From Alphaproteobacteria bacterium (GTDB taxonomy: Bacteria > Pseudomonadota > Alphaproteobacteria > Bin95), in assembly GCA_965205265.1 (NCBI GenBank), contig CBDBGH010000003.1:1216001-1280000 (forward strand): a DNA stretch of 64,000 nt, given 5' to 3'. Made by a program: the position numbers and the translations under genes. Below the pieces are notes generated by a model. The model was not told the origin of the DNA. It did not search any database and saw only the letters and a program-made list of their open reading frames with translations. Positions 1-64,000 of this stretch are shown in pieces (positions within the stretch are counted from its first letter, which is position 1; each line of letters starts with the position of its first letter).

Positions 1-46
1 GGCTATTCTCCGCCGGTCGGATCCGGAACGAGAGGACATCCGAAGC

Positions 47-1180
47 ATGAAGATGACCGCCGCCGTGCTGATGCAATGCGGAGCGCCGCGCCCGTTCGCC
101 CACAGCAGGCCCGTGGAGATCATGGAGGTCGAGCTCGAACCGCCGGGGCCCGGAGAAGTGCTGGTGAGGATCGGCGGGGCCGGCCTCTGCCATTCCGACC
201 TCTCGCTGCTGAACGGCGACCGGCCGCGGCCGGTGCCGATGGTGCTGGGCCACGAAGGCTCGGGCATCTGCGTCGAGGCGGGGCCGGGCGTCTACGACAT
301 CAAGCCGGACGACCATATCGTCTTCCAGTTCGGCTCGGCCTGCGGGCGCTGCCGGCGCTGCCTGGAAGGGCGTCCGCAGGTCTGCGAGACCGCCGCGCGC
401 ACCAAGGGGCAGGGCCAGCTCATGTCCGGCGAACGGCGCCTGAAGCTGAACGGCGAATATATCGCCCACCACACCGGCATTTCCTGCATGGCGGAATATG
501 CGGTGGTGGACCGCGGCACCTGCGTCGTCGTGGACAAGCGCATCGACATCGAGGAGGCCGCGATCTTCGGCTGCGCCGTGATGACGGGCGCGGGCGCGGT
601 CATCAACACGGCGCGGGTGCGGGCCGGCGACAGCGTGGCGATCGTCGGCCTTGGCGGCGTCGGGCTGAACGGCCTGCTGGGCGCGAAGCTTGCGGGCGCC
701 GGGCAGATCATTGCGGTCGATCTGGAGGACTCGAAGCTCGGCCTTGCGCGGCAGCTGGGCGCGACGCACACCGTCAATGCCCGCGACGGCGACCATATCG
801 AGCAGATCCGCGACATCTCGGGCGGCGGCGTCGATTTCGCGGTCGAACTCGCCGGCACGATCAAGGCGATGGAAACCGCCTGGAACAGCATCCGCTACGG
901 CGGTACGGTGGTCACGGCCGGCCTCTCGCCGGCGGCCGCCGATTTCACCTTCAACCAGAGCGAGCTCGTGGCCCAGGAGAAGTCCATCCTCGGCTCCTAT
1001 ATGGGAAGCTGCGTGCCGGTGCGGGACATCCCGCGCTTCATCGACCTCTACATGCAGGGCCGGATGCCGGTGGACCGGTTGATCGACCGCAAGATCGGCT
1101 TCGAGGAGATCAACGCCGGTTTCGACAAGCTCCAGGATGTCGCCACGGTGCGGCAGATCCTGGCCCCGCACAGCGCATGA
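47..1180 (+). CDS. Zinc-dependent alcohol dehydrogenase (MDR family)
   Basis: GLCHSD and GHEG catalytic Zn motifs, structural Zn CxxCxxC...C, GLGGVG NAD-binding motif. Confidence 0.92.
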   Translation: MKMTAAVLMQCGAPRPFAHSRPVEIMEVELEPPGPGEVLVRIGGAGLCHSDLSLLNGDRPRPVPMVLGHEGSGICVEAGPGVYDIKPDDHIVFQFGSACGRCRRCLEGRPQVCETAARTKGQGQLMSGERRLKLNGEYIAHHTGISCMAEYAVVDRGTCVVVDKRIDIEEAAIFGCAVMTGAGAVINTARVRAGDSVAIVGLGGVGLNGLLGAKLAGAGQIIAVDLEDSKLGLARQLGATHTVNARDGDHIEQIRDISGGGVDFAVELAGTIKAMETAWNSIRYGGTVVTAGLSPAAADFTFNQSELVAQEKSILGSYMGSCVPVRDIPRFIDLYMQGRMPVDRLIDRKIGFEEINAGFDKLQDVATVRQILAPHSA

Positions 1181-1339
1181 CCGGAGGCTGGCGGGCGGCC
1201 TGAGGCGCCGCGGCAAGGCCGCTGCCGCCGGCATGAACGGCGCGCTATTGACTGCGGCATTTTGACGCGATTTCATAAGGCCGCCGCAAATCGAACGCAT
1301 GGGGAGGCGCCCGTGCAACCGGAGCGGAAGGAGGGACGG

Positions 1340-2146
1340 ATGAAGACCGTGTTGGTGCCGATGAACGAGGCGGGCGGGCTCGATTCGATGCTGGCCTGCG
1401 CGCGGATCGTGGCGGGGCGTTTCGGCGCCCATGTCGAGGGCTTCTACCAGCGCCGCTCGTTGCCGGACATCATGGCCGCCGGCGCGGCGGACGCCGCGTC
1501 GCCGGCCTTGCTCGACGATCTGGAGCGCCGCGACAACGAGGCGTCCGGCCGTGCCCGCGCCCGGTTCGAAGCCGCGCTTGAAGGGCGTTCGCACGCATGG
1601 CGGGAGGAAGTCGCGCGCCATCTGGATGTCTCCGAGCGCGCCCGCGCTTTCGACCTTACCGTGGTCGGCCGGCCGACCGGCGCCGGCGACTCGCCCTCGA
1701 TGAGCACGTTGGAGGCGGTGCTGTTCGAAAGCGGCCGTCCGATGGTGGTGGCTCCGCCGCAGGCGCCGGAGGATTTCGGCGCGAACATCGCGGTTCTCTG
1801 GAACGGCAGCACGGAGACTGCGCGCACCATCGCGATGGGTATGGAGCTGCTCAGGCAGGCGGAGCGCGTCCTGGTCGTGACGGTGGAAGGCGCGTTCGTG
1901 CCCGGGCCGAGCGCGGCGGAAATGGCGGAAGGGCTGGCGCGGCACGGCCTGCCGGTCGAGTCCGCGGTGCACCAGCGCGGGCGGCGCAGCGCGGGCGAGG
2001 CCATGCTCGCGGAAGCCGCCGCCTTCGGGGCCGACCTCGTCTTCAAGGGCGGCTACACCAGCAGCCGGCTGCGCCAGATGATCCTGGGCGGCCCGACCAG
2101 CCATATCCTCGCCGAAAGCACGCTCCCCGTGTTCATGGCGCATTGA
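1340..2146 (+). CDS. Universal stress protein (tandem USP domains)
   Basis: RBS GGAGGG before ATG at 1340; LFESGRP and C-terminal GGYTSSRLRQMILGGPT...LPVFMAH. Confidence 0.88.
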   Translation: MKTVLVPMNEAGGLDSMLACARIVAGRFGAHVEGFYQRRSLPDIMAAGAADAASPALLDDLERRDNEASGRARARFEAALEGRSHAWREEVARHLDVSERARAFDLTVVGRPTGAGDSPSMSTLEAVLFESGRPMVVAPPQAPEDFGANIAVLWNGSTETARTIAMGMELLRQAERVLVVTVEGAFVPGPSAAEMAEGLARHGLPVESAVHQRGRRSAGEAMLAEAAAFGADLVFKGGYTSSRLRQMILGGPTSHILAESTLPVFMAH

Positions 2147-2261
2147 CCGGATGGCGTCTTGACGGGAGGAAGTCCGCCCGGACGCAATTTCCACCTGTGG
2201 AAATGCGTTTCTCCGTCTCAGGAAAATCCCTAACCGGTTGATTTTGCGCATATAGTTTTTG

Positions 2262-2291
2262 TTGACAGCTTGCGACGGAAGGTCGCAGACT
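2262..2291 (+). promoter_or_regulatory. Putative sigma70 promoter upstream of the CBS gene leader
   Basis: TTGACA at 2262-2267, then CAGACT 18 nt later, in an AT-rich stretch. Confidence 0.45.
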
Positions 2292-2475
2292 TGTCTTGCG
2301 AAGACGGGAATGCGATGGGCGTTGCCGGCCAGGATCGAGGAGGATGAACGCCATGAAACCACCGGTCCGGGTCCGCCCCTCATAGGGGCCATCCGACAAA
2401 AGAAACAGACTGGCCCGACCGCCCTGCGGCGGGCGACAGGTTTCAAAAGAGACCCATCGAAACACCATCGATAGA

Positions 2476-2512
2476 GCCCCGCCGTGCAACCCGAGTTCCG
2501 GCGGGGCCGTTT
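2476..2512 (+). terminator. GC-rich hairpin (terminator/attenuator-like)
   Basis: GCCCCGCCG...CGGCGGGGC stem followed by CGTTT. Confidence 0.45.
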
Positions 2513-2535
2513 CATGTCCGGACGGAGAATGGAAC

Positions 2536-2967
2536 ATGTTCGTTGCGCAGATCCTCGCCGACAAGGGCCATGAGGTGGTGACGGCCGATCCCGGCGAATC
2601 GGTCGGGCATATCGCGCTCGCGCTGTTCGAGCGGCGCATCGGCGCTATGCCGGTGTCCTCGCCCGGCGGCGCGCTCGTCGGGATCGTGTCCGAGCGCGAT
2701 GTCGTCGCGGCGCTTGCCGAGCACGGGCGCGACGTGCTGGACCGTCCGGTCGAAGAGATCATGACGCGCCGGGTCATCACCTGCGCGCGCTCGGACCATA
2801 TAGACGACCTGATGGCGCGCATGACCGAGGGGCGGATGCGCCACCTGCCCGTGCTGGAGGGCGAGGAGCTGGTCGGCATCGTGTCCATCGGCGATGTCGT
2901 GAAGGCCCGCATGAGCGAGATCGAAGCCGAGGCGCAGGCCCTCAAGGATTACATCGCCACCGGGTAG
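2536..2967 (+). CDS. CBS domain pair protein
   Basis: RRIGAMPV...LVGIVSERDVV and RMRHLPVLEGEELVGIVSIGDVVK; RBS GGAG. Confidence 0.92.
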   Translation: MFVAQILADKGHEVVTADPGESVGHIALALFERRIGAMPVSSPGGALVGIVSERDVVAALAEHGRDVLDRPVEEIMTRRVITCARSDHIDDLMARMTEGRMRHLPVLEGEELVGIVSIGDVVKARMSEIEAEAQALKDYIATG

Positions 2968-3000
2968 TTCCGGCTTCGCAGAGGCTGGCGGCACTCGGTT

Positions 3001-3310
3001 CGTCGTCCCGGACTCCGGTCCGGGGTTCATCCCCGTTCCCTTCACTCCGATGCAAACGCCGGTAGATGGCTCCCGCCCCAGGGACACGCCGGACTCACGC
3101 ATTTGTTTCCGGTTGCTCGCATCGCATGTCATCAATCCGTCACCCCGGCCCCCGAGCCGGGGTCCAGCCTCGGTTCTCGCGGCATCCTCGGCGGTTTGTC
3201 CTATTCTGCACCGGCTGCGGCAACATCGGGAGCCATGGATGGACCCCGGCTCGGGGGCCGGGGTGACGAAAGGGGTGCGAAACGCGGCGTAGCCGGGCCG
3301 GGGTGACGGT
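3001..3310. repeat. REP/BIME-like palindrome cluster
   Basis: CGTCACCCCGGCCCCCGAGCCGGGGTCCA and its inverse TGGACCCCGGCTCGGGGGCCGGGGTGACG, plus partial copies. Confidence 0.75.
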
Positions 3311-4316
3311 TGTGGGCCCGGCCCGAATTGCGGTTCAATCCAAAAGGAATCCACACCTGACCGGGGAGGCCTGACATGGCGCCGAGGACATTCGGGGCGC
3401 GGAAATTGCCCGATGACGGGCCGCGCAACGGCTGGTTCGAGACGCTGCCCGCGCCGCCGCCCGCGCGCCGGGTCGAGGGCCGGGTCAAGGTCGATTTCGC
3501 GGTGGTGGGCGCGGGCATATGCGGCTGCTCTACCGCGCGGCGCCTCGCCGAGCTCCGGCCCGGCGACAGCGTGGCGCTCATCGAGGCGGGTCGGGTCGGC
3601 TACGGCACGTCCGGGCGCAATGCCGGCTTCATGCTGGACCACCACAGCCATGGCGGCATGAAGCACATGGAAGCCGCGCGGAAGAACGACCGGCTGTTCT
3701 CCGCCGGCACCGACTGGCTCCGCAGGCTTGTGCGGGAGCACCAGATCCAGTGCCAGTGGAGCGATTGGGGGCGCATCTATGTCGCCGCCGGCGCGGGTGC
3801 GGAGGCGGAACTCCGGGGCGTTTCGGACGGCTTCGACTCGCTGGGCGTGGCCTGGGCGGAACTCGACCGGGACGGGGTCGAGGCCGTCACCGGTTCGCGT
3901 TACTACCGGCGCGGCGTGCGGGTGGACGGCTCCGCCCTCGTCCAGCCGTCCGCCATGATGCGCGGCCTTGCTGCGACGCTCCCGGCGAATGTCGCGCTCT
4001 ACGAGGAGAGCCCGGTGCTGGAGACCGGCATGAACGGCGGCTTCCGCGTCGCCTGCCCGGACTGCGGCACGGTCGAGGCGCGCCAGGTCGTGCTCTGCAC
4101 CCATTTCTCCACCGAGGAAATGGGCCTTCTGAAGCATCGGGCCGTGCCGTGCGGCGCGTCAATCAAGCTGAGACGTTTGCGTCAATCAGGATGAGACGGG
4201 GGAAGGCGGCGGCCTGGAACGCAGGGAGGGCGTAGCCCGACCGGAGTTCCGGGCCGCCGGCTCGAAAAATTTCCCCCGGGCCTTCTGGCGGCCAGGGCCG
4301 GCCGGGCGAACGGTGA

Positions 4317-6685
<2,369 letters not shown>

Positions 6686-7559
6686 GCCGCCGCCTGCTCA
6701 GGTAGAGCGGCCACGACAATCAGGGCCCGCGGGGATCGTCTCCGCGCGCCGTCTCTTCTCCGACCCGACGGCCTGCCGCGACAATCAAAACCATTCCCGA
6801 AAACACTGTTTGTCGCGCCGCGACAATCAAAACCGGAAACCGCTTGCAATCCACCCCCCGCGCGGCAATCATCAACTCGCCGCTGCCGCCGGGAATCTCA
6901 TCCTGATTGACGCGCAGCTCTCACCCAGATTGTCGCGCCATAGTGCCGCTTGCGAGCTTCGCCAGCCTGACCGAGCCGCTGACGGACGCGCAGGCGGCGA
7001 TGCTCGGCGGGGAGGGAGAGTTCGGCTTGCTGCCCGCCCACCCGAACGGGAGCACGGTCCGCCTCACGCGGGACCGCCGCATCCTCATGCGCAACACGCT
7101 CTGGTATGCGCGCGGGAAACGCTTCCCGCCGGCGCTGATGGAGCGCGTAGCCGATATCCACCGCCGCAGCATCGAGGCGCGCTGGCCCGCGCTCGGGGAC
7201 ATCGCTTTCGCCGGCACCTGGGGCGGCATACTCGGCTTCACGCGCAATGAAGGCGCCATCTTCGGCCCGGTCCGGGAGGGGCTCTGGGCGCTCATGTCCT
7301 GCGACGCCGCGCCGATGACCAAGGGGGCCATCGGCGGCAAATTGCTCGCCGACCATATCTGCGGGGAGGACAGCGAACTGCTGCAGGTCGTGCTGTCGCT
7401 CCCGCGCGCCGCGCTCCTGCCGCCCGACCCGATCCTGCGCTTCGTGGTCAACCGCCGGGTCAGCCGCTTCGCCGCCTCTGGCGCCGCCGAGCGTTAGGGA
7501 ACCGCCGCGGCGCGGTCCCGGCCGCACGCCGGCCGGATGCCCTGGGTCCCGGCTGCCGG

Positions 7560-8340
7560 GGACGTCATGCGATGTCATGTTTCGTCATGAGGCGCCGTGA
7601 GCCTTCCCCGCCATATGTCATGGGATGTCATGTTTTGCATGCGAGTGGCGCATATCCTGTAGTCCTTTCTGGCATGAGGCTGCCGTCCGTCTCCCTCCCT
7701 CGCCTGTGAGGGAGGACCGCATGCGCACATCTCCGGAAGCCCCGGACGGCTCCCCCTTCGTCGCCCCGGCCTCGATCCGGGGCCTTGTGCGGTCGGAGCT
7801 CGGTTGCAGGGAGGCCTCGGCTCGCCCTGCGGGCGTCCGGGACGACGAAGGGAGCGCGCAGACCGCCGCAGCCGGACCGGCGAGGCGCTGTTGCGGACGG
7901 GAATGAGATGTGTGAATCCGGTAACCTGCAAGCGGGAGAGGCCCGTTTGCGGCCACAGGCCCGTCCTGCTGAAGCTGTATTCGTTTGCCTCCCGCATGTC
8001 GTTCCTCCACCTCGTTTCGTTCCACTCCGTTCCATCCTTACCGCCGCCGGTCTGCCCGGGTAGCGGGACCTTGATTCGCGCGTATCCTGCGCGGGCGCCC
8101 CCGCCCGCGGGCGGGCGTTTCGCGCCGGCGCGGTTCGCGCGCCTGATTGCCCGGATGCGCCCGCGCGCGCGAACCGGGCGCAGGGCGCACCTCGCCAGTT
8201 GGCCGAATCGGGGGCTTTTCGCGCCGACGCGAAAGAGCAGGGGAAGCGGCCCCGCGAGCGCCGCCTCCTTCCTCCTGGACCATGTAGGGAAGAGGGAGAC
8301 GATGTCAATACTATTTCAAGAAATTTTTCTGTATTTGCGA
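7560..8340 (-). repeat. Dispersed promoter-bearing element, copy A (homologous to 54400-55100)
   Basis: Long near-identical blocks shared with 54545-54830 on the opposite strand; TTGACA...TACATG at its 5' end. Confidence 0.8.
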
Positions 8341-8359
8341 ACGAAACGCCGTTTCCGGT

Positions 8360-8815
8360 TCAATCCCAGAAGCGCTCGCGCTCGGCCCGGTCGCGGTATG
8401 TGCGGGCGTGGCGGGCGGTGCGCTCGGGCGCGAAATCGAGCTGGCCGAGCGCCACGGCGATGTCGAGCAGTTCGTCATAGCGCGCGATCAGACCGTCCCG
8501 GAGGCGGAAGCGCGACATGCCCTCCACGACCACCCGGCGCCCGGCCGCGCCTGCCAACCGCGAGCGGTAGCCGAACAGCCAGGACGCATAGCCGGTCCCG
8601 CCCGCCTCGCAGACATCCCGGAACCGCCAGCGGAAGCCCTCCGCATCGCGCCAGAAATAGTTCTCCAGCATGTCTGCAATGGCATCCCGGCCCTCGAACG
8701 CGCCGTAGAAGGTGTCGTGGTAAATGCCGTCCTTCGTAAAGCAGGCGGCCAGCGCCCGCCCGTCCCCCGCCTCCACGGCGGCGGCGAAGCCGGGCAGCAG
8801 GATTTTCAGCGCCAT
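8360..8815 (-). CDS. NTF2/SnoaL-like protein
   Basis: LAACFTKDGIYHD...FEGRDAI...GMSRFRLRDGLIARYDE; RBS AAAGG. Confidence 0.85.
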   Translation of the reverse strand: MALKILLPGFAAAVEAGDGRALAACFTKDGIYHDTFYGAFEGRDAIADMLENYFWRDAEGFRWRFRDVCEAGGTGYASWLFGYRSRLAGAAGRRVVVEGMSRFRLRDGLIARYDELLDIAVALGQLDFAPERTARHARTYRDRAERERFWD

Positions 8816-9068
8816 CGCAATTTCCCTTTCCGGAGCGGGCCGCGTCCAATGTTTCCGCATCGTGCTCTGATAGAGCTTGTGACGGCAAGGTGTAACAGCG
8901 GCAGTGAATCGTTGAGATTCTGCTGATGTTGTTTACCTATCATTAAATGTCGCTTATATGTCGCTAGTCTGGCGCTTCAATTGCGCTATAGTGTCGTCGG
9001 CACATCTACTGGAACCAACTATGGTCGTATATTCGAAAACCAAACGCATAAAGCGGAGGAGATCAACC

Positions 9069-9707
9069 ATGACGTTAGATGGTGAAAAAGTAAGGCGAGC
9101 GCGAGAAGCAAAAGGGCTTTCTCAGGAAAAGCTTGCTGCAATGTCCGATGTGAACAAACGTACAGTCCAACGGGCCGAAGCAGGAAAACCCGTGGCACGT
9201 GAAACGGCGTCCTTTATGGCGGAAGCACTGGAGGTACCAGTGGACCAGTTGTGCATTAGCGATACGGCGACGAACGGTGCCCCGAAGGCAGCACTGGGTG
9301 AAGTCGTTTTGATCCCCACAATATCCGGTAGAAGAATCATCAACGAAATTCGCCGTTGCTCAAACGTACGGATCGATTACGAGGTAGAACCAGCTTCTGA
9401 GAATATCGATCTGCTAACAATGCTGCACGATAACCTTGAAAAGAAGCTGCCATCGAACGATATCGAGATATTGCGCCGTCAAGCCGACTTGAATGGAATC
9501 TTGCAAAAACTCTCTATTTTTGAGATTCGAGTTTTTCTGTCTGTGTACTGGGCTGATCGCGAGATCATTCATTATAATCCCTTTGAACCTCACCAAATAG
9601 TTGGCCGAGATGAAGAACATATAGAAGTAGCGTTGGTGGTCGTCTCTGATACAAAAGACGACTACATGATCCGCCGACCGGACGACTTGTCCGATATACC
9701 CTTTTGA
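9069..9707 (+). CDS. XRE-family HTH regulator with unknown C-terminal domain (low GC)
   Basis: VRRAREAKGLSQEKLAAMSDVNKRTVQRAEAG; RBS GGAGGA; GC visibly lower than flanks. Confidence 0.8.
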   Translation: MTLDGEKVRRAREAKGLSQEKLAAMSDVNKRTVQRAEAGKPVARETASFMAEALEVPVDQLCISDTATNGAPKAALGEVVLIPTISGRRIINEIRRCSNVRIDYEVEPASENIDLLTMLHDNLEKKLPSNDIEILRRQADLNGILQKLSIFEIRVFLSVYWADREIIHYNPFEPHQIVGRDEEHIEVALVVVSDTKDDYMIRRPDDLSDIPF

Positions 9708-9891
9708 GTAAAGCATGTAGGCATTTGACAATGCATGGGCTGTGACTGCGTCATATGAGAGGCAACTCGACCGTTATTCCTTCCTCAGCCTGTGCTGAAA
9801 CACTACCCCCAGTGCTGGGAGATACTGGCGGGCAAGCGTTGCCATACGAGCAAGTTTATGATTGCAGTTCGAAGATTTCCTTCGATTGCTC

Positions 9892-11409
9892 TCACATCAC
9901 CGCGCCGACCTGCCAGGGGATGAACTCGGCCGCGCCGAGGCCCTGGGCTTCGGACTTGGTGGCTTCGCCGGAGGCGACGGCGAGGAACTTGTCGAAAATC
10001 TCGCTGCCGACCTCGGCCACGCTCGCCGCGCCGTCGGTTATCGTGCCGCAATTGATGTCCATGTCCTCTTCGAGGCGGCGATACATCTCGGTGTTGGTGG
10101 CGAGCTTGATCGAGGGCACGGGCTTGTTGCCATAGACGGAGCCGCGCCCGGTGGTGAAGCAGACCAAGTTCGCGCCGGACGCCACCTGCCCGGTGATCGA
10201 GCAGGGGTCGTAGCCGGGGCTGTCCATGAACACGAAGCCCTTGCGGTCGATGGGTTCGCCATAGCGGTAAACCCCGGCGAGATTGGTGGTGCCGCCCTTG
10301 GCGGCCGCGCCCAGCGACTTCTCCAGGATGGTCGTGAGCCCGCCCGCCTTGTTGCCGGGAGAGGGGTTGTTGTTCATCTCGCCGCCATTGCGCGCCGTGT
10401 AATCCTCCCACCAGCGGATGCGCTCGATGAGCTTGCGCCCGGTGCGCTCGTCCACGGCCCGGCGGGTCAGCAGATGCTCCGCGCCGTAGATTTCCGGCGT
10501 CTCGGCCAGCACCCCGGTGCCGCCGTGGCGGACCAGACTGTCCACCGCCGCGCCGAGCGCCGGGTTGGCGGTGATGCCGGAATAGCCGTCCGAGCCGCCG
10601 CATTGCAGCGCAACCGTGAGCTCGGACGCGGCGACGGGTTGGCGCCTGGCGCGGTCCGCCTCCGGCAGCATCTCGCGGATGAGGTCGCGGCCCCGCTCCA
10701 CCGTGCGCCTGAGCCCGCCGGTCTCCTGGATGTTCATGGTGCTGAGGAAGGGGCCGCGCTCGAGGCCGTAGGCTTCCAGCAGGAAGTCGATCTGGTTGAC
10801 CTCGCAGCCGAGCCCGACCAGCACGATGCCGGCGAAATTCGGGTGGCGCGCATGACCCCAGAGCACGCGCTGGAGGTTCTCGTAGCCGTCTCCCGCCCCG
10901 GCCATGCCGCAGCCGGTGGCGTGGGTGAGGGCCACGACGCCGTCCACATGCGGATAATCCGCGAGAATGCGGTCCTCGACCGCCTCGGCGATGAAGCGCG
11001 CGGCGGTGGCCGAGCAGTTCACGCTGGTCAGCACGCCGATATAGTTCCTTGTGCCGACCCGGCCATTGGCGCGCAGATAGCCCTGGAAGCTCGCCCGCTC
11101 GCCTTCCGGCACGAAATCGACCGGCTTCGTCTCCCGGCCGATGGCGTAATCGCGCTCGAAATCGCCCATGGCGCAATTGTGGACATGAACATGCGCGCCG
11201 GCCTCCACCGGCTCGCTCGCAAAGCCGATGATCTGGTCGTATTTGCGCACCGGCTCGCCCGCCGCAATCGGGCGCGTGGCGATCTTGTGGCCCGCAGGCA
11301 CGACATCGAGCGCCGTGACGCCTTCGCCCGGAAGCTCCGTTCCGGAGAGGATATCAATGCGCGCGACGACCACATTGTCTTCGGGCGCAAGGCGGATGGA
11401 GAGGGTCAT
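9892..11409 (-). CDS. UxaA/GarD-family sugar-acid dehydratase (SAF + altronate dehydratase domain)
   Basis: PAGHKIA, HVHVHN, GRVGTRN, LQCGGSDG, NNNPSPGNKAGGLTTILEKSLG, FTTGRGS. Confidence 0.92.
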   Translation of the reverse strand: MTLSIRLAPEDNVVVARIDILSGTELPGEGVTALDVVPAGHKIATRPIAAGEPVRKYDQIIGFASEPVEAGAHVHVHNCAMGDFERDYAIGRETKPVDFVPEGERASFQGYLRANGRVGTRNYIGVLTSVNCSATAARFIAEAVEDRILADYPHVDGVVALTHATGCGMAGAGDGYENLQRVLWGHARHPNFAGIVLVGLGCEVNQIDFLLEAYGLERGPFLSTMNIQETGGLRRTVERGRDLIREMLPEADRARRQPVAASELTVALQCGGSDGYSGITANPALGAAVDSLVRHGGTGVLAETPEIYGAEHLLTRRAVDERTGRKLIERIRWWEDYTARNGGEMNNNPSPGNKAGGLTTILEKSLGAAAKGGTTNLAGVYRYGEPIDRKGFVFMDSPGYDPCSITGQVASGANLVCFTTGRGSVYGNKPVPSIKLATNTEMYRRLEEDMDINCGTITDGAASVAEVGSEIFDKFLAVASGEATKSEAQGLGAAEFIPWQVGAVM

Positions 11410-11424
11410 GGGCGGAGGCGCCTC

Positions 11425-12756
11425 CTAAGCGGCGAGAAGGTTGTGGAGTTCGCCGGCGCGGCCCGGCGCATCGAAGTCCCAGGCGAGTACGCTCAGCGTC
11501 GCTGCCGCATCGCCCAGCGCCGGTTCGGCGAGCGAGCGGAACTTGGCTTCCAGGTCGGCGCGGGAGAGCGGGTTGCCCGGATTGCCGCGCGCCATGGCCG
11601 TTTCGCGCCGGTCGGTCGCGCCGTCGAGCCACTGGACCTCCAGCGCCGCCGAGCGCGTGTCCCGGCCGGGTTCGGCCACCGGCTCGACGCGGGCGAGCAC
11701 CGAGCGCAGATCCGGGTCGGCCAGCGTTTCGGCGGTGAAATCGCCTTCCACCGCCGGGCGGCCGGCAAGGCCCAGCGCCGTGCAGAAGGCGAGGCTGAAC
11801 TTGCCTTCGAGCGGGGTTTGCGGGTCCGCCTTGCCGGCAAGCCGGATCGCGGCGGGATTGACGCGCAGCTCGATACGCCGGGCCTCGCGGCCGGCCGCCT
11901 CGGGCGCAAGCGACCGCGCGGCGTCGATGACCGGGTGGGTCAGCAGGCAGGCGGCATAGGGTTTGACCGTGTTGCGCAGCAGCTCCCAGCCGTCGTCGAA
12001 ATCCACCGCGCCGATGGCCGCCGCGCCGTCCTGCACCAGCGCGCTGCCGAGCCCGCCTTCGGCTTCCAGCAGGGCCTCGGACGCCTCGAAGCCGGCGGCC
12101 GCGAGTTCCGCCGCCAGCACGCCGTTCATCGCCGCCTTGCCGGCATGGAAGGGCTTGGCATGGGTGCCGAAGGAGCCCGTCAGGCCGCCGGCCTGCGTGG
12201 CGGCGGCGCCGAGCGCGCGGGCGATGCCGTCCTCGTCGAGCCGCAGCAGCACGGCCGCGGCGACCGCCGCGCCGAGCGCGCCGAAAATGCCGGTGGAATG
12301 CCAGCCGCGCAGATTGGCCACACCGCCGATGCCGTTGCCGAGCCGCGCGCCCGCCTCGAAGCCGGCGATGAAGGCGGCCGTCATGTCCCGGCCCTCGGCG
12401 CCGGTCTGCTGCCCCACGGCCAGCGCCGCGGACCAGACGGGCGCGGAGAGATGCGCCGTCGCGCCCACATGGGTGTCGTCATAGTCCAGGCAGTGGGCGA
12501 AGGTGCCGTTCACGAGTGCCGCCCCGGCCGCGCAGGTCGTGCCGCCGAGCGCGATGCGCGCCCCGCCTTCGGCCCGCCAGCCCTCGACGACGCGGCGCAC
12601 CGCCCTGCCGCCCGGCTCGCCGAGCGCGCCGAGCGTGACGCCCAGCGTGTCTAGCAGGCAGGCCCTGGCCGCTTCCATGACCTCGGGCGGCCAGTTCCGG
12701 CCGGGGGCCGCCGCCGCCCATGACGCCACGCGCCGGATCGTTTCGTTTTCGCTCAT
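11425..12756 (-). CDS. MmgE/PrpD family protein
   Basis: LVNGTFAHCLDYDDTH, RGWHSTG, KPFHAGKAA, KPYAAC, GKFSL. Confidence 0.9.
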   Translation of the reverse strand: MSENETIRRVASWAAAAPGRNWPPEVMEAARACLLDTLGVTLGALGEPGGRAVRRVVEGWRAEGGARIALGGTTCAAGAALVNGTFAHCLDYDDTHVGATAHLSAPVWSAALAVGQQTGAEGRDMTAAFIAGFEAGARLGNGIGGVANLRGWHSTGIFGALGAAVAAAVLLRLDEDGIARALGAAATQAGGLTGSFGTHAKPFHAGKAAMNGVLAAELAAAGFEASEALLEAEGGLGSALVQDGAAAIGAVDFDDGWELLRNTVKPYAACLLTHPVIDAARSLAPEAAGREARRIELRVNPAAIRLAGKADPQTPLEGKFSLAFCTALGLAGRPAVEGDFTAETLADPDLRSVLARVEPVAEPGRDTRSAALEVQWLDGATDRRETAMARGNPGNPLSRADLEAKFRSLAEPALGDAAATLSVLAWDFDAPGRAGELHNLLAA

Positions 12757-12779
12757 CTTCCCGTCCGTCCTCCCTCGCG

Positions 12780-13256
12780 TCACGGCGCGACGCAGGCGCC
12801 CCAGACCTCGTCGCTCTTCAGCCAGCCCTTGTGGCCCTCCTTCGCAACCCTGCACCAGCCCTCGCGGCGTTCGAGCACCGTGACCACCACGCCCCGCTCC
12901 AGCTTGGCCACGCCCCGGGCGCCCGCCTCCGGCGACCGCCGGAGCAGCCGGTCCGCGGTCGTCACGATGGCGCGGGGCCAGTCCGCCAGCAGATGCGCGC
13001 TCATCCAGCCCGTCTCGCCCCTGGGGTCCTCGACCTTCCGCCAGTTGAAATGCTCCTTGACGATCCGCACCGGCAGGCCCCGCTCCTCATAGCGCCAGAG
13101 CACGGGATAGTTCATGCTCGGCCCGACGCGGAGATTGGCCTCGGTGGCGCGGATCGCGGCGTATCGCGGCAGGGGCAGGCCGGTGAGCCGTTCGCCCGCC
13201 GCGGCGGCGCTGCAGAGGCAGAGGGCTGCGATGACGCTGCTTCGCAATGCCGTCAT
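12780..13256 (-). CDS. Secreted bacterial SH3 domain protein
   Basis: Signal peptide then TGLPLPRY, NLRVGPS, WRKVEDPRGETGW. Confidence 0.85.
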   Translation of the reverse strand: MTALRSSVIAALCLCSAAAAGERLTGLPLPRYAAIRATEANLRVGPSMNYPVLWRYEERGLPVRIVKEHFNWRKVEDPRGETGWMSAHLLADWPRAIVTTADRLLRRSPEAGARGVAKLERGVVVTVLERREGWCRVAKEGHKGWLKSDEVWGACVAP

Positions 13257-14464
13257 CGCCTCGCCTCCGGCCAGACAACGAGCGCCAGCGCCAGCATCGC
13301 CAGCCCCTCGACGGCGACGACCGTGACGGCCGTCCAGGCGCCCAGCCATTCCGCGAGCAGGCCCATATGCAGGAAGCCGATCGGCCCCGTGCCGATGCAG
13401 ATGGTCAGCGCGCCCATGGCGCGGTTGCGCATTTCCGGGCTCGCGCCGAGATAGGTCAGGGTCGCTTGCATGGTCGCGAAGCAGGCGCCTCCGATGCCGG
13501 CCGTGACCAGAATTGTGCCAGAAAGCAGGAACCAGGGCGAGGCCACGAACACGATGGCGGACACCATGTAGGACGCAACCCCGAAGACATAGATGCGCCG
13601 GAACCAGACGGCGCGGCCGAGCCAGGCGATGCCGAGCGCGCCAATGAGCGCGCCCAGCCCCTCGGCGCTCTGCAGCACGCCCACTGGGAACGCCGAGAGG
13701 CCGAGCGCCTCCTTCCCGATCACCGGCACCATCGAGGTCATCGGGAAGCCCCAGACATTGAAGATGACGGTGACGGCCAGGGTGGCGACCAGCGGGCGGT
13801 TGGTGCGGATGTAGCGGAAGCCGTCGCGAAGCGCGGTCAGCACGCCGGCGGGCGCCGCGCCCGTCCGCGCGTCGGTCCCGACACGCACGCGCGCCATGAG
13901 CAGCAGCGAGAGGAGATTGATGGCGGCGCCGGCGAAGAACGTCCCGGAAATGCCGATGCCCTCCAGCAGCGCCCCGCCCGCAAGCGGACCGAGCATCCGG
14001 GTCGCATTGTTGGTGGCGGCGTCGAACCCCATCGCCTGGGCGACCCGGCCGTCGCCGGCAATGTCGCCCAGCATGGTGCGCCGCAGCGGCATTTCGCCGG
14101 ACCAGATCATGCCGTTGAGGAACGCGCCCGCCGCGACATGCCAGACCTCCAGCGCGCCGAGCGCGGCCAGTGCGCCCAGCAACACCGAGTTTGCGATCAA
14201 CACGCCGAGCCCCGCCATCACCACGGCCCGGCGGTCGAACCGCTCGGCCAGCGAGCCGGCGAGCGCGCCGAACAGCATGAGCGGCAGGAACCGCAGCACG
14301 AACATCAGCGTCACGTCGAATGCGGAGCCGGTGCGATCGAACACCCACACGCCGACCGCCAGAATCTCCAGCCAGCGGTTCACATTGGAGAGCGCGCCCG
14401 AAACCCAGACGCGCCGGAACGCGACATTGCCGATGAGTGCGAAGGGACTTATTGTGCCGGCCAT
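13253..14464 (-). CDS. MFS transporter
   Basis: About 12 hydrophobic segments; motif A GSLAERFDRR. Confidence 0.88.
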   Translation of the reverse strand: MAGTISPFALIGNVAFRRVWVSGALSNVNRWLEILAVGVWVFDRTGSAFDVTLMFVLRFLPLMLFGALAGSLAERFDRRAVVMAGLGVLIANSVLLGALAALGALEVWHVAAGAFLNGMIWSGEMPLRRTMLGDIAGDGRVAQAMGFDAATNNATRMLGPLAGGALLEGIGISGTFFAGAAINLLSLLLMARVRVGTDARTGAAPAGVLTALRDGFRYIRTNRPLVATLAVTVIFNVWGFPMTSMVPVIGKEALGLSAFPVGVLQSAEGLGALIGALGIAWLGRAVWFRRIYVFGVASYMVSAIVFVASPWFLLSGTILVTAGIGGACFATMQATLTYLGASPEMRNRAMGALTICIGTGPIGFLHMGLLAEWLGAWTAVTVVAVEGLAMLALALVVWPEARR

Positions 14465-14562
14465 AGGATATGCAAACCCCACCCGCGTTCCGGGCGCAAT
14501 CCCGAAAGCCGGCCCGGCCGCCGGATTACGGGCGCTCCCTGCCCGTATCGGGAAAGGCCGAT

Positions 14563-15780
14563 ATGCTTTACGCGCTTCACGAGATGCAGCGCCTCGCCTG
14601 GGCGCCGGCGCGCATGATGGCCGAGGCCGGCCGGCAGGCGGCGTCCAACCCTCTCCACCCGATGTCCTGGCACCCTGCCGGACGCGCCGTCGGCGCGGCC
14701 TGCGAACTGTTCGAGCGCGCGAGCCGCAAGCACGGCAAGCCGGAATTCGCCATCCGCCAGGTGCTGAGCGGCGGCGTTCCGCTTGCCGTGCGGGAAGAGG
14801 CGGTCCTTTCCGGGCCGTTCTGCGACCTGCTGCATTTCAGGCGCGAGGGCCGCACGGGAGACCCCGTCGTGCTGGTGGTGGCACCGCTTTCCGGCCATTT
14901 CGCCACGTTGCTTCGCGACACGGTGCGCGGGCTGCTCGCGGAGCATGACGCCTATATCACCGACTGGCAGGACGCCCGGCAGGTGCCGGCGAGCCGCGGG
15001 CCGTTCACGCTCGACGACTACATCGACACGCTGCTGGAGTTCCTGGCGCGGCTGGGGCCGGATGTGCATCTCGTCGCCGTTTGCCAGCCCTCCGTGCCGG
15101 CGCTTGCGGCAACGGCGCTGCTGGCCGCCTCGGGAAAGGCCGCGCCGCGTTCGCTCGTGCTGATGGGCGGGCCGATCGACACCCGCACCGGCGTCACGAA
15201 GGTCAACGAGTTCGCCAAGTCGCACAGCCGGCGCTGGTTCGAGCAGATGCTGATCCAGACCGTGCCGCCGCCCTATCCGGGCTTCGGGCGCCGGGTCTAT
15301 CCGGGCTTCATGCAGCTTTCGGGCTTCATGGGCATGAACCTCGACCGCCATGTCGGCGCGCATCTGCGCATGTTCGAGCATCTGGTGACGGGGGACGGCG
15401 AGAGCGCGGAGGCCCATCGCCGCTTCTACGACGAATATCTGGCGGTCATGGACATGCCGGCGGAATACTTCCTGGAGACGGTGGAACGGGTTTTCCAGGA
15501 ACACCACCTGCCGCGCGGGCTGTTCACCCATCGCGGTGTGGCGGTGGACACGGCGGCGATATGCGATACCGCGCTGATGACCGTCGAAGGCGAACGCGAC
15601 GACATTTCGGGGGTCGGCCAGACGGAGGCCGCCCACCGCCTCTGCCCGAACGTGCCGGCGGAACGCCGCCGCCACCGCCTGCAGGCCCGGGTCGGCCATT
15701 ACGGCATCTTCAACGGGCGCCGATGGCGGCACGAGATCCTGCCCGATATCGCCGATTTCATCCGCGCCGCGCGAAGCTGA
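14563..15780 (+). CDS. phaZ: Intracellular polyhydroxyalkanoate depolymerase
   Basis: APLSGHFATLLRDTV, AVCQPSVP, RRVYPGFMQL, FYDEYLAV, GHYGIFNGRRW. Confidence 0.92.
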   Translation: MLYALHEMQRLAWAPARMMAEAGRQAASNPLHPMSWHPAGRAVGAACELFERASRKHGKPEFAIRQVLSGGVPLAVREEAVLSGPFCDLLHFRREGRTGDPVVLVVAPLSGHFATLLRDTVRGLLAEHDAYITDWQDARQVPASRGPFTLDDYIDTLLEFLARLGPDVHLVAVCQPSVPALAATALLAASGKAAPRSLVLMGGPIDTRTGVTKVNEFAKSHSRRWFEQMLIQTVPPPYPGFGRRVYPGFMQLSGFMGMNLDRHVGAHLRMFEHLVTGDGESAEAHRRFYDEYLAVMDMPAEYFLETVERVFQEHHLPRGLFTHRGVAVDTAAICDTALMTVEGERDDISGVGQTEAAHRLCPNVPAERRRHRLQARVGHYGIFNGRRWRHEILPDIADFIRAARS

Positions 15781-15795
15781 GGAGCCCGGACCCCG

Positions 15796-16719
15796 ATGAA
15801 CGATGTCCTGCAGACCGACGAACCGCGGGGCGTTGCGGTTGCAACCCTGACGCCCATGACACCGGAGCTCGAGCCGGATTTTGACCGCTTCGCGGCCCAT
15901 TGCCGGCGGATGCTGGAGCGGGGCGCCGACCTGCTGGCGGTTCTCGGCACGACGGGCGAGGCGAATTCGCTCGGCGTGGACGAGAAGCTCCGCCTTCTGG
16001 ATGCGCTCGGCGAGTCGGACATACCCGGCGGGACCCTGCTGCCCGGCACCGGGACCTGCTCCATCGCGGACACGGTGATCCTGACGCGGAAGGCGCTGGA
16101 GGTCGGCTCGGCCGGCGTCGTCATGCTGCCGCCCTTCTACTACAAGGGCGTGTCGGATGCGGGACTGCATGCCGCCTATGAGGAGGTCGTCCAGCGCGTG
16201 GGCGACCCGCGGCTCAGGATCTATTTCTACAACTTCCCCTTCAATTCCGGCGTGCCGATCTCGCACGACCTGATCGAGGGCCTGCTTGCCGCCTATCCGG
16301 GCACGATCGCCGGCATCAAGGACAGCTCCGGCGATCTCGACAACATGCTGGCGATGTGCAGGCGCTTCCCCGGCTTCGGCGTGTTTGCAGGTTCCGAACA
16401 GTTCCTGCTGCCGGTGCTGGAGGCGGGCGGCGCCGGCTGCATCTCCGCGACGGCGAATGTCACCATAGGCCTCTGCGCCGAGGTGCTGGCCGCGGCAAGG
16501 GCCGGCGAGGACGCCGGCACCCTGCAGGAGAGGCTTTCCGCCTGGCGCCTGGCGATCCAGTCGCAACCCCTGATTCCGGCGCTCAAGGCGATTGTGGCCC
16601 GGGGGACGGGCGACGATGAATGGCTGGCGCTCCGGCCGCCGCTGACGGCCCTGGACGCGGCGTCCGGCGCTGCGCTGGACGAGGCGCTCGACGCGGCCGG
16701 AGTCGGCAGGGCGGCCTGA
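15796..16719 (+). CDS. Dihydrodipicolinate synthase family aldolase
   Basis: GTTGEA, PPFYYK, YNFP, GIKDSSG. Confidence 0.9.
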   Translation: MNDVLQTDEPRGVAVATLTPMTPELEPDFDRFAAHCRRMLERGADLLAVLGTTGEANSLGVDEKLRLLDALGESDIPGGTLLPGTGTCSIADTVILTRKALEVGSAGVVMLPPFYYKGVSDAGLHAAYEEVVQRVGDPRLRIYFYNFPFNSGVPISHDLIEGLLAAYPGTIAGIKDSSGDLDNMLAMCRRFPGFGVFAGSEQFLLPVLEAGGAGCISATANVTIGLCAEVLAAARAGEDAGTLQERLSAWRLAIQSQPLIPALKAIVARGTGDDEWLALRPPLTALDAASGAALDEALDAAGVGRAA

Positions 16720-16827
16720 GGCGCGCATGACGCTGCGGGTGCACGTCCTGATTTTGCGAGGTTGAGAAATGCCATGGTTTCGCCACGATATCTGTTTCTT
16801 ATATTCGGGGGGCAGATGGAGGCGGAC

Positions 16828-17247
16828 ATGGCCAGGACCGATCACGACGGCCTCGTCGAACAGCGTGGCGAGCTGCTGCGGGAGATTGCGGGCATCGGCG
16901 ACCTCCGTCAGGGTTCGCTCAGGGCACAGTACCGCAAGTGCGGCAAACCGAACTGCCATTGCGCGGTCGAGGGGGCGCAGGGGCATGGCCCCTACTGGTT
17001 GTTGACTTGGCCGGACAGGGAGACAGGGAAGTCCCGCGGCCGCACCGTTCCCGCCGACGCCATTGAGGGAACGCGGGCGCAGATCGCGGAATACCAGCGG
17101 CTTCGCGGTCTGGTGCGCGCGCTTGTCGAGGTCAGCGGCCGGATATGCGATGCCAGGCTGGACGCGGACAAGCCGGCCGCGCCGGGAAAAAGGGGGGTCT
17201 CGACGCAGCGATCGCGGAGGAGGTCGAGGCCGAGGTCGAGTGGCTGA
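16828..17247 (+). CDS. IS OrfA (DUF6788-like Zn-binding protein)
   Basis: YRKCGKPNCHC...GHGPYW; RBS GGAGG. Confidence 0.8.
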   Translation: MARTDHDGLVEQRGELLREIAGIGDLRQGSLRAQYRKCGKPNCHCAVEGAQGHGPYWLLTWPDRETGKSRGRTVPADAIEGTRAQIAEYQRLRGLVRALVEVSGRICDARLDADKPAAPGKRGVSTQRSRRRSRPRSSG

Positions 17248-18527
17248 TCGGCGCGGGCGTCGTCGATGACTTCCAGGCGATCGAGATCGAAGCGCGGCGG
17301 GTTGCGTTGCAGATCATGGGGCAGGCCGTCGCCCACAGGCTCAATGCCGACCGTTCCGACAACCGGGGACCGTGGCTGTCGTGTGCGTGCGGCGGCGAGG
17401 CGCGCTTCGCCGGCCGCCGGCCCAAGACCTTCACCACCGCTCTCGGCCCTCTGACGCTGGAGCGCGCCTGGTATCACTGCGACCGTTGCCACCGCGGCTT
17501 CAGCCCGCGTGATCGAACCCTCGGCATGCAAGATACTTTCCTCTCACCGGCGGCGCTGCGCATGATCGGCGTTGCTGCTGCCCGTACCAGCTTCGAGGGC
17601 TCCAGCGCCCTGTTGCGCGAACTGGCAGGCCTGGCTGTCGCGCCGAAGACGGTCGAACGCCATGCCGAGGCGCTCGGGCGAGAGATCGCAGGCGACGAAT
17701 GCCGCGTGATCGAACCCGAGCCGTCCGACGCCCCCACCCTCTATCTCGGCCTCGACGGCACCGGCGTGCCGGCGCGCAAGACCGAGGTCGAGGGCCGCGC
17801 GGGCAAGCAGCCCGACGGCTCCGCCAGCACCCGCGAGGCCAAGCTCGCCGTCGTGTGGTCGGCGGAGACCGTCGACAGGGAGGGGCGTCCGGTGCGCGAC
17901 CCCGGCTCCGCCACCTACAACGCCGCCATCGAATCCATCGCCACCCGCGAGTTCGACCCCGAGCCCGCGCCCTTCGCCCGGCGTGTCATCCGCGAGGCCG
18001 AACGCCGCGGCTTCGACACGGCCGAGCGCCGGGTCATCCTCGGCGACGGCGCGCCGTGGATCTGGAACTTCGCCGATGAGCACTTCCCCGACGCCATCCA
18101 GATCGTCGACATCTTCCATGCCAAGGGCCACCTGTTCGACGCAGCCAAGGCGATCTACGGGACCGGCAGCGAGATCGGTGAGCGATGGGCCGGGAAGCGG
18201 CGCGAGGAACTCGACGAGGGCCGCGTCGACGAGGTGATCGCCGCCCTCAAGGGCCATGCCGAAACTTGCGAGAACGCCCGCAAGAACGCCGAGTATTTCA
18301 CCAACAACCGCGAGCGCATGAACTACCCGAAGTTCCGCGCGATGGGCTTGTGCGTGGCCAGCGGCGTGGTCGAGGGCGGCTGCAAGAACATCGTCGGCGC
18401 CCGCCTCAAGCAGGGAGGCATGCGCTGGACCGTCAACGGCGCCAACGCCATCATCGCCCTGCGCTGCGCCGTCGAGAGCAATCGCTTCGACGACTTCTGG
18501 GAACGACGAGCCGGCGCAATACCATGA
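17145..18527 (+). CDS. ISKra4-family transposase (probably reached by -1 frameshift from OrfA)
   Basis: CxCG...RAWYHCxxC, LDGTGVP, LGDGAPWIW, VDIFHA, SGVVEGGCK, RLKQGGMRW. Confidence 0.88.
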   Translation: MRCQAGRGQAGRAGKKGGLDAAIAEEVEAEVEWLIGAGVVDDFQAIEIEARRVALQIMGQAVAHRLNADRSDNRGPWLSCACGGEARFAGRRPKTFTTALGPLTLERAWYHCDRCHRGFSPRDRTLGMQDTFLSPAALRMIGVAAARTSFEGSSALLRELAGLAVAPKTVERHAEALGREIAGDECRVIEPEPSDAPTLYLGLDGTGVPARKTEVEGRAGKQPDGSASTREAKLAVVWSAETVDREGRPVRDPGSATYNAAIESIATREFDPEPAPFARRVIREAERRGFDTAERRVILGDGAPWIWNFADEHFPDAIQIVDIFHAKGHLFDAAKAIYGTGSEIGERWAGKRREELDEGRVDEVIAALKGHAETCENARKNAEYFTNNRERMNYPKFRAMGLCVASGVVEGGCKNIVGARLKQGGMRWTVNGANAIIALRCAVESNRFDDFWERRAGAIP

Positions 18528-18623
18528 ATCTCACAAATGCGACGTGCACCCTTGACGCTGCCTCCGGCTTGCCGGCCTGCGACAAATTGTGCTAGCTGAC
18601 TGCGGCTCCCGCCGGAGGTTCGC

Positions 18624-19574
18624 GTGCCGCTGAAAGGCCTTCCGCTCTGTCTCGCCGCCGCTATGGCGGCAGTCTTGCCGGGGCACCTTCGGGCCGATGA
18701 CGCCTATCTGGACCGCACGGTCGAATGGGTGGTTCCGTTCGGGCCGGGCGGCGGGTCGGACCGCTGGGCGCGCGTCATGTCCTCGGCAGCCATCGACGCT
18801 TTCGGCCAGGCGTGGCATGTGCGCAACCGGGGCGGGGAGGAAGGCCGGCTAGGCTGGCGCTACATGCTCGACCAGCCTCCCGACGGCTACACCATCCTGC
18901 AAGGCAGCATGACGCCTGTCATTGCGGCGCTCAGGGATCCCGGCTCCGACCTCAATCCGGAAGACCTGAAGATCGCGGCGTTCATCTCGTCGATAAAGAC
19001 GCATCTGGTCGCCGCGCCGGACTCGGAGTTCCACAGCTGGGACAAGCTGGCGGCCCGGCCGCCGTCCAGCGTCCCGCCGCGAATCGGCGGGACCTCCGCC
19101 ATGCTGCTGGCCGCCGCCACCGGCCTGGACAGGCTCGGGGTTCCCGCCACGCTGCACCGCTATTCCGGCACGGGCGAGGCGGTGGAAGCGCTTATGGCCG
19201 GGCAGGTCGATATGGCGGCCGTCAGCACCTCGACCGTGTTTTCGCTCGCGGGGCGGGCGTCCGCCGTCATCAATCTCGGCGCACGCGACAACACCCCGGC
19301 AATCAAGGAGAAGATCGGCGACGTTCCCTGGATCGGCGCGCTCGGGGCCGTCGGCGTCGGGGTTCCGCGCTGGGTGGGCGTTCATCCGGAAACGCCGGAC
19401 GATGCGGTCGAACGCATCTCCGACGGCGTGGGCAGGGTGCTTGCGGACAAGTCCGTCATCAAGCTGATGGCCAGGCTCGGCGAGGAAATCCACTATCTGC
19501 CGCGCGACGCCGCCGCCGCCGCCTATGGAGAACTGCTGGAGCGCATGAAGGAATTGCTCGACCGTATGCCGTAG
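18624..19574 (+). CDS. Tripartite tricarboxylate transporter substrate-binding protein (TctC/Bug)
   Basis: Signal peptide, VVPFGPGGGSD, PDGYTIL, ALMAGQVD. Confidence 0.85.
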   Translation: MPLKGLPLCLAAAMAAVLPGHLRADDAYLDRTVEWVVPFGPGGGSDRWARVMSSAAIDAFGQAWHVRNRGGEEGRLGWRYMLDQPPDGYTILQGSMTPVIAALRDPGSDLNPEDLKIAAFISSIKTHLVAAPDSEFHSWDKLAARPPSSVPPRIGGTSAMLLAAATGLDRLGVPATLHRYSGTGEAVEALMAGQVDMAAVSTSTVFSLAGRASAVINLGARDNTPAIKEKIGDVPWIGALGAVGVGVPRWVGVHPETPDDAVERISDGVGRVLADKSVIKLMARLGEEIHYLPRDAAAAAYGELLERMKELLDRMP

Positions 19575-19636
19575 GCGAATGATTCCGTCTTCGCGCCATA
19601 TAGCGGCGGCGGCGGGTTTCCGTTAGCATCCGGTGA

Positions 19637-20071
19637 ATGAGCGCGAATGTGGAAGTGCCGCTCGCAGCGGACCTCGACGAGTTGTCCCGTCTGGCGGAGG
19701 CGGTGGAGGATTTCGGCGGAGCGAACGATTTGCCGCCGGGTGCGATGTTCAAGCTCAACCTCTGCTTCGACGAATTGATTACCAACGCCATTTCCTACGG
19801 TTTCGAGGCGCCGGACAAGGCGGCTCTCTCCGTGGCGCTCGCAGTAGAGGACGGCGCCGTGGTCGCGGTAATCCGCGACAACGGCCGGCCCTTCGATCCG
19901 TTCACCGAAGCGCCGGAGGCCGACACCACCCTGGCCGTCGAGGACCGGCCTATCGGCGGCCTCGGCGTGTTGCTCGTGCGCGAATCGATGGACGATTTCT
20001 CCTATGAGCGGCGCGACGGCTTCAATGTGGTCACGCTGCGCCTGAAACTCGACGGGCAGGAGACTCCGTGA
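19637..20071 (+). CDS. RsbW-like anti-sigma factor/Ser kinase (HATPase_c)
   Basis: ELITNAISYG, IRDNGRPFDP, GGLGV, GFNVVTL. Confidence 0.88.
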   Translation: MSANVEVPLAADLDELSRLAEAVEDFGGANDLPPGAMFKLNLCFDELITNAISYGFEAPDKAALSVALAVEDGAVVAVIRDNGRPFDPFTEAPEADTTLAVEDRPIGGLGVLLVRESMDDFSYERRDGFNVVTLRLKLDGQETP

Positions 20072-20913
20072 CGGAGGAACCCCGCCGCTCTTTCTTCAAC
20101 GAATCGACGGGCCGCGCTCCCGGCCGCGGCAGGCTCGCGGGCAGGCGGATCCTGGTGGTGGGCGGCGGCCAGCGCGATATCGAGGACCCCGATCCCCCGA
20201 TCGGCAACGGCCGGGCGGCCACCATCCTCTATGCCCGCGAAGGCGCCCATGTCGCCTGCGCGGACGTTTCCGGGCCGGCCGCCGACGGAACGGTCGCCGC
20301 AGTCGCGGAAGAAGGCGGCCGCGCCTTCGCAATCGAGGCGGATGTCGCGGATCCGGCGGCGGTCGACTCCATGGTGGCAGACGCCGCGGAGCGGCTGGAC
20401 GGCCTGGACGGGCTGCTGCTGAATGTGGGCGTCAGCGGCCCGCCGCTGGGCCTCGCCGGCGAGTCCCCGGACGAATGGGACCGCGTGATGGCGATCAATC
20501 TGCGCAGCCACATGCTGACCTGCCGGGCGGCCCTGCCGATATTGGCCGACGGTTCCAGCATCGTGTTCATCGCCTCCGTTTCGGGCATGCGCCCCAATAC
20601 CGCCAAACCGTCCTACGACGCCTCGAAGACGGCGTTGAAGGGGCTTTGCGGCCATGTCGCGCAGGAAGGCCATGGGCGGGGGATCCGCGCCAATATCGTC
20701 GCGCCCGGGCTGATGGACACTGCGCTGGGGCGCAACGCCAGCCGCCGGCGCCCCGCCCGGAACGCGAAACCCCTGCCGTTCGACCGCCAGGGGACGGGCT
20801 GGGAGACTGCTTACGCATCCCTGTTCCTGATGTCGCGTGAAAGCGCCTATATCACCGCCCAGACCCTGGTCGTCGATGGCGGGCTGATCGACCTTTGGTG
20901 GCGAGCCGGTTGA
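20068..20913 (+). CDS. SDR family oxidoreductase
   Basis: YDASK (YxxxK), IRANIVAPG, TLVVDGG. Confidence 0.88.
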   Translation: MTEEPRRSFFNESTGRAPGRGRLAGRRILVVGGGQRDIEDPDPPIGNGRAATILYAREGAHVACADVSGPAADGTVAAVAEEGGRAFAIEADVADPAAVDSMVADAAERLDGLDGLLLNVGVSGPPLGLAGESPDEWDRVMAINLRSHMLTCRAALPILADGSSIVFIASVSGMRPNTAKPSYDASKTALKGLCGHVAQEGHGRGIRANIVAPGLMDTALGRNASRRRPARNAKPLPFDRQGTGWETAYASLFLMSRESAYITAQTLVVDGGLIDLWWRAG

Positions 20914-20990
20914 CGGCCCGCGGCGCTGGAGCGCCGGCATGACGGGTTCTATAAGTAGCCCGCAGAGGACGGGGCGCGGAAGGCGACGGG

Positions 20991-22259
20991 ATGCTGGACC
21001 TCAGGTGGATAAGGGAGAGCCCGGAGGCGCTCGACCGGGCCTTGGGGCGACGGAGGGAGCCCCCCGCCGCAGCCCGCGTGGGCGCGCTCGACGCCGAACG
21101 GCGCGCCTGCCAGACCCGTTTCCAGGAGTGCCGCCAGCGCCGCAATGCGCTCTCCCGCGAGATCGGCAGGGCAAAGGCGGCCGGCGAGCCGGCCGATGAG
21201 CTGATCGCGGAAGTCTCGCGCCTCAAGGACGAGGAGCGGGACGCCGAAGAGGCCGAGCGCAAGGCGGCTGCGGAACTGGACGCGCTGCTCGAAGGCATGC
21301 CGAACCCGCCGGACGAGGATGTGCCGGACGGAACGGACGAGGCCGGCAATGTCGAGCTCAGCCGGACCGGCGCGCGTCCTGAGTTCGATTTCGCGCCGAA
21401 GGACCATGTCGAGCTCGGCGAGGCGCTCGGCCTGATGGATTTCGAGCGGGCGGCGTTCCTGTCCGGCGCCCGCTTCGTCGTCCTGCGCGGCGCGCTCGCC
21501 CGGCTGGAGCGGGCGCTTGCCCAGTTCATGCTGGACGTGCACACGGAGGAGTTCGGCTACGAGGAGGTATCGCCGCCGACGCTGGTCCGCAGTCCGGCGC
21601 TGTTCGGCACCGGCCAGTTGCCGAAATTCGAGCAGGACCAGTTCAGGACCGATACCGGCCACTGGCTGATTCCGACGGCGGAAGTGCCGCTCACCAACAT
21701 GGCGGGGGGGCGCATTCTGGCGGAGGAGGAATTGCCGCTGCGCTTTACTGCCTTCACGCCGTGCTATCGCTCGGAAGCAGGCTCAGCCGGGCGCGACACG
21801 CGCGGCATGATCCGCTTGCATGAGTTCCGGAAGGTCGAGTTGGTTTCGATTGCCCATCCCGACGCTTCGGCCGGGGAACATGAGCGGATGACGCGGGCGG
21901 CGGAAACGGTTCTGGAACGCCTAGAGCTTCCCTGGCGGCGCGTCATCCTCTGCACGGGGGACATGGGCGCCGCCGCGCGCAAGACCTACGATCTTGAAGT
22001 ATGGCTGCCGGGGCAGGGCGCCTACCGCGAAATCTCGAGTTGCTCCAATTGCGGCGACTACCAGGCGCGGCGGATGAACGCGCGCTTCCGCCCGGCGGGA
22101 AGCAAGGCGACGCGCTTCGTGCATACCCTGAACGGGTCCGGGCTGGCCGTGGGCCGGACGCTGGTTGCCCTGCTGGAAAACGGCCAGCAGGCCGACGGGT
22201 CGGTTGTGCTGCCGCCGGCGATTCGTCCCTATATGGGGGGGCGCGAGCGCCTTGAATAG
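20991..22259 (+). CDS. serS: Serine--tRNA ligase
   Basis: [38 protein letters not shown]. Confidence 0.97.
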
Positions 22260-22959
22260 GAAACGTCGAGGAACCGCGCCGCATGGCGGGGCGGAAGCGC
22301 CCCCGACGCCTGGCGCCACGCGCGCGCGGCTGCTGATGATGCTGCGCGGGTCCGGCGTTATCGACGAGAAGGTACTTGCGGCCATCGAACGCACGCCGCG
22401 CGATGCCTTCGTCCCGGCGCTGTTTCGCGACCAGGCCTATGAAGACACGGCCCTGCCGATCGGCAACGGCCAGACGATCAGCCGCCCGAGCGTTGTCGCC
22501 TTCATGACGGCCATGCTGGCGCCGGGGCCGCGCATGCGCGTGCTGGAGATCGGCACCGGCTCCGGCTACCAGGCCGCCGTGCTCACCTGGCTCTGCCGCA
22601 GGGTTTACACGATGGAACGGCACCGGCTGCTTCTCTCGGAGGCCGAGGCGCGGTTCGAACGGCTGGGGATCACCAACATCACCACACGCTGCGGCGACGG
22701 CGTGCGCGGCTGGCCCCGGGCGGGCCAGTTCGACCGTATCCTGGTTACGGCGGCGGCAGACGATGTGCCGACGGCGCTGGTGGAGCAGCTTGCCGAGGGC
22801 GGCCGGATGCTGGTGCCGATCCGCGAGTCCCATGGCGTGCAGCGGCTGGTCTGCCTGTCCCGGGCGGAGGGCGGCGTCGAGGCCGAAGCCCTGCGCGAGA
22901 CCTCCTTCGTGCCGCTGGTCGGCGCCTATGACGAGCCGGCCTCGCAGGAGGCCGCGTAA
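22252..22959 (+). CDS. pcm: Protein-L-isoaspartate O-methyltransferase (start uncertain)
   Basis: [40 protein letters not shown]. Confidence 0.92.
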
Positions 22960-24104
22960 TGCGGACCGTTGCCCTCCTCGCCGCGCTGCTGCTCTCCGCC
23001 TGCGGCTGGGTCGAGGTTGCCGACCCCGGCAGGCCGGCGAAGCCGCCCGGGGCCTCGGGCGCAAGCAAGGCCGTGTCGGAAGACGGCCGGATCCGGGTGC
23101 GGAAGGGAGACAGCGTCTATCTCATCGCGAGACGCCACGGCGTCGCGATGCGCGACATTATCGAGCGCAACCGGCTGACGGCGCCCTACCATCTCAGGGA
23201 GGGGCAAGTGCTGGTCCTGCCGGCCCCGCGCGAGCATGTGGTGGAAGCCGGCGACTCGTTGTGGCTGATTTCGCAGCGATACGACGTTCCGATCGCCGCA
23301 CTGGTGCGCGCCAACGGGTTGAAGGAGCCCTATACGATCTACAGGGGAACGGCGCTCCGCATCCCCAGGCGGACGGAGCCGCCTCCGGAGGATGCCACCG
23401 AAGCGCGCAAGGAGCCCGCGCCCGACCGCAGGTCGCCGGCGGCGGCAACCGCCGCAGGCGCGCCGCCGGTCCCCAGACCGGCGCCTGTCGCACAGGCGAA
23501 AGCGCCGCCGTCGGGCGGACCCGGCGCGGCCGGGTCCCGCGATGCCGCGCCCGCGCCGAGGCGCGCGTCGGCCCCGGCTGCCGCCTCGACGCCCGCGCCG
23601 CGCAAGGAGGCGGCAGCGAAATCCGCGCCTAGCAAGGCGACGGCGGAGAAACCCGCGCCGCGAACCGTGGCCAGGCCGCCGGCCGCGCCGGTCCAGACAG
23701 CCCTCAAGCCGTTGCCGCCCCGCGCCGGACGGTTCCTGCGCCCCCTGGCCGGACCGGTCGTCACCGGGTTCGGGCCGCAGCCGGACGGCCTGCACAATGA
23801 CGGCATCAACATAGCCGCGACACGCGGCGCGGCCGTGCACTCGGCGGAGGCCGGGCGGGTGGCCTATGCCGGCAACGAGCTGCCGGGATACGGAAACCTG
23901 CTGCTCATCAGGCATCGCGGCGGTTGGGTCTCGGCCTACGCCCACAATGACCGCCTGCTGGTCGCGCGGGGAGACGAGGTCCGGCGCGGGCAGAGGATCG
24001 CGCTGGTCGGCAGCAGCGGCCGGGTAACGACCCCGCAACTCCATTTCGAACTGAGGCGGCAGGGACGCGCCGTCGATCCCGCCCCCCATCTCGACGGCGG
24101 CTGA
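22959..24104 (+). CDS. nlpD: NlpD-like lipoprotein, 2x LysM + M23 peptidase domain
   Basis: Lipobox LSAC, two LysM repeats, Pro/Ala linker, HNDGINI, QLHFELR. Confidence 0.85.
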   Translation: MRTVALLAALLLSACGWVEVADPGRPAKPPGASGASKAVSEDGRIRVRKGDSVYLIARRHGVAMRDIIERNRLTAPYHLREGQVLVLPAPREHVVEAGDSLWLISQRYDVPIAALVRANGLKEPYTIYRGTALRIPRRTEPPPEDATEARKEPAPDRRSPAAATAAGAPPVPRPAPVAQAKAPPSGGPGAAGSRDAAPAPRRASAPAAASTPAPRKEAAAKSAPSKATAEKPAPRTVARPPAAPVQTALKPLPPRAGRFLRPLAGPVVTGFGPQPDGLHNDGINIAATRGAAVHSAEAGRVAYAGNELPGYGNLLLIRHRGGWVSAYAHNDRLLVARGDEVRRGQRIALVGSSGRVTTPQLHFELRRQGRAVDPAPHLDGG

Positions 24105-24115
24105 GCGCGAGGGGT

Positions 24116-25264
24116 TCAGGCCCCGGCCAGGAAATCCCGGATGGCGAGCGCTTCGTCGAGCCCCGATGCCACATAGTCGGGCTCCAGCGGCAGGGCGCGG
24201 GAGGAAAAGCGCACGACCACGACTTCGGCGCGCCGGTCCACATAGAGGTTCTGGCCGTGTATGCCGATGCCGAAGATCAGGGGATTTTCGCCGCGGAGCA
24301 CATAGCATTGCGACCGGTAGTGCATCGGCCGGCCCGGAAGGAACGGGGCGAAATCTCCCGCATTCCAAGCCTCCGGGTCGCCATTGCGTTCGATATCGTC
24401 GATCCAGCGCTCCGGCAGCACCTGCCGCCCGTCCCGGCGGCCGTTCCCGACGATCAGCTGTCCGATGCGGGCGAGGTCGCGGGCGGCGACGCACATGCCG
24501 CCGGCCGCGCGCGGCGCGCCCAGCCGGTCCACGGTGATATAGGCCGGGCGCTCGGCGCCGGCCGGGGCCCAGAGCAGGCGGCCCATCAGGTCCGCATAGC
24601 GCTCGCCCGTCGCCCGCTCGATGACCCAGGCGAGCAGGTCGGTATTGGTCGAGACATAGTGGAAGCGCTGCCCGTGCAGCCCGTCCGTCCCGGTCAGCTG
24701 CGCGTAGAAGGACCGGAGGTCGGAGGGCGGCTCGTCCGGCTCGGGCGGGTTCCAGCCCGTCGCGCGGCGATAGGCGACGATCGGCCCGTCGGCGGCCATG
24801 TAGTCCTCGTCGAAGAGTATGCCCGCGCGCATGTCGAGCAGATGGCGCACCGTCGCGCCGCGATAGGCGGTGTCCCGGACCTCGGGCACATAGTCGGCGA
24901 CGGGCGCTTCGGTATCGAGACGGCCGGACTCCGCCAGGATGCCCGCCAGCAGGCCCAGCATGGATTTCGAGACCGACATGAGGATGTGGGGCGTGCCGCC
25001 CGTCATGCCGTCCGCATAGCGTTCCGCCACGATGCGGCCGCGATGGAGCGCTAGCAGGGCGTCGCAGCCCGCGGCCATCCCGTCGAAGCCGGGCAGAGCC
25101 GCCGGCGCCTCGGGCAGGGGGCGCACCGAGGCCGGATCGTTCGCGATTTCCGCCGAGGGAATCAGCTCCCGCACATGGCTGAAGGCCCAGCGGTTGAAGG
25201 GTGCGGTCCGCCAGTTTGCGAGCGTGACCTGCGACTCCGGCGGAGGCGGGAAACGGTCCATCAT
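24116..25264 (-). CDS. Serine hydrolase, beta-lactamase fold (NylB-like)
   Basis: SVSKS (SxxK), FHYVSTNTD, GIHGQ. Confidence 0.88.
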   Translation of the reverse strand: MMDRFPPPPESQVTLANWRTAPFNRWAFSHVRELIPSAEIANDPASVRPLPEAPAALPGFDGMAAGCDALLALHRGRIVAERYADGMTGGTPHILMSVSKSMLGLLAGILAESGRLDTEAPVADYVPEVRDTAYRGATVRHLLDMRAGILFDEDYMAADGPIVAYRRATGWNPPEPDEPPSDLRSFYAQLTGTDGLHGQRFHYVSTNTDLLAWVIERATGERYADLMGRLLWAPAGAERPAYITVDRLGAPRAAGGMCVAARDLARIGQLIVGNGRRDGRQVLPERWIDDIERNGDPEAWNAGDFAPFLPGRPMHYRSQCYVLRGENPLIFGIGIHGQNLYVDRRAEVVVVRFSSRALPLEPDYVASGLDEALAIRDFLAGA

Positions 25265-25280
25265 GTCTTCTGTCCTCTAA

Positions 25281-25592
25281 CCCGCCTTTCTCACCAGGGT
25301 CATGGTCTGCGCGGCGCTGTCGGGCCGGCAGGGTAGGAAAGACGCGTAGCGCGATGCAGGGACATCGGGCAAGCGGCTTGACGCATCCTGCCGGCCCGAC
25401 AGCGCCGCCCTCCGGGTCGCGTCCAGGCATCCGCCCGCGGCGGCGTAAACGCCGCCATCCATACAGTTCGCCGCGTTGCGCGCGGCGGCGTCGCGGGCCT
25501 CAACCGTAGGCACCGCTACGCTTTTCGGCCCACTCCTTGCGGAGCGAACGCCTGGACGCGACGCAGGCCGTGACGCTGGTGAGAAAGGCGGG
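25281..25592. mobile_element. 312-bp MITE-like element with CTAA target duplication
   Basis: About 30-bp imperfect TIR CCCGCCTTTCTCACCAG...; CTAA at 25277-25280 and 25593-25596; no credible ORF. Confidence 0.8.
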
Positions 25593-25612
25593 CTAAAGGC
25601 CGGCGGCGCGGA

Positions 25613-26929
25613 TCATAGCGGGAGGCGCACGCGGACGCCGAGGCCGCCTTCCGGCGAGTTGCCCAGGTGAATGTCGCCGCCATGGCTCTGGACCACATCG
25701 CGCGCGATGGAAAGGCCGAGCCCGATGCCGCCGGGCTTGCCTCCCTGCGGCCGGTCGCGACGGTAGAAGGGGCGAAAGACCTTTTCCCGGTCCGCAGTCG
25801 GCACGCCCGGCCCGTCGTCGTCGATCCCGATCTCGAACCATTCGCCCTGTTCCCGGCAGGCGATCCAGACCTGGTTGCCGTAACGCATCGCATTGTCGAT
25901 CAGGTTGACGAGGCAGCGCCTGATCGCGGTTGCCTGCACGGGGATTTTCGGCGCGCTCGCGATGCGCAGGTCGATGGAGCCGCCGGCCCGGCGCGCGCCG
26001 GTCACGACATCCTCGATCAGTTCGCCCAGGTCGGTCTCCACCGCCGCTTCGCCCCCTTCGCCGCGGGCGAATGCCAGATAGGCTTCCAGCATCGCCTCCA
26101 TTTCGACGATATCGGCCTGCAGGCCGCGCGCATCGTCGTTCTCCGGCAGCAGGGCGAGCGCCACCTTCATGCGCGCAAGCGGCGTGCGCAGGTCGTGCGA
26201 GACGTCGGCCAGCATTTCCGTGTGCTGGTCTATCTGGCGGCGGATGCGCTCGCGCATGCGGCGGAAGGCGACGGTCGCGCGGCGCACTTCCGAGGCGCCC
26301 GCCAGTTTCGGGTCCTTGGCCTCCCGCCCCTTGCCATAGGCGTCGGCCGCTTCCGCAAGGCGCCTGATGGGCCGGATCTGGTTGCGCATGAACAGCCCGG
26401 CAACGGCGAACAGGATCATCGAGGTTCCCACCATCCAGAGCGCCCAGAAGGTCGTGGTGGAGCTGAACAGCCGCCGCCGCGGGGCGACGACATGCAGCAC
26501 GCTCTCCTTGAGCTGGACCTTGATGACGATTTCGTGCTCGAAGGTGGTCGTGTCGAATTGGAAAGGCCGCCGCACGCGGTTGGTCAGCTCCCGCGCCAGC
26601 AAGGTGTCGAGGCCGCCCTTCGGTTCCGGCTGCGGGCGGTTCGGCAGGATGGCGCCCGGCGCGATGGTCGCGCGGAGGTCGGTGCGGTCGGCGAGCAGCA
26701 CCAGCAGCGCCCCCTGCGCATCGGCGCCCGGAAACCTGTCCATCGCGTCTATGACCAGGCCGATCTCGCCTGCCACGCCTGCCGCCAGGCGCTTCATGAT
26801 GATGTGCCAGTGCCGCTCGTAGAAGATCCAGGTCGAGACGATCTGCAGCAGGATGAGCGGCATCACGATGATGATGAGGGAGCGCGCAAACAGCGTGCGC
26901 GGCAGGAAGCGGTCCAGACGCCCGGCCAT
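25613..26929 (-). CDS. EnvZ-like sensor histidine kinase
   Basis: Two TM segments, HAMP, VSHDLRTPL, NLIDNA, DDDGPG, GLGLSI. Confidence 0.93.
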   Translation of the reverse strand: MAGRLDRFLPRTLFARSLIIIVMPLILLQIVSTWIFYERHWHIIMKRLAAGVAGEIGLVIDAMDRFPGADAQGALLVLLADRTDLRATIAPGAILPNRPQPEPKGGLDTLLARELTNRVRRPFQFDTTTFEHEIVIKVQLKESVLHVVAPRRRLFSSTTTFWALWMVGTSMILFAVAGLFMRNQIRPIRRLAEAADAYGKGREAKDPKLAGASEVRRATVAFRRMRERIRRQIDQHTEMLADVSHDLRTPLARMKVALALLPENDDARGLQADIVEMEAMLEAYLAFARGEGGEAAVETDLGELIEDVVTGARRAGGSIDLRIASAPKIPVQATAIRRCLVNLIDNAMRYGNQVWIACREQGEWFEIGIDDDGPGVPTADREKVFRPFYRRDRPQGGKPGGIGLGLSIARDVVQSHGGDIHLGNSPEGGLGVRVRLPL

Positions 26930-27630
26930 CAGTCGGACCGCAAGGCGTAGCCGCGCCCCCAGATCGTGACCAGGTAGCGCGGGTGTTTGGGGTCGGGTTC
27001 GAGCTTGCGCCTGAGCCGGGCGACCTGCACATCGACGGCCCGCCCGGAGCCGACGCTCATCACGGCGAGTTCCTCGCGCGAGACCGTGCCGCCGCCCCTG
27101 AGAGAGAGGGCGCTCATCAGCATCGCTTCCGCCGGTGCGAGGCGGCGGACGCTGCCGTCCTCGTGTTCCAGGCTCTCGCGCCCGGCGGTCCAGGCGAGCG
27201 GGCCGAAGCGGAGCGTCTCGCGCCGGGCGGTTTCGCGGCGGCGCAGGATCGTGCGGATGCGCAGCACCAGTTCGCGCGGCTCGAAGGGCTTGACCATGTA
27301 GTCTTCCGCGCCCGCTTCGAGGCCGCGCACCCGGTCCTCGGGCTCGTCCATCGCCGTCAGCAGCAATATCGGCGTGGCGTTGCCGGACGCCGTCAGCGCC
27401 GCGCTGAGTTCGAGGCCCGACTCGCCCGGGAGCATGATGTCCAGCACCACCAGGTCGAAGGCGATGCCCGCCATGGCGCGCCGGGCCGCCTCGGCTTCCT
27501 CCATCGCCGTCACCCTGAAGCCCGACCCGGAGAGGTAGCGCTTCAGGAGCGCGCGCAGCCGCTCGTCGTCGTCCACCAGCAGGATATGGGGAAGGTCCTG
27601 CGAACGGGCGGGCGAAATCGCTTCACGCAT
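26929..27630 (-). CDS. OmpR-family response regulator
   Basis: LVDDD, LDIMLPG, KPF, VDVQVARLRRK, TIWGRGY. Confidence 0.93.
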   Translation of the reverse strand: MREAISPARSQDLPHILLVDDDERLRALLKRYLSGSGFRVTAMEEAEAARRAMAGIAFDLVVLDIMLPGESGLELSAALTASGNATPILLLTAMDEPEDRVRGLEAGAEDYMVKPFEPRELVLRIRTILRRRETARRETLRFGPLAWTAGRESLEHEDGSVRRLAPAEAMLMSALSLRGGGTVSREELAVMSVGSGRAVDVQVARLRRKLEPDPKHPRYLVTIWGRGYALRSD

Positions 27631-27706
27631 GATCGGAAATCCGCCATAAGCTGCGAGGCTGCGTTCCGGTATCATATCGTGCCCGAAGAACGAGGAGAAA
27701 TGCGCG

Positions 27707-28588
27707 ATGGCGGTGGACCTGCTCCCCTATGACGACCGCGACGGCTTCATCTGGCTGGACGGCGCGCTGGTTCCGTGGCGCGACGCCAGGCTGCATGTCC
27801 TGAGCCACGCCCTGCATTACGCCAGCGCGGTCTTCGAAGGCGAACGGGTCTATGACGGGCATATCTTCCGTTCGCGCGCCCATACCGAGCGCCTCCACAA
27901 CTCCGCCCGGCTGATGGGCTTCGAGATACCCTGGTCGGTGGATGTGCTGGAAAGCGCCAAGCGCGAAGTGCTGCAGGCGAACGGCCTGAAGGACGCCTAT
28001 GTGCGCCCGGTGGCGTGGCGCGGCGCGGAGATGATGGGCGTGTCGGCGCAGGATGCGACGATCCACGTCGCGATCGCGGCCTGGTTCTGGGGCGCCTATT
28101 TCGGCGACGGCACGGAAATGTCGGGCATCCGCATGAAGACCGGCCGCTACCGCCGGCCGGGTCCCGAATGCGGTCCCGTGCAGGCCAAGGCGACCGGCCA
28201 CTATCTCATCTGCACGCTCAACAAGCACGAGGTCGAGGCGGCGGGCTACCACGACGCCCTGTTCCTCGACACCAACGGGTTCGTGGCGGAGGGCTCCGGG
28301 GCCAACATCTTCCTCGTCCAGGACGGCAAGCTGCACACGCCGACCCCGGACAGCTTCCTCAACGGCATCACCCGCCAGGCCGTGATCGGCTTGGCCGAGA
28401 AGCGCCAGATCCCCGTGGTCGAGCGCTCGATCCTGCCGGAAGAGTTCGCGAAGACTTCCGAGGTGTTCGTGACCGGCACCGCCGCCGAAGTGACCCCGGT
28501 TGCGGAAATCGACGATTACCGCTTCACGCCGGGCGACATCACCCGCACGCTGATGGAAGACTTCCGCGCCATCACCTCGACCGGATAA
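27707..28588 (+). CDS. ilvE: Branched-chain amino acid aminotransferase
   Basis: HALHYASAVFEG, EGSGANIF, LNGITR, GTAAEV. Confidence 0.93.
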   Translation: MAVDLLPYDDRDGFIWLDGALVPWRDARLHVLSHALHYASAVFEGERVYDGHIFRSRAHTERLHNSARLMGFEIPWSVDVLESAKREVLQANGLKDAYVRPVAWRGAEMMGVSAQDATIHVAIAAWFWGAYFGDGTEMSGIRMKTGRYRRPGPECGPVQAKATGHYLICTLNKHEVEAAGYHDALFLDTNGFVAEGSGANIFLVQDGKLHTPTPDSFLNGITRQAVIGLAEKRQIPVVERSILPEEFAKTSEVFVTGTAAEVTPVAEIDDYRFTPGDITRTLMEDFRAITSTG

Positions 28589-28611
28589 CGAAAGCAAGAG
28601 GACTGCCACCC

Positions 28612-29814
28612 ATGCGCGATGCCTATATCTGCGACGCCGTCCGCACTCCCGTCGGCCGCCATTCGGGCGCGCTTGCCGCCGTGCGCGCGGACGATCTCGC
28701 CGCCCTGCCGCTCAAGGCGCTGATGGAGCGCAATCCGGGTCTCGACCCGGAGGCCATAGAGGACGTGATCTACGGCTGCGCCAACCAGGCGGGCGAGGAC
28801 AACCGCAATGTCGCGCGCATGGCGGTGCTGCTGGCCGGCCTGCCGCAGTCCGTGCCGGGCAGCACGGTGAACCGCCTTTGCGGCTCGTCGCTGGACGCGG
28901 TCGGCTCGGCGGCGCGCGCCGTCCGGCTCGGCGAGGCGGACCTGATGATCGCGGGCGGCGTCGAGAGCATGTCGCGCGCGCCCTATGTGGTCAGCAAGTC
29001 CGGCGCACCCTGGGGCCGGGACGTGCAGATGTTCGACACCTCCATCGGCTGGCGTTTCGTCAACCGCCGGATGGAGGAGGAGTTCGGCACGGACTCCATG
29101 CCGCAGACGGCCGAGAACCTCGCCACCGAGCGGCAGATCTCCCGCGAGGACCAGGACGCCTTCGCGGCACGCAGCCAGCAGCGCGCGGTGCGCGCCCAGG
29201 AGAACGGGCGGCTCGCGAAGGAAATTATCGCGGTGACGATCCCGCAGCGGCGCGGCGAGCCGGTGGTCGTGGACAGGGACGAGCATCCGCGCCCCGGCAC
29301 GACGGCGGAGAGCCTCGCCAAGCTGCGCTCGCTGCACAGGGACGGCACGGTGACCGCGGGCAACGCTTCGGGCGTAAACGACGGCGCGGGCGCGCTCATC
29401 GTCGCGAGCGAGGAGGCGGTGAAGCGCCACGGCCTCACGCCGCGGGCGCGGGTGCTCGGCATGGCGACCGCGGGCGTGCCGCCCAGGATCATGGGCATCG
29501 GCCCCGCGCCGGCCACGCGCAAGCTGCTGGAGCGGCTCGGCATTTCGCTCGGCGAGATCGATGTGATCGAGCTCAATGAGGCATTCGCCGCCCAGTCGCT
29601 CTCGGTTACGCGCGACCTCGGCCTGCCGGATGACGCCGAGCATGTGAACCCCAATGGCGGCGCCATCGCGCTCGGCCATCCGCTCGGCATGAGCGGCGTG
29701 CGCCTCGCCGGCGCGGCGACGCAGGAGCTCCAGGAGCGGGACGCCCGCTACGCGCTCTGCACCATGTGCATCGGCGTCGGCCAGGGTATCGCCGCGGTGC
29801 TGGAACGGGTGTAG
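28612..29814 (+). CDS. pcaF: 3-oxoadipyl-CoA thiolase (PcaF/PaaJ)
   Basis: NQAGEDNRNVARM, NRLCGSS, NEAFA, GHPLG, CIGVGQG. Confidence 0.9.
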   Translation: MRDAYICDAVRTPVGRHSGALAAVRADDLAALPLKALMERNPGLDPEAIEDVIYGCANQAGEDNRNVARMAVLLAGLPQSVPGSTVNRLCGSSLDAVGSAARAVRLGEADLMIAGGVESMSRAPYVVSKSGAPWGRDVQMFDTSIGWRFVNRRMEEEFGTDSMPQTAENLATERQISREDQDAFAARSQQRAVRAQENGRLAKEIIAVTIPQRRGEPVVVDRDEHPRPGTTAESLAKLRSLHRDGTVTAGNASGVNDGAGALIVASEEAVKRHGLTPRARVLGMATAGVPPRIMGIGPAPATRKLLERLGISLGEIDVIELNEAFAAQSLSVTRDLGLPDDAEHVNPNGGAIALGHPLGMSGVRLAGAATQELQERDARYALCTMCIGVGQGIAAVLERV

Positions 29815-29912
29815 CCGCCGGGTTTTCCCTTTTCGCCTGCCCTCGCGGAAGCGGGGGTCATCCCGGCCGGAGCGAAGCGCCTGCCCCGCGCGCCGGTGGG
29901 AGCCTGCCCCAA

Positions 29913-30008
29913 ACCGTCACCCCGGACTTGATCCGGGGTCCATCTCGGACCCTCTGCGCCCGCCGAGAAAGCCAAGGCTGGACCCCGGATCAAGTCCGGG
30001 GTGACGGT
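29913..30008. repeat. Paired REP palindromes
   Basis: ACCGTCACCCCGGACTTGATCCGGGGTCCA and its exact inverse at 29979-30008. Confidence 0.8.
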
Positions 30009-30092
30009 GTTTGACTGTCTTCGTCCCGTTTCGACACGAGAGACGCCCACCCCGATTCCTTCACGCGCTCAGAGGCGCGGCGGCATTCTCTC

Positions 30093-30125
30093 TTGACTTT
30101 ATCCCCATATATTCTATATATGTTC
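30093..30125 (+). promoter_or_regulatory. Promoter with overlapping putative alphaproteobacterial LexA box
   Basis: TTGACT -35; ATTC-N7-GTTC at 30111-30125 (consensus GTTC-N7-GTTC, one mismatch). Confidence 0.55.
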
Positions 30126-30332
30126 TATCACGAAGCGGAAGGCGGAGCGAGGGATGACCTGACAAGCTATCGGAACGGGCGCATGGCGGCGTTCGTTCCG
30201 GCGCGACTTTCGAGGGGAACTGCCGGCGGCCGGGGGCCGGGCGGCAGACAGGGAAGGTGCGCGCGCCGCGAGCGCCGCGATGCGTCGGTTGGCAGGTCGG
30301 GTTGAAGCGGCGGGAACGGAAAGGAGCGGTGA

Positions 30333-30767
30333 ATGTCGGACAGGCCGGGAAACATACGGGAGAAGTCCAGGCCGGGCCTGGCGATCGGCATGGAGTTGCG
30401 GCGCCGGGCGGTGGCGGCGGTGTTGCAGGAGGGCATGAGCACGCGGGCGGCGGCCGCGCGCTTCGGGCTGAGCGCGCCGAGCGTCAGCCGCTGGGTGAAG
30501 CGTTTCCGCGAGCGCGGGCATGTGGAGCCGGACCCGCGCGGCGGCGGACGCCACTCGCCGGTGGAGGCGGAGCGCAACCGGATCGTGCGCATCCTGGAGG
30601 CCCGCCCGGAGCTTTCCAGCCGGGCGCTGGGCGAGGCGCTGGCCGCCGAGGGCGTGCGGGTCTCAGACCGGACCCTGCGCGGGTTCCTCAAGCGCCACCG
30701 CATGGAGCGCCCCCGCCGCCTCGCCGTCCGCCGCCAGCGGAAGCGCTGGAAGGCAGGCTGCGGTTAG
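30333..30767 (+). CDS. IS630 OrfA-like HTH protein lacking a DDE domain
   Basis: ELRRRAVAAV...MSTRAAAARFGLS...VSRWVKR...EGVRVSDRTLRGFLKR; RBS AAGGAG. Confidence 0.7.
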   Translation: MSDRPGNIREKSRPGLAIGMELRRRAVAAVLQEGMSTRAAAARFGLSAPSVSRWVKRFRERGHVEPDPRGGGRHSPVEAERNRIVRILEARPELSSRALGEALAAEGVRVSDRTLRGFLKRHRMERPRRLAVRRQRKRWKAGCG

Positions 30768-30898
30768 GGACCGGCGGGGCAGGTCGGGCGAAGCCCGGCA
30801 AGTGCCCGCCGGCGGCGTTTACCGACCGGGCGCTCTTCGACGATAATCCATCCGGGGCGAGCGGGCCCCGCCGTGCCGTTACCGCCGCAAGGGGACCC

Positions 30899-32224
30899 AT
30901 GACCGCAACCCGCCAGCTCCGGTTAGGGGCGTTCATGCGCCCGGTGAGCATCCATACGGCATGGTGGCGCTATCCGGGCAGCGCGCCCGACGCCAACTTC
31001 AATCTCGGCCGCCTGGCCGCGTTCGCCCGGACGCTCGAACGGGGATGCTTCGATGCGTTCTTCATGGCCGACCACCTTGCGGTGCTCAACATGCCGATGG
31101 ATGCGCTCAAGCGCAGCGCCACCGTCACCTCGTTCGATCCGCTCACGCTCCTGCCCGCGCTGGCGATGGCCACCGAGCGCCTCGGCCTCATCGCCACCGC
31201 ATCGACCACGTTCGAGCCGCCCTATACGGTCGCCCGGCGGTTCGCCTCGCTCGACCACATCAGCAACGGGCGCGCAGGCTGGAACCTCGTCACGACCTCG
31301 AACCCCGACGCCGCGCTCAACTTCGGCCAGACCGAACAGATGGCGCATGCCGAGCGTTACCGCCGGGCGCGCGAATATTTCGATGTAGTGACCGGCCTGT
31401 GGGACAGCTGGGCCGACGACGCCTTCACGCACGATGTCGAAACGGGGCAGTTTTTCGATCCCGACCGGCTCCATATCCTGGACCATCGCGGCGAGTTCTT
31501 CTCCGTGCGCGGCCCGCTGAACATCGCCCGCCCGGTGCAGGGCTGGCCGCTGATCGTGCAGGCCGGCGCATCGGAGGCCGGCCGGCAGCTCGCAGCCGAA
31601 ACCGCGGAGATGGTGTTTACCGGACAAGGCACGCTGGCCGAGGGTCAGCGCTTCTACGCCGATGTGAAGGGCCGGATGGAGCGCATCGGGCGCGATCCCG
31701 ACCACATGAAGATACTGCCCGGGGTCCTGGTCGTCGTCGGGGACAGTGTCGAGGAAGCGCGCGAGAAGCGGGCGCATCTCGACAGCCTGGTCAACGATGA
31801 CAGCGCGATCGCGAGCCTGTCCATTGCGCTCGGGCACGACGCTTCGACCTTCGACCCCGACGCACCGTTGCCCGAGGTGCCCGAGAGCAATGCGAGCAAG
31901 AGCGGCCGGGAACGGGCCATCGCGCTTGCGCGGCGCGAAGGGCTGACCGTGCGCGAGCTCGCGCGCCGTCTCGGGGGCTATTCGGGGCTCGCCATGGTCG
32001 GCACGCCGGCCACCATTGCCGACGAGATGCAGCACTGGCTGGAGGCCCGCGGCAGCGACGGCTTCAATGTCATGTTCCCCTACCTGCCCGACGGCCTGGA
32101 CGCCTTCGTCGACCGCGTCGTGCCCGAACTGCAGCGCCGGGGACTCTATCGGCGGGCCTATGAGGGGGCCACGCTGCGCGAGAATCTCGGCCTGCCGCGC
32201 CCGTCCAACCGGTTCTTCCGGTAG
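30899..32224 (+). CDS. LLM-class FMNH2-dependent monooxygenase (NtaA/SnaA/DszA family)
   Basis: FFMADHL, ARRFASLDHISNGRAGWN, QAGAS, VPELQRRG...TLRENLGL. Confidence 0.92.
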   Translation: MTATRQLRLGAFMRPVSIHTAWWRYPGSAPDANFNLGRLAAFARTLERGCFDAFFMADHLAVLNMPMDALKRSATVTSFDPLTLLPALAMATERLGLIATASTTFEPPYTVARRFASLDHISNGRAGWNLVTTSNPDAALNFGQTEQMAHAERYRRAREYFDVVTGLWDSWADDAFTHDVETGQFFDPDRLHILDHRGEFFSVRGPLNIARPVQGWPLIVQAGASEAGRQLAAETAEMVFTGQGTLAEGQRFYADVKGRMERIGRDPDHMKILPGVLVVVGDSVEEAREKRAHLDSLVNDDSAIASLSIALGHDASTFDPDAPLPEVPESNASKSGRERAIALARREGLTVRELARRLGGYSGLAMVGTPATIADEMQHWLEARGSDGFNVMFPYLPDGLDAFVDRVVPELQRRGLYRRAYEGATLRENLGLPRPSNRFFR

Positions 32225-32378
32225 AACGTCGCCGCAACCGCCGAAGGCTGCCGCACGAGCGCACCGAAACCGCGCCCGGAGAGCCGTCCTGCCTCGCCGT
32301 CCGCCGCCAGCGGAAGCGCTGGAAGGCAAGCGCGGTTAGAGGGAGATCCGTTCCGGCTGAAACGGAAGTCCGGGCGTC

Positions 32379-32520
32379 CCCTTCGGCAAGCTCAGGACAG
32401 GCCCTCGATACGCGGCTGGCGCTGCTACTCGGGATGAGGGAGGTTCTGGCGCTCCGTCTTCCTCCTTTCCCTCACCCTTTTATGAGTAGCGACCGCGCCA
32501 GCGGGCGCGTATCGAAGGGC
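32379..32520. repeat. Dispersed palindromic repeat family (..TGAGTAGCG..CGTATCGAAGG..)
   Basis: Related motifs recur at about 34410-34540 and 54935-55018. Confidence 0.6.
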
Positions 32521-32639
32521 CGCCGCCGCTCGCCGGATTGTGTGTTAGGATGCGTCGGGCGAAATGGAGCGTCCCGTAAAGGACGGCGATTGCCGGCCGG
32601 GCGGCGTCCCGGTTTGAAATCCAGAGTGCAGGAAGCTTC

Positions 32640-32873
32640 GTGACCGAAGACAAATTGACCGAGTTGACCGGCAACATCGCGGCAATCGAGTTCCTGCTGG
32701 TCGAATGCCTCAAGATCGCCCTTGACGGCCACCGGGATCCTGACGCGGCCCTGCAGGAGATGCTGTCGAACCTGACCATGTTCAAGGAGGCCAGCATGAA
32801 GGCCATGCCGGAATACGTCCCGGCCCTTGACGCCGCAACCAAGCGGATGGTGGCCCTGCTGACAAGCGACTGA
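32640..32873 (+). CDS. Hypothetical 77-aa helical protein
   Basis: GTG start after AGGA; high GC3 codon usage; protein-like composition. Confidence 0.55.
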   Translation: MTEDKLTELTGNIAAIEFLLVECLKIALDGHRDPDAALQEMLSNLTMFKEASMKAMPEYVPALDAATKRMVALLTSD

Positions 32874-32949
32874 TCCCCGCGACAGGGGGTGTGAAAAAAT
32901 CGGAGTGTCAGCCGACCGTCCGGTAAGGGCACGAACCCGGACAAACATT

Positions 32950-33081
32950 GTCACCCCGGACCCCGATCCGGGGTCCAGCCCGGGCTCTCTCGGCGGCCGC
33001 GAGCGGTCCAGCTCTGTTTCGAACGGCTGCGGCGGGCGCAAACGGTCAGGGATGGGCCCCGGATCGGGGTCCGGGGCGACG
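32950..33081. repeat. Paired REP palindromes
   Basis: GTCACCCCGGACCCCGATCCGGGGTCCA and inverse GGGCCCCGGATCGGGGTCCGGGGCGAC. Confidence 0.72.
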
Positions 33082-33179
33082 GGATGGGCGCGGACCGCGA
33101 GCGCAAAACCCGACAAATCCAATTTCTTCACACGCTTGACAGGGGGTGAACGCCGGGCGGTTGGGCGTTACGCTGCCGC

Positions 33180-34358
33180 ATGATCGCACCGAAACCGCGC
33201 CCGGATGAGCCGCCCTGCCTCGCCGGGGCGCGCGCGCTCGGGCCGACGATCCGGGCGCATGCCGAGGCCATCGAGCGCGACCGGCGCCTGCCCGAGGCGC
33301 TCATGGACCGCCTGCACGAGGCCCGGCTCGCCCGGATGCTCCTGCCGCGCTCGGTCGGAGGCGACGAGACCGCGCCGGGCGTCTATCTCGACACGCTGAT
33401 CGAGCTTGCGCGCCATGACGGCTCGGTCGGCTGGAACATTTTCGTGGCCAACAGCGCCGCGCTGCTCGCCGCGTTTCTTCCCCTCGACGCCGCGCGCGAA
33501 ATCTATGCCCGTCCCGATGCCCTGATGGCTTGGGGACCGCCCAATTCCCACCGGGCCCGCGCCGTGAAGGGCGGCTACCGGGTCGGCGGCGAGTGGGGCT
33601 TCGCCTCGGGATGCCGCCACGCCACATGGATGGGCGCGCATTGCCAGGTGCTGGAGCCGGACGGCTCGCTGCGCCTGAACGGCGCGGGCCGGCCCGCCAT
33701 TCGCAGCCTGCTGTTCCCCGCCGGCGAGGCGCAGCTGCTCGACGACTGGAACCCGATCGGGCTGCGCGGAACCGGGTCGGAAAGCTACCGCGTCGAGGAC
33801 GCGTTCGTGCCCGAGCGGTTCAGCGCCACGCGCGAGGAGCCGGACAGGCGCCGGGAGCCCGGCCCCCTCTACGCCTTCACCCAGCAAAGCCTCTATGCGC
33901 TCGGCGTGGCCGGAGTGGCGCTCGGCCTCGCCGATGCGATGCTCGATGCGTTCATGGAACTCGCCCGCGGGAAGACGCCGCGCGGCCTCATCCGCCATGT
34001 CGAGAGCCCCGGCGTCCAGGCGGAGGTCTCGCGCAGCTTCGCGCGCCTCGGGTCGGCCCGGGCGTGGCTGGTGGAGACCGTCGATGCCGTCCATGACGGG
34101 GCGCGGGACATCGCCTGTATCGACGTGCCGACCCGCGCCCGCGTCCGGCTCGCCTGCAGCCATGCCATCCAGGGCGCGGTGGAGACGGCCGCCGCCCTCT
34201 ACCGGCTCGCCGGCGTCGATGCCATCTTCCCCGGCAGCGCGTTCGAGCGGCGGTTTCGCGACATCCACACCCTGTCCCAGCAGATCCAGGCCCGCCCGCA
34301 GCATTTCGAGGCCACCGGCCACGTCCTTCTCGGCGGCACGCCGGAGGTGTTTTACTAG
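33180..34358 (+). CDS. Flavin-dependent hydroxylase, acyl-CoA dehydrogenase fold (HsaA-like)
   Basis: IERDRRLP, WGFASGC, WNPIGLRGTGS, ERRFRDIH. Confidence 0.88.
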   Translation: MIAPKPRPDEPPCLAGARALGPTIRAHAEAIERDRRLPEALMDRLHEARLARMLLPRSVGGDETAPGVYLDTLIELARHDGSVGWNIFVANSAALLAAFLPLDAAREIYARPDALMAWGPPNSHRARAVKGGYRVGGEWGFASGCRHATWMGAHCQVLEPDGSLRLNGAGRPAIRSLLFPAGEAQLLDDWNPIGLRGTGSESYRVEDAFVPERFSATREEPDRRREPGPLYAFTQQSLYALGVAGVALGLADAMLDAFMELARGKTPRGLIRHVESPGVQAEVSRSFARLGSARAWLVETVDAVHDGARDIACIDVPTRARVRLACSHAIQGAVETAAALYRLAGVDAIFPGSAFERRFRDIHTLSQQIQARPQHFEATGHVLLGGTPEVFY

Positions 34359-34578
34359 GGCGGTATCCAACCGGTTTGAACCGGGGGTGCTTCGATCCGG
34401 GGGTTCATCCTTCGATACGCCTCCCTCCGGTCGGCTACTCAGGATAAGGGGAGGGGCGCGCACGAACGACGGGCCTTCATCTCCCCCTCATCCTGAGTAG
34501 CGCCGGCCTTCGCCTCGCGAAGGGCGGTGCGTATCGAAGGACGGCCGGACTTCCGTTTCAGCCTTAACGGCTTTCGCC

Positions 34579-35874
34579 CTAATGCATCCAGGCGGCCACG
34601 GCGCCCGGCTTGAGCGCGGCGCGCTCGGCCAGCAGCGCCCGGCGTTCGCGGTCGCGGCCGGCCTGTTTCGCGGCGGCGATCAGGAGCTGGAAGAACACGT
34701 CGCGCTGGGCGTGGCTGCCGCCGAGGCGGTACAGCTCGTAGCGGACCGGCTCCAGCAGATCGAAGCAGCGCTCCGGCTCGCCGGCGCCGAAGGCCGCGAT
34801 GGCTTCGCAGAGCGGCAGCCCGACATCGTCATAGACGGCGTCGGCCGTCGCCCCGCCGCTGCGGGCGGACATGGCGTCCAGATGGCCCTGCACGCTTTCC
34901 TTGTCGCCCGCCATGGCGAGCGCCGCCATGTAATGCGCGTCGAAGAAGGGGAAGATGCCGTCCGCGAAGCGCCCGGCGGCGTGCGCCGCCAGTTCCTCCC
35001 AGCGCCCGCCCGCATCCACGCCCCGGAAATGCAGGCGGAGCAGCATGGAGGCCGCATTCGCGATATCGAGCACGTCGTCGCTCGCGGTGTCGGCCCTGAA
35101 ACGGTTGTCGTAGAGGTCGAGCGCCGCATCGGCCTCGTCCAGCGCCAGATGGAACAGCGCCTGGTGCCACCACAGATGGTGGCGGAAATTGTGGACCTTG
35201 TGTTCCCAGTGCGCCTCGTTCTCGCGGACCCAGGCGATGCCCTCCTGCGGACGGCCCTGCATCTCCATGACATGGGCGACGGAGTGGACCGACCAGGCAT
35301 CCGAGGGGTCTATGGCTACCGCCCGGCGGCCGAACTCCTCGGCCCGGGCGTAGTCGCCCATCTCCTCCAGCCCGAAGGCGCGCATGCCGAGCACATAGCC
35401 GTAGCCGGGCACACTCTCGTCCCAGGCCGGCAGCACGCGCGCGGTGCTGTCCCGGTGCTGGGCGAGCGCGCCGTGATAGAAATGCAGGTAGTGCGCGAGG
35501 CGGATGGCGAGAATGTCGCGCGGGTGGTCCAGCAGGATGTCCTCGAAGCGGCGCGCGGCGCCCGCCGTGTCGCCGGCGGCCCAGCGCGAGAGGGCGTCGG
35601 CATGGGCGCCTTCCCGCGCCGTTCCGGGAAGTCCGGCCGCCTGCTCGCCGGATTTCGCCGCCCGCGGGCGGAGCGCGCCCACGCCCATCAGCAGGAAGAA
35701 ATAGCCCCTCAGCGCATGGGCCATCGGCATGTCCGCATCGGCCTCGAACGCGGCCTTGAGCAGCGGCCCGGCCTCGCGCCCGAAAGCCAGGAAGTCGTCC
35801 AGCGCCGCATCCAGCGCACACGCCGCCCCGTCGCTGGCTGCGGTCAGTTCCAGACCGCGCTTGTCCTGAACCAA
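34579..35874 (-). CDS. TPR protein, TTC38-like
   Basis: GMRAFGLEE, DAWSVHSVAHVMEM, HHLWWH, GGSHAQRD; TTG start after GGAGG. Confidence 0.85.
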   Translation of the reverse strand: MVQDKRGLELTAASDGAACALDAALDDFLAFGREAGPLLKAAFEADADMPMAHALRGYFFLLMGVGALRPRAAKSGEQAAGLPGTAREGAHADALSRWAAGDTAGAARRFEDILLDHPRDILAIRLAHYLHFYHGALAQHRDSTARVLPAWDESVPGYGYVLGMRAFGLEEMGDYARAEEFGRRAVAIDPSDAWSVHSVAHVMEMQGRPQEGIAWVRENEAHWEHKVHNFRHHLWWHQALFHLALDEADAALDLYDNRFRADTASDDVLDIANAASMLLRLHFRGVDAGGRWEELAAHAAGRFADGIFPFFDAHYMAALAMAGDKESVQGHLDAMSARSGGATADAVYDDVGLPLCEAIAAFGAGEPERCFDLLEPVRYELYRLGGSHAQRDVFFQLLIAAAKQAGRDRERRALLAERAALKPGAVAAWMH

Positions 35875-36012
35875 AGTCAGCCTCCCGAAAATCCCTGGCA
35901 GCCGCCCGTCCGTCCGATTGCAGAACAGCGTAGAACGGATTTGAAGGACGCGCCAAGATGGGAACGGGCGGCGGCGGCGGAACGGCTGCGGGACTATCGG
36001 GGAGAGCGCGGG

Positions 36013-36915
36013 ATGGAGAAAGCCTGGGAGATACCGGAACCGGCGGATGCGCTGGAGGTCCGGGGCGCCGATGGCAGCGTCATCCATGTCCGCCGGCACG
36101 GCGTCCCGCACGGGCCGCGCCTGCTTGTGACCCACGGGAACGGCATGGCCGCGGACGCCTATTTCCCGTTCTGGGGCGGGCTGGCGGACCGGTTCGACAT
36201 CTTCGTCCACGACCTCCGCAACCACGGCTGGAACCCGGTCGGGAGCCTGGAGGACCACCGGATCGCCAACCTGGTCGATGACGGCGGCCGGGTGGTGGAG
36301 GCAATCGAACGGGCGTTTTCCGAGAGGCCGCTCATCGGCGTGTTCCATTCCCTTTCGGGACTGCTCGGCCTCCGGCAGGCCATCGCGGGAGTCGTCCGGT
36401 TCCGGGCCATCGTGGTGTTCGACCTGCCCGTCGTGCCGCCCGGCCAGACCCGCGGCGATATCGAAAGGGTCGGGCGGCACCTGGGGCGGATGGCGCGCAA
36501 GCGGCGCAACAGCTACCCGACATATGGGAGCTTCGCGCGGCGGCTGGCCCGCATGCCGGTGTTCAACCGGCTGCAGGCGCGGGATGTCGATCTGATCGCG
36601 CGGACGACGCTCCGGGCGCAGGCGGACGGCGGATTCGAGCTCAGATGCCCGCCGGAATACGAGGCGCAGATGTTCGAGGAATATTATTCCTGGTCGAGCA
36701 GGACAGAGGCCAGGCACGCGCCCTGCCCGGTGAAGGCGATCTCCGCGGACCCGACGGTTTCCGGCACCTATCTTCCCGGAGAGGGGATGGAGGATCTGGT
36801 CCATGTGGACTACGACTTCGTCCCGGAAACCTCGCACCTGCACCAGATAGAAGCGCCCAACCGGTGCCGCCGGGCGATGCTGGAGTTCCTCGAAGAGATC
36901 GGCTTTCAGGGATGA
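36013..36915 (+). CDS. Alpha/beta hydrolase
   Basis: HGNG oxyanion segment, DLRNHG, GVFHSLS nucleophile elbow. Confidence 0.8.
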   Translation: MEKAWEIPEPADALEVRGADGSVIHVRRHGVPHGPRLLVTHGNGMAADAYFPFWGGLADRFDIFVHDLRNHGWNPVGSLEDHRIANLVDDGGRVVEAIERAFSERPLIGVFHSLSGLLGLRQAIAGVVRFRAIVVFDLPVVPPGQTRGDIERVGRHLGRMARKRRNSYPTYGSFARRLARMPVFNRLQARDVDLIARTTLRAQADGGFELRCPPEYEAQMFEEYYSWSSRTEARHAPCPVKAISADPTVSGTYLPGEGMEDLVHVDYDFVPETSHLHQIEAPNRCRRAMLEFLEEIGFQG

Positions 36916-37079
36916 ATACCAGCGGTCGTTGACGGAACGGCCGCCGGGAAGCTCCTCCCCCGCTTGCGGGGGAGGCCTGGCAAAGTCCCGTCGCCCCGGA
37001 TTGCGGTCCTACCGCATGCACAGATCTGCGTCTGCCCGCTTCGCCTTGCATGTTCGCTACCGTCACCCGGCGCCCGATG

Positions 37080-37228
37080 CGTCGCCCCCGCGAAGGCGGG
37101 GGCCCATCTCCGGGCCTCTCGACCGGCCCCGGCGGCGCAAACGGAGCGTTGCTGCAGGCATCCGTGCAACGGCTGGCTGTGCGCGCCTCTCCGTTCAGGG
37201 ATGGGCCCCCGCCTTCGCGGGGGCGACG
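37080..37228. repeat. Paired REP palindromes
   Basis: CGTCGCCCCCGCGAAGGCGGGGGCCCATC and its inverse at 37200-37228. Confidence 0.78.
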
Positions 37229-37371
37229 AAGGGGGCAGAGCGAGGTGCAGCCGAGCCGGCGGGCGCGCCGGATGCCACCGGAAACCGATGCGTGAAGCCG
37301 GTAGCCGCCCAGCGGGAGGGGAGCAATACAAGCTGCCGCCGAACATGAGTACCGCTTGGCGCACATTGGTA

Positions 37372-39414
37372 TCAGGCGGAACGAATCGTGCTCCGGGAAT
37401 CGGCGGACCGGGCGAATTCATGGCCGGAGTAGCAGGCCGCCGCGATGAGGCCCGGCGCGAGGCAATCGCCGATCCGCGTCACCGACCGGACGCCGGCGTC
37501 CTCCCACCCGTCCCGGCGGGCGGCCAGGTCCTGCCACAGCCCCTCGTTCGGCAGGCGCGAGGTGACGGCGACCAGCGTCCCGCACCCGATCTCCTGCGTC
37601 CTGCCGGAATACACGCATGCGGCCCGGAGCCGGTCTTCCGCGAGCCCGGCAAGCCCGTGCAGCGGCACGATCCCGACGCCGAGTTCGATCAGCCGCTTCT
37701 GGATGCGCTCCTGTTCCAGCGTGTTCTCCGACCAGGGGGCGGCGACGGGAGCCGGAGTCACGAAGACCGTTTCGTGCCCGGCGCCCGCCACGAGTTCGGC
37801 GAGAACGCTCGCCATGTAGAACCTGTCGTCGTCGAAGATGACAACCGGACCCGGTGCCGTGACCGCGCCAACGCCAAGCGTCATCAGGTCGTCCGGGGTC
37901 AGCACCGGCCTGCCGGCGAGGAAGGGCAGGGGCGTCCTGTGTTCCCGGCCGGCCCCGTCGGCGCGCCATGCCGCTCCGGTCGCCAGAACGACATGGGGAA
38001 TCCCGTAGTCGAGGATGTCCGCGGCCGTGAGCCGGCTCTCCGGATACATCCGGACGTTCGGGGATTGCCGTAGCTGCCCGAGCCGCCAGTCGCGCACGCG
38101 GGCCCAGGCGGCGAGGCCGGGAAGGCGGCTTTCCCGCGCGACCCGTCCGCCCCATTCGGACCCCGCCTCGGCCAGCACGACTTCCGCGCCGCGCTCTGCC
38201 AATGCCCGCGCCGCCTCCAGCCCCGCCGGCCCGCCGCCAACGACAAGATACGGGCCCTTGTCCTCGAGCGGCGGGATGGTCTCGGGATGCCAGCCGCGCC
38301 GCCATTCCTCGCCCATCGTGGGGTTTTGCGTGCAGCGTATCGGAACGCGCGTCCGGTCTCCGGCAACGCAGATATTGCAGCCGATGCACTCCCGGATGTC
38401 GTCGATGCGCCCGTCGCGGATCTTGTTGGGGAGGAACGGGTCGGAAATCGAGGGCCGCGCGGCGCCGACAAGGTCCAGAATGCCGTTCCCGACGATGCGC
38501 GCCATGGTGTCGGGCGAGGTATAGCGGCCCACGCCGACCACGGGCTTGTTCGTCATGGATTTCACGAAACCGATGTAGGGCTCCTGGAATCCCTCCTCGG
38601 AGAAGCGCGATGTCTGGCTGTCATTGGACCAGTCGGAGAGGTTGACGTCCCAGAGGTCCGGTTCGTCGGCGAGCGCCGCCAGAATGTCCCGGCCCTCGCC
38701 GTCATGCGCGATCCCGTCTTCGCCGAGAAGCTCATCGACGGCCAGCCGCACCGCGATCCCGCATTTGTCGCCGACGGCTTCCTTCGTGTCGGCGAGCACT
38801 TCCCGGAAGAGCCGCAAGCGGTTCTCGAACGAGCCTCCATATTCGTCCGCGCGATGGTTGTAGCGCTTCAGCAGGAAGTGCTGGAGCAGCGTCAGGTCGT
38901 GGCCGGCATAGACATAGACGATGTCGAAGCCGATCTCCCTTGCCAGCAGCGCCGCCTCGCGGTGCCAGCGGCGGAAGTCCGCAATGTCCGCTTTGTCCAT
39001 GCCGCGCGCCTGCACCGGGTCGTCGCTGTCCACGACGACGGGAGACGGCGCGAGCGGCGGCACGCGGCTGTAGCGGTTGTTGGCGTGCAGCCCGTTATGC
39101 ACGAGCTCGACCGCGGCGAGGCTGCCATGCGCGTGAATGGCGTCCACGGTCAGCCGCAGCGCCGACACCCCGGCCTCGTCCCACAGCCGCGCCTGGTTGG
39201 AGGGCGAGACATCGGAGGTCGCGTGGATTTCCGTCTCCTGGGTGGAGACGACGCCCCAGCCGCCCTCGGCCTTGACGCCGCGAAGCGCGGCTTCCGCCTC
39301 CGGGTAGCGGTGCCCCATGCCGGTGCAATGCGGCACCTGGTAGAAGCGGTTCGGCGCGGTCACCGGCCCGATGCGGACAGGCTCGAACAGGATGTCGTAT
39401 CGCGGGTCCCGCAT
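37372..39414 (-). CDS. Trimethylamine/dimethylamine/histamine dehydrogenase-family flavoprotein
   Basis: DPRYDILFEP...NRFYQVPHC, VYAGH, RECIGCNIC 4Fe-4S motif, CTQNPTMGEEWRRGWHPE. Confidence 0.88.
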   Translation of the reverse strand: MRDPRYDILFEPVRIGPVTAPNRFYQVPHCTGMGHRYPEAEAALRGVKAEGGWGVVSTQETEIHATSDVSPSNQARLWDEAGVSALRLTVDAIHAHGSLAAVELVHNGLHANNRYSRVPPLAPSPVVVDSDDPVQARGMDKADIADFRRWHREAALLAREIGFDIVYVYAGHDLTLLQHFLLKRYNHRADEYGGSFENRLRLFREVLADTKEAVGDKCGIAVRLAVDELLGEDGIAHDGEGRDILAALADEPDLWDVNLSDWSNDSQTSRFSEEGFQEPYIGFVKSMTNKPVVGVGRYTSPDTMARIVGNGILDLVGAARPSISDPFLPNKIRDGRIDDIRECIGCNICVAGDRTRVPIRCTQNPTMGEEWRRGWHPETIPPLEDKGPYLVVGGGPAGLEAARALAERGAEVVLAEAGSEWGGRVARESRLPGLAAWARVRDWRLGQLRQSPNVRMYPESRLTAADILDYGIPHVVLATGAAWRADGAGREHRTPLPFLAGRPVLTPDDLMTLGVGAVTAPGPVVIFDDDRFYMASVLAELVAGAGHETVFVTPAPVAAPWSENTLEQERIQKRLIELGVGIVPLHGLAGLAEDRLRAACVYSGRTQEIGCGTLVAVTSRLPNEGLWQDLAARRDGWEDAGVRSVTRIGDCLAPGLIAAACYSGHEFARSADSRSTIRSA

Positions 39415-39540
39415 GGGCGATGCCTTTCCCGAAAGCAGAGCCGTTCGGAGTTTAGTGGCATATCCAACCCTGTCATGTCAGGAGAAGGCGATGCGGACAG
39501 GGCTCGAACAGGCGGAAGCGATGTCAGCAGGGAGGGCGGA

Positions 39541-40029
39541 ATGACACGGGAGGTCGTCTGGAATCCCGATATGATGATGATCCGGGCAAGCGAACTGGGA
39601 CGGCTTGTGGAATATCTCGAGGCTGAAAAGAGGGACGGTTCGCGGTTCGGAGGAACATTTGTAGCGGTCCCGATCCTACTGTCCCTTGCCACCGAGATCG
39701 GTTTGAAGGCATGGCAATGTCGAGAACGCAATGGGCCGCCTGACAAAACTCACGATCTTCTGGAGCTGTTCGATGGCTTGGGAGAGAACGCGCGGAGACG
39801 ACTTGAACAAAGGATGCCTGAAATTCCAGACCCGGTTCCAGGATTGCCACCGTACTATCCGGGCATAAAAGACGCGTTGCGCCAAAACAAGAATATGTTC
39901 GTGGAGTGGAGATACGCGCATGAACATCATTCTCTGTTTGCCGAAACGGGTGTCCTGAAGACGGCGCTCAAGGCAATAGTTGAGGCATATTTCGTCGAGA
40001 TTCCTCCGGCGCAACGCCTAAAAGGCTAG
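39541..40029 (+). CDS. HEPN-like domain protein
   Basis: LATEIGLKAW, KTHDLLELF, FVEWRY; RBS GGAGG; lower GC. Confidence 0.65.
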   Translation: MTREVVWNPDMMMIRASELGRLVEYLEAEKRDGSRFGGTFVAVPILLSLATEIGLKAWQCRERNGPPDKTHDLLELFDGLGENARRRLEQRMPEIPDPVPGLPPYYPGIKDALRQNKNMFVEWRYAHEHHSLFAETGVLKTALKAIVEAYFVEIPPAQRLKG

Positions 40030-40144
40030 ATTTTTCCGGCCATCGTCTGTGCAACCACGACTCCGATTCTCTCAATATCGTCCTGTCTGTGTCATTTGGA
40101 GCACGATCCGTTAGGGTTGAGACAGCTTCATCGGTAGAACCCCT

Positions 40145-40420
40145 GTCGTCGCCCCGGCCCCCGAGCCGGGGCCTCGCGTCGCAGGAGCTACGTTGCATGG
40201 AGGCCCGGGCTCGGGGGCCTACTGGATTCACACATTTCCGTTTAGTGGTGTGGCATTGCACTACACCAACCGCCTGCCCTCGCGAAAGCGGGGTCGCCCC
40301 GGCCTCCGAGCCGGGGCCCAGCCTCGGTTCTCGCGGCAGCCTCGGCAGTCCGACCAGCTTTCCACCGGCTGCGGCGGCATCGGAAGTCAGGGATGGGTCC
40401 CCGCCTTCGCGGGGACGACG
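40145..40420. repeat. REP cluster
   Basis: Several CCCCGGCCxCCGAGCCGGGG and CCCCGCCTTCGCGGGGACGAC units. Confidence 0.7.
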
Positions 40421-40615
40421 AAAAGGGGGCAAAGGCCCGCGCAACCCGGCTATCGGGCGCATTGGATGCACGTCCATGCGAGATGTGTGCATGCGGTAGG
40501 CTCGGGGGCCGGGGCGATGCTCATGGGAATCCGTTTCAATCCGAATGGATCGTGCTCTAGCTCCTGGCTGCGTTTGTCCCGGACCTTTATCGGCCTTTCC
40601 GGAACGCGATTGCGG

Positions 40616-40738
40616 TCAATGCGCCGACCCGGCCTTCTTTCCGCGCGACGATTTGCCGGGGCTCCCTGTCGCGTCCAGAACGACGACCGCCAGTCCCCCG
40701 AGAAACACCAGCAGCGCGACGACAACCAGCCACTCCAT
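40616..40738 (-). CDS. 40-aa single-pass small membrane protein
   Basis: MEWLVVVALLVFLGGLAVVVLDATGSPGKSSRGKKAGSAH; RBS GGAGG; below the ORF-track size cut-off. Confidence 0.6.
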   Translation of the reverse strand: MEWLVVVALLVFLGGLAVVVLDATGSPGKSSRGKKAGSAH

Positions 40739-40781
40739 CACAGGTCCTCCAGTTCGGCAGCTTTCTCTCGCGGTTCCATTA

Positions 40782-41849
40782 TCAGCCGCGGCGGTGCATC
40801 GCGAAGTGCGGTGCGATTTCTTCCGTGAAGCGCGTCATCTGGTCCTTGACCTCTTCATGCGGCTTCAGGCCGTAGTTGAAGTAGAGTACGACCTCGTCGA
40901 TGCCCGCCGCCTCCACCAGCTTCAGGTCCTCGACGATCTGCCCGGGCGGGCCGATCAGCACGGAGCGGTTGGTGAGCTTGTCGGGCGACATCTCGCGCAA
41001 GAGGCGACAGATCTCGACGAAATAGCGGTAGCTCGGCGGCGCGGTCGCCGGGTCGCCGGGGAAGGCCGCCACCAGCGCGTCCTGGAAGTAGCGCACCAGC
41101 GCCTCCCGGCCGCGCAGGTCCTCCGCCGGCGTGTCGGCGATATGGATGAAATAGGAGCAGACCGCCCGGCGCGGCGGCCGCGCATGTTCGTCCTCGCAGG
41201 TCCGCCGGTAGATTTCGACGGCCTCGGCCAGCGAGCCGTAAACCATGGCGGCGGCGAAGGGCGCATAGACGACATGCCAGTCGCGCCGGGCCGCCAGCTC
41301 CATGCTCGGGCGGGAGAAGCAGGCGACATGGGGCCTCAGCGGCCGCTGCGCCGGCTTCGGGCGCACATCCACATTCTCGAAGCGCCAGAAGCGCCCCTCA
41401 TGGGAGAACGGGCCGGTCTCCGTCCAGGCGCGCCAGACGATGTCCAGCCCTTCCGCGAAGGCCTCGGCCGAGTCCTCGAACGGCGCGCCGAAGGGGCCGT
41501 ATTCCAGCCGGTCGTAGCCGCGCCCGGCGGCGAAATCCACCCGCCCGCCGGAGAGCAGGTCGAGCGTCGCCCAGTCCTCCGCCACCTGCAGCGGATGGTG
41601 GACCGGCAGCAACACCACCGCCGGCGCCAGCCTTATGCGCGAGGTGGCGCCGGCAAGCTGCGCCAGCAGCATGTGCGGCGAGGCGTTGACGCCCAAGAGG
41701 TTGAAATGGTGCTCGCCGATCCAAGCGGAATCGAGGCCGACGGCCTCGGCGTGGAGCGCCTGCTGGTAAATTTCGCGGACCAGCGTTTCGGCCGAGCGCG
41801 TATTGCCGGGATAGCGGTTGTCGGAAAGGGTGAAGTAGCCGAACTTCAC
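40782..41849 (-). CDS. LLM-class luciferase-like monooxygenase
   Basis: AWIGEHHF, HPLQVAEDWATLDLLSGGRVDFAAGRGY. Confidence 0.9.
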   Translation of the reverse strand: MKFGYFTLSDNRYPGNTRSAETLVREIYQQALHAEAVGLDSAWIGEHHFNLLGVNASPHMLLAQLAGATSRIRLAPAVVLLPVHHPLQVAEDWATLDLLSGGRVDFAAGRGYDRLEYGPFGAPFEDSAEAFAEGLDIVWRAWTETGPFSHEGRFWRFENVDVRPKPAQRPLRPHVACFSRPSMELAARRDWHVVYAPFAAAMVYGSLAEAVEIYRRTCEDEHARPPRRAVCSYFIHIADTPAEDLRGREALVRYFQDALVAAFPGDPATAPPSYRYFVEICRLLREMSPDKLTNRSVLIGPPGQIVEDLKLVEAAGIDEVVLYFNYGLKPHEEVKDQMTRFTEEIAPHFAMHRRG

Positions 41850-41861
41850 GGGGGGAAGCCG

Positions 41862-42758
41862 CTAACCGCCGGTGCGGGCCCGGATGAAGGCCGCCGCCTC
41901 GTCGATGCCCTCGCCCGCGCGGTCGAGCAGGCGGTCGAACCAGTGCCAGACATGGATCATCTCGTCCGCCACGGTGAGCTGCACCTCGACGCCCGCCCGC
42001 CGGGCCGCTGCGGCCAGCGACACCGAATCGTCCAGCAGCACTTCCTCGCTGCCGACCTGGACCAGCAGCGGCGGCAGGCCCTCAAGATCGGCGTAGAGCG
42101 GCGACGCCCAAGGATGGCGGCGGTCCGTGTCGTCGCCGAGATAGACGCCCGTCCAGCGCTCGATCTGGTCCTTCTTCACCATCGGGTCCGAGTCGGCCTT
42201 GGTCGCGTAGGAGCCGGCTTCCAGCGTCATGTCGGTCCAGGGAGAGATGCAGAGCCCGCCGGCCGGCATGGGCAGCCCGTCGTCGCGCGCCTTTATGAGC
42301 GCGGCGACCGTCAGGCCGCCGCCCGCCGAGTCGCCGCCGATGACGGCGCGGGCCGGGTCGATGCCGCTCTCCAGCAGGCCCTGCCACGCGGCCGCGCCGT
42401 CCTCGACGGCGGCGGGAAAGGGATGCTCGGGCGCGAGGCGATAGTTCGCCGAAAAGGCATGCACGCCGGCGCCGGCCGCCAGCGCCGCGACCATGTGCCG
42501 GTGCGAGCGCGTGGAGCCCAGCACATAGCCGCCGCCGTGGAAGTAGAGCAGCGCCCGGGCCGGGTCCGCGCCCTCGGGCCGCAGCCATTCGCCCGGAACG
42601 CCGCCGAGGGAGCCGGGCTCGCGGGAAATGCCGTCCGGCAGCGGGAATATCTCGACCGCGCGGTCGTATTCCTCCCGGAGGTCGGCGATGGCGGCGGTCG
42701 CGCCGTCCGGCCGTTCGGCAAGCTTCACCCGCAAGGCGGAGATCGAACGGTCTTTCAT
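41862..42758 (-). CDS. HSL-family esterase
   Basis: HGGG, GDSAGG, EVLLDD, MIHVW. Confidence 0.9.
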   Translation of the reverse strand: MKDRSISALRVKLAERPDGATAAIADLREEYDRAVEIFPLPDGISREPGSLGGVPGEWLRPEGADPARALLYFHGGGYVLGSTRSHRHMVAALAAGAGVHAFSANYRLAPEHPFPAAVEDGAAAWQGLLESGIDPARAVIGGDSAGGGLTVAALIKARDDGLPMPAGGLCISPWTDMTLEAGSYATKADSDPMVKKDQIERWTGVYLGDDTDRRHPWASPLYADLEGLPPLLVQVGSEEVLLDDSVSLAAAARRAGVEVQLTVADEMIHVWHWFDRLLDRAGEGIDEAAAFIRARTGG

Positions 42759-42780
42759 GGGATGGCTCCCTTCCGGCCTT

Positions 42781-43038
42781 TCAGCCGCCTTCCAGCTTCG
42801 GGATGAAGAACACCTCGCCGCCCGGCGGCACGGGCTGGAAATAGGCGGTCTCGTGCATCATGCCGTCTATGGCGACGGTGGTCTCTTCCACCAGGCGTTC
42901 GCCGAGGCCCGGAAAGCGCTCGTTCATCGCGCGGATGACATCGCGCAGGAGGCGGGCCTCGACCTCGAATTCGCGCACGCCCCCGGTGAAGGCGCGCGCG
43001 AACCCTTCGGTGAACCGCACCTGGACGGTCGGACCCAT
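42781..43038 (-). CDS. MoaD/ThiS-family sulfur carrier
   Basis: 85 aa; VAIDG...FFIPKLEGG with C-terminal GG. Confidence 0.82.
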   Translation of the reverse strand: MGPTVQVRFTEGFARAFTGGVREFEVEARLLRDVIRAMNERFPGLGERLVEETTVAIDGMMHETAYFQPVPPGGEVFFIPKLEGG

Positions 43039-43056
43039 GAAGCCCCCGCCCCGTCC

Positions 43057-45339
43057 TCAGTCGTCGCCGTCCGCCCCGTTCGCGTCGATGGCCGCAAGCA
43101 GCCTCGGCGGCGACATCGGCAGCTCGTACATCCGTGTGCCCACCGCCCCGTCGATGGCGTTGGCGATCGCGGCCATGGGCGGGCAGATATTCACCTCGCC
43201 CACGCCCTTGACGCCATAGGGGTGGCTCGGATTGGGGACCTCGACGAGCACCGCGTCGATCATCGGCAGGTCGGAGGCCACCGGCACGCGGTAGTCCAGG
43301 AAGCCCGGATTCTCCAGCCGGCCCTTGTCGTCGTAGATGTATTCCTCGTTCAGCGCCCAGCCGATGCCCTGCACGACGCCGCCCTGGATCTGGCCCTCGA
43401 CATAGGAGGGATGGATCGCGCGGCCCACGTCCTGGGCCGCGATGAAGCGCAGCACCTGCACATGGCCGGTCTCGGGATCGACCTCGATATCGCAGAACTG
43501 GCTGGAGAAACCCGGAGCCTGCGCGCCGGCATTGACGGTGCCGGCCGCGCCGATGGGCCCGCCTGTCAGCGCCCGTTTGGCCGCGAGCTCGCCGATGGTG
43601 AGCGGCTCGAAATCGCCGACATTGGCGCCGGCGGGGTGGGCCGCGCCGTCCCGCCATTCCACGGCATCGACATCGACATCCCAGATCATCGCGGCGCGTT
43701 GGCGCAAATCGTCGATCACCTTGTTGCAGGCCTGGTGGACGGCGATGCCGGTGGCGAAGGTCACGCGGCTGCCGCCGGTGACATGCGTGTAGCCGACCGA
43801 CGCCGTGTCGGAGACGACGCAACGCACCTTGTCGTAATCGACGCCGAAGGTCTCGGCCGCCATCAGCGCCATGCTGGCGCGCGAGCCGCCGACATCGACG
43901 CTGCCGCTGCCGACGATCACCGTGCCGTCGTCGTTCACATGGACGGTGGCGCTCGATTCGCCGCCGCCGTTGAACCAGAAGCCCGAGGCGACGCCGCGGC
44001 CCTGGTTCGGCCCGATGGGCTTCCTGTAGTCCGGGTGCGCCATGAGCGCTTCCAGCGTCTCGACATAGCCGTCATGGCTGAGCTTCGGCCCATAGACCAT
44101 CTGGGTGCCCTGGCGGGCGGCGTTCTTCAGGCGGAATTCCACCGGGTCCATGCCGACCTTCTTGGCCAGCATGTCGAGCACGCTCTCGACCCCGAAGGCC
44201 GAGATCGGCGAGCCGGGCGCGCGGTAGGCCGCCGCCTTCGGGCGGTTGCACACCACGTCGTAGCCGACCGTGCGCGCATTCTCGATGTCGTAGGGCGCGA
44301 AGGCGCACATGCAGGCATTCATCACCGGCGAGCCGGGGAAGGCGCCCGCCTGGAAGTTGAAGGTGGCGTCGGCGGCTGTGATCTTCCCGTCGCCGGTGCA
44401 GCCGATCCTGACGGTCATCGACGCGCCGGAAGTCGGGCCCGTCGCCTTGAAGACCTCCTCGCGCGTCATCTGCATGCGCACCGGCTGGCTGCATTTCCGC
44501 GAGAGCGCGGCCGCCAGCGGCTCCAGATAGACGATGGTCTTGCCGCCGAAGCCGCCGCCGATCTCCAGCGCCGTTGCGCGAATATCGCCGGGGCTGACGC
44601 CGAGCAGCTTGGCGGTCATGGCGCGAACCACGAAATGGCCCTGGCTCGACGACCAGATCTCGCCCTGCCCGTCGGCATCGAAGCGCGCCATGCAGGCATG
44701 GGTCTCGATATAGCCCTGGTGGACGGGCGCGGTCCTGAAGCTCTTCTCGACGACGTGGTCGGCCGCGGCGAAGCCTGCCTCGAGGTCGCCGATGGCGAAT
44801 TCGAGCCGCTTCGAGATGTTGGAGGGCTTGTCGGGCGCGGGCTCGACGCCGCGGGTAATCATGTCGTCGAACAAGAGCGGCGCGTCCGGCTTCATCGCCT
44901 CATCGACATCGATCACATGCGGCAGCACCTCGTAATCGACTTCGATGAGCGAAACGGCCTCCTCGGCGACGGCGGCGCTCGCCGCGGCGACGGCGGCCAC
45001 GGCATGGCCCTCATAGAGCGCCTTCTCGCGCGCCATGATGTTGCGGGTGATGTGCCAGAAATTCTGCGCGACCCGCTCCGGGCCGATATAGGCGAACTCG
45101 TGGTCCGGGAAGTCGGCGGAGGTGACCACCGCCCGGACGCCCGGCAGCGCCTCGGCCTTCGAGGTGTCGATGCCCCGGATGCGCGCATGGGCGTGGGGGC
45201 TGCGCAGCACCTTGCCGATCAGCTCGCCGGGCAGCCGGTAATCGGCGCCGTACTGGGCGCGGCCGGTGACTTTCGGCACGCCGTCCGGACGGACGGGGCG
45301 GGTGCCAACCCACTTGAACTCTTTCGCTTCGGCGCTCAT
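43057..45339 (-). CDS. Xanthine dehydrogenase-family molybdopterin-binding subunit
   Basis: KVTGRAQY, RSPHAHA, IGGGFGGK, AYRAPG, GQIQGG, KGVGE. Confidence 0.92.
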   Translation of the reverse strand: MSAEAKEFKWVGTRPVRPDGVPKVTGRAQYGADYRLPGELIGKVLRSPHAHARIRGIDTSKAEALPGVRAVVTSADFPDHEFAYIGPERVAQNFWHITRNIMAREKALYEGHAVAAVAAASAAVAEEAVSLIEVDYEVLPHVIDVDEAMKPDAPLLFDDMITRGVEPAPDKPSNISKRLEFAIGDLEAGFAAADHVVEKSFRTAPVHQGYIETHACMARFDADGQGEIWSSSQGHFVVRAMTAKLLGVSPGDIRATALEIGGGFGGKTIVYLEPLAAALSRKCSQPVRMQMTREEVFKATGPTSGASMTVRIGCTGDGKITAADATFNFQAGAFPGSPVMNACMCAFAPYDIENARTVGYDVVCNRPKAAAYRAPGSPISAFGVESVLDMLAKKVGMDPVEFRLKNAARQGTQMVYGPKLSHDGYVETLEALMAHPDYRKPIGPNQGRGVASGFWFNGGGESSATVHVNDDGTVIVGSGSVDVGGSRASMALMAAETFGVDYDKVRCVVSDTASVGYTHVTGGSRVTFATGIAVHQACNKVIDDLRQRAAMIWDVDVDAVEWRDGAAHPAGANVGDFEPLTIGELAAKRALTGGPIGAAGTVNAGAQAPGFSSQFCDIEVDPETGHVQVLRFIAAQDVGRAIHPSYVEGQIQGGVVQGIGWALNEEYIYDDKGRLENPGFLDYRVPVASDLPMIDAVLVEVPNPSHPYGVKGVGEVNICPPMAAIANAIDGAVGTRMYELPMSPPRLLAAIDANGADGDD

Positions 45340-45507
45340 CCACAGGGTCTCCAGAATCGGGGCGTAACGGTCCCGCCTATGCAAGCCCATCCGGCAGCCG
45401 CGCGCAAGTGCGGCGGCGCGCGCGAAGGGTAAGGGACTTGCCCCGGCCGGCGGTTTCGGCAAGCTGGCGGAAGGTGACCGTTTTCCTGCACCGGGAGGCT
45501 GCCGGCG

Positions 45508-46356
45508 TTGCAGATCGTTCCGTTCGATGCCCCACTCGGGGCGGAGTTGCGCGGGCTGGACGCCGCGCTGCCGGTCGGCGCGGCGGGCGCGGAGGCGCTT
45601 TGCCGCGCGCTCGACGAACATCTCGTGCTGCTCGCGCGCGGCCAGCGGCTGGACGACCCGGCGCTGATGGCCTTCTCCCGCATCTTCGGCGAGTTGGACC
45701 CGCCGGGGCCGAACCCCTATGGCGCGCCGTTCCTGCCGGAGTTCCCGGAGATCAACGTCATCTCCAATGTGGTCGAGAACGGCCGCCCCATCGGCAATCT
45801 GGGCGCGGGCGAGGCGGTCTGGCATGCGGACATGACCTATGTCGAAAAGCCGCCCAGGGCCGCGCTCCTCTACGCGCTGGAGGTCCCGGAAGGCGAGGGC
45901 GACACATATTTCGCCAACCAGTTCGCCGCCTGGGATGCGCTTGCGGAAGTGGACAAGGCCCGGATCGAGGGGCTCCGCTCGGTCCATGACAGCGCGCATA
46001 ACAGCGCCGGCATGCTGCGGCGGGGCTACCGCGAATCCAGCGACCCGCGCGAGACGCCGGGCGCGCGCCAGCCGCTGGTGCGCACCGACCCGGCGACGGG
46101 CAGGAGGGCGCTCTTCCTCGGCCGGCGGCCCCATGCCTGGGTCGTCGGGCTTGAGGTGGCGGAGAGCGATGCGCTGCTGGACCGCCTCTGGGCCCATGCC
46201 TCCGACCCGCGCTTCGTCTGGCGCCACCGCTGGCGGCCGGGCGACCTGCTGGTCTGGAACAATCTGGGCGTGCTGCATCGCCGCGACGCCTTCGACGCCA
46301 AGGCCCGCCGGATCATGCACCGCACCCAGATCCGGGGCGAGCGGGAGATCGCGTGA
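45508..46356 (+). CDS. TauD/TfdA Fe(II)/2OG dioxygenase
   Basis: WHADMT, GDTYFAN, WRPGDLLVWNN..LHRR, MHR. Confidence 0.9.
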   Translation: MQIVPFDAPLGAELRGLDAALPVGAAGAEALCRALDEHLVLLARGQRLDDPALMAFSRIFGELDPPGPNPYGAPFLPEFPEINVISNVVENGRPIGNLGAGEAVWHADMTYVEKPPRAALLYALEVPEGEGDTYFANQFAAWDALAEVDKARIEGLRSVHDSAHNSAGMLRRGYRESSDPRETPGARQPLVRTDPATGRRALFLGRRPHAWVVGLEVAESDALLDRLWAHASDPRFVWRHRWRPGDLLVWNNLGVLHRRDAFDAKARRIMHRTQIRGEREIA

Positions 46357-46360
46357 GGCC

Positions 46361-47053
46361 ATGAAACGGTTCTACGAGCAGGCGGACGCCGTTCCGCTCG
46401 AATGCGGCGGCTACGGCGTGGCACTGGACGGCCGCCGGGTGCGCACGCCGGCGGGCCGCCCCCTCGTGCTGCCGAGCCGGGCGCTGGCGGCGGCGGTGGC
46501 GGGCGAATGGACCGCACAGGGTGAGACGGTACAGCCCCGGACCATGGCGATGATGACGCTGTCCGCAACCGCGCTCGACCGGGTCGCGCCGCGCGTGCGC
46601 GAGGTTGCGGCCGAGATCGCGCGCTATGGCGAGACCGACCTGCTCTGCTACCGCGACGCGGCCGGCGGCGAGCTCGCGCGGCGGCAGAACGCCGCCTGGC
46701 AGCCCGTGCTCGACTGGCTGGCGGCAACCCACGGCGCAAAGCTCGGCACGGTTGCGGGCGTGATGCCGGCCGCGCAGGAGAAGGGCGCGCTCGAAGCGCT
46801 CCGGCGCGCGGTGGACGCCCACGAGCCGTTCCGCCTGACGGCGCTGTACACGGCCGTCGCCGCCACCGGCTCCGCCGCGCTCGGCATGGCGCTCCTCGGC
46901 GGACGGCTGAACGCCTGCCAGGCATGGCGCTGCGCACGCCTCGACGACGAGTGGCAGGCGGAGCGCTGGGGCGAGGAAGAGGATGCGCGCAAGCGGGGCA
47001 GGGCGCTGAGGGACGAACTCGCCGCCGTCGAACGATTCGCGGCGTTGCTATAG
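46361..47053 (+). CDS. ATP12-family F1 ATPase assembly chaperone
   Basis: [30 protein letters not shown]. Confidence 0.9.
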
Positions 47054-47082
47054 CCGGGGCTGAACAAGGAGGCCGGAGGCCC

Positions 47083-48615
47083 ATGACCGACATAGTGGAC
47101 ATGCTGGAAGCCAAGCGTACCCGGGCCCGCCTCGGCGGCGGGGAGAAGCGCATCGAGGCGCAGCACCGGCGCGGCAAGCTGACGGCGCGCGAACGGCTGG
47201 AGGTGCTGCTCGACGAAGGCTCCTTCGAGGAATACGACATGTTCGTGGAGCACCGCTGCGCCGATTTCGGCATGGAGGCGCAGCGCATTCCGGGCGACGG
47301 CGTGGTCACCGGCCACGGCACCGTGAACGGGCGGTTGGTCTTCGTCTTCAGTCAGGACTTCACCGTGTTCGGCGGTTCGCTCTCCGAGGCGCATGCGGAG
47401 AAGATCTGCAAGGTGATGGACCGGGCGATGAAGGTCGGCGCGCCGGTCGTCGGCCTCAACGATTCGGGCGGCGCGCGCATACAGGAGGGCGTCGCCTCGC
47501 TCGGCGGCTATGCCGAGGTGTTCCAGCGCAACGTGCTGGCCTCCGGCGTCGTGCCGCAGGTCTCGGTCATCATGGGGCCCTGCGCCGGCGGGGCGGTCTA
47601 TTCGCCGGCGATGACCGACTTCATCTTCATGGTGGAGGATACCTCCTTCATGTATGTCACCGGCCCCGATGTGGTCAGGACCGTGACCCACGAGACGGTG
47701 ACGCATGAGGAGCTCGGCGGGGCGCGCACCCACGCCAGGCGCTCCGGCGTCGCCGACCTTGCGCTCGACAACGACATCGAGGCGCTGCTGCAGGTCCGGC
47801 GCTTCCTGGGCTTCCTGCCGTCGTCCAACCGCGAGGCGCCGCCGCTGCGGCCCACGGAAGACCCGATAGACCGCCAGGAGCCCTCGCTCGACAGCCTGGT
47901 GCCCGCGAACCCGAACCAGCCCTACGACATCAAGGAGCTGATCCGGAAGACGGCGGACGAGGGCGTGTTCTTCGAGCTCCAGCCGGACTGGGCGGCCAAT
48001 ATCGTCATCGGCTTCGCCCGCTACGGAGGCCAGCCGGTCGGGGTCGTCGCCAACCAGCCGATGGTGCTGGCCGGCTGCCTCGACATAGACAGCGCGCGCA
48101 AGGGCGGGCGGTTCGTACGCTTCTGCGACGCCTTCAACCTGCCTATCGTCACCTTCGTCGATGTGCCGGGCTTCCTGCCGGGCACCGTCCAGGAATACGG
48201 CGGCATCATCAAGCACGGCGCGAAGCTCTTGTTCGCCTATGCCGAGGCGACGGTGCCGAAGGTCACGCTCATCACCCGCAAGGCCTATGGCGGGGCCTAT
48301 GACGTGATGAGCTCGAAGCATCTGCGCGGCGACGTGAACTATGCCTGGCCGCAGGCGGAAATCGCCGTGATGGGGGCCAAGGGCGCGGTCGAGATCATCT
48401 TCCGGCAGGACATCGGCGACGAGGAGAAGATCGCGGAGCGTACGGCGGAGTATGCGGAGAAATTCGCCAACCCCTTCATCGCCTCGGCGCGCGGTTATAT
48501 CGACGACGTGATCCACCCGCGCAACACCCGCTTCCGCATCTGCCGGTCGCTCGAGGTGCTGCGCAACAAGCGGTTGGAAAATCCCTGGAAGAAGCACGAC
48601 AATATCCCGCTTTAG
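47083..48615 (+). CDS. pccB: Propionyl-CoA carboxylase beta (carboxyltransferase) subunit
   Basis: [38 protein letters not shown]. Confidence 0.92.
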
Positions 48616-48638
48616 GGGGCTTGAGGGGGACGGCAAGG

Positions 48639-50180
48639 ATGCAATTCGAGACCTTCGACTGGATTGCGCATAACGCCTCGCGACGGCCGGAAAAGACCGC
48701 GCTGGTCGATCTCGCAAGCGGGCGCGAAATCGACTATGCGGAGATGGACCGGCGGGTCGGGCGGCTGGCGGGCTTCCTGCGCGGCCGGCTGGGGATCGGA
48801 TCGGGCGACCGCGTGGCGCTGCTGGCGGAGAACTCCACCGACTATCTGGAAATCCAGTTCGCCTGCTTCCGCGCCGGCGCGGTGTTCGTGCCGCTCAACT
48901 GGCGGCTCACCGTGCCGGAGCTCAACTATATCGTCGGCGACGCCGCGCCGAAGGCGATGATCCACGACCGGGCCTTCGCCGAAACGGCCGCGGCCGTGCA
49001 GGCGAAGACCGGCTTCGAGCACCGGCTGGAGACCGCGGCGGACGGCAGCCCTTCGGACTATGAGGCGGCGATAGAGGAGGGGCCTTACGAAGCCGAGATG
49101 GTCCCGCAGCAGATGTCGGACCTCTCGACCATCATGTACACCTCGGGCACGACCGGCCTGCCCAAGGGCGCGCGCATCACCCACGGCATGACCTTCATCA
49201 ACACGGTGAATATCGGCATTCCGCACCGCATCTCCGCCGATTCGGTCACGCTCACCGTGCTGCCGCTGTTCCACACGGGCGGCCTCAACGCCTATGCCAA
49301 TCCCGTGCTGCATGCGGGCGGCAAGGCGGTAGTCGCGCGGAGCTTCGACCCCGAGCAGTGCTTGCGCCTGCTGGCCGACCCGGAAGCCGGCATCACCAAT
49401 TTCCTCGGCGTGCCGGCCAATTTCCAGTTCATGGCGCAGCTTCCGGCCTTCGAGCAGGCGGATTTCAGCCATGTCACTGTGTTCGGCGTCGGCGCCGCGC
49501 CTACGCCGCATGCGCTGATCGAGGTGTGGGCGGCGAGGGGCGGGCCGCTCGCCCAGGCCTATGGCATGACCGAGACCGCGCCGCTGGTCATGGCGCTCGA
49601 TCCCGTGGACGCCACGCGCAAGATCGGCTCGGCCGGCAAGCCCGTGCTCTACACCCGCACGCGGGTGATGACCGAGGACGGCCGCCAGGCCGCGCCGGGC
49701 GAGAGGGGTGAGCTTCAGGTCGCCGGGCCGAATGTGACCCCCGGCTACTGGAACAAGCCGCAGGAAACGGCCGAGTCCTTCGACGGCGAATGGCTGAAGA
49801 CGGGCGACGCCGTCTGGGTCGATGAGGAGGGCTACTACTACATCGTGGACCGCTGGAAGGACATGTACATCTCAGGCGGCGAGAACGTCTATCCGGCGGA
49901 GGTGGAGAACGTGCTCTACCGGCTGGACGGCATCGGGGAAGCCGCGGTGATCGGCATGCCGGACGAGCGCTGGGGCGAGGTCGGCTGCGCGGTCGTCGTC
50001 CGCCGCGAGGGCGCGGCGCTGGAGCCGCAGCAGATCCTCGACCATTGCGAGGGCCAGCTCGCCCGCTTCAAGCAGCCTCGCCGCATCCTGTTCATGGACG
50101 CGCTCCCCCGCAACGCCACCGGCAAGGTCCTCAAACACGAACTCCGCCGCATGCTGGCGGAGGGGGAATTGGGCGGGTAG
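48639..50180 (+). CDS. Acyl-CoA synthetase (long-chain fatty acid/feruloyl-CoA ligase-like)
   Basis: YTSGTTGLPKG, YGMTE, KTGD, ISGGENVYPAEVE, TGKVLK. Confidence 0.92.
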   Translation: MQFETFDWIAHNASRRPEKTALVDLASGREIDYAEMDRRVGRLAGFLRGRLGIGSGDRVALLAENSTDYLEIQFACFRAGAVFVPLNWRLTVPELNYIVGDAAPKAMIHDRAFAETAAAVQAKTGFEHRLETAADGSPSDYEAAIEEGPYEAEMVPQQMSDLSTIMYTSGTTGLPKGARITHGMTFINTVNIGIPHRISADSVTLTVLPLFHTGGLNAYANPVLHAGGKAVVARSFDPEQCLRLLADPEAGITNFLGVPANFQFMAQLPAFEQADFSHVTVFGVGAAPTPHALIEVWAARGGPLAQAYGMTETAPLVMALDPVDATRKIGSAGKPVLYTRTRVMTEDGRQAAPGERGELQVAGPNVTPGYWNKPQETAESFDGEWLKTGDAVWVDEEGYYYIVDRWKDMYISGGENVYPAEVENVLYRLDGIGEAAVIGMPDERWGEVGCAVVVRREGAALEPQQILDHCEGQLARFKQPRRILFMDALPRNATGKVLKHELRRMLAEGELGG

Positions 50181-50271
50181 AAAGCTGTTTGGCTCCTTTT
50201 GTTCTCTTTTTGCATTGACAGGCAGCAAACGTGAACAAACAATGGACTCCGGGTAACGGGGGTCTCCATCC

Positions 50272-50880
50272 ATGACTGAGTTGAATCGCTGGCTTGCGGA
50301 ATGGCAGCAGCCCGGCACCGTTTGGTATATCAAACGCCTTCCCGCGCATTGCATCCTTTCCAGCAGTGAAGGACGGAACGAATGGCTTATGCCGGCGCAC
50401 ATAATGGCGCGGGCATTTCCCGAACTGTATATGGTCAGAGCAGGCCATACCGACATTCGTTTCGACCTGTATGTCGATTCCCATGCGGAGCATCGTGTCG
50501 TTGGAATAGAAGGGATGAAGGGTAAGTTGCGTGGCTCGCCAAGCCGGCGGGTCTGCCTGATGGATTTGACCGGCACGCCTTCCGCGCTTCTGGACCCGGA
50601 GAATGTCGGTGCCATGACGCTGTTTGCGTTTCCGCCGGGCGGGCCGGAGAGCCCGAAATTCGGGACTAGGAGAAATGCGACGGAAGGCCGTGTCTGGATT
50701 ACGCGCACTGGCGACGAGGAGGACATCGTGGAAAATTATGTCGGCCCGGTCGATGGTCGACCTCCGATGACTTGGCGCATCCGGGAGAAGGGCTACGAGA
50801 ATATGGATGCCTTTCTGATGTCAATGGCCCGTTTGCACGCCGAGGAAAACGATGTCGAGAATGAGCTTCAGTTTGAATGA
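50272..50880 (+). CDS. Stand-alone EcoRII N-terminal (effector-binding, B3-like) domain protein
   Basis: WYIKRL, FPEL, VDSH, LDPENVGAMTLFAF and VWI...EEDIVE resemble EcoRII-N as recalled; no catalytic C-terminal domain. Confidence 0.65.
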   Translation: MTELNRWLAEWQQPGTVWYIKRLPAHCILSSSEGRNEWLMPAHIMARAFPELYMVRAGHTDIRFDLYVDSHAEHRVVGIEGMKGKLRGSPSRRVCLMDLTGTPSALLDPENVGAMTLFAFPPGGPESPKFGTRRNATEGRVWITRTGDEEDIVENYVGPVDGRPPMTWRIREKGYENMDAFLMSMARLHAEENDVENELQFE

Positions 50881-51770
50881 ACTTTAGGCAGCGTGAGTCT
50901 TTACCCTTTGAACACATACTCGCGGTGGTATTGGAGAAATTGTCGGTGCGGTCGGTTTTGCGGCAAATTCGGGAGCAGAAGCTGTCGGTCATTATTGAAC
51001 AATCGCAGCACATTTGTAGGGATTGATCTCTCGACAAGAAGCAGGCCGTAATCGTCGTCAACCGACATAAGACCCCGGTCGAACATCCAGTGCATCGTGC
51101 CGCTGAGCGCGAGGCCGTTGCGCAGACTGTCGGGGCCATTGTCTTTGACTGGACGAATATGCGCGGCTTGCACCTCGGACCGCCCGCCGCCGTTTATCAG
51201 CCGGATGCCGCTGAATGCGCAGGTATCGGCATACGCTGTCTTGACAGTCGATGAGAAGGCTCGGTCGCGAAAGGGCCGCTGTGACATCTGGGCGACAATT
51301 TCCCGGTGTATCTCGAACGGTTCCTGTTCCTCGTGAAACCCGTCGAAAGGAGATATTGAAGGAAGTTCGATAACACCGGAAAATCCGACGTTCAAAATTC
51401 GATAAAAGTCGTCGTCATCTATATTTCGTACAGACCGGCCGAATTGGCCTTTGTTCGTAGAACCATCAAGCTTCTGCAATGTGCGTTCATAGTAGAGACT
51501 TCCTTCACGAAATGGCACTGGACGATAAAATTCAAGGAATTTTTCAACATAGGCATAATAGTGGTACGGAAGTACATCATCTTCTTCGATATGGGACAGC
51601 TTTGCCACTGCAAAGTAGCATTGTCTTCCACCAGACCGGCGCGGTTCATAGTAAATGATCCAGTCCCCGATGGCGCTTTGCACAACCCTGAGGTAAGTCC
51701 GAGGAAAATGGTAACGAACTTCCAGCAAGTCGTCATAAACTGAGTCTATTCTTGTAGTTAGAACAACTTT

Positions 51771-51930
51771 GGGCCTTACAAAGATGAGTTGACGGCGTCA
51801 TGCCGCCAGCATCCCTGCGTTTTCACGGATCGCAGGGGTCCGCAAGCCGGAACGCCCCTCCCCGTGCAGCAGCGCCAGTCCCCGACGCCGGATGTTGCTG
51901 CCGGCATTCGCGTCGGCATGGTCCGCATGG
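51771..51930 (-). ncRNA. Putative TnpB omega/reRNA overlapping the tnpB 3' end (5' boundary uncertain)
   Basis: Expected position for TnpB guide RNAs; terminal hairpin TGGCGGC-ATGAC-GCCGTCA ending in GTCAA at 51789. Confidence 0.5.
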
Positions 51931-53054
51931 CCGCAGGCCGTGCACTGGAATTCGGCCCGCGAACGCCGCGAGCCGGCATCGACATGGCCGCAGGCGGCGC
52001 AGGTCCGGCTGGTATGGGCCGGGTCGACCGCGAGCAGCCGTCCCGCCTTGTAGCCGAACATGAAGCGCAGTTCCGCCCATCCCGTGGCCAGGATGACGCG
52101 GTTGAGCCCGGCCTTCTGCCGGACCCGGGCGCCCGGCTCCTCTGTCGTGCCCCGGGCGCTGCGCGTCATGTTCCGGACCCGGAGGTCCTCGACGGCGACG
52201 GTATGGGCGGCGTCGGCGACTGTCCGCGAGACATGGTGGCGCCAGTCGCACCGCATCCCGGAAAGGCGCCGCCTCGTCTTCGCCAGACGGGCGCGGGTGC
52301 GCTCCCGGCGCCCGGAGCCGCGCTTCTGGCGCGCCAGACGCCGGGCAAGGCGCTTCGCCCTCGCCTCCAGCCGCCGCGTATCCGGGGCATGGAACAGGCG
52401 GGCTTCCGGCCCCGGACCGCTCGCCGCCACCTGGCCAGCGTTCATGTCCACCCCGATGACGCTGTCGTCATCCTCGTGGACCGCCGGCGCCGGGACCCGG
52501 TAGCAGACCACGGCGTACCACTTGCCGGCCTCGCGCTTCAGCACCGCCGAGACCGGCTCGCCATCCCCATGCGGGTTGCCGCCCCGCCGGCGGACCGCAA
52601 GCGGGCCGAAACCCGGAAGGCGCAGGCAGGCCGCGCCGGACCCGCAGTCCGCGCCGGGCCGGGCCCGGTCCTCCAGCCTCACCCCCGAGACGAAGGAGAG
52701 GCTGTCGAACCGCCGGCGGGACCGGAACCGGGGAAAACCCGGCTTCTGGCCCGCCTTCACCCGCCGGAAGAAGCCCTTCATCGCCTCGTCCAGGCGCTTC
52801 AGCGTCCCGCGCTGCACGGCGACCGGAACGGCCGCCATCTCGGGGTCCTCCCGGCGGCACACCGTCAGGCTCTTCGCCTGGTCGATATAGGAGAGCGACC
52901 GCCCGGCCAGATGCCAGGCGTCGCAGCGTTCCTGAAGGGCGGCGTTGTACAACTGCCGCTGCGCCTCCAGAACCCGCTCCAGACGCCGCCAAACGGACCG
53001 GCGGCCCGGCAGAAGCCGGAATACCACCTGACGGTGCGTGAAGACCTCGCTCAT
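51798..53054 (-). CDS. tnpB: RNA-guided endonuclease TnpB
   Basis: QLYNAALQER, KPGFPRFR, RuvC-I GVDMN, RuvC-II VEDL, Zn finger CAACGH/CTACGH, RuvC-III HADANA. Confidence 0.93.
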   Translation of the reverse strand: MSEVFTHRQVVFRLLPGRRSVWRRLERVLEAQRQLYNAALQERCDAWHLAGRSLSYIDQAKSLTVCRREDPEMAAVPVAVQRGTLKRLDEAMKGFFRRVKAGQKPGFPRFRSRRRFDSLSFVSGVRLEDRARPGADCGSGAACLRLPGFGPLAVRRRGGNPHGDGEPVSAVLKREAGKWYAVVCYRVPAPAVHEDDDSVIGVDMNAGQVAASGPGPEARLFHAPDTRRLEARAKRLARRLARQKRGSGRRERTRARLAKTRRRLSGMRCDWRHHVSRTVADAAHTVAVEDLRVRNMTRSARGTTEEPGARVRQKAGLNRVILATGWAELRFMFGYKAGRLLAVDPAHTSRTCAACGHVDAGSRRSRAEFQCTACGHADHADANAGSNIRRRGLALLHGEGRSGLRTPAIRENAGMLAA

Positions 53055-53325
53055 GCGGCCGAACTGGATACGATACACGGCAATGTCAACTTACCTTTGT
53101 AAGCCCCACAACTTTCGGCACAGCGCAGGGCCTCTTGCCATATGATTTTGTTATTCAATTACAACAAAAAATCATATCAGACAACACAGGTCAGCTTTGG
53201 ACCATGCGCCGGTAACCCGCCTTTCGGAGACGCATGACAATTTCCGTGGGCTTGAATCAATGATTTTCAACGGAGGCAAAGCGTCGGGTCGGTCCCGGAC
53301 GGCAGGAGTATGCGCCGATTGCCGG

Positions 53326-54261
53326 TTATCCCTCCGGCGCCTTTTCCTGCGCCGTCGCATCCCATTCGAATTTCGACGCCCGGGCCAGCCGTTCGACGTC
53401 CACCACGCCGGTCAGGCGGCGGCCCTCGACGATCCAGGTCGGGTAGCGCCGGATGTCCTGGACCGTGCAGGCGGCGGTGAGGGGGCCGTTCGGGCCCGAG
53501 GGGGCGCATTCGGTATAGGGCAGCCGTTTGGCGGAGGCGGTGAAGAGCGCCTTCTGCTCCTGGCAGGCCCGGCACCAGTAGGCGCCGTAGAAGCGCGCGC
53601 CGCTTTCCTGCAAATGGGCCGCAAGCGCCTTGAGATAGGGGTCCTCCGGGCCGGCGGCGGGATCGAAGAGGCCGCTGAAATGCAGGTGAAGGCCGAGAAC
53701 CAGCACGAGGGCGGCGCTGACCGGGAACAACAGGGTCCGGCGCCACCCCCGCTCCGGCGGTTGCGAGGGGCGGCGCAGGACCGCGAGCAGGAACAGCAGG
53801 TTCATCAGCGCGAAGGAGGCAAGGCAGTATTCGCAGACCGCCCCGATCTCGAAGACCGATACCAGGGTGAGGAACCAGCTCACCCCGAAGCCGACGCAGG
53901 CGACGAGAAACAGAGGCCCCCATGCCGACGGCCGGCTGCGCAGGCGCCACGCCAGACCGGCAAGAAGCGCGTAGGTAAGCAGGCCCCAGAGCGCCATCGG
54001 CAGGCCGAGCAGGGTGGACCACCGGCTCGACTGCACGATGTCGCACTCCGACTCCGCCCCGCACCAGGCCGGATGCTCGCCGAACCAGGCGACCAGAGTC
54101 AGATAGCCGGTGAGCAGGACGCCGGCTGCCGCCAGGACGAGAATCCCGTTGTCGAGGGACAGTATCGCGCGCGCCGGCGCCCGGGAGGCGGCTGCGGCCG
54201 GCTTCGGGGCAGCCGCGGCCCGGCCGCGGCGGGCGCTCGGTCGTTTGCGCTTTCTGGGCAT
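53326..54261 (-). CDS. VKOR-thioredoxin fusion (disulfide bond formation)
   Basis: C..C loop, SRWS, CEYC in the TM domain; FYGAYWCRACQEQK and YPTW in the Trx-like domain. Confidence 0.88.
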   Translation of the reverse strand: MPRKRKRPSARRGRAAAAPKPAAAASRAPARAILSLDNGILVLAAAGVLLTGYLTLVAWFGEHPAWCGAESECDIVQSSRWSTLLGLPMALWGLLTYALLAGLAWRLRSRPSAWGPLFLVACVGFGVSWFLTLVSVFEIGAVCEYCLASFALMNLLFLLAVLRRPSQPPERGWRRTLLFPVSAALVLVLGLHLHFSGLFDPAAGPEDPYLKALAAHLQESGARFYGAYWCRACQEQKALFTASAKRLPYTECAPSGPNGPLTAACTVQDIRRYPTWIVEGRRLTGVVDVERLARASKFEWDATAQEKAPEG

Positions 54262-54399
54262 CCTGAGCTTCCCGGCTGTGGTCCGTTCCGCCCTTCGGGA
54301 GGGCAATGGGTCCGGGTAGTGGTACGCGGTTGTCGGATGACCTTCAATTCCCCGTATTACCGCTTTGCAAGGCAACGCCGCCGGCGGGGATTGAATTTT

Positions 54400-55100
54400 C
54401 CTGTTTTTGTTCTTGATTTGAACTTGACATCTGGTGGAGTGTGCTACAATGGCCCCGAGGGAAGAGGCATCCGGAGCCGCTTCCCCGGGCGCCGCGCGGC
54501 CGAGCGGCGCCGTTTTTTGAAAACCCGTGAGAAGCCGACGGGAAAGGTGCGCCCTCCGCCTCGCGCGCGCAATCAGGCGCGCAAACCGCGCCGGCGCGAA
54601 ACGCCCGCCCGCGGGCGCAGGCGCCCGCGCTCGGGGTACGCGCGAATCAGGGTCCCGCCGCTCCGGCAAACCGGGCGGCGGGGAGAACGGGATGGAGTGG
54701 AACGAAACGGGAGAAAGGAACGACATGCAGGAAGCCGACGGACACGACTTCGAGGAAGGACGAGCCTCATGCCTCAAACGGCTACAGCATATGCCTCGTT
54801 CGCATGCGGATCATGACATCGCATGACATGCCGTAACGACCCGGGATACAGGCGCGTCGCCCCTTTGTGTCGCCCCGGCCTCCGAGCCCACCGGATTCGC
54901 ACATCGCCCCGGCCGTCCTCCGCGTCCATTTCCCCCTCATCCCGAGTAGCGGCGTCAGCCTCGTATCGAGGGACGGCGGCTTCCTCCGGAAACCCATCCC
55001 TTCGGCGGGCTCAGGACAGACCTATGCCCGAACCAGAGACTGCATATACGCCGCTCGCATGCGGAACATGACATCGCATGACACAACATGACATCGCATT
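54400..55100 (+). repeat. Dispersed promoter-bearing element, copy B
   Basis: TTGACA...TACAAT at 54424-54450; blocks shared with 7560-8340; tandem ATGACATCGCATGACA units. Confidence 0.8.
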
Positions 55101-55138
55101 GGAGTGGGCCCCATGGGCAGGACAGTTTCGAGCGGCGT

Positions 55139-56143
55139 TCAGCCTGTCCCCGGGGCCGAAGGGGCGCCCGCCCGCCGCCGGCGGCCGCCTTGCGCAAGCT
55201 GCTTCTCGCGCCAATAGACATAGATGCCGGAGCCGGCGATGAGCGTGCAGCCGAGCAGCACCCAGTGGTCGGGCAAGTGGTCGAACACCAGCCAGCCGAG
55301 CAGGATGGCGGAGGGGAGCGCCACATATTCGAAGGGCGCCAGCGTCGCTGCGTCGGCCAGCCTGTATGCCTGGGTCAGCGAATAGGCGATGAAGCCGGAG
55401 AGGCCGCCCAGCAGCACGAACAGCAGCCAGTGCTCCCATGTCGGCCAGACCCAGGCGCGGAACAGGAACAGCCAGGTCTTGTTCTCCATGCCCTCGGCGA
55501 AGCGGCCGTCGCCGGCGACGGCGAAGAAGCCGAGGCTGACGGTGATGAACATGACCTGGATATAGGCCGCCATGGCCGAGGCCGGCGCGCTCGCCCGGAG
55601 CTTCCGCGTCAGGATCTGCATGGTGGCGTAGGCGAGCGCCGCCGCCATCGGCAGCAGCAGGGTCCACCGGTCCGGGGCGTGTTCGAGCTCGCCCGTTCCG
55701 GGCCGGAGCATGACCAGCACGCCGAGGAACCCGACCGCGACGGCGGAAAACCGCCTGATGCCGACCTTCTCGCCGAGGAAGGGAATGGAAAGCAGCGTGA
55801 TGAGCAGAGGGGCGACGAAGAAGAGCGCCGTCACGTCGGCCAGCGGCGCCGACGCCAGCGCGCCGAAGAAGGCGAGATTCGCCAGGACCATGCAGAGGCC
55901 GCGCGCGATATGGGCGGCGGGGCGCCCGGTGCGAAGCGCCCTCAAGCCCCCCTCGAATTGCAGCACGGCAAGGCTGAACAGCAGCGCCACGATTGCGCGC
56001 ACGAACACGATCTCGTGCAGCGGGTAGCGGTCCGAGAGCGCCTTGACGATGGAATCGTTGATGGTGATGACCACCATGCCGAGGCAGATCATGGCGATGC
56101 CCAGGCGGGGATCGTTCGCCGGTCGAAACGCTCTGCCAGCCAT
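55139..56143 (-). CDS. DMT/EamA family transporter
   Basis: About 10 TM segments; LGEKVGIRR, LAPFEY. Confidence 0.9.
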   Translation of the reverse strand: MAGRAFRPANDPRLGIAMICLGMVVITINDSIVKALSDRYPLHEIVFVRAIVALLFSLAVLQFEGGLRALRTGRPAAHIARGLCMVLANLAFFGALASAPLADVTALFFVAPLLITLLSIPFLGEKVGIRRFSAVAVGFLGVLVMLRPGTGELEHAPDRWTLLLPMAAALAYATMQILTRKLRASAPASAMAAYIQVMFITVSLGFFAVAGDGRFAEGMENKTWLFLFRAWVWPTWEHWLLFVLLGGLSGFIAYSLTQAYRLADAATLAPFEYVALPSAILLGWLVFDHLPDHWVLLGCTLIAGSGIYVYWREKQLAQGGRRRRAGAPSAPGTG

Positions 56144-56278
56144 AGGCGGGAAACCCTCGAACCCCGGACGGAACGCCGCCGCCCGGCGGCGGGAATCATA
56201 GGGACATCCGGCCGCGCCCGGCAACGGGGAAGTTGGGCGCGCCCGGTCCGCGCCGCCGGCGGCGCCGGGGGGCGTCCT

Positions 56279-57220
56279 TCAGTCGATATGCAGCACGGCC
56301 TTGCCGGGGAAGCGGCGCCCGATCAGGTCGTCGGCGGTGCGCGCGACCTCGCTCCAGGACGCCTCGCGCTCGATGGCGGTGTCGAGACGGCCCTGCGCCA
56401 CGAGGCCGAGCAGGCGGGCGAGATGGTCGCGCGGCGGGGCGGTCTCGCTCTTGTAGTAGAGGTGGAAGCCGAGGATGCGTGCGAGGCCGCGGGTCATGAA
56501 ATCCCCGATGGCGACGGAGATCGCGGGCGCGGCCGTGACGCCGTAGCAGACCGCGAGTCCTTCCCGGCCGAGCGCGCGCACGCCGGCTTCCAGGATCGGC
56601 CCGGCGACGCCGTCCACCACCAGCCGGTAGGGGCCCGCCGCCTCGATGCCGCTGCCGTCCGCGCTGACGATGACCGTGCCGAGGCCGATCCGGTCGGCGA
56701 AGGCGCGCTGGTCCTCGCGCCGGACCTGGCTCAACACCTCCGCCCCGCCGATGCGCGCGAGCTGGGCCGCGAACAGCCCGACGCCGCCCGTAGCCCCGGT
56801 GACCAGCACCCGCGCGCCGATCAGGCAGTCGCCCGCGTCGATGGAGTGCAGCGCCGTGAGGCCCGCGACGGGCAGCGTCGCCGCGGCGGCGTTGCTTACC
56901 CCGTCCGGTATGGGGCAGAGATAGGAGCCGGGGATCGGCGCGCGCTCTGCCCAGCCCTCCATGCGCGGCGAGAAGCCGACGACGCGCGCGCCCTCCGGCG
57001 GGCCGGAGCCGTCGGCCGCGGCCGTCTCGACGGTGCCCGCAATGTCCCAGCCGATGCGGATGGGCCGGTCCGCGCGCTCGGCGCGGCGCACCTCGCCGCG
57101 ATTGAGCGAGAAGGCCGAGATGCGCACCAGCGCCTCGTTGGAAAAGGGCGGCCGCTCCTCGACCTCTGCGACTTCAAGCCGCTCCGGGCTTCCCGGAACG
57201 GTGCGGACGGCGCGGATCAT
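56279..57220 (-). CDS. MDR-family (quinone oxidoreductase-like) dehydrogenase
   Basis: SLNRGE, LPVAGLTA, TGATGGVG, GKAVL. Confidence 0.85.
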   Translation of the reverse strand: MIRAVRTVPGSPERLEVAEVEERPPFSNEALVRISAFSLNRGEVRRAERADRPIRIGWDIAGTVETAAADGSGPPEGARVVGFSPRMEGWAERAPIPGSYLCPIPDGVSNAAAATLPVAGLTALHSIDAGDCLIGARVLVTGATGGVGLFAAQLARIGGAEVLSQVRREDQRAFADRIGLGTVIVSADGSGIEAAGPYRLVVDGVAGPILEAGVRALGREGLAVCYGVTAAPAISVAIGDFMTRGLARILGFHLYYKSETAPPRDHLARLLGLVAQGRLDTAIEREASWSEVARTADDLIGRRFPGKAVLHID

Positions 57221-57334
57221 GGCGATACCTCCAGTCGATTGCATCCATGGGTTGAACTCTCACGACCTTCGCAGACGACCGAATGCAAGGTCGGTCCCAG
57301 ACTTTCCGGTCCGGCAAGTACAGCTTCCAGACGA

Positions 57335-57721
57335 CTATCGCGCGCCGATCCGGACCAAGCGGCTACGGAACCAGCAGGCCAATTCCTCGTAGCCAATCAT
57401 GCCAGATGCAGCATCGACGAAGGTGTCCGCAATAGCTTCGTCGCTCTCAACGAGCTCATAGCCGCTTCTCTGGACCATCAATTCCACCAGATAGAGTGCC
57501 GTCCGTTTGTTCCCATCCGCAAATCCATGATTGGACACGACTCCATGCACCAAGGCAGCGGCCTTCTGGTGAATCCGCCGGTGGTAACCGTGGTAGGGAC
57601 GGGCGACAGCAGACCGAATCGCGTGCTCGTTGACGATTCCCGCAGCCCCACCGAATTTGAGCGCTTCCTCGTGGCCGCGAATGGCATCGGCCCAGGTAAC
57701 GCGGTAGTGCCGTTTACCGAT
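57335..57721 (-). CDS. Doc-type Fic toxin (no canonical start codon)
   Basis: HGFADGNKRT Doc motif; open frame from ATC at 57721 reading IGKRHYRVTWADAI...KAAALVH. Confidence 0.72.
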   Translation of the reverse strand: MGKRHYRVTWADAIRGHEEALKFGGAAGIVNEHAIRSAVARPYHGYHRRIHQKAAALVHGVVSNHGFADGNKRTALYLVELMVQRSGYELVESDEAIADTFVDAASGMIGYEELACWFRSRLVRIGAR

Positions 57722-57893
57722 TTGCGAGAACCTGCATGGCTTTTCGGCGCTTTACCGAAGTTTGCTTGATGATTTTCTCGGAAGTAAGCGTCGCACGCTG
57801 CTTCGGACAGGCTGAAACACCCGAATGCGTTTGCGATTCCATTCGACTGGCTGTCGCGATTTGCTTGTTCTGACTGTTCTGCTTCTGAGCCAT
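57714..57893 (-). CDS. Putative antitoxin (59 aa)
   Basis: Overlaps the Doc 5' end; C-terminal IIKQTSVKRRKAMQVLANR resembles Doc-neutralising helices. Confidence 0.55.
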   Translation of the reverse strand: MAQKQNSQNKQIATASRMESQTHSGVSACPKQRATLTSEKIIKQTSVKRRKAMQVLANR

Positions 57894-57952
57894 CGGAAAA
57901 CCTTTCAAGCCTACAAATAGGGAGCTCAATATCCAATCATAACAGGATGAGT

Positions 57953-58933
57953 TCATACCTCCAGCAGGACCTTGCCCCAGGTGCGCCGGGAGGCGAGCGC
58001 GCGCAGCGCCGCCGGCAGGTCGTCGAATGCGTAGCGGGCGGAGATCACGGGGTCGATCTCGCCGCGCGCCAGCATGGCGTAGCAGTCCGCCACGACCTCA
58101 TGGGTGTATTCGGGGTGGCTCCTGAAAAAGCCGCCCCAGATGGCGCCGACCGCTGAGGCGTTCTTGAGCAGCAGGCGGTTGGCGGCGATCTGCTGGATGG
58201 CGCCGCCGGCGAAGCCGATGATGAGCGCGCGGCCCTCGACCGCGATGACCTTGAGCGCAAGATTGAAGACCTCGCCCCCGACGGGGTCGAAGATGACGTC
58301 CGCGCCGCGCCCGCCGGTCGCCTCGCGCACGGCCTCGACCCAGCCCTCGTCGGTGTAGTCGAGCGCGAGTTCGGCCCCGTGGGCGCGGCAGACGGCGAGC
58401 TTCTCCTCACTGCCGGCAAGCGCGATGACATGCGCGCCCCAGGCCCTGCCGATCTGGATCGCGGCCAGCCCGGAGCCGCCCGCGCCCGCCGTCACCAGCA
58501 GCCACTCGCCGGCCTTCAGCCCGCCGCGCCGGCCGAGCGCGATATGGCCGGTCGGATAGACCACCGGCACGCAGGCGGCGCGGTCCATCGCCACGCCGTC
58601 CGGGATCGGGTTGATCTGCAGGTCGTCCACCACGGCATATTCGGCGAAGGCGCCCCAATAGGGCTGGGCGGCGACGCGCTGGCCGACCCTGCAGTTCGAG
58701 CCGGGGCCGACGGCCGCGACCTCGCCGGACAGCTCGCAGCCGGGCGTGAACGGGAAGTCCGGCTTCATCTGGTATTTGCCCTGGACCATCAGGATGTCGA
58801 GGAAGTTGAGCGCGGCGTGGCGGACCCTGACCAGCGCCTGGCCCGGCCCCGGCTCCGGGCGCGCCACGGTTTCGAACGCCATGTCCTCGGGCTCGCAGAA
58901 TTCGCGCACCCGCCATGCCTGCATCTGGCTCAT
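57953..58933 (-). CDS. NADPH:quinone oxidoreductase family
   Basis: LNFLD..GKYQ, PFTPG, DPVGG, IGFAGG. Confidence 0.88.
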   Translation of the reverse strand: MSQMQAWRVREFCEPEDMAFETVARPEPGPGQALVRVRHAALNFLDILMVQGKYQMKPDFPFTPGCELSGEVAAVGPGSNCRVGQRVAAQPYWGAFAEYAVVDDLQINPIPDGVAMDRAACVPVVYPTGHIALGRRGGLKAGEWLLVTAGAGGSGLAAIQIGRAWGAHVIALAGSEEKLAVCRAHGAELALDYTDEGWVEAVREATGGRGADVIFDPVGGEVFNLALKVIAVEGRALIIGFAGGAIQQIAANRLLLKNASAVGAIWGGFFRSHPEYTHEVVADCYAMLARGEIDPVISARYAFDDLPAALRALASRRTWGKVLLEV

Positions 58934-59002
58934 GCAACCGGCTCCCGACGGCTTCCGGAATAGTGGGGCAATCGATAGCGCCTTTGCCCCCGGCGCGCCA
59001 GT

Positions 59003-59986
59003 TCAGCCGAGCCAGGCGCGGCAGCCGGTCGCCTCCAGCACGGGATCGAGTGCGGCGCGGTCGGCCAGCGCGGCATATTTCTCCCTGAGCGCGCGGAGCG
59101 AGCGGGCATGGTAGCGCTGCGGCGCCTGCGTCCAGCGCCCGCCCGCGATATCGACGGCGAAGCTCTCCGCGCCGTCGGCGATGGCGCGGGCATTGGCGTC
59201 CGACCAGGGCAGGAACCGCGCGCCGACTTCCTCGGCAAGCAGCGGCTCGAGCGTCGGCGCGAGCGTATCCCAGGACTCGAACGGGCCCTCGTTCGCCGGG
59301 TCCTGCATCCGCCGGCACCAGTCTTGCGTGCGGGGCGGCACGAGGCGGCTGCCGGTCGGGTCGGTCCAGGCTTCCCAGATCTGGGCGGCGATGCCGAAAT
59401 CCGCGAAAGCCGGCCGCGCGCCGAACAGGTAGCGGCGGCCCTCCAGATGGGCTTCCAGCAGTTCCAGCTGGCGGGCGAAGGAGGCCTCGATGATCGGCGC
59501 CGTCTCCGGCGAGGAGCCGACGAAGCTCACACGCGGCACCATGCGCTCCCGCACGGCCCGCGCGCGTTCGGCCACCGCCTCCTCGTCGGCGTCCGGCAGC
59601 ATGGAGCGGGCGATGCGCTCCGCTGCCGAGACCCGGTCGGCCTCGTCGCGCCAGCGATAGTGGAACATGTGCTTGTTGCCCCACTCGTCGCCATATTCCT
59701 CCAGCAGCGCGGAGAGGAAGGCGAGCATCGGGTCCCCGGGCTGGGTCGCGGGCTCGGGGAAGGCCGCCTCGAACCGTTCCATGATGGGCGTCGAGTCCTG
59801 GATGCCCTCGCTCTCCGGCGTAATGACCAGCGGCACCAGCGGCAGCCGCGCATGGGCCTCGTATTCGGCCCGGTTTGCGGGCGTGCGCGTCAGCCAGTCA
59901 TGCGCGATGCCCTTGTAGCGGAACCACGCGCGGACCTTGACCGAATAGGGCGAAAGCTCCGAACCGAAAATGCGATAGCGCGCCAC
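59003..59986 (-). CDS. Glutathione S-transferase family protein
   Basis: SPYSVKVR, QDSTPI, YLFGARPAFADF. Confidence 0.85.
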   Translation of the reverse strand: MARYRIFGSELSPYSVKVRAWFRYKGIAHDWLTRTPANRAEYEAHARLPLVPLVITPESEGIQDSTPIMERFEAAFPEPATQPGDPMLAFLSALLEEYGDEWGNKHMFHYRWRDEADRVSAAERIARSMLPDADEEAVAERARAVRERMVPRVSFVGSSPETAPIIEASFARQLELLEAHLEGRRYLFGARPAFADFGIAAQIWEAWTDPTGSRLVPPRTQDWCRRMQDPANEGPFESWDTLAPTLEPLLAEEVGARFLPWSDANARAIADGAESFAVDIAGGRWTQAPQRYHARSLRALREKYAALADRAALDPVLEATGCRAWLG

Positions 59987-60199
59987 GGAAGCGGCCTCCC
60001 TGCTGAGGTGCCGGACCATGCCAGCGAGTCCCGCTGCCGGGCAAGGCGCGCCGCAGGTTGTCCTTGTTGCTCACGAAGCGGCGAATTCGAGCAACAACCG
60101 CATTTGTCGCTCATAGATAAACGACAAACGGCTTTGTTGCTCACGAAACGGCGAATCCGAGCGACAAAGCGGGGCGACCGGTAGGGCGGCCCGTTACCG

Positions 60200-61551
60200 C
60201 TACGCGTCGTCCGCATAGGGGTTGGCGGCGGCGCGGAGCAGGATGCGGATGGGCACGCCCGGCAGGTCGAAATCGCGCCGGAGGCCGTTGGCGAGATAGC
60301 GGACATAGGACTCCGGCACCGCCGAGGGGCGCGACCCGAAAATCGCCACGGTCGGCGGCCGGCGCTTGATCTGGGCGGCATAGCGCAGCTTGAGGCGCCT
60401 GCCCTTGACGATGGGCGGCGGATGCGCCTCCAGCGCCTCCTGGAGCCAGCGGTTGAGGGCGCCCGTCGGGATGCGCCGGCTCCAGACCTCGCGGCTTTCG
60501 AACGCCGTGCGGACCAGCCGGTCGATGCCGCGCCCGGTGGCGGCGGAGACCGTGAGCAGCGGTACATTGCGCACCTGCGGCAGCGAGGTCTCGATCCGGT
60601 CCCGCAACGCGCCCAGCGCCTCCGGGGCATCGCGAACGAGGTCCCACTTGTTCGCCGCAAGCACCAGCGCCCGGCCTTCCTCGATCGTCCGGGCGGCGAT
60701 GGCGAGGTCCTGGCGCTCCAGCCCGTCGGCGGCGTCCAGCATCAGCACGACCACTTCGGCGAAGCGGATGGCGCGGTCGGTATCCGCCGCCGAGAGCCGC
60801 TCGATCCGGTCCTGCACGCGGGCGCGGCGGCGCAGCCCGGCCGTATCCACCAGGCGCACGGGCCGGCCCTTCCAGGCCCAGTCCACGGCGATGGCGTCGC
60901 GCGTCACGCCGGCTCCGGCCCGGTCAGCAGGCGGTCCTCGCCGAGCAGCCGGTTGATGAGCGTCGATTTGCCCACATTCGGCCGGCCCACAATGGCGAGC
61001 CGGAGCGGGCCTTCGGTCTCGTCATCGTCGTCTTCGTCCTCTTCCGGGACGGGCGCTTCGATGAAGGGTGCGAGCGCCTCGTAAAGCCCCGCGAGCCCCT
61101 CGCCATGCTCAGCCGAAATCGCGACCGGCGCGCCGAAGCCGAGCTCATAGGCTTCGAAGGCGCCGTCCATGCCGCGCCCGGACTCCGCCTTGTTCGCCGC
61201 TAGCACGACCGGCGCGGGTCCCCGCCTGAGCCAGGCGGCGAAATGCCGGTCCAGCGCCGTCACCCCGGCGCGCGCATCGACCAGGAAGAGCGCGGCATCG
61301 GCATCGGCGAGCGCCGCCTCGGTCTGGCGGCGCATGGCGCCTTCGAGCGCGTCCGCCGGCGCGTCCTCCAGCCCGGCGGTGTCGATGACCGTGAACGCGA
61401 CGCCGCCAAGCGAAGCTGCGCCCTCGCGGCGGTCGCGCGTCACGCCCGGCCGGTCGTCCACAATCGCCTCGCGCCGGCCGACGAGGCGGTTGAACAGCGT
61501 CGATTTGCCGACATTGGGCCGTCCGACAATGGCGATAACGGCGCCTGGCAT
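60200..61551 (-). CDS. der: Ribosome biogenesis GTPase Der, with an apparent 1-nt frameshift near 60910
   Basis: Two GRPNVGKS G-domains, DTAG, NKWD, KH-like tail; frame break in GPE(A)GVTRD. Confidence 0.9.
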
Positions 61552-61556
61552 GGCGG

Positions 61557-62876
61557 TCAGCGGTAAGCGGTCAACACACCGTCGTCGTCGAGCAGCAGCA
61601 ATGTCCGGGCCGCGACGACGGGCGCCAGGCGGTGAGGCCGTCCGGTATCGAGCGTTAGGCCCTTCTTCCCCGTCTCCGGGTCGAGGAAGACGATCTCGCC
61701 ATGCGAACCCGCCAGCACCAGCCGCCCGCCCGCCAGCACCGGGCCGGCCCATTCGATGCGGCCCGTGCGGTCCTCCTCGTCTTCGTAGCGCGCAAGCGGC
61801 ATGACCCAGCGCAGCTTGCCTGTCTCGGCCTCCGCCGCCACGATCTCGCCCCGTTCCGTTACGGCGAACAGGTGGGAGCCGGCCAGCCACGGCATGTGCA
61901 GGCCGCCGAACTCCGCGCTCCAGACCCGGCGGCCGCTTCGCATGTCTATAGCGCCGGCGCGGCCGGTATTGCTGAGCGCGAAGAGCCGTCCGTCATGAAC
62001 CACCGGCGCGGCCTGGACATCGGCCAGCGCCGCCACGAAATCCGCCCGGCGGGCCACGGTGAGATTGTCGGACCAGAGTTCGCGCCCGGTCTCGGTCTTC
62101 AGCGCCACGATCTCGCCCGAGGAATAAGCGGAAACGGCTGCGCCCTGTGCGACCGCCGGGCCCGCGCCGCCGAGGAGCGCCGTCTGCTCCGCCACGGAAT
62201 CATGGGTCCAGAGAGTGCCGCCGTCGCCGGTGTCGAGGGCATGGGTCTTGTTGTCGAGTGTGGCGACGAAGAGCCGGTTGCCTTCTACCGCCGGCGCGCC
62301 GCGCGCCGGAGCCGACAGCGGCCGGCGCCATATAACGGCTCCGGAGGACGCGTCGATCGCCAGCGCTTCGCCGTAGCCTGTCGCTGCGAAAAGGCGGCCT
62401 CCGGCAAAGGCCACGCCGCCGCCTGTCGATTCTTCCTCGCTTTCGGGCCGGGTCCCGACCGACCAAAGCTCTCTGCCGTCCTGCAGGCCGAAAGCGCTGA
62501 CCCTGCCGACGGCGTCCATGGCATAGACCCGGCCGTCGGCGACGACAGGCTGCGCCGTCACGCGGCGGCCCTCGCCGGAGCCGTCGCCGACGGAGCGGGA
62601 CCACGCCGGACGGGAGACGGAACCGAGCGCCGGGTGGCCGATGGCGTGGAAAGGCGCGCCGCCGGCCTGGGGCCAGTCGGCATTGGCATCCTGCTCGGGC
62701 AGGTCCATGGGGCGCGCCGCCGCCTCGGGGTCGCCCCTGAGCGCGCGATCCAGCGAAAGCACGGCGATGCGGTCGCCGGGGAGCGGCGGGTCTTCGGAGG
62801 CGCCGAACCAGCTGTCCGACTCGCAGCCGGCGAGCAGGAATGCGCCCCCGATCGCCAGAAGCAGCGCCCGTCTCAT
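61557..62876 (-). CDS. bamB: Outer membrane assembly lipoprotein BamB (PQQ-like beta-propeller)
   Basis: Lipobox LAGC, repeated G..W propeller blades, position between the TPR gene and der. Confidence 0.8.
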
Positions 62877-63511
62877 GAGGGGTCTCCCAGTGCGGCGAGC
62901 ATTTCCGCCGCGCGCCGGCGCACGCCGACAGGGGCCTCCGGGTCATCGGCCAGCGCCTTGAAACCCGCGACTGCCGCCGTCGTTTCGCCGAGCGCGGCGC
63001 GCGCCGCCGCTATCGTTTCGGCCGCGGAATGGCGCAGCGCGCCCGAGAGCCCTTCCACCGTCGCAATGGCCGCTTCCGGCCGGCCGGCATCCAGCTCGAT
63101 CATGCTCTGGAACAGCCGCGCCAGATCGCGATAGACCGGAGCTGCGTCCTCGTCGGCCGCCAGCGCCTCGTAGCGGGCGAGCGCGGAGGCGGTGTCGCCC
63201 TGCCGGGCGAGTTCCGCCGCTTCGCCGAACCGCGCCAGAAGGCCGGCCCCGCCGCCCTCCGCGGCGAGCGCGGCGAAGGCCGCTATGGCGTCTCCCGGCT
63301 TGTCTTCCCCGGCCAGCGAAGCCGCCTGTTCCAGCCGTTGGCTCGCCTCGGCGGCGGCCTCCGCCTGCATATGTTTCCAGAGCTGGAAGCCGCCGACCGC
63401 CAGCACGGCCAGCACGGCCGCCCCGACCACGAGGACGCCGTATTTCCGCCAAAGCTCCTTGGCGCGCTCGGTGCGGACTTCCTCGTCCACCTCGCGAAAG
63501 ATATCGGCCAC
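62873..63511 (-). CDS. Membrane-anchored TPR protein (YfgM-like)
   Basis: ADIFREVDEEVR...LWRKYG then a TM helix; conserved synteny. Confidence 0.85.
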   Translation of the reverse strand: MADIFREVDEEVRTERAKELWRKYGVLVVGAAVLAVLAVGGFQLWKHMQAEAAAEASQRLEQAASLAGEDKPGDAIAAFAALAAEGGGAGLLARFGEAAELARQGDTASALARYEALAADEDAAPVYRDLARLFQSMIELDAGRPEAAIATVEGLSGALRHSAAETIAAARAALGETTAAVAGFKALADDPEAPVGVRRRAAEMLAALGDPS

Positions 63512-63668
63512 TTCACCTCTCCCGGACGGCCGCCGCCTTATAGCTTTCACCGGCCCCTGTGCGCAAATGCCGGCCGCTGTCGCGGGTTCGGCATATTTCG
63601 TCTGGACGACGCCCGGAGATTCGGGGCAGCATAGCCGTTGCCGTCCAGCGAGGAGGACAGAGGAGGCC

Positions 63669-64000
63669 ATGGGAGAGGTCGTCGCGCTCGAAAACCAATA
63701 CCGCCCGGCGAAGCCGGTCTTTTTCGACAAGAGAGAGCTTCGCCACCTGATGAACGTTTATAGTCGGCGCGTGTCGGCAGGGGAGTGGCGGGATTACGCG
63801 ATAGACTTCCAGCGAGGCGAGGCCGTGTTCTCGATTTTCCGGCACAGTTCCGAAGCGCCCCTCTACAGGGTGGCCAAGACCGGACACAGGGGCCGGTCCG
63901 CGGCGGAATACTCCGTGAGCGAAGGCCCCCGGCTGCTGAAGCGCGGGCAGAACATCCGCGACGTGCTTTCCGTGATCGAGCGACGGCTCGAATTGGTCAC
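63669..64000 (+). CDS. DUF2794-family protein (runs off the window)
   Basis: FDKRELRHLMNVYSRRVSAGEWRDYAID...AVFSIFR..PLYR; RBS AGGAGG. Confidence 0.8.
   Translation, partial: MGEVVALENQYRPAKPVFFDKRELRHLMNVYSRRVSAGEWRDYAIDFQRGEAVFSIFRHSSEAPLYRVAKTGHRGRSAAEYSVSEGPRLLKRGQNIRDVLSVIERRLELV

Follow-up and report, generated by a model that had tools for sequence, protein, structure and literature searches.

A tnpB-only element lies within an HNH endonuclease gene

The window (the whole stretch of DNA that was analysed, 64,000 nucleotides of an alphaproteobacterial contig) contains a 1337-bp element at positions 51771-53107, with tnpB as the sole long ORF inside it, inserted into a gene for an HNH endonuclease. 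The element is bounded by 23-bp terminal inverted repeats (TIRs) that match each other at 20/23 positions and is flanked by a perfect 8-bp target-site duplication (TSD). A first reading of the DNA (the sequence-only reading) had described this unit, its repeats and its limits, and we reproduced all of its coordinates. The features are as follows:

50901..51770, minus strand: remainder of the host HNH_2 endonuclease gene (Pfam HNH_2, E=1.5e-10), in a low-GC islet
51763..51770, no strand: TSD copy adjoining the right end (RE), ACAACTTT on the plus strand and AAAGTTGT in the tnpB sense
51771..51793, minus strand: right-end TIR, 23 bp, 4 nt past the tnpB stop codon
51798..53078, minus strand: tnpB, 426 aa from a GTG start, with a possible true start at the ATG at 53054
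53085..53107, minus strand: left-end TIR, 23 bp, upstream of tnpB
53108..53115, no strand: TSD copy adjoining the left end, 8 bp, repeating ACAACTTT
53116..53116, minus strand: base adjoining the 5' side of the TSD, on the upstream side of tnpB; a G in the tnpB sense
53116..53121, minus strand: first two codons of the host gene (GTG start and one codon), with equivalent starts in the orthologues of G016 and G012

The insertion splits host codons 3-5, the duplicated 8 bp representing codons 3, 4 and part of 5, and past these 8 bp the reading frame runs on into the HNH_2 ORF. Uninterrupted orthologues were found in two related species, G016 (79% identity) and G012 (70% identity), and the rejoined N-terminus matches the starts of both, confirming the earlier claim that removal of the element restores the host gene. 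By this insertion one copy of the cassette has inactivated an HNH endonuclease gene. The uninterrupted allele that the sequence-only reading had asked for was seen intact in the other two species and was not found for this strain: among contigs of four DNA runs (X3-X6), no empty allele and no joint spanning the element was recovered across 51300-53600. The same insertion was present in runs X3 and X5, and copies at other sites were present in X4 and X6. A promoter scan of 51650-53250 found no sigma-70-like promoter. The element has no DDE_Tnp_IS1595 gene of its own and, because tnpB is its only ORF, it is a non-autonomous derivative (a cassette) and not an IS in the strict sense.

Copies of the cassette and their target duplications

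The genome carries seven full copies of the tnpB element and one truncated copy. Full copies diverge by at most 1 nt across 1337, and since all seven are almost identical the cassette is currently active; these sequences show that it has moved recently. Perfect 8-bp flanking repeats, all of different sequence, were found at six of the seven copies (the copy at locus L007 has none), so the repeats can be taken as true TSDs; further copies with the same ends and different 8-bp TSDs had been named as a check on the element, and these were the result. The mean GC content of the TSDs is ~35%, compared to 68% for the genome, and A/T-rich 8-bp repeats of this kind are described for members of the IS1595 family (PMC12561309).

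The cargo is a conserved TnpB

The tnpB ORF matches Pfam OrfB_IS605 and Cas12f1-like_TNB and scores 181.9 bits against NCBIfam guided_TnpB (cut-off 100), and residues 15-402 of the protein align with the ISDra2 TnpB structures 8h1j and 8exa. Homologues align only from about residue 8-15, and for this reason the ATG at 53054 may be the true start. Across an alignment of 26 sequences, D211, E297, C360, C363, C379 and C382 never vary, while D389 is kept in at least 90%, which confirms the earlier description of the RuvC D/E/D triad and Zn finger as intact. The OrfB_IS605/RuvC fold, D-E-D triad and C4 zinc finger of a TnpB are all present. The protein falls far under the cut-offs of NCBIfam IS200_TnpB (120 vs 425) and IS607_TnpB (79 vs 350).

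Terminal repeats connect the cassette to IS1595-family transposases

A search of the genome for the TIR identified a single-copy element of 2840 bp (G000:C3:1919671-1922510, equal to L009:1001-3840) with perfect 23-bp TIRs, the 8-bp TSD TCATGTTT and an intact 332-aa transposase. This protein matches Pfam DDE_Tnp_IS1595 (E=1.3e-41) and Zn_ribbon_IS1595, and scores 204.7 bits against the NCBIfam 'IS1595 family transposase' profile (cut-off 75). Its TIR agrees with the tnpB left end at 19/23 positions and with the tnpB right end at 20/23, so that the partner ends are similar to those of the cassette and not identical (3-4 mismatches), while its inner TIR (positions 8-23) agrees with the tnpB right end at 15/16. 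Of the two DDE families that the sequence-only reading had offered as examples, IS1595 and IS256, the TIR match and the profile hits support IS1595, and the autonomous DDE element with near-identical TIRs and an 8-bp TSD for which it had suggested searching is thereby at hand. The cassette ends have the same GGGG-TTA start as IS1595 elements of four other genomes.

At least seven full-length IS1595-type transposase genes of several groups are present in the genome, the others including a set of four at 57% identity, a further gene on C3 and another on C1, and its IS1595-type ends all begin GGGG-TTA. In the four-copy group the left-end TIR is shorter and its register differs. Among 15 MITE-like pairs of this genome with related TIRs, 11 are flanked by perfect 8-bp TSDs, so short elements with such ends and without a transposase have moved here. 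Y1_Tnp (PF01797) was not found in the genome, which is 98.98% complete, while 6/14 control genomes gave hits; because of this absence from a near-complete genome, the Y1 route is unavailable.

None of the tnpB loci L018-L104 has an IS1595 transposase within 4 kb. IS1595 transposases are nevertheless present in 5/5 tested genomes that hold cassettes, with 48-74% identity to the candidate partner. Three TIR classes are common to transposase-bearing IS1595 elements and tnpB cassettes, matching at 19-21 of 23-24 positions, whereas different classes match at just 13-15 positions. In G016, whose cassettes have TIRs, a search for these TIRs that allowed up to 3 mismatches recovered no element with a transposase, and the pairing of cassette and transposase is for this reason based mainly on one genome and on the similarity of TIR classes. 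The best candidate partner is the 2840-bp element, which we regard as the putative one. Mobilisation in trans by a DDE transposase, as had been proposed, is supported by the TIRs, the TSDs and the lack of Y1; as to which IS1595 copy is the actual partner, the assignment is presumptive.

A predicted RNA scaffold extends to the last base of the element

The last ~118 nt of the element are predicted to form an RNA with a conserved, covarying fold:

51771..51888, minus strand: structured RNA, omegaRNA-like scaffold, overlapping the tnpB 3' end and reaching the last base of the element
51888-51884/51876-51872, minus strand: predicted helix 1
51866-51862/51828-51824, minus strand: predicted helix 2
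51858-51857/51836-51835, minus strand: predicted helix 3
51853-51848/51842-51837, minus strand: predicted helix 4
51817-51813/51784-51780, minus strand: predicted helix 5 (the last), pairing with the inner part of the RE TIR

The structure was derived from an alignment of 17 elements (A2) with RNAalifold and pair counts, using slid pairing partners as a control. Paired cells amounted to 95% in the model vs 33-47% with slid partners, and compensatory changes were found at 11/21 pairs vs 2-5 when slid. The terminal helix covaries with the TIR, with compensatory changes in 4/5 of its pairs. The predicted five-helix structure thus covers the stretch from the tnpB 3' end to the right end, as is typical of the omegaRNA of a TnpB. 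An Rfam search of the RNA returned no family at threshold, the only two sub-threshold hits being chance matches to LAGLIDADG-2 (29.7 bits vs 94.9) and to R1162 antisense RNA. A hairpin resembling a terminator, with a T-run after it, closes the scaffold at its 3' side, and transcripts could halt there short of the flank. Expression of the omegaRNA-like scaffold and the position of its 3' end are presumptive.

Relatives of the cassette form one clade

Relatives in Alphaproteobacteria, Rhodothermota and Chloroflexota are likewise tnpB-only TIR/TSD elements, and homologues of this build, from several phyla, have 34-78% identity. TIRs (at least 14/22) together with a perfect 8-bp TSD were found at 16/54 external full-length tnpB loci with usable flanks, a further seven of the 54 had a credible TSD with one mismatch, and a DNA-motif scan added four new sites, Caldilineaceae among them. 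In many related cassettes the TIRs are not accompanied by a matching TSD, and one gammaproteobacterial member of the clade also has TIRs and lacks a TSD. Where related elements could be delimited they measure 1153-1683 bp, a length that leaves no room for a transposase. A TnpB tree had been among the suggested checks, and a quick, midpoint-rooted ML tree with 43 rows places all TIR/TSD rows within one clade of 34 rows (SH-aLRT 99). The sequence-only reading had also allowed for the closest homologues lacking these ends and for no transposase-bearing element sharing the TIR; neither applies, given the 16 loci with both TIRs and TSD and the 2840-bp element.

The single-protein locus search returned just distant relatives from Streptomyces and Acholeplasma, and an alignment-based scan found more. 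A metagenome scan gave 42 full-length loci with flanks, mostly distant homologues of 30-40% identity, and two of these 42 have TIRs and a TSD, one of them with a different TIR type. No Resolvase was found beside tnpB in five genomes of the outgroup (sister group).

A G adjoins the target duplication on the tnpB-upstream side

TnpB requires a short motif, the TAM, beside its target. Among 27 independent insertions that have a perfect TSD, 26 show a G at position -1, directly 5' of the TSD in the tnpB sense, and this G is a candidate TAM. No multi-base TAM and no fixed 4-5-nt target motif is conserved in the insertion flanks. At both metagenome loci with TIRs and a TSD the base at -1 is A, not G.

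An alternative explanation is that the G stems from the transposase complex, which would prefer its targets asymmetrically, and is unrelated to TnpB. The transposase does read positions around the TSD, since MITEs and cassettes alike show a weak symmetric purine...pyrimidine preference there; in addition, position 4 shows a systematic difference between left and right TIRs, and the autonomous element L105 also has a G at this place, adjoining its GGGG end. However, the bias is tied to the orientation of tnpB, with counts of 26 G and 0 A on the upstream side compared to 9 C and 8 T on the opposite side (Fisher p=1.7e-4), MITEs of the same genome show no bias at -1 (A5 G4 T1 C1), and the transposase-proximal ends of autonomous IS1595 elements have the G in 1/6, in a provisional register. 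We consider this explanation quite possible, if less probable than its opposite.

Discussion

Overall, the element is best explained as a non-autonomous IS1595-family cassette with a complete TnpB-omegaRNA module as cargo, moved in trans by an IS1595-family DDE transposase, a reading to which we assign a probability of roughly 0.8. Because both the ends and the 8-bp duplications are of the IS1595 type, a transposase from elsewhere in the genome most likely moves the element. IS-type TIRs and a TSD, a passenger, the lack of a transposase and the presence of several copies are the properties of a mobile insertion cassette or transporter IS, with movement presumably in trans.

It could be argued instead that this is an ordinary solo tnpB of the IS200/IS605 (IS1341-type) or IS607 kind, moved by a Y1 or serine TnpA, and that the end repeats are incidental. 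Similar to the IS1341 group of IS200/IS605, the cassette is about 1.3 kb long, holds only tnpB and is multicopy; its TnpB is a typical family member, and a small GC-rich hairpin just inside the right end bears a superficial likeness to IS605 subterminal hairpins. However, IS200/IS605 and IS607 elements are described as having neither TIRs nor a TSD, and the IS1341 group as having subterminal hairpins, a fixed 4-5-nt target and a dependence on Y1 TnpA (PMC4810608, PMC13565253), a description that does not fit the present element. Such an identity is contradicted by 23-bp TIRs at all seven copies and different perfect 8-bp TSDs at six of them, by flanks without a fixed motif, by the lack of Y1 (PF01797) in the genome and by the scores under the IS200_TnpB and IS607_TnpB cut-offs, and it is almost certainly wrong. 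A one-off nesting, in which an IS605-type tnpB landed in an IS1595-type MITE and the combined unit then multiplied in this genome alone, would agree with the abundance of MITEs with related TIRs here. Against it, the tnpB-only TIR/TSD homologues of several phyla form one clade, the tnpB stop codon is just 4 nt from the right TIR, and the terminal helix of the RNA covaries with the TIR; on these three grounds cargo and ends are one co-evolving unit, and nesting is highly improbable.

A question within the DDE-based explanation is whether the partner is another IS1595-family transposase of the genome, or one since lost, and not the 2840-bp element. The several other full-length IS1595-type transposase genes with GGGG-TTA ends, the single copy of the 2840-bp element, its 3-4 different TIR positions and the G016 cassettes without a matching autonomous element would all be compatible with another partner. 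The 15/16 agreement of its inner TIR with the tnpB right end, and the shorter left-end TIR of the four-copy group with its different register, speak for the 2840-bp element, and we regard a different partner as rather unlikely.

In the IS1595 cassette as we picture it, a DDE transposase of the IS1595 family, produced from another site in the genome, would bind both 23-bp TIRs and insert the cassette by staggered cuts 8 bp apart, whose repair would leave the A/T-rich 8-bp TSD. RNA would read out across the right end, and the guide would therefore be the flanking DNA (the TSD and the sequence that follows). TnpB may then cut the empty site, which would help the cassette to be retained or copied, as in the 'restorative homing' of IS605. 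The acting transposase, the choice between cut-and-paste and copy-and-paste and the cut target of TnpB are what we infer here from the ends, the copies and the predicted RNA. The tnpB gene is no passive passenger, judging by catalytic residues that are intact through a long cross-phylum history in cassettes and by a scaffold predicted to base-pair with the right TIR. More tentatively, and with doubt prevailing, this TnpB clade may long have been the sole cargo of IS1595 cassettes in at least three or four phyla, with the transposase never in cis, and may have been rebuilt to fit them, with a helix made from the TIR, a guide of TSD and flank, a one-base G TAM, and cutting of the empty site that restores the cassette by recombination.

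Six TnpB branches associated with DDE transposases (DDE-1 to DDE-6) and bearing inverted terminal repeats, as well as solo TnpBs mobilised in trans, were described by Altae-Tran et al. (2023, PNAS; PMC10691335), and a DDE-TnpB partnership is thus not without precedent. Similar to their DDE-TnpB, the present element is an inverted-repeat transposon with a prokaryotic TnpB whose gene has its 3' end near one transposon end, and similar to their solo TnpB, its ends resemble those on elements with a transposase, a likeness that implies movement in trans. For the published branches the DDE gene is described beside tnpB, whereas here none was found in the element or within 4 kb at the loci examined. 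The main text of that article names only IS630 among DDE families, with 0 mentions of IS1595 (PMC10691335), and a 2026 review lists ISL2, IS630 and IS1031 for DDE-TnpB (PMC13565253). Our literature searches on IS1595 with TnpB, on TnpB with TIR, TSD or DDE, and on omegaRNA with DDE found no description of an IS1595-TnpB element. DDE-linked TnpB and trans-moved solo TnpB are already published, and the IS1595 variant appears to be new.

Fanzor proteins were reportedly found in eukaryotic and viral TIR/TSD transposons by Bao and Jurka in 2013. As in the Fanzor1/Fanzor2* elements described by Yoon et al. 2023 (PMC10711439), a non-autonomous TIR/TSD element carries a TnpB-family nuclease gene and no other, and the TIR is part of a guide-RNA scaffold that reads across the TSD, the RNA being a predicted one in our case. 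Fanzor elements are eukaryotic or from giant viruses and belong to other transposon superfamilies, whereas the present element is bacterial with an IS1595-type 8-bp TSD. Mobile insertion cassettes or 'transporter IS' with passenger genes, IS1595-family ones included, are said to have been described by De Palmenaer et al. in 2004 and Siguier et al. in 2009. The tnpB cassette resembles them in having IS-family TIRs and a TSD, a passenger, no transposase and presumed movement in trans, and differs from them in that its passenger is a mobile-element nuclease with a predicted guide RNA overlapping the transposase-binding end.

Cas12 descends from TnpB, itself a compact enzyme for genome editing. 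To our knowledge, the natural role of TnpB is understood only for IS605 and IS607, where excision is scarless. The DDE-TnpB association is rare and of unclear benefit according to the 2026 review (PMC13565253). For genome annotation, our results mean that an element holding only tnpB is not necessarily a member of IS200/IS605. The genome offers a live system, with seven near-identical cassettes, a candidate IS1595 partner and uninterrupted sites in sister species, together with a conserved predicted RNA that ends in a transposase-binding site and an orientation-specific G that is a testable TAM prediction. The question that this system addresses is why a DDE transposon of the cut-and-paste type keeps a TnpB. 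If the tentative scenario of a TnpB clade adapted to IS1595 cassettes is true, 'restorative homing' would serve a bacterial TIR/TSD DDE transposon, a benefit that current reviews doubt.

Anatomy and copies of the tnpB element

Reading the window and recomputing the repeats reproduced every coordinate of the sequence-only reading for a 1337-bp unit enclosed by inverted repeats, whose sole long ORF is tnpB.

Features of the element (window coordinates)
51763-51770 and 53108-53115: 8-bp direct repeat, ACAACTTT
51771-51793 and 53085-53107: terminal inverted repeats (TIRs), 20/23 identical
51798-53078, minus strand: tnpB, 426 aa

The 426-aa ORF is a TnpB. Its Pfam domains are OrfB_IS605 and Cas12f1-like_TNB, and it scores 181.9 bits (cut-off 100) against the NCBIfam model "RNA-guided endonuclease TnpB family protein", and falls well under the cut-offs of the specific IS200_TnpB and IS607_TnpB models. 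Residues 15-402 align with the ISDra2 TnpB structure. When 25 homologues were aligned with the protein, D211, E297 and four zinc-finger cysteines were invariant and D389 was kept in at least 90% of sequences, which bears out the claim of an intact RuvC triad and zinc finger; we take D211/E297/D389 to be the ISDra2 catalytic residues D191/E278/D361.

The genome of the window (5.70 Mb, three contigs) contains seven full copies and one truncated copy, and all full copies are 1337 bp long with pairwise differences of at most one base. As anticipated for other copies with the same ends, perfect 8-bp repeats of differing sequence were found at six of the seven full copies (in tnpB orientation AAAGTTGT in the window, then TTCTACGA, AAACGTTC, AAAGCAGA, AAAGGAAA and TTCGAGGT, each on both sides of its own copy), so the repeats are not part of the element and are the product of staggered target cutting. 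We conclude that the 8 bp are a genuine target-site duplication (TSD), A/T-rich in a genome of 68% GC, and that the element is real and was active recently. The seventh full copy (L007; contig C3, 4855744-4857080) has flanks unlike each other and lacks a TSD; the truncated copy (L008; C3, 4849555 onward), which retains only the left TIR and ~560 bp, lies ~6 kb away, an arrangement suggesting a rearrangement between copies.

The window copy interrupts an HNH_2 endonuclease gene right at its beginning, within a low-GC islet. Two codons of the gene, the GTG start and the one after it, precede the element; the codons that follow come from the duplicated 8 bp, after which the frame continues into a 275-aa ORF (HNH_2). 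Uninterrupted orthologues in two congeneric species (G016, 79% identity; G012, 70%) have identical starting residues at the equivalent place, confirming that removal restores the host gene and that relatives hold empty sites. The search for an uninterrupted allele thus succeeded in other species, while an empty allele of the same strain was not found in four DNA runs containing the window's DNA. The HNH_2 gene is convergent with a neighbouring ORF of 202 aa, which carries an EcoRII-N domain (E=3.4e-14). Both (together window 50272-51770 and 53116-53250) lie in the islet (43-59% GC vs 68%), and they resemble a restriction- or defence-like gene pair that was acquired horizontally and has been inactivated by the insertion.

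Probable mobilisation in trans by an IS1595-family transposase

A search of the genome with the left (tnpB-upstream) TIR, mismatches allowed, matched the tnpB copies, ~20 short MITE-like pairs and one 2840-bp element.

Elements with related ends (contig C3 of the window's genome)
1919671-1922510 (L009:1001-3840): 2840-bp IS1595-family element, candidate partner
42319-42552 (L010): MITE-like element
293197-293410: MITE-like element
980248-980495: MITE-like element
1205672-1205919: MITE-like element
5413311-5413544: MITE-like element

The sequence-only reading had proposed mobilisation in trans by a DDE transposase, naming IS1595 or IS256, and had envisaged a transposase-bearing element with the same TIRs. 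The 2840-bp element has perfect 23-bp TIRs (20/23 to the tnpB right end, 19/23 to the left end) and its own 8-bp TSD, and encodes a 332-aa protein with DDE_Tnp_IS1595 and IS1595 zinc-ribbon domains (NCBIfam IS1595 family transposase, 204.7 bits, cut-off 75). Perfect 8-bp TSDs flank 11/15 MITE-like pairs; therefore, elements that have ends of this kind and lack a transposase have been mobile in this genome. A search for the Y1 transposase family of IS200/IS605, positive in control genomes, found no member in the window's genome. IS200/IS605 and IS607 are described as having neither TIRs nor TSDs in sections of two papers (PMC4810608, PMC13565253), and membership of either group was rejected since the element has both. 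Other IS1595-type transposases in the genome show ~53-57% identity, and the left ends of their elements have a similar start in a different register. At the family level, there is good support for a DDE enzyme of the IS1595 family as the mover in trans; the 2840-bp element may, from its TIR similarity, be the individual partner.

The 2840-bp element also carries two passenger ORFs of 277 and 161 aa, the longer being a putative lipoprotein that matches TbpB_B_D weakly (E=2.6e-4, below cut-off). Adjoining genes for a terminase small subunit and an IS4-like transposase (DDE_Tnp_1) give its surroundings the appearance of a prophage or mobile region. The MITE-like family, on C3 outside the window, has IS1595-type TIRs and ~15-20 members, which measure 192-248 bp apart from one of 586 bp. 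Five of them and the 2840-bp element have in common the TSD TCATGTTT or its complement, which suggests a repeated target sequence or a strong insertion hotspot.

Relatives of the element form one clade

Close TnpB relatives are scarce in isolate genomes and common in metagenome-assembled genomes (MAGs). Homologues in the sister species G016 (55-78% identity) have TIRs of the same type and TSDs ATAATTCC and TTTTTCAT. Among 54 external loci with full-length tnpB and usable flanks, scanned for an 8-bp repeat immediately outside TIRs matching at 14/22 or better, 16 had a perfect TSD and 11 a one-mismatch TSD, four of the latter being discounted as GC-rich chance pairs; several more had TIRs but no matching TSD. 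Scanning genome contigs with a 19-nt motif of the RNA region gave four new perfect sites, two in Caldilineaceae, and also matched Pirellulaceae and Permianibacter among loci without a detected TIR pair. The delimited elements measure 1153-1683 bp with tnpB as their sole content. An IS1595 transposase was not found within 4 kb of any tnpB locus from L018 to L104; all five cassette-bearing genomes tested had IS1595 transposases elsewhere, with ends starting GGGG/GGGA-ATTATA. Three TIR classes are common to transposase-bearing IS1595 elements and tnpB cassettes (19-21 of 23-24 positions), and only 13-15 positions match between classes.

For a quick ML tree (43 rows, midpoint root only), the window and 42 loci were used, each with a single HSP free of stops and at least 330 residues long; every TIR/TSD row fell in one 34-row clade (SH-aLRT 99) comprising Thalassobaculaceae, Paracoccaceae, one gammaproteobacterium and Rhodothermota/Bacteroidota. 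The remaining nine rows, without such ends, were from Actinomycetota, Methylobacterium and one Paracoccus. That the element is a one-off nested insertion is made very unlikely by these TIR/TSD tnpB-only relatives and their single clade.

At related loci (e.g. L018, L035, L064, L069), the TIRs differ systematically at position 4, with GGGG at the tnpB-upstream end and GGGA downstream, so the two ends are not equivalent; in the window, the downstream TIR starts GGGC (51771-51793 vs 53085-53107). Many cassette genomes (loci L026-L104, L224-L262) are MAGs from few source series and are often multi-copy (a single MAG of Paracoccaceae, for instance, has over 10 loci), which points to activity bursts in particular lineages.

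A predicted guide-RNA scaffold reaches into the right TIR

Across 17 elements, the DNA of the final 230 nt, which was used for the RNA alignment, is conserved far beyond expectation from protein divergence. The motif CCGTGAA is invariant ~45 nt before the element end; as the alignment reads without translation, the two most distant members have it 3' of their stop codons, and coding therefore does not account for its conservation. RNAalifold predicted nested helices, which map to the window as follows.

Predicted RNA features (window coordinates)
51888-51771: predicted RNA structure, mapped from the alignment
51817-51813 / 51784-51780: last helix, the latter strand inside the right TIR

Pairs were counted in five 3' helices, with partners slid by 1-3 columns and 500 shuffles as controls. 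Paired cells reached 95.0% (33-47% when slid), both-side changes occurred in 11/21 pairs (2-5 when slid) and the covariation score was 0.41 (0.04-0.08 when slid); none of the 500 shuffles attained the observed values. Four of the five pairs of the last helix covary, and because this helix uses TIR bases, the right TIR would be doubly constrained. At 51808-51781 there is a terminator-like hairpin with a T-run behind it, and no Rfam family matches the RNA region. The cargo is TnpB plus a predicted guide-RNA (omegaRNA) scaffold extending into the TIR. The same arrangement, with the TIR within the RNA structure, is described in part of a study of Fanzor RNAs of eukaryotic TIR/TSD transposons (PMC10711439).

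In L067, L074, L052 and L101 (one Paracoccaceae MAG), the inverted repeat is lengthened to ~45-60 nt, so that the final part of the scaffold, with its CCGTGAAA motif, recurs in inverted orientation at the left end.

An orientation-specific G beside the TSD

In tnpB orientation, the base directly 5' of the upstream-side TSD was G in 26/27 perfect-TSD insertions (six from this genome, 16 + 4 from other genomes, and L022), the exception being C, while the mirror position past the right-hand TSD copy read C9 T8 A5 G4. G also stood at -1 in 6/8 one-mismatch-TSD sites and in 9/13 elements with TIRs and an imperfect or absent TSD; two distant metagenomic elements had A. The control, 11 perfect-TSD MITEs of the same genome, showed no G bias and a symmetric purine...pyrimidine preference (A5 G4 at -1, T4 C4 at +1).

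A symmetric TIR transposase should be blind to the direction of tnpB. The pattern fits an asymmetric transpososome, and it also fits a preferential persistence of insertions in which G precedes the guide-matching sequence. Under preferential persistence, the G would be a minimal TAM (the short motif that TnpB needs beside its target) and the guide would start at the first base of the TSD, a possibility that we hold at clearly less than even odds.

Relation to known systems

The general idea is already published, as Altae-Tran et al. 2023 (PMC10691335) describe, in the sections used here, TnpBs that are associated with DDE transposases and bounded by inverted terminal repeats, as well as solo TnpBs that have the same ends and are mobilised in trans. 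The present element resembles these in its inverted repeats and probable movement in trans and differs in its IS1595 family. IS630 is the only family named in that PNAS main text, where "IS1595" is absent, a point on which the supplements may bear; part of a 2026 review (PMC13565253) names ISL2, IS630 and IS1031. Our literature search found no description of an IS1595-TnpB element. The description that fits the element best is a mobile insertion cassette of the IS1595 family, with a cargo that would be a complete TnpB-omegaRNA module. Four points go beyond the literature found: the partner at family level, how broad and how old the clade is, the predicted RNA helix within the TIR and the orientation-specific G.

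What the first reader, a model, noticed from the sequence alone, without database searches (positions are those of the whole stretch)
51763..53115. tnpB packaged in a TIR/8-bp-TSD transposon with no transposase
Seen: a 1337-bp unit holding only tnpB, bounded by 23-bp inverted repeats (GGGCCTTACAAAGATGAGTTGAC at 51771-51793; revcomp GGGGCTTACAAAGGTAAGTTGAC at 53107-53085; 20/23 identical) and a perfect 8-bp direct repeat ACAACTTT on both sides. Removing it exactly restores the host gene. Established: bacterial TnpB normally moves with Y1 HUH (IS200/IS605) or serine (IS607) transposases, which have no TIRs and make no TSDs; TIRs plus an 8-bp AT-rich TSD are typical of DDE families such as IS1595 or IS256. 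Inference: this is a non-autonomous element mobilised in trans by a DDE transposase, i.e. a DDE-TnpB partnership. The RuvC D/E/D triad and the Zn finger are intact.
Basis: partly seen in the sequence, partly recalled or inferred. Interest (0 to 1): 0.92.

Follow-up and report, generated by a model that had tools for sequence, protein, structure and literature searches.

The report
tnpB cassette moved by IS1595 transposase
A small mobile element that carries only the RNA-guided nuclease gene tnpB has the inverted-repeat ends and 8-bp target duplications of the IS1595 family, so it appears to borrow a DDE transposase made elsewhere in the genome, a known kind of partnership with a partner family not yet named in print.

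Summary
Window 51771-53107 is a 1337-bp unit with 23-bp inverted ends (20/23) and ACAACTTT on both sides, holding only tnpB. The genome has 7 near-identical full copies; 6 have perfect, all-different 8-bp duplications. Removing the unit plus one duplication restores an HNH-endonuclease gene at codon 3.

A 2840-bp element elsewhere in the genome has near-identical 23-bp ends and an 8-bp duplication, and encodes an IS1595-family DDE transposase. No Y1 transposase was found. Relatives of this TnpB (36-78% identity, two phyla) are also lone tnpB genes between GGGG[AC]TTAT-type inverted repeats, in 46 of 68 loci, 27 of them with perfect 8-bp duplications.

Two further points emerged.
- The end next to the tnpB 3' terminus is part of a conserved, covarying RNA structure, probably the omegaRNA.
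- The base just outside the duplication on the tnpB-upstream flank is G in 32 of 35 insertions. It is not enriched on the other flank or beside tnpB-less relatives. This fits a TAM.

Novelty is moderate. DDE-linked TnpBs with inverted repeats, and lone TnpBs mobilised in trans, were reported in 2023. IS1595 was not named as a partner in the texts I could read. Verdict: new variant of a known kind.

The parts
51763..51770 (.). 8-bp target-site duplication, copy at the tnpB 3' side (ACAACTTT on the + strand; AAAGTTGT in tnpB sense). Predicted first bases of the omegaRNA read-through.
51771..51793 (-). Terminal inverted repeat at the tnpB 3' end (right end in tnpB sense). It doubles as the 3' arm of the terminal RNA helix and ends in the conserved CCC.
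51771..51885 (-). omegaRNA-like structured region overlapping the tnpB 3' end. It has four helices with compensatory changes across 49 relatives. The stop codon (51798-51800) lies in the loop of the last hairpin.
   Evidence: local hairpin also
51798..53078 (-). tnpB ORF: 426 aa from the GTG at 53078. The likely start is the ATG at 53054, giving 418 aa. RuvC D211/E297/D389 and a CxxC...CxxC zinc finger are intact.
53085..53107 (+). Terminal inverted repeat at the tnpB 5' end (left end in tnpB sense).
53108..53115 (.). 8-bp target-site duplication, copy at the tnpB 5' side.
53116..53116 (-). G (in tnpB sense) immediately outside the duplication on the tnpB-upstream flank: the candidate last base of a TAM. 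It is G in 32 of 35 insertions of this element family.
50901..51770 (-). Body of the interrupted host gene (HNH_2 endonuclease domain), in a lower-GC island next to an EcoRII-N domain gene (50272-50880, + strand).
53116..53121 (-). First two codons (GTG CCG) of the interrupted host gene, cut off from the rest by the insertion.

Best explanation
The unit is a non-autonomous member of the IS1595 family: a 'mobile insertion cassette' with IS1595-type inverted ends and no transposase. Its only cargo is a complete TnpB-omegaRNA module.

Inferred, not shown: an IS1595-family DDE transposase made elsewhere in the genome binds the two 23-bp ends. The best candidate is the 2840-bp element at G000:C3:1919671-1922510. 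It would move the cassette and make the 8-bp staggered cut that becomes the duplication.

Shown by sequence: tnpB is catalytically intact. The last ~115 nt of the element in tnpB sense form a conserved, covarying RNA structure that includes the end repeat itself and stops exactly at the element boundary.

Inferred: transcription runs through this boundary, so the guide is copied from the flank (the duplication and what follows). TnpB then cuts the same site when it is empty, after excision or on an uninterrupted copy. Repair from a filled copy puts the element back.

The strongly conserved G just outside the duplication on the tnpB-upstream flank, followed by A and A/T at the first two duplication positions, is proposed to be the TAM. 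Because the G lies outside the duplication, the filled junction, where CCC precedes the same bases, would not be cut.
For: Anatomy and copies:
- The ends and duplications are real and repeated: 6 of 7 genomic copies have different perfect 8-bp duplications.

Candidate transposase and ends:
- The IS1595 DDE transposase element has near-identical ends and an 8-bp duplication.
- A 74%-identical transposase in a same-genus genome sits in a 1724-bp element with like ends and the duplication AAAAAATA.
- A MITE family in the genome shares the ends and the 8-bp duplications: 17 tnpB-less, transposase-less copies with at least 7/8 duplications.
- No Y1 transposase was found: 0 matches in a genome 98.98% complete.

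Relatives:
- Lone tnpB between GGGG[AC]TTAT-type ends was found in 46 of 68 loci of at least 7 kb. Perfect duplications occur in 27 of those 46, across Alphaproteobacteria and Rhodothermales. Two same-genus copies add to this.
- All 5 other genomes tested that carry such cassettes also carry PF12762 transposases. Only 1 of 14 control genomes does. The end tips GGGRATTATA are shared.

TnpB and RNA:
- D/E/D and the four cysteines are invariant in 20 of 20 relatives. The profile matches solved ISDra2 TnpB at 2.5e-50 over the full length.
- RNA structure: 18 pairs, 95.5% of cells paired against 24-51% when the partners are slid. There are 112 double-change cells against 6-29, and 0 of 500 shuffles reach the covariation score.

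Flank signature:
- G at -9 occurs in 32 of 35 insertions, against the mirror base on the other flank in 11 of 35 (Fisher 3e-7). Ends without tnpB show 14 of 36 (Fisher 4e-6). Six autonomous IS1595 elements show 3 of 12 by my count.
Against: - No experiment or read evidence shows movement, transcription or cleavage. No RNA run holds the sequence, and no empty-site contig was seen in 4 runs.
- The candidate transposase's ends differ from the cassette's at 3-4 of 23 positions. Other IS1595 paralogues exist in the genome, so the actual helper is not identified.
- A one-base TAM core (G) is weaker than known TnpB TAMs of 4-5 bases. Positions -13 to -10 show no clear consensus.
- The control sites are few and many lie in one repeated hot spot (TCATGTTT), so they are not independent.
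- The flank bias could come from an asymmetric transposase complex, since the left and right tips differ consistently (GGGG against GGGA/GGGC).
- A cut-and-paste DDE excision already leaves a break, so the benefit of a homing nuclease is less obvious. This argument is made in PMC13565253, section 6.2 (read).
- 22 of 68 loci failed my end-pair detection. At least 6 of those still show the right end.
Confidence: 0.8

Rival explanations
1. The cassette is moved in trans by an IS1595 transposase, but TnpB has no role in keeping the element. The G bias on one flank would reflect an asymmetric transposase-end complex choosing its target, not a TAM.
For: The left and right tips differ consistently (GGGG against GGGA/GGGC). 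Only one base outside the duplication is conserved. The controls are few and partly non-independent. PMC13565253 section 6.2 argues that DDE excision gives less scope for homing.
Against: MITEs with equally unlike ends show no bias (14 of 36 ends). The G lies exactly where the last TAM base must lie if the guide is read from the flank. TnpB catalytic residues and the RNA structure are conserved over 36-100% identity, which argues for selection on nuclease function.
Confidence: 0.3
2. This is a chance nested structure: an ordinary IS605/IS607-type tnpB-only element that happened to land inside an IS1595 MITE, and the composite then spread in this genome only.
For: MITEs with these ends are common in the genome, and nesting does occur. 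One MITE holds an IS66.
Against: Only 4-6 nt separate the ORF from each repeat, leaving no room for IS605 hairpin ends. The same architecture holds in 46 of 68 loci from two phyla, down to 36% TnpB identity. The end repeat covaries with upstream RNA sequence. The MITE interior is unrelated to the cassette.
Confidence: 0.03
3. TnpB, or an unknown host factor, is itself the mobilising enzyme, and the likeness to IS1595 ends is convergent.
For: No transposase lies in the unit or, as a rule, near it. Only 1 of 80 loci had a weak IS1595-like hit within 3.5 kb.
Against: The duplication length, the end tips and the inner TTGAC box match co-resident IS1595 elements. All 5 of 5 tested genomes carry the transposase family. 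TnpB is established as an RNA-guided nuclease not needed for transposition (stated in PMC13565253 section 5.1, passage seen).
Confidence: 0.03

Closest known systems
DDE-transposase-associated TnpB branches (DDE-1 to DDE-6) of Altae-Tran et al. 2023, PNAS (PMC10691335; section 9, find passages and supplementary PDF parts seen)
   Same: Bacterial TnpB inside elements with inverted terminal repeats. The tnpB 3' end lies close to the transposon end. Lone TnpBs with the same ends are taken as mobilised in trans.
   Different: The partner here is IS1595. The partners named in what I read are IS630 (DDE-6) and, in the review PMC13565253, ISL2, IS630 and IS1031. That study called a DDE link only when the gene lay within 1 kb of tnpB, whereas this clade is almost always alone (1 of 80 loci with a weak hit). 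DDE-5 is described as having a rearranged catalytic site; this one has the canonical D/E/D. I could not see their locus files (Additional Files 10, 11; Table S1), so overlap with one of their branches cannot be excluded.
IS1595 family, ISNwi1-like group, and its passenger-carrying forms ('transporter IS'; Siguier et al. 2009, cited in PMC3129680, passage seen; the group's end consensus is recalled, not checked)
   Same: 8-bp duplications, ends starting GGGG[AC]TTAT, and passenger genes between the ends. Other members in this genome carry a D12 methyltransferase or an XcyI-like endonuclease.
   Different: There is no transposase gene inside. The cargo is a TnpB-omegaRNA module, and one end repeat is built into the RNA.
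Mobile insertion cassettes (MIC231 of IS231; De Palmenaer et al. 2004, cited in PMC3129680, passage seen)
   Same: IS ends, target duplication, passenger gene(s), no transposase, mobilised in trans.
   Different: A different IS family, and the passenger is itself a mobile-element nuclease that may serve the cassette.
IS1341-group tnpB-only elements of IS200/IS605
   Same: A single gene, tnpB, of the same protein family (related to ISDra2 TnpB). Multi-copy.
   Different: Those lack inverted repeats and duplications (stated in PMC3627910 and PMC13565253, passages seen). This one has both.
Fanzor in eukaryotic DDE transposons
   Same: A TnpB-type nuclease inside TIR/TSD elements. According to PMC13565253 section 6.2 (read), the 5' duplication is read as part of the TAM and the 3' duplication sits in the RNA scaffold. 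This parallels the G-A-W signal at the duplication boundary here.
   Different: This case is prokaryotic, has a long variable 8-bp duplication, and the conserved G lies outside the duplication.

Membership tests
TnpB (OMEGA RNA-guided nuclease) | OrfB_IS605 RuvC domain plus zinc-ribbon TNB domain | tested here: met
   PF01385 at 1.2e-13 and PF07282 at 5.7e-14, both above the curated cut-offs.
TnpB (OMEGA RNA-guided nuclease) | Catalytic D/E/D of RuvC and the CxxC...CxxC finger | tested here: met
   D211, E297, D389 and C360/C363/C379/C382 are invariant in 20 of 20 relatives. They align with the ISDra2 TnpB motifs.
TnpB (OMEGA RNA-guided nuclease) | Structured omegaRNA overlapping the gene's 3' end and ending at the transposon end | tested here: met
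   An 18-pair consensus with covariation above all controls, ending at the element's last base. No Rfam family matched.
TnpB (OMEGA RNA-guided nuclease) | RNA-guided, TAM-dependent DNA cleavage | not testable with these tools
   There is only an indirect flank signature: G at -9 in 32 of 35 insertions.
IS200/IS605 (IS1341 group) | No terminal inverted repeats and no target duplication; subterminal hairpins | tested here: not met
   23-bp inverted repeats and 8-bp duplications are present in 6 of 7 copies.
IS200/IS605 (IS1341 group) | A Y1 (HUH) TnpA available in the genome | tested here: not met
   PF01797: 0 matches in the own genome (98.98% complete). The control search rang in 6 of 14 known genomes.
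IS607 | No inverted repeats or duplications; serine recombinase partner | tested here: not met
   Inverted repeats and duplications are present. I did not search for an IS607-type serine recombinase.
IS1595 family | 8-bp target duplication | tested here: met
IS1595 family | Ends like those of elements that encode a DDE_Tnp_IS1595 transposase | tested here: met
   20/23 and 19/23 (my count) to the ends of C3:1919671-1922510. Tips are shared with IS1595 elements in 6 other genomes. The published ISNwi1 end consensus is recalled only.
IS1595 family | Encodes its own DDE transposase with an N-terminal zinc ribbon | tested here: not met
   tnpB is the only gene in the unit, hence a non-autonomous derivative rather than an IS proper.
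Mobile insertion cassette | IS ends, target duplication and passenger gene, without a transposase | tested here: met
DDE-associated TnpB branches of PMC10691335 | DDE transposase gene within 1 kb of tnpB (their criterion, supplementary PDF) | tested here: not met
   Only 1 of 80 related loci has even a weak IS1595-like hit within 3.5 kb.
DDE-associated TnpB branches of PMC10691335 | Placement in one of their tree branches DDE-1 to DDE-6 | not testable with these tools

The most novel reading that the evidence does not exclude
A whole clade of bacterial TnpB, spread over at least two phyla, may have given up IS605/IS607 altogether. On this reading it lives only as a transposase-less rider on IS1595-family DDE transposases, with one IS1595 end repeat built into its omegaRNA. 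Its TAM (G, then A, A/T) would straddle the edge of the 8-bp duplication. The nuclease would then cut the empty site but spare the filled junction. That would be RNA-guided restorative homing adapted to a duplication-making DDE transposon in bacteria, the prokaryotic counterpart of Fanzor in eukaryotic DDE elements.
Probability: 0.4. Interest if true: 0.75.

Novelty: new variant of a known kind. Interest (0 to 1): 0.62.

Why it matters
TnpB is the ancestor of Cas12 and is used as a compact genome editor. Its natural role has been worked out only for IS605/IS607, which excise without a scar and make no duplications.

This is a recently active, multi-copy bacterial TnpB that rides on a DDE transposon. 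It has a defined boundary, a conserved RNA and a testable TAM prediction at the edge of the duplication. That makes it a simple system for asking two questions: whether and how RNA-guided homing works with cut-and-paste elements, and how bacterial TnpB could have made the step seen in eukaryotic Fanzors.

It also bears on annotation. Lone tnpB genes are usually filed under IS200/IS605. This clade belongs with IS1595 by its ends.

Tried and rejected
- Rfam scan of 51500-53400 at E up to 1 gave only a sub-threshold LAGLIDADG-2 hit (29.7 bits against a gathering score of 94.9). I take it as chance.
- Folding the 240-nt 3' region alone was not informative, with z -0.64. The alignment-based analysis was used instead.
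- The sigma-70 promoter scan found none in the unit. The terminator-like hit on the minus strand is the terminal RNA hairpin.
- Sequencing runs: no RNA holder was listed. Laying 4 DNA contig runs on 50900-53900 showed no contig joining across the element, so no uninterrupted allele was seen.
- The FEMS review of IS families (tried as PMC7190074) is not held. The search for 'ISNwi1' returned 2 irrelevant papers. The ISNwi1 end consensus therefore stays recalled.
- The 2780-bp unit with MITE ends (C3:2143223-2146002) was considered as a second cassette or helper. It is a MITE with a nested IS66.
- The passenger region of the 2840-bp IS1595 element is not homologous to tnpB by tblastn and has no Pfam match above cut-off.
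- Resolving both ends of autonomous IS1595 elements for a larger control worked for only 6 of 28 candidate regions, because most fetched loci were too short.
- I built no TnpB tree, so monophyly of the TIR-bounded clade is not shown.
- Print searches for this partnership: 'TnpB'+'IS1595' gave 9 papers, none on this by title or abstract. 'TnpB'+'terminal inverted repeats'+'target site duplication'+'DDE' gave 17. A five-term search from 2023 on gave 5.
Full report
**1.

Reading 51400-53500 shows ACAACTTT at 51763-51770 and again at 53108-53115. Between them lies a 1337-bp unit (51771-53107) whose two 23-bp ends are inverted copies, 20 of 23 alike. The repeat finder lists the pair (I2) and the direct repeat (D18).

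The unit holds one credible gene, on the minus strand (51798-53078; likely start ATG at 53054). It matches Pfam OrfB_IS605 and the Cas12f1-like TNB zinc domain. Only 4-6 nt separate the ORF from each repeat.

The unit is 70-76% G+C, like the genome (68%). It sits in a lower-GC patch (43-60%) that carries an EcoRII-N domain gene and an HNH_2 domain gene.

**2. It is a mobile family, not a one-off**

The window is G000:C3:1216001-1280000. The genome holds 7 full copies that differ at 0-1 positions, plus one 518-bp fragment.
- Six of the 7 have perfect 8-bp duplications, each different: ACAACTTT, ACCTCGAA, GAACGTTT, TCTGCTTT, TCGTAGAA, TTTCCTTT.
- The seventh (C3:4855744-4857080) has unlike flanks (5/8) and lies 5.7 kb from the fragment, which suggests a later rearrangement.

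There are no other tnpB paralogues by tblastn.

**3. The host gene is restored by removal**

Homologues of the 289-residue reading frame downstream of the insertion align from its first residues. With the unit and one duplication removed in a script, the frame reads GTG(M)-P-K-V-V-L-T-T-R-I-D-S-V-Y-D-D. The two best homologues start M-V-K-A-V-F-T-T-R-V-S-P-S-Y-D-D and M-A-K-A-V-F-T-T-R. The insertion therefore lies after codon 2.

**4. The ends belong to IS1595**

A loose search for the end motif found two further kinds of element with these ends.
- A 2840-bp element at C3:1919671-1922510 has the same 23-bp end on both sides (GGGGATTACAAAGATGACTTGAC). By my count it matches the two tnpB ends at 20/23 and 19/23. 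Its duplication is TCATGTTT.
- A family of 190-250-bp MITEs, with a few longer derivatives, has like ends and 8-bp duplications.

The 2840-bp element encodes a 332-aa protein matching DDE_Tnp_IS1595 (1.3e-41, positions 3-149 of 153) and Zn_ribbon_IS1595. It also has about 1.8 kb without a family match.

Six more full-length IS1595-family transposase genes lie in the genome, at 54-57% identity, together with fragmentary hits. Four of the full-length ones give identical tblastn hits. Two of those four were resolved as 2836-bp elements with ends GGGGATTATATAC.... The Y1 transposase family PF01797 has no match in the genome, which is 98.98% complete.

**5. The architecture is old and widespread**

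In a same-genus genome (G015), TnpBs of 55-78% identity sit between GGGGCTTACACAGAAAGGTTGAC-type repeats. Duplications ATAATTCC and TTTTTCAT flank two of three resolved copies.

A scan of species-representative genomes returned 80 loci with relatives of 36-75% identity. They come from Thalassobaculaceae, Paracoccaceae, Boseongicola and other alphaproteobacterial MAGs, and from Rhodothermales. Of the 68 loci of at least 7 kb:
- 46 have a repeat pair of this type bounding a 1.0-1.5-kb tnpB-only unit;
- 27 of those 46 have perfect 8-bp duplications and 6 more have 7/8;
- 22 failed my detector, and at least 6 of those still show the right end.

Only 1 of 80 loci has even a weak IS1595-like hit within 3.5 kb, so the gene is habitually alone.

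All 5 other genomes I tested that carry such cassettes also carry PF12762 transposases, against 1 of 14 control genomes. Their upstream ends share the tip GGGRATTATA, and in some cases the whole repeat, with tnpB cassettes of this family. The G015 orthologue of the transposase (74% identical) lies in a 1724-bp element with like ends and the duplication AAAAAATA.

**6. TnpB looks functional**

In 20 relatives, D211, E297, D389 and the four zinc-finger cysteines are invariant. The family profile matches solved ISDra2 TnpB over its full length at 2.5e-50. The three acidic residues align with its GVD, TEH and DRDEN motifs. The ISDra2 residue numbers are recalled.

**7. One end repeat is part of an RNA**

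The last 100 nt of 50 elements, in tnpB sense, show conserved blocks (CACGG...CCGTGAA) and variable segments that stay complementary.

On a MAFFT alignment of 49 sequences, RNAalifold predicts 18 pairs in four helices. Counts on that structure:
- 95.5% of cells are paired, against 24-51% when the partners are slid;
- 112 cells show changes on both sides, against 6-29;
- 0 of 500 shuffles reach the covariation score.

Helix 4 pairs the inner half of the end repeat with upstream sequence. Helix 1 pairs the terminal CCC with a GGG about 110 nt upstream. The structure ends at the last base of the element.

This is what an omegaRNA scaffold should look like, with the guide to be read from the flank. 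The structure was derived from these same sequences, which favours it somewhat over the slid controls.

**8. An orientation-specific flank signature**

I took the 35 insertions with perfect duplications: 6 own, 2 from G015 and 27 from other genomes, at least 15 genomes in all. All were oriented by tnpB. The base just 5' of the duplication on the tnpB-upstream flank is G in 32.
- The first duplication base is A in 24 and never G.
- The second is A or T in all 35.
- The mirror position on the other flank is C in only 11 of 35 (Fisher 3e-7).

Ends of tnpB-less elements in this genome (17 MITEs and the 2840-bp IS) have G there in 14 of 36 (Fisher 4e-6). Six autonomous IS1595 elements with both ends resolved give 3 of 12 by my count. 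The MITE interior is unrelated to the cassette and lacks the RNA core.

The G lies exactly where the last TAM base must lie if the guide is the duplication plus the downstream flank. At the filled junction the same bases are preceded by CCC.

The review PMC13565253 (section 6.2 read) reports that in Fanzors of DDE elements the 5' duplication is read as part of the TAM and the 3' one lies in the RNA scaffold. By analogy the TAM here may be G-A-W across the boundary. This is inference.

The controls are few and many lie in one hot spot. An asymmetric transposase complex remains a live alternative.

**9. Comparison with what is known**

Classical tnpB-only elements 'lack TIRs and TSDs' (PMC3627910, passage seen; PMC13565253, section 5.1 passage seen), so this is not an IS1341-type element.

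The general idea is already in print. PMC10691335 (section 9 read) reports six DDE-associated TnpB branches, all with inverted terminal repeats. It also reports lone TnpBs with nearly the same ends, taken as mobilised in trans. It names IS630 for DDE-6. The review names ISL2, IS630 and IS1031.

IS1595 appears in that paper's supplementary PDF only in a list of transposase profiles used for a mobility comparison. Its DDE link required a DDE gene within 1 kb, which this clade would fail. [quoted passage not shown] That resembles my flank signal in kind but not in sequence.

I could not see their locus files or tables, so this clade may sit unlabelled, or labelled, in their tree. My three print searches found no paper naming an IS1595-TnpB pairing.

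**10. Verdict**

The element is best described as an IS1595-type mobile insertion cassette carrying a TnpB-omegaRNA module, recently active in this genome. It is a new variant of a known kind.

The points that go beyond the literature I could read are:
- the IS1595 partnership;
- the obligately lone habit across two phyla;
- the end repeat built into the RNA;
- the G (A, W) signature at the duplication edge.

Noticed in passing
G000:C3:2077505-2080341 (L159; two resolved 2836-bp copies among four identical transposase hits), C3:3938753-3942998 (L160), C1:107860-110850 (L161); outside the window: Other IS1595-family elements of this genome carry restriction-modification-type passengers between their ends. 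L159 and L161 have a D12-class N6-adenine methyltransferase. L160 has an XcyI-like restriction endonuclease. Together with tnpB, the family's cargo here is all DNA-cutting or DNA-marking 'selfish' modules.
   Followed up: partly
G000:C3, e.g. 42319-42552, 1205672-1205919, 5413311-5413544 (outside the window): A MITE family of 190-250 bp, with a few longer derivatives, has IS1595-type ends and 8-bp duplications. Many copies, and the 2840-bp IS itself, sit in the same short target (..TG TCATGTTT TGTC.., in either orientation). This points to a repeated hot-spot sequence.
   Followed up: partly
G000:C3:2143223-2146002 (L158): A 2780-bp unit with MITE-type ends and the duplication AAACATGA is a MITE with a complete IS66-family element (HTH protein and IS66 DDE transposase) nested inside.
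   Followed up: yes
window 50200-53200: A lower-GC island (43-60% against 68%) holds an EcoRII-N domain gene (50272-50880, + strand) and the interrupted HNH_2 gene. Together they look like a modification-dependent restriction pair, now knocked out by the tnpB cassette.
   Followed up: partly
G000:C3:4849555-4850072 and 4855744-4857080: A 518-bp fragment (tnpB 5' part) starts GGGCC instead of GGGGC. It lies 5.7 kb from the one full copy whose flanks do not match (TACGCATT / AACGTGTT). This is probably a rearrangement between copies.
   Followed up: no
window 52912: The window copy has T where the other six genomic copies, and contigs of four public runs, have C. This is the only difference among the copies.
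   Followed up: partly
window 53326-54777 (- strand): A 483-aa ORF has a VKOR (vitamin K epoxide reductase family) domain at residues 212-332 and a long low-complexity N-terminal part.
   Followed up: no
G000:C3:4289950 (- strand): A solitary end GGGGCTTATATCGATTACTTGAC matches the end type of tnpB cassettes found in other genomes (L070-L073). No partner end or tnpB lies nearby in this genome.
   Followed up: no
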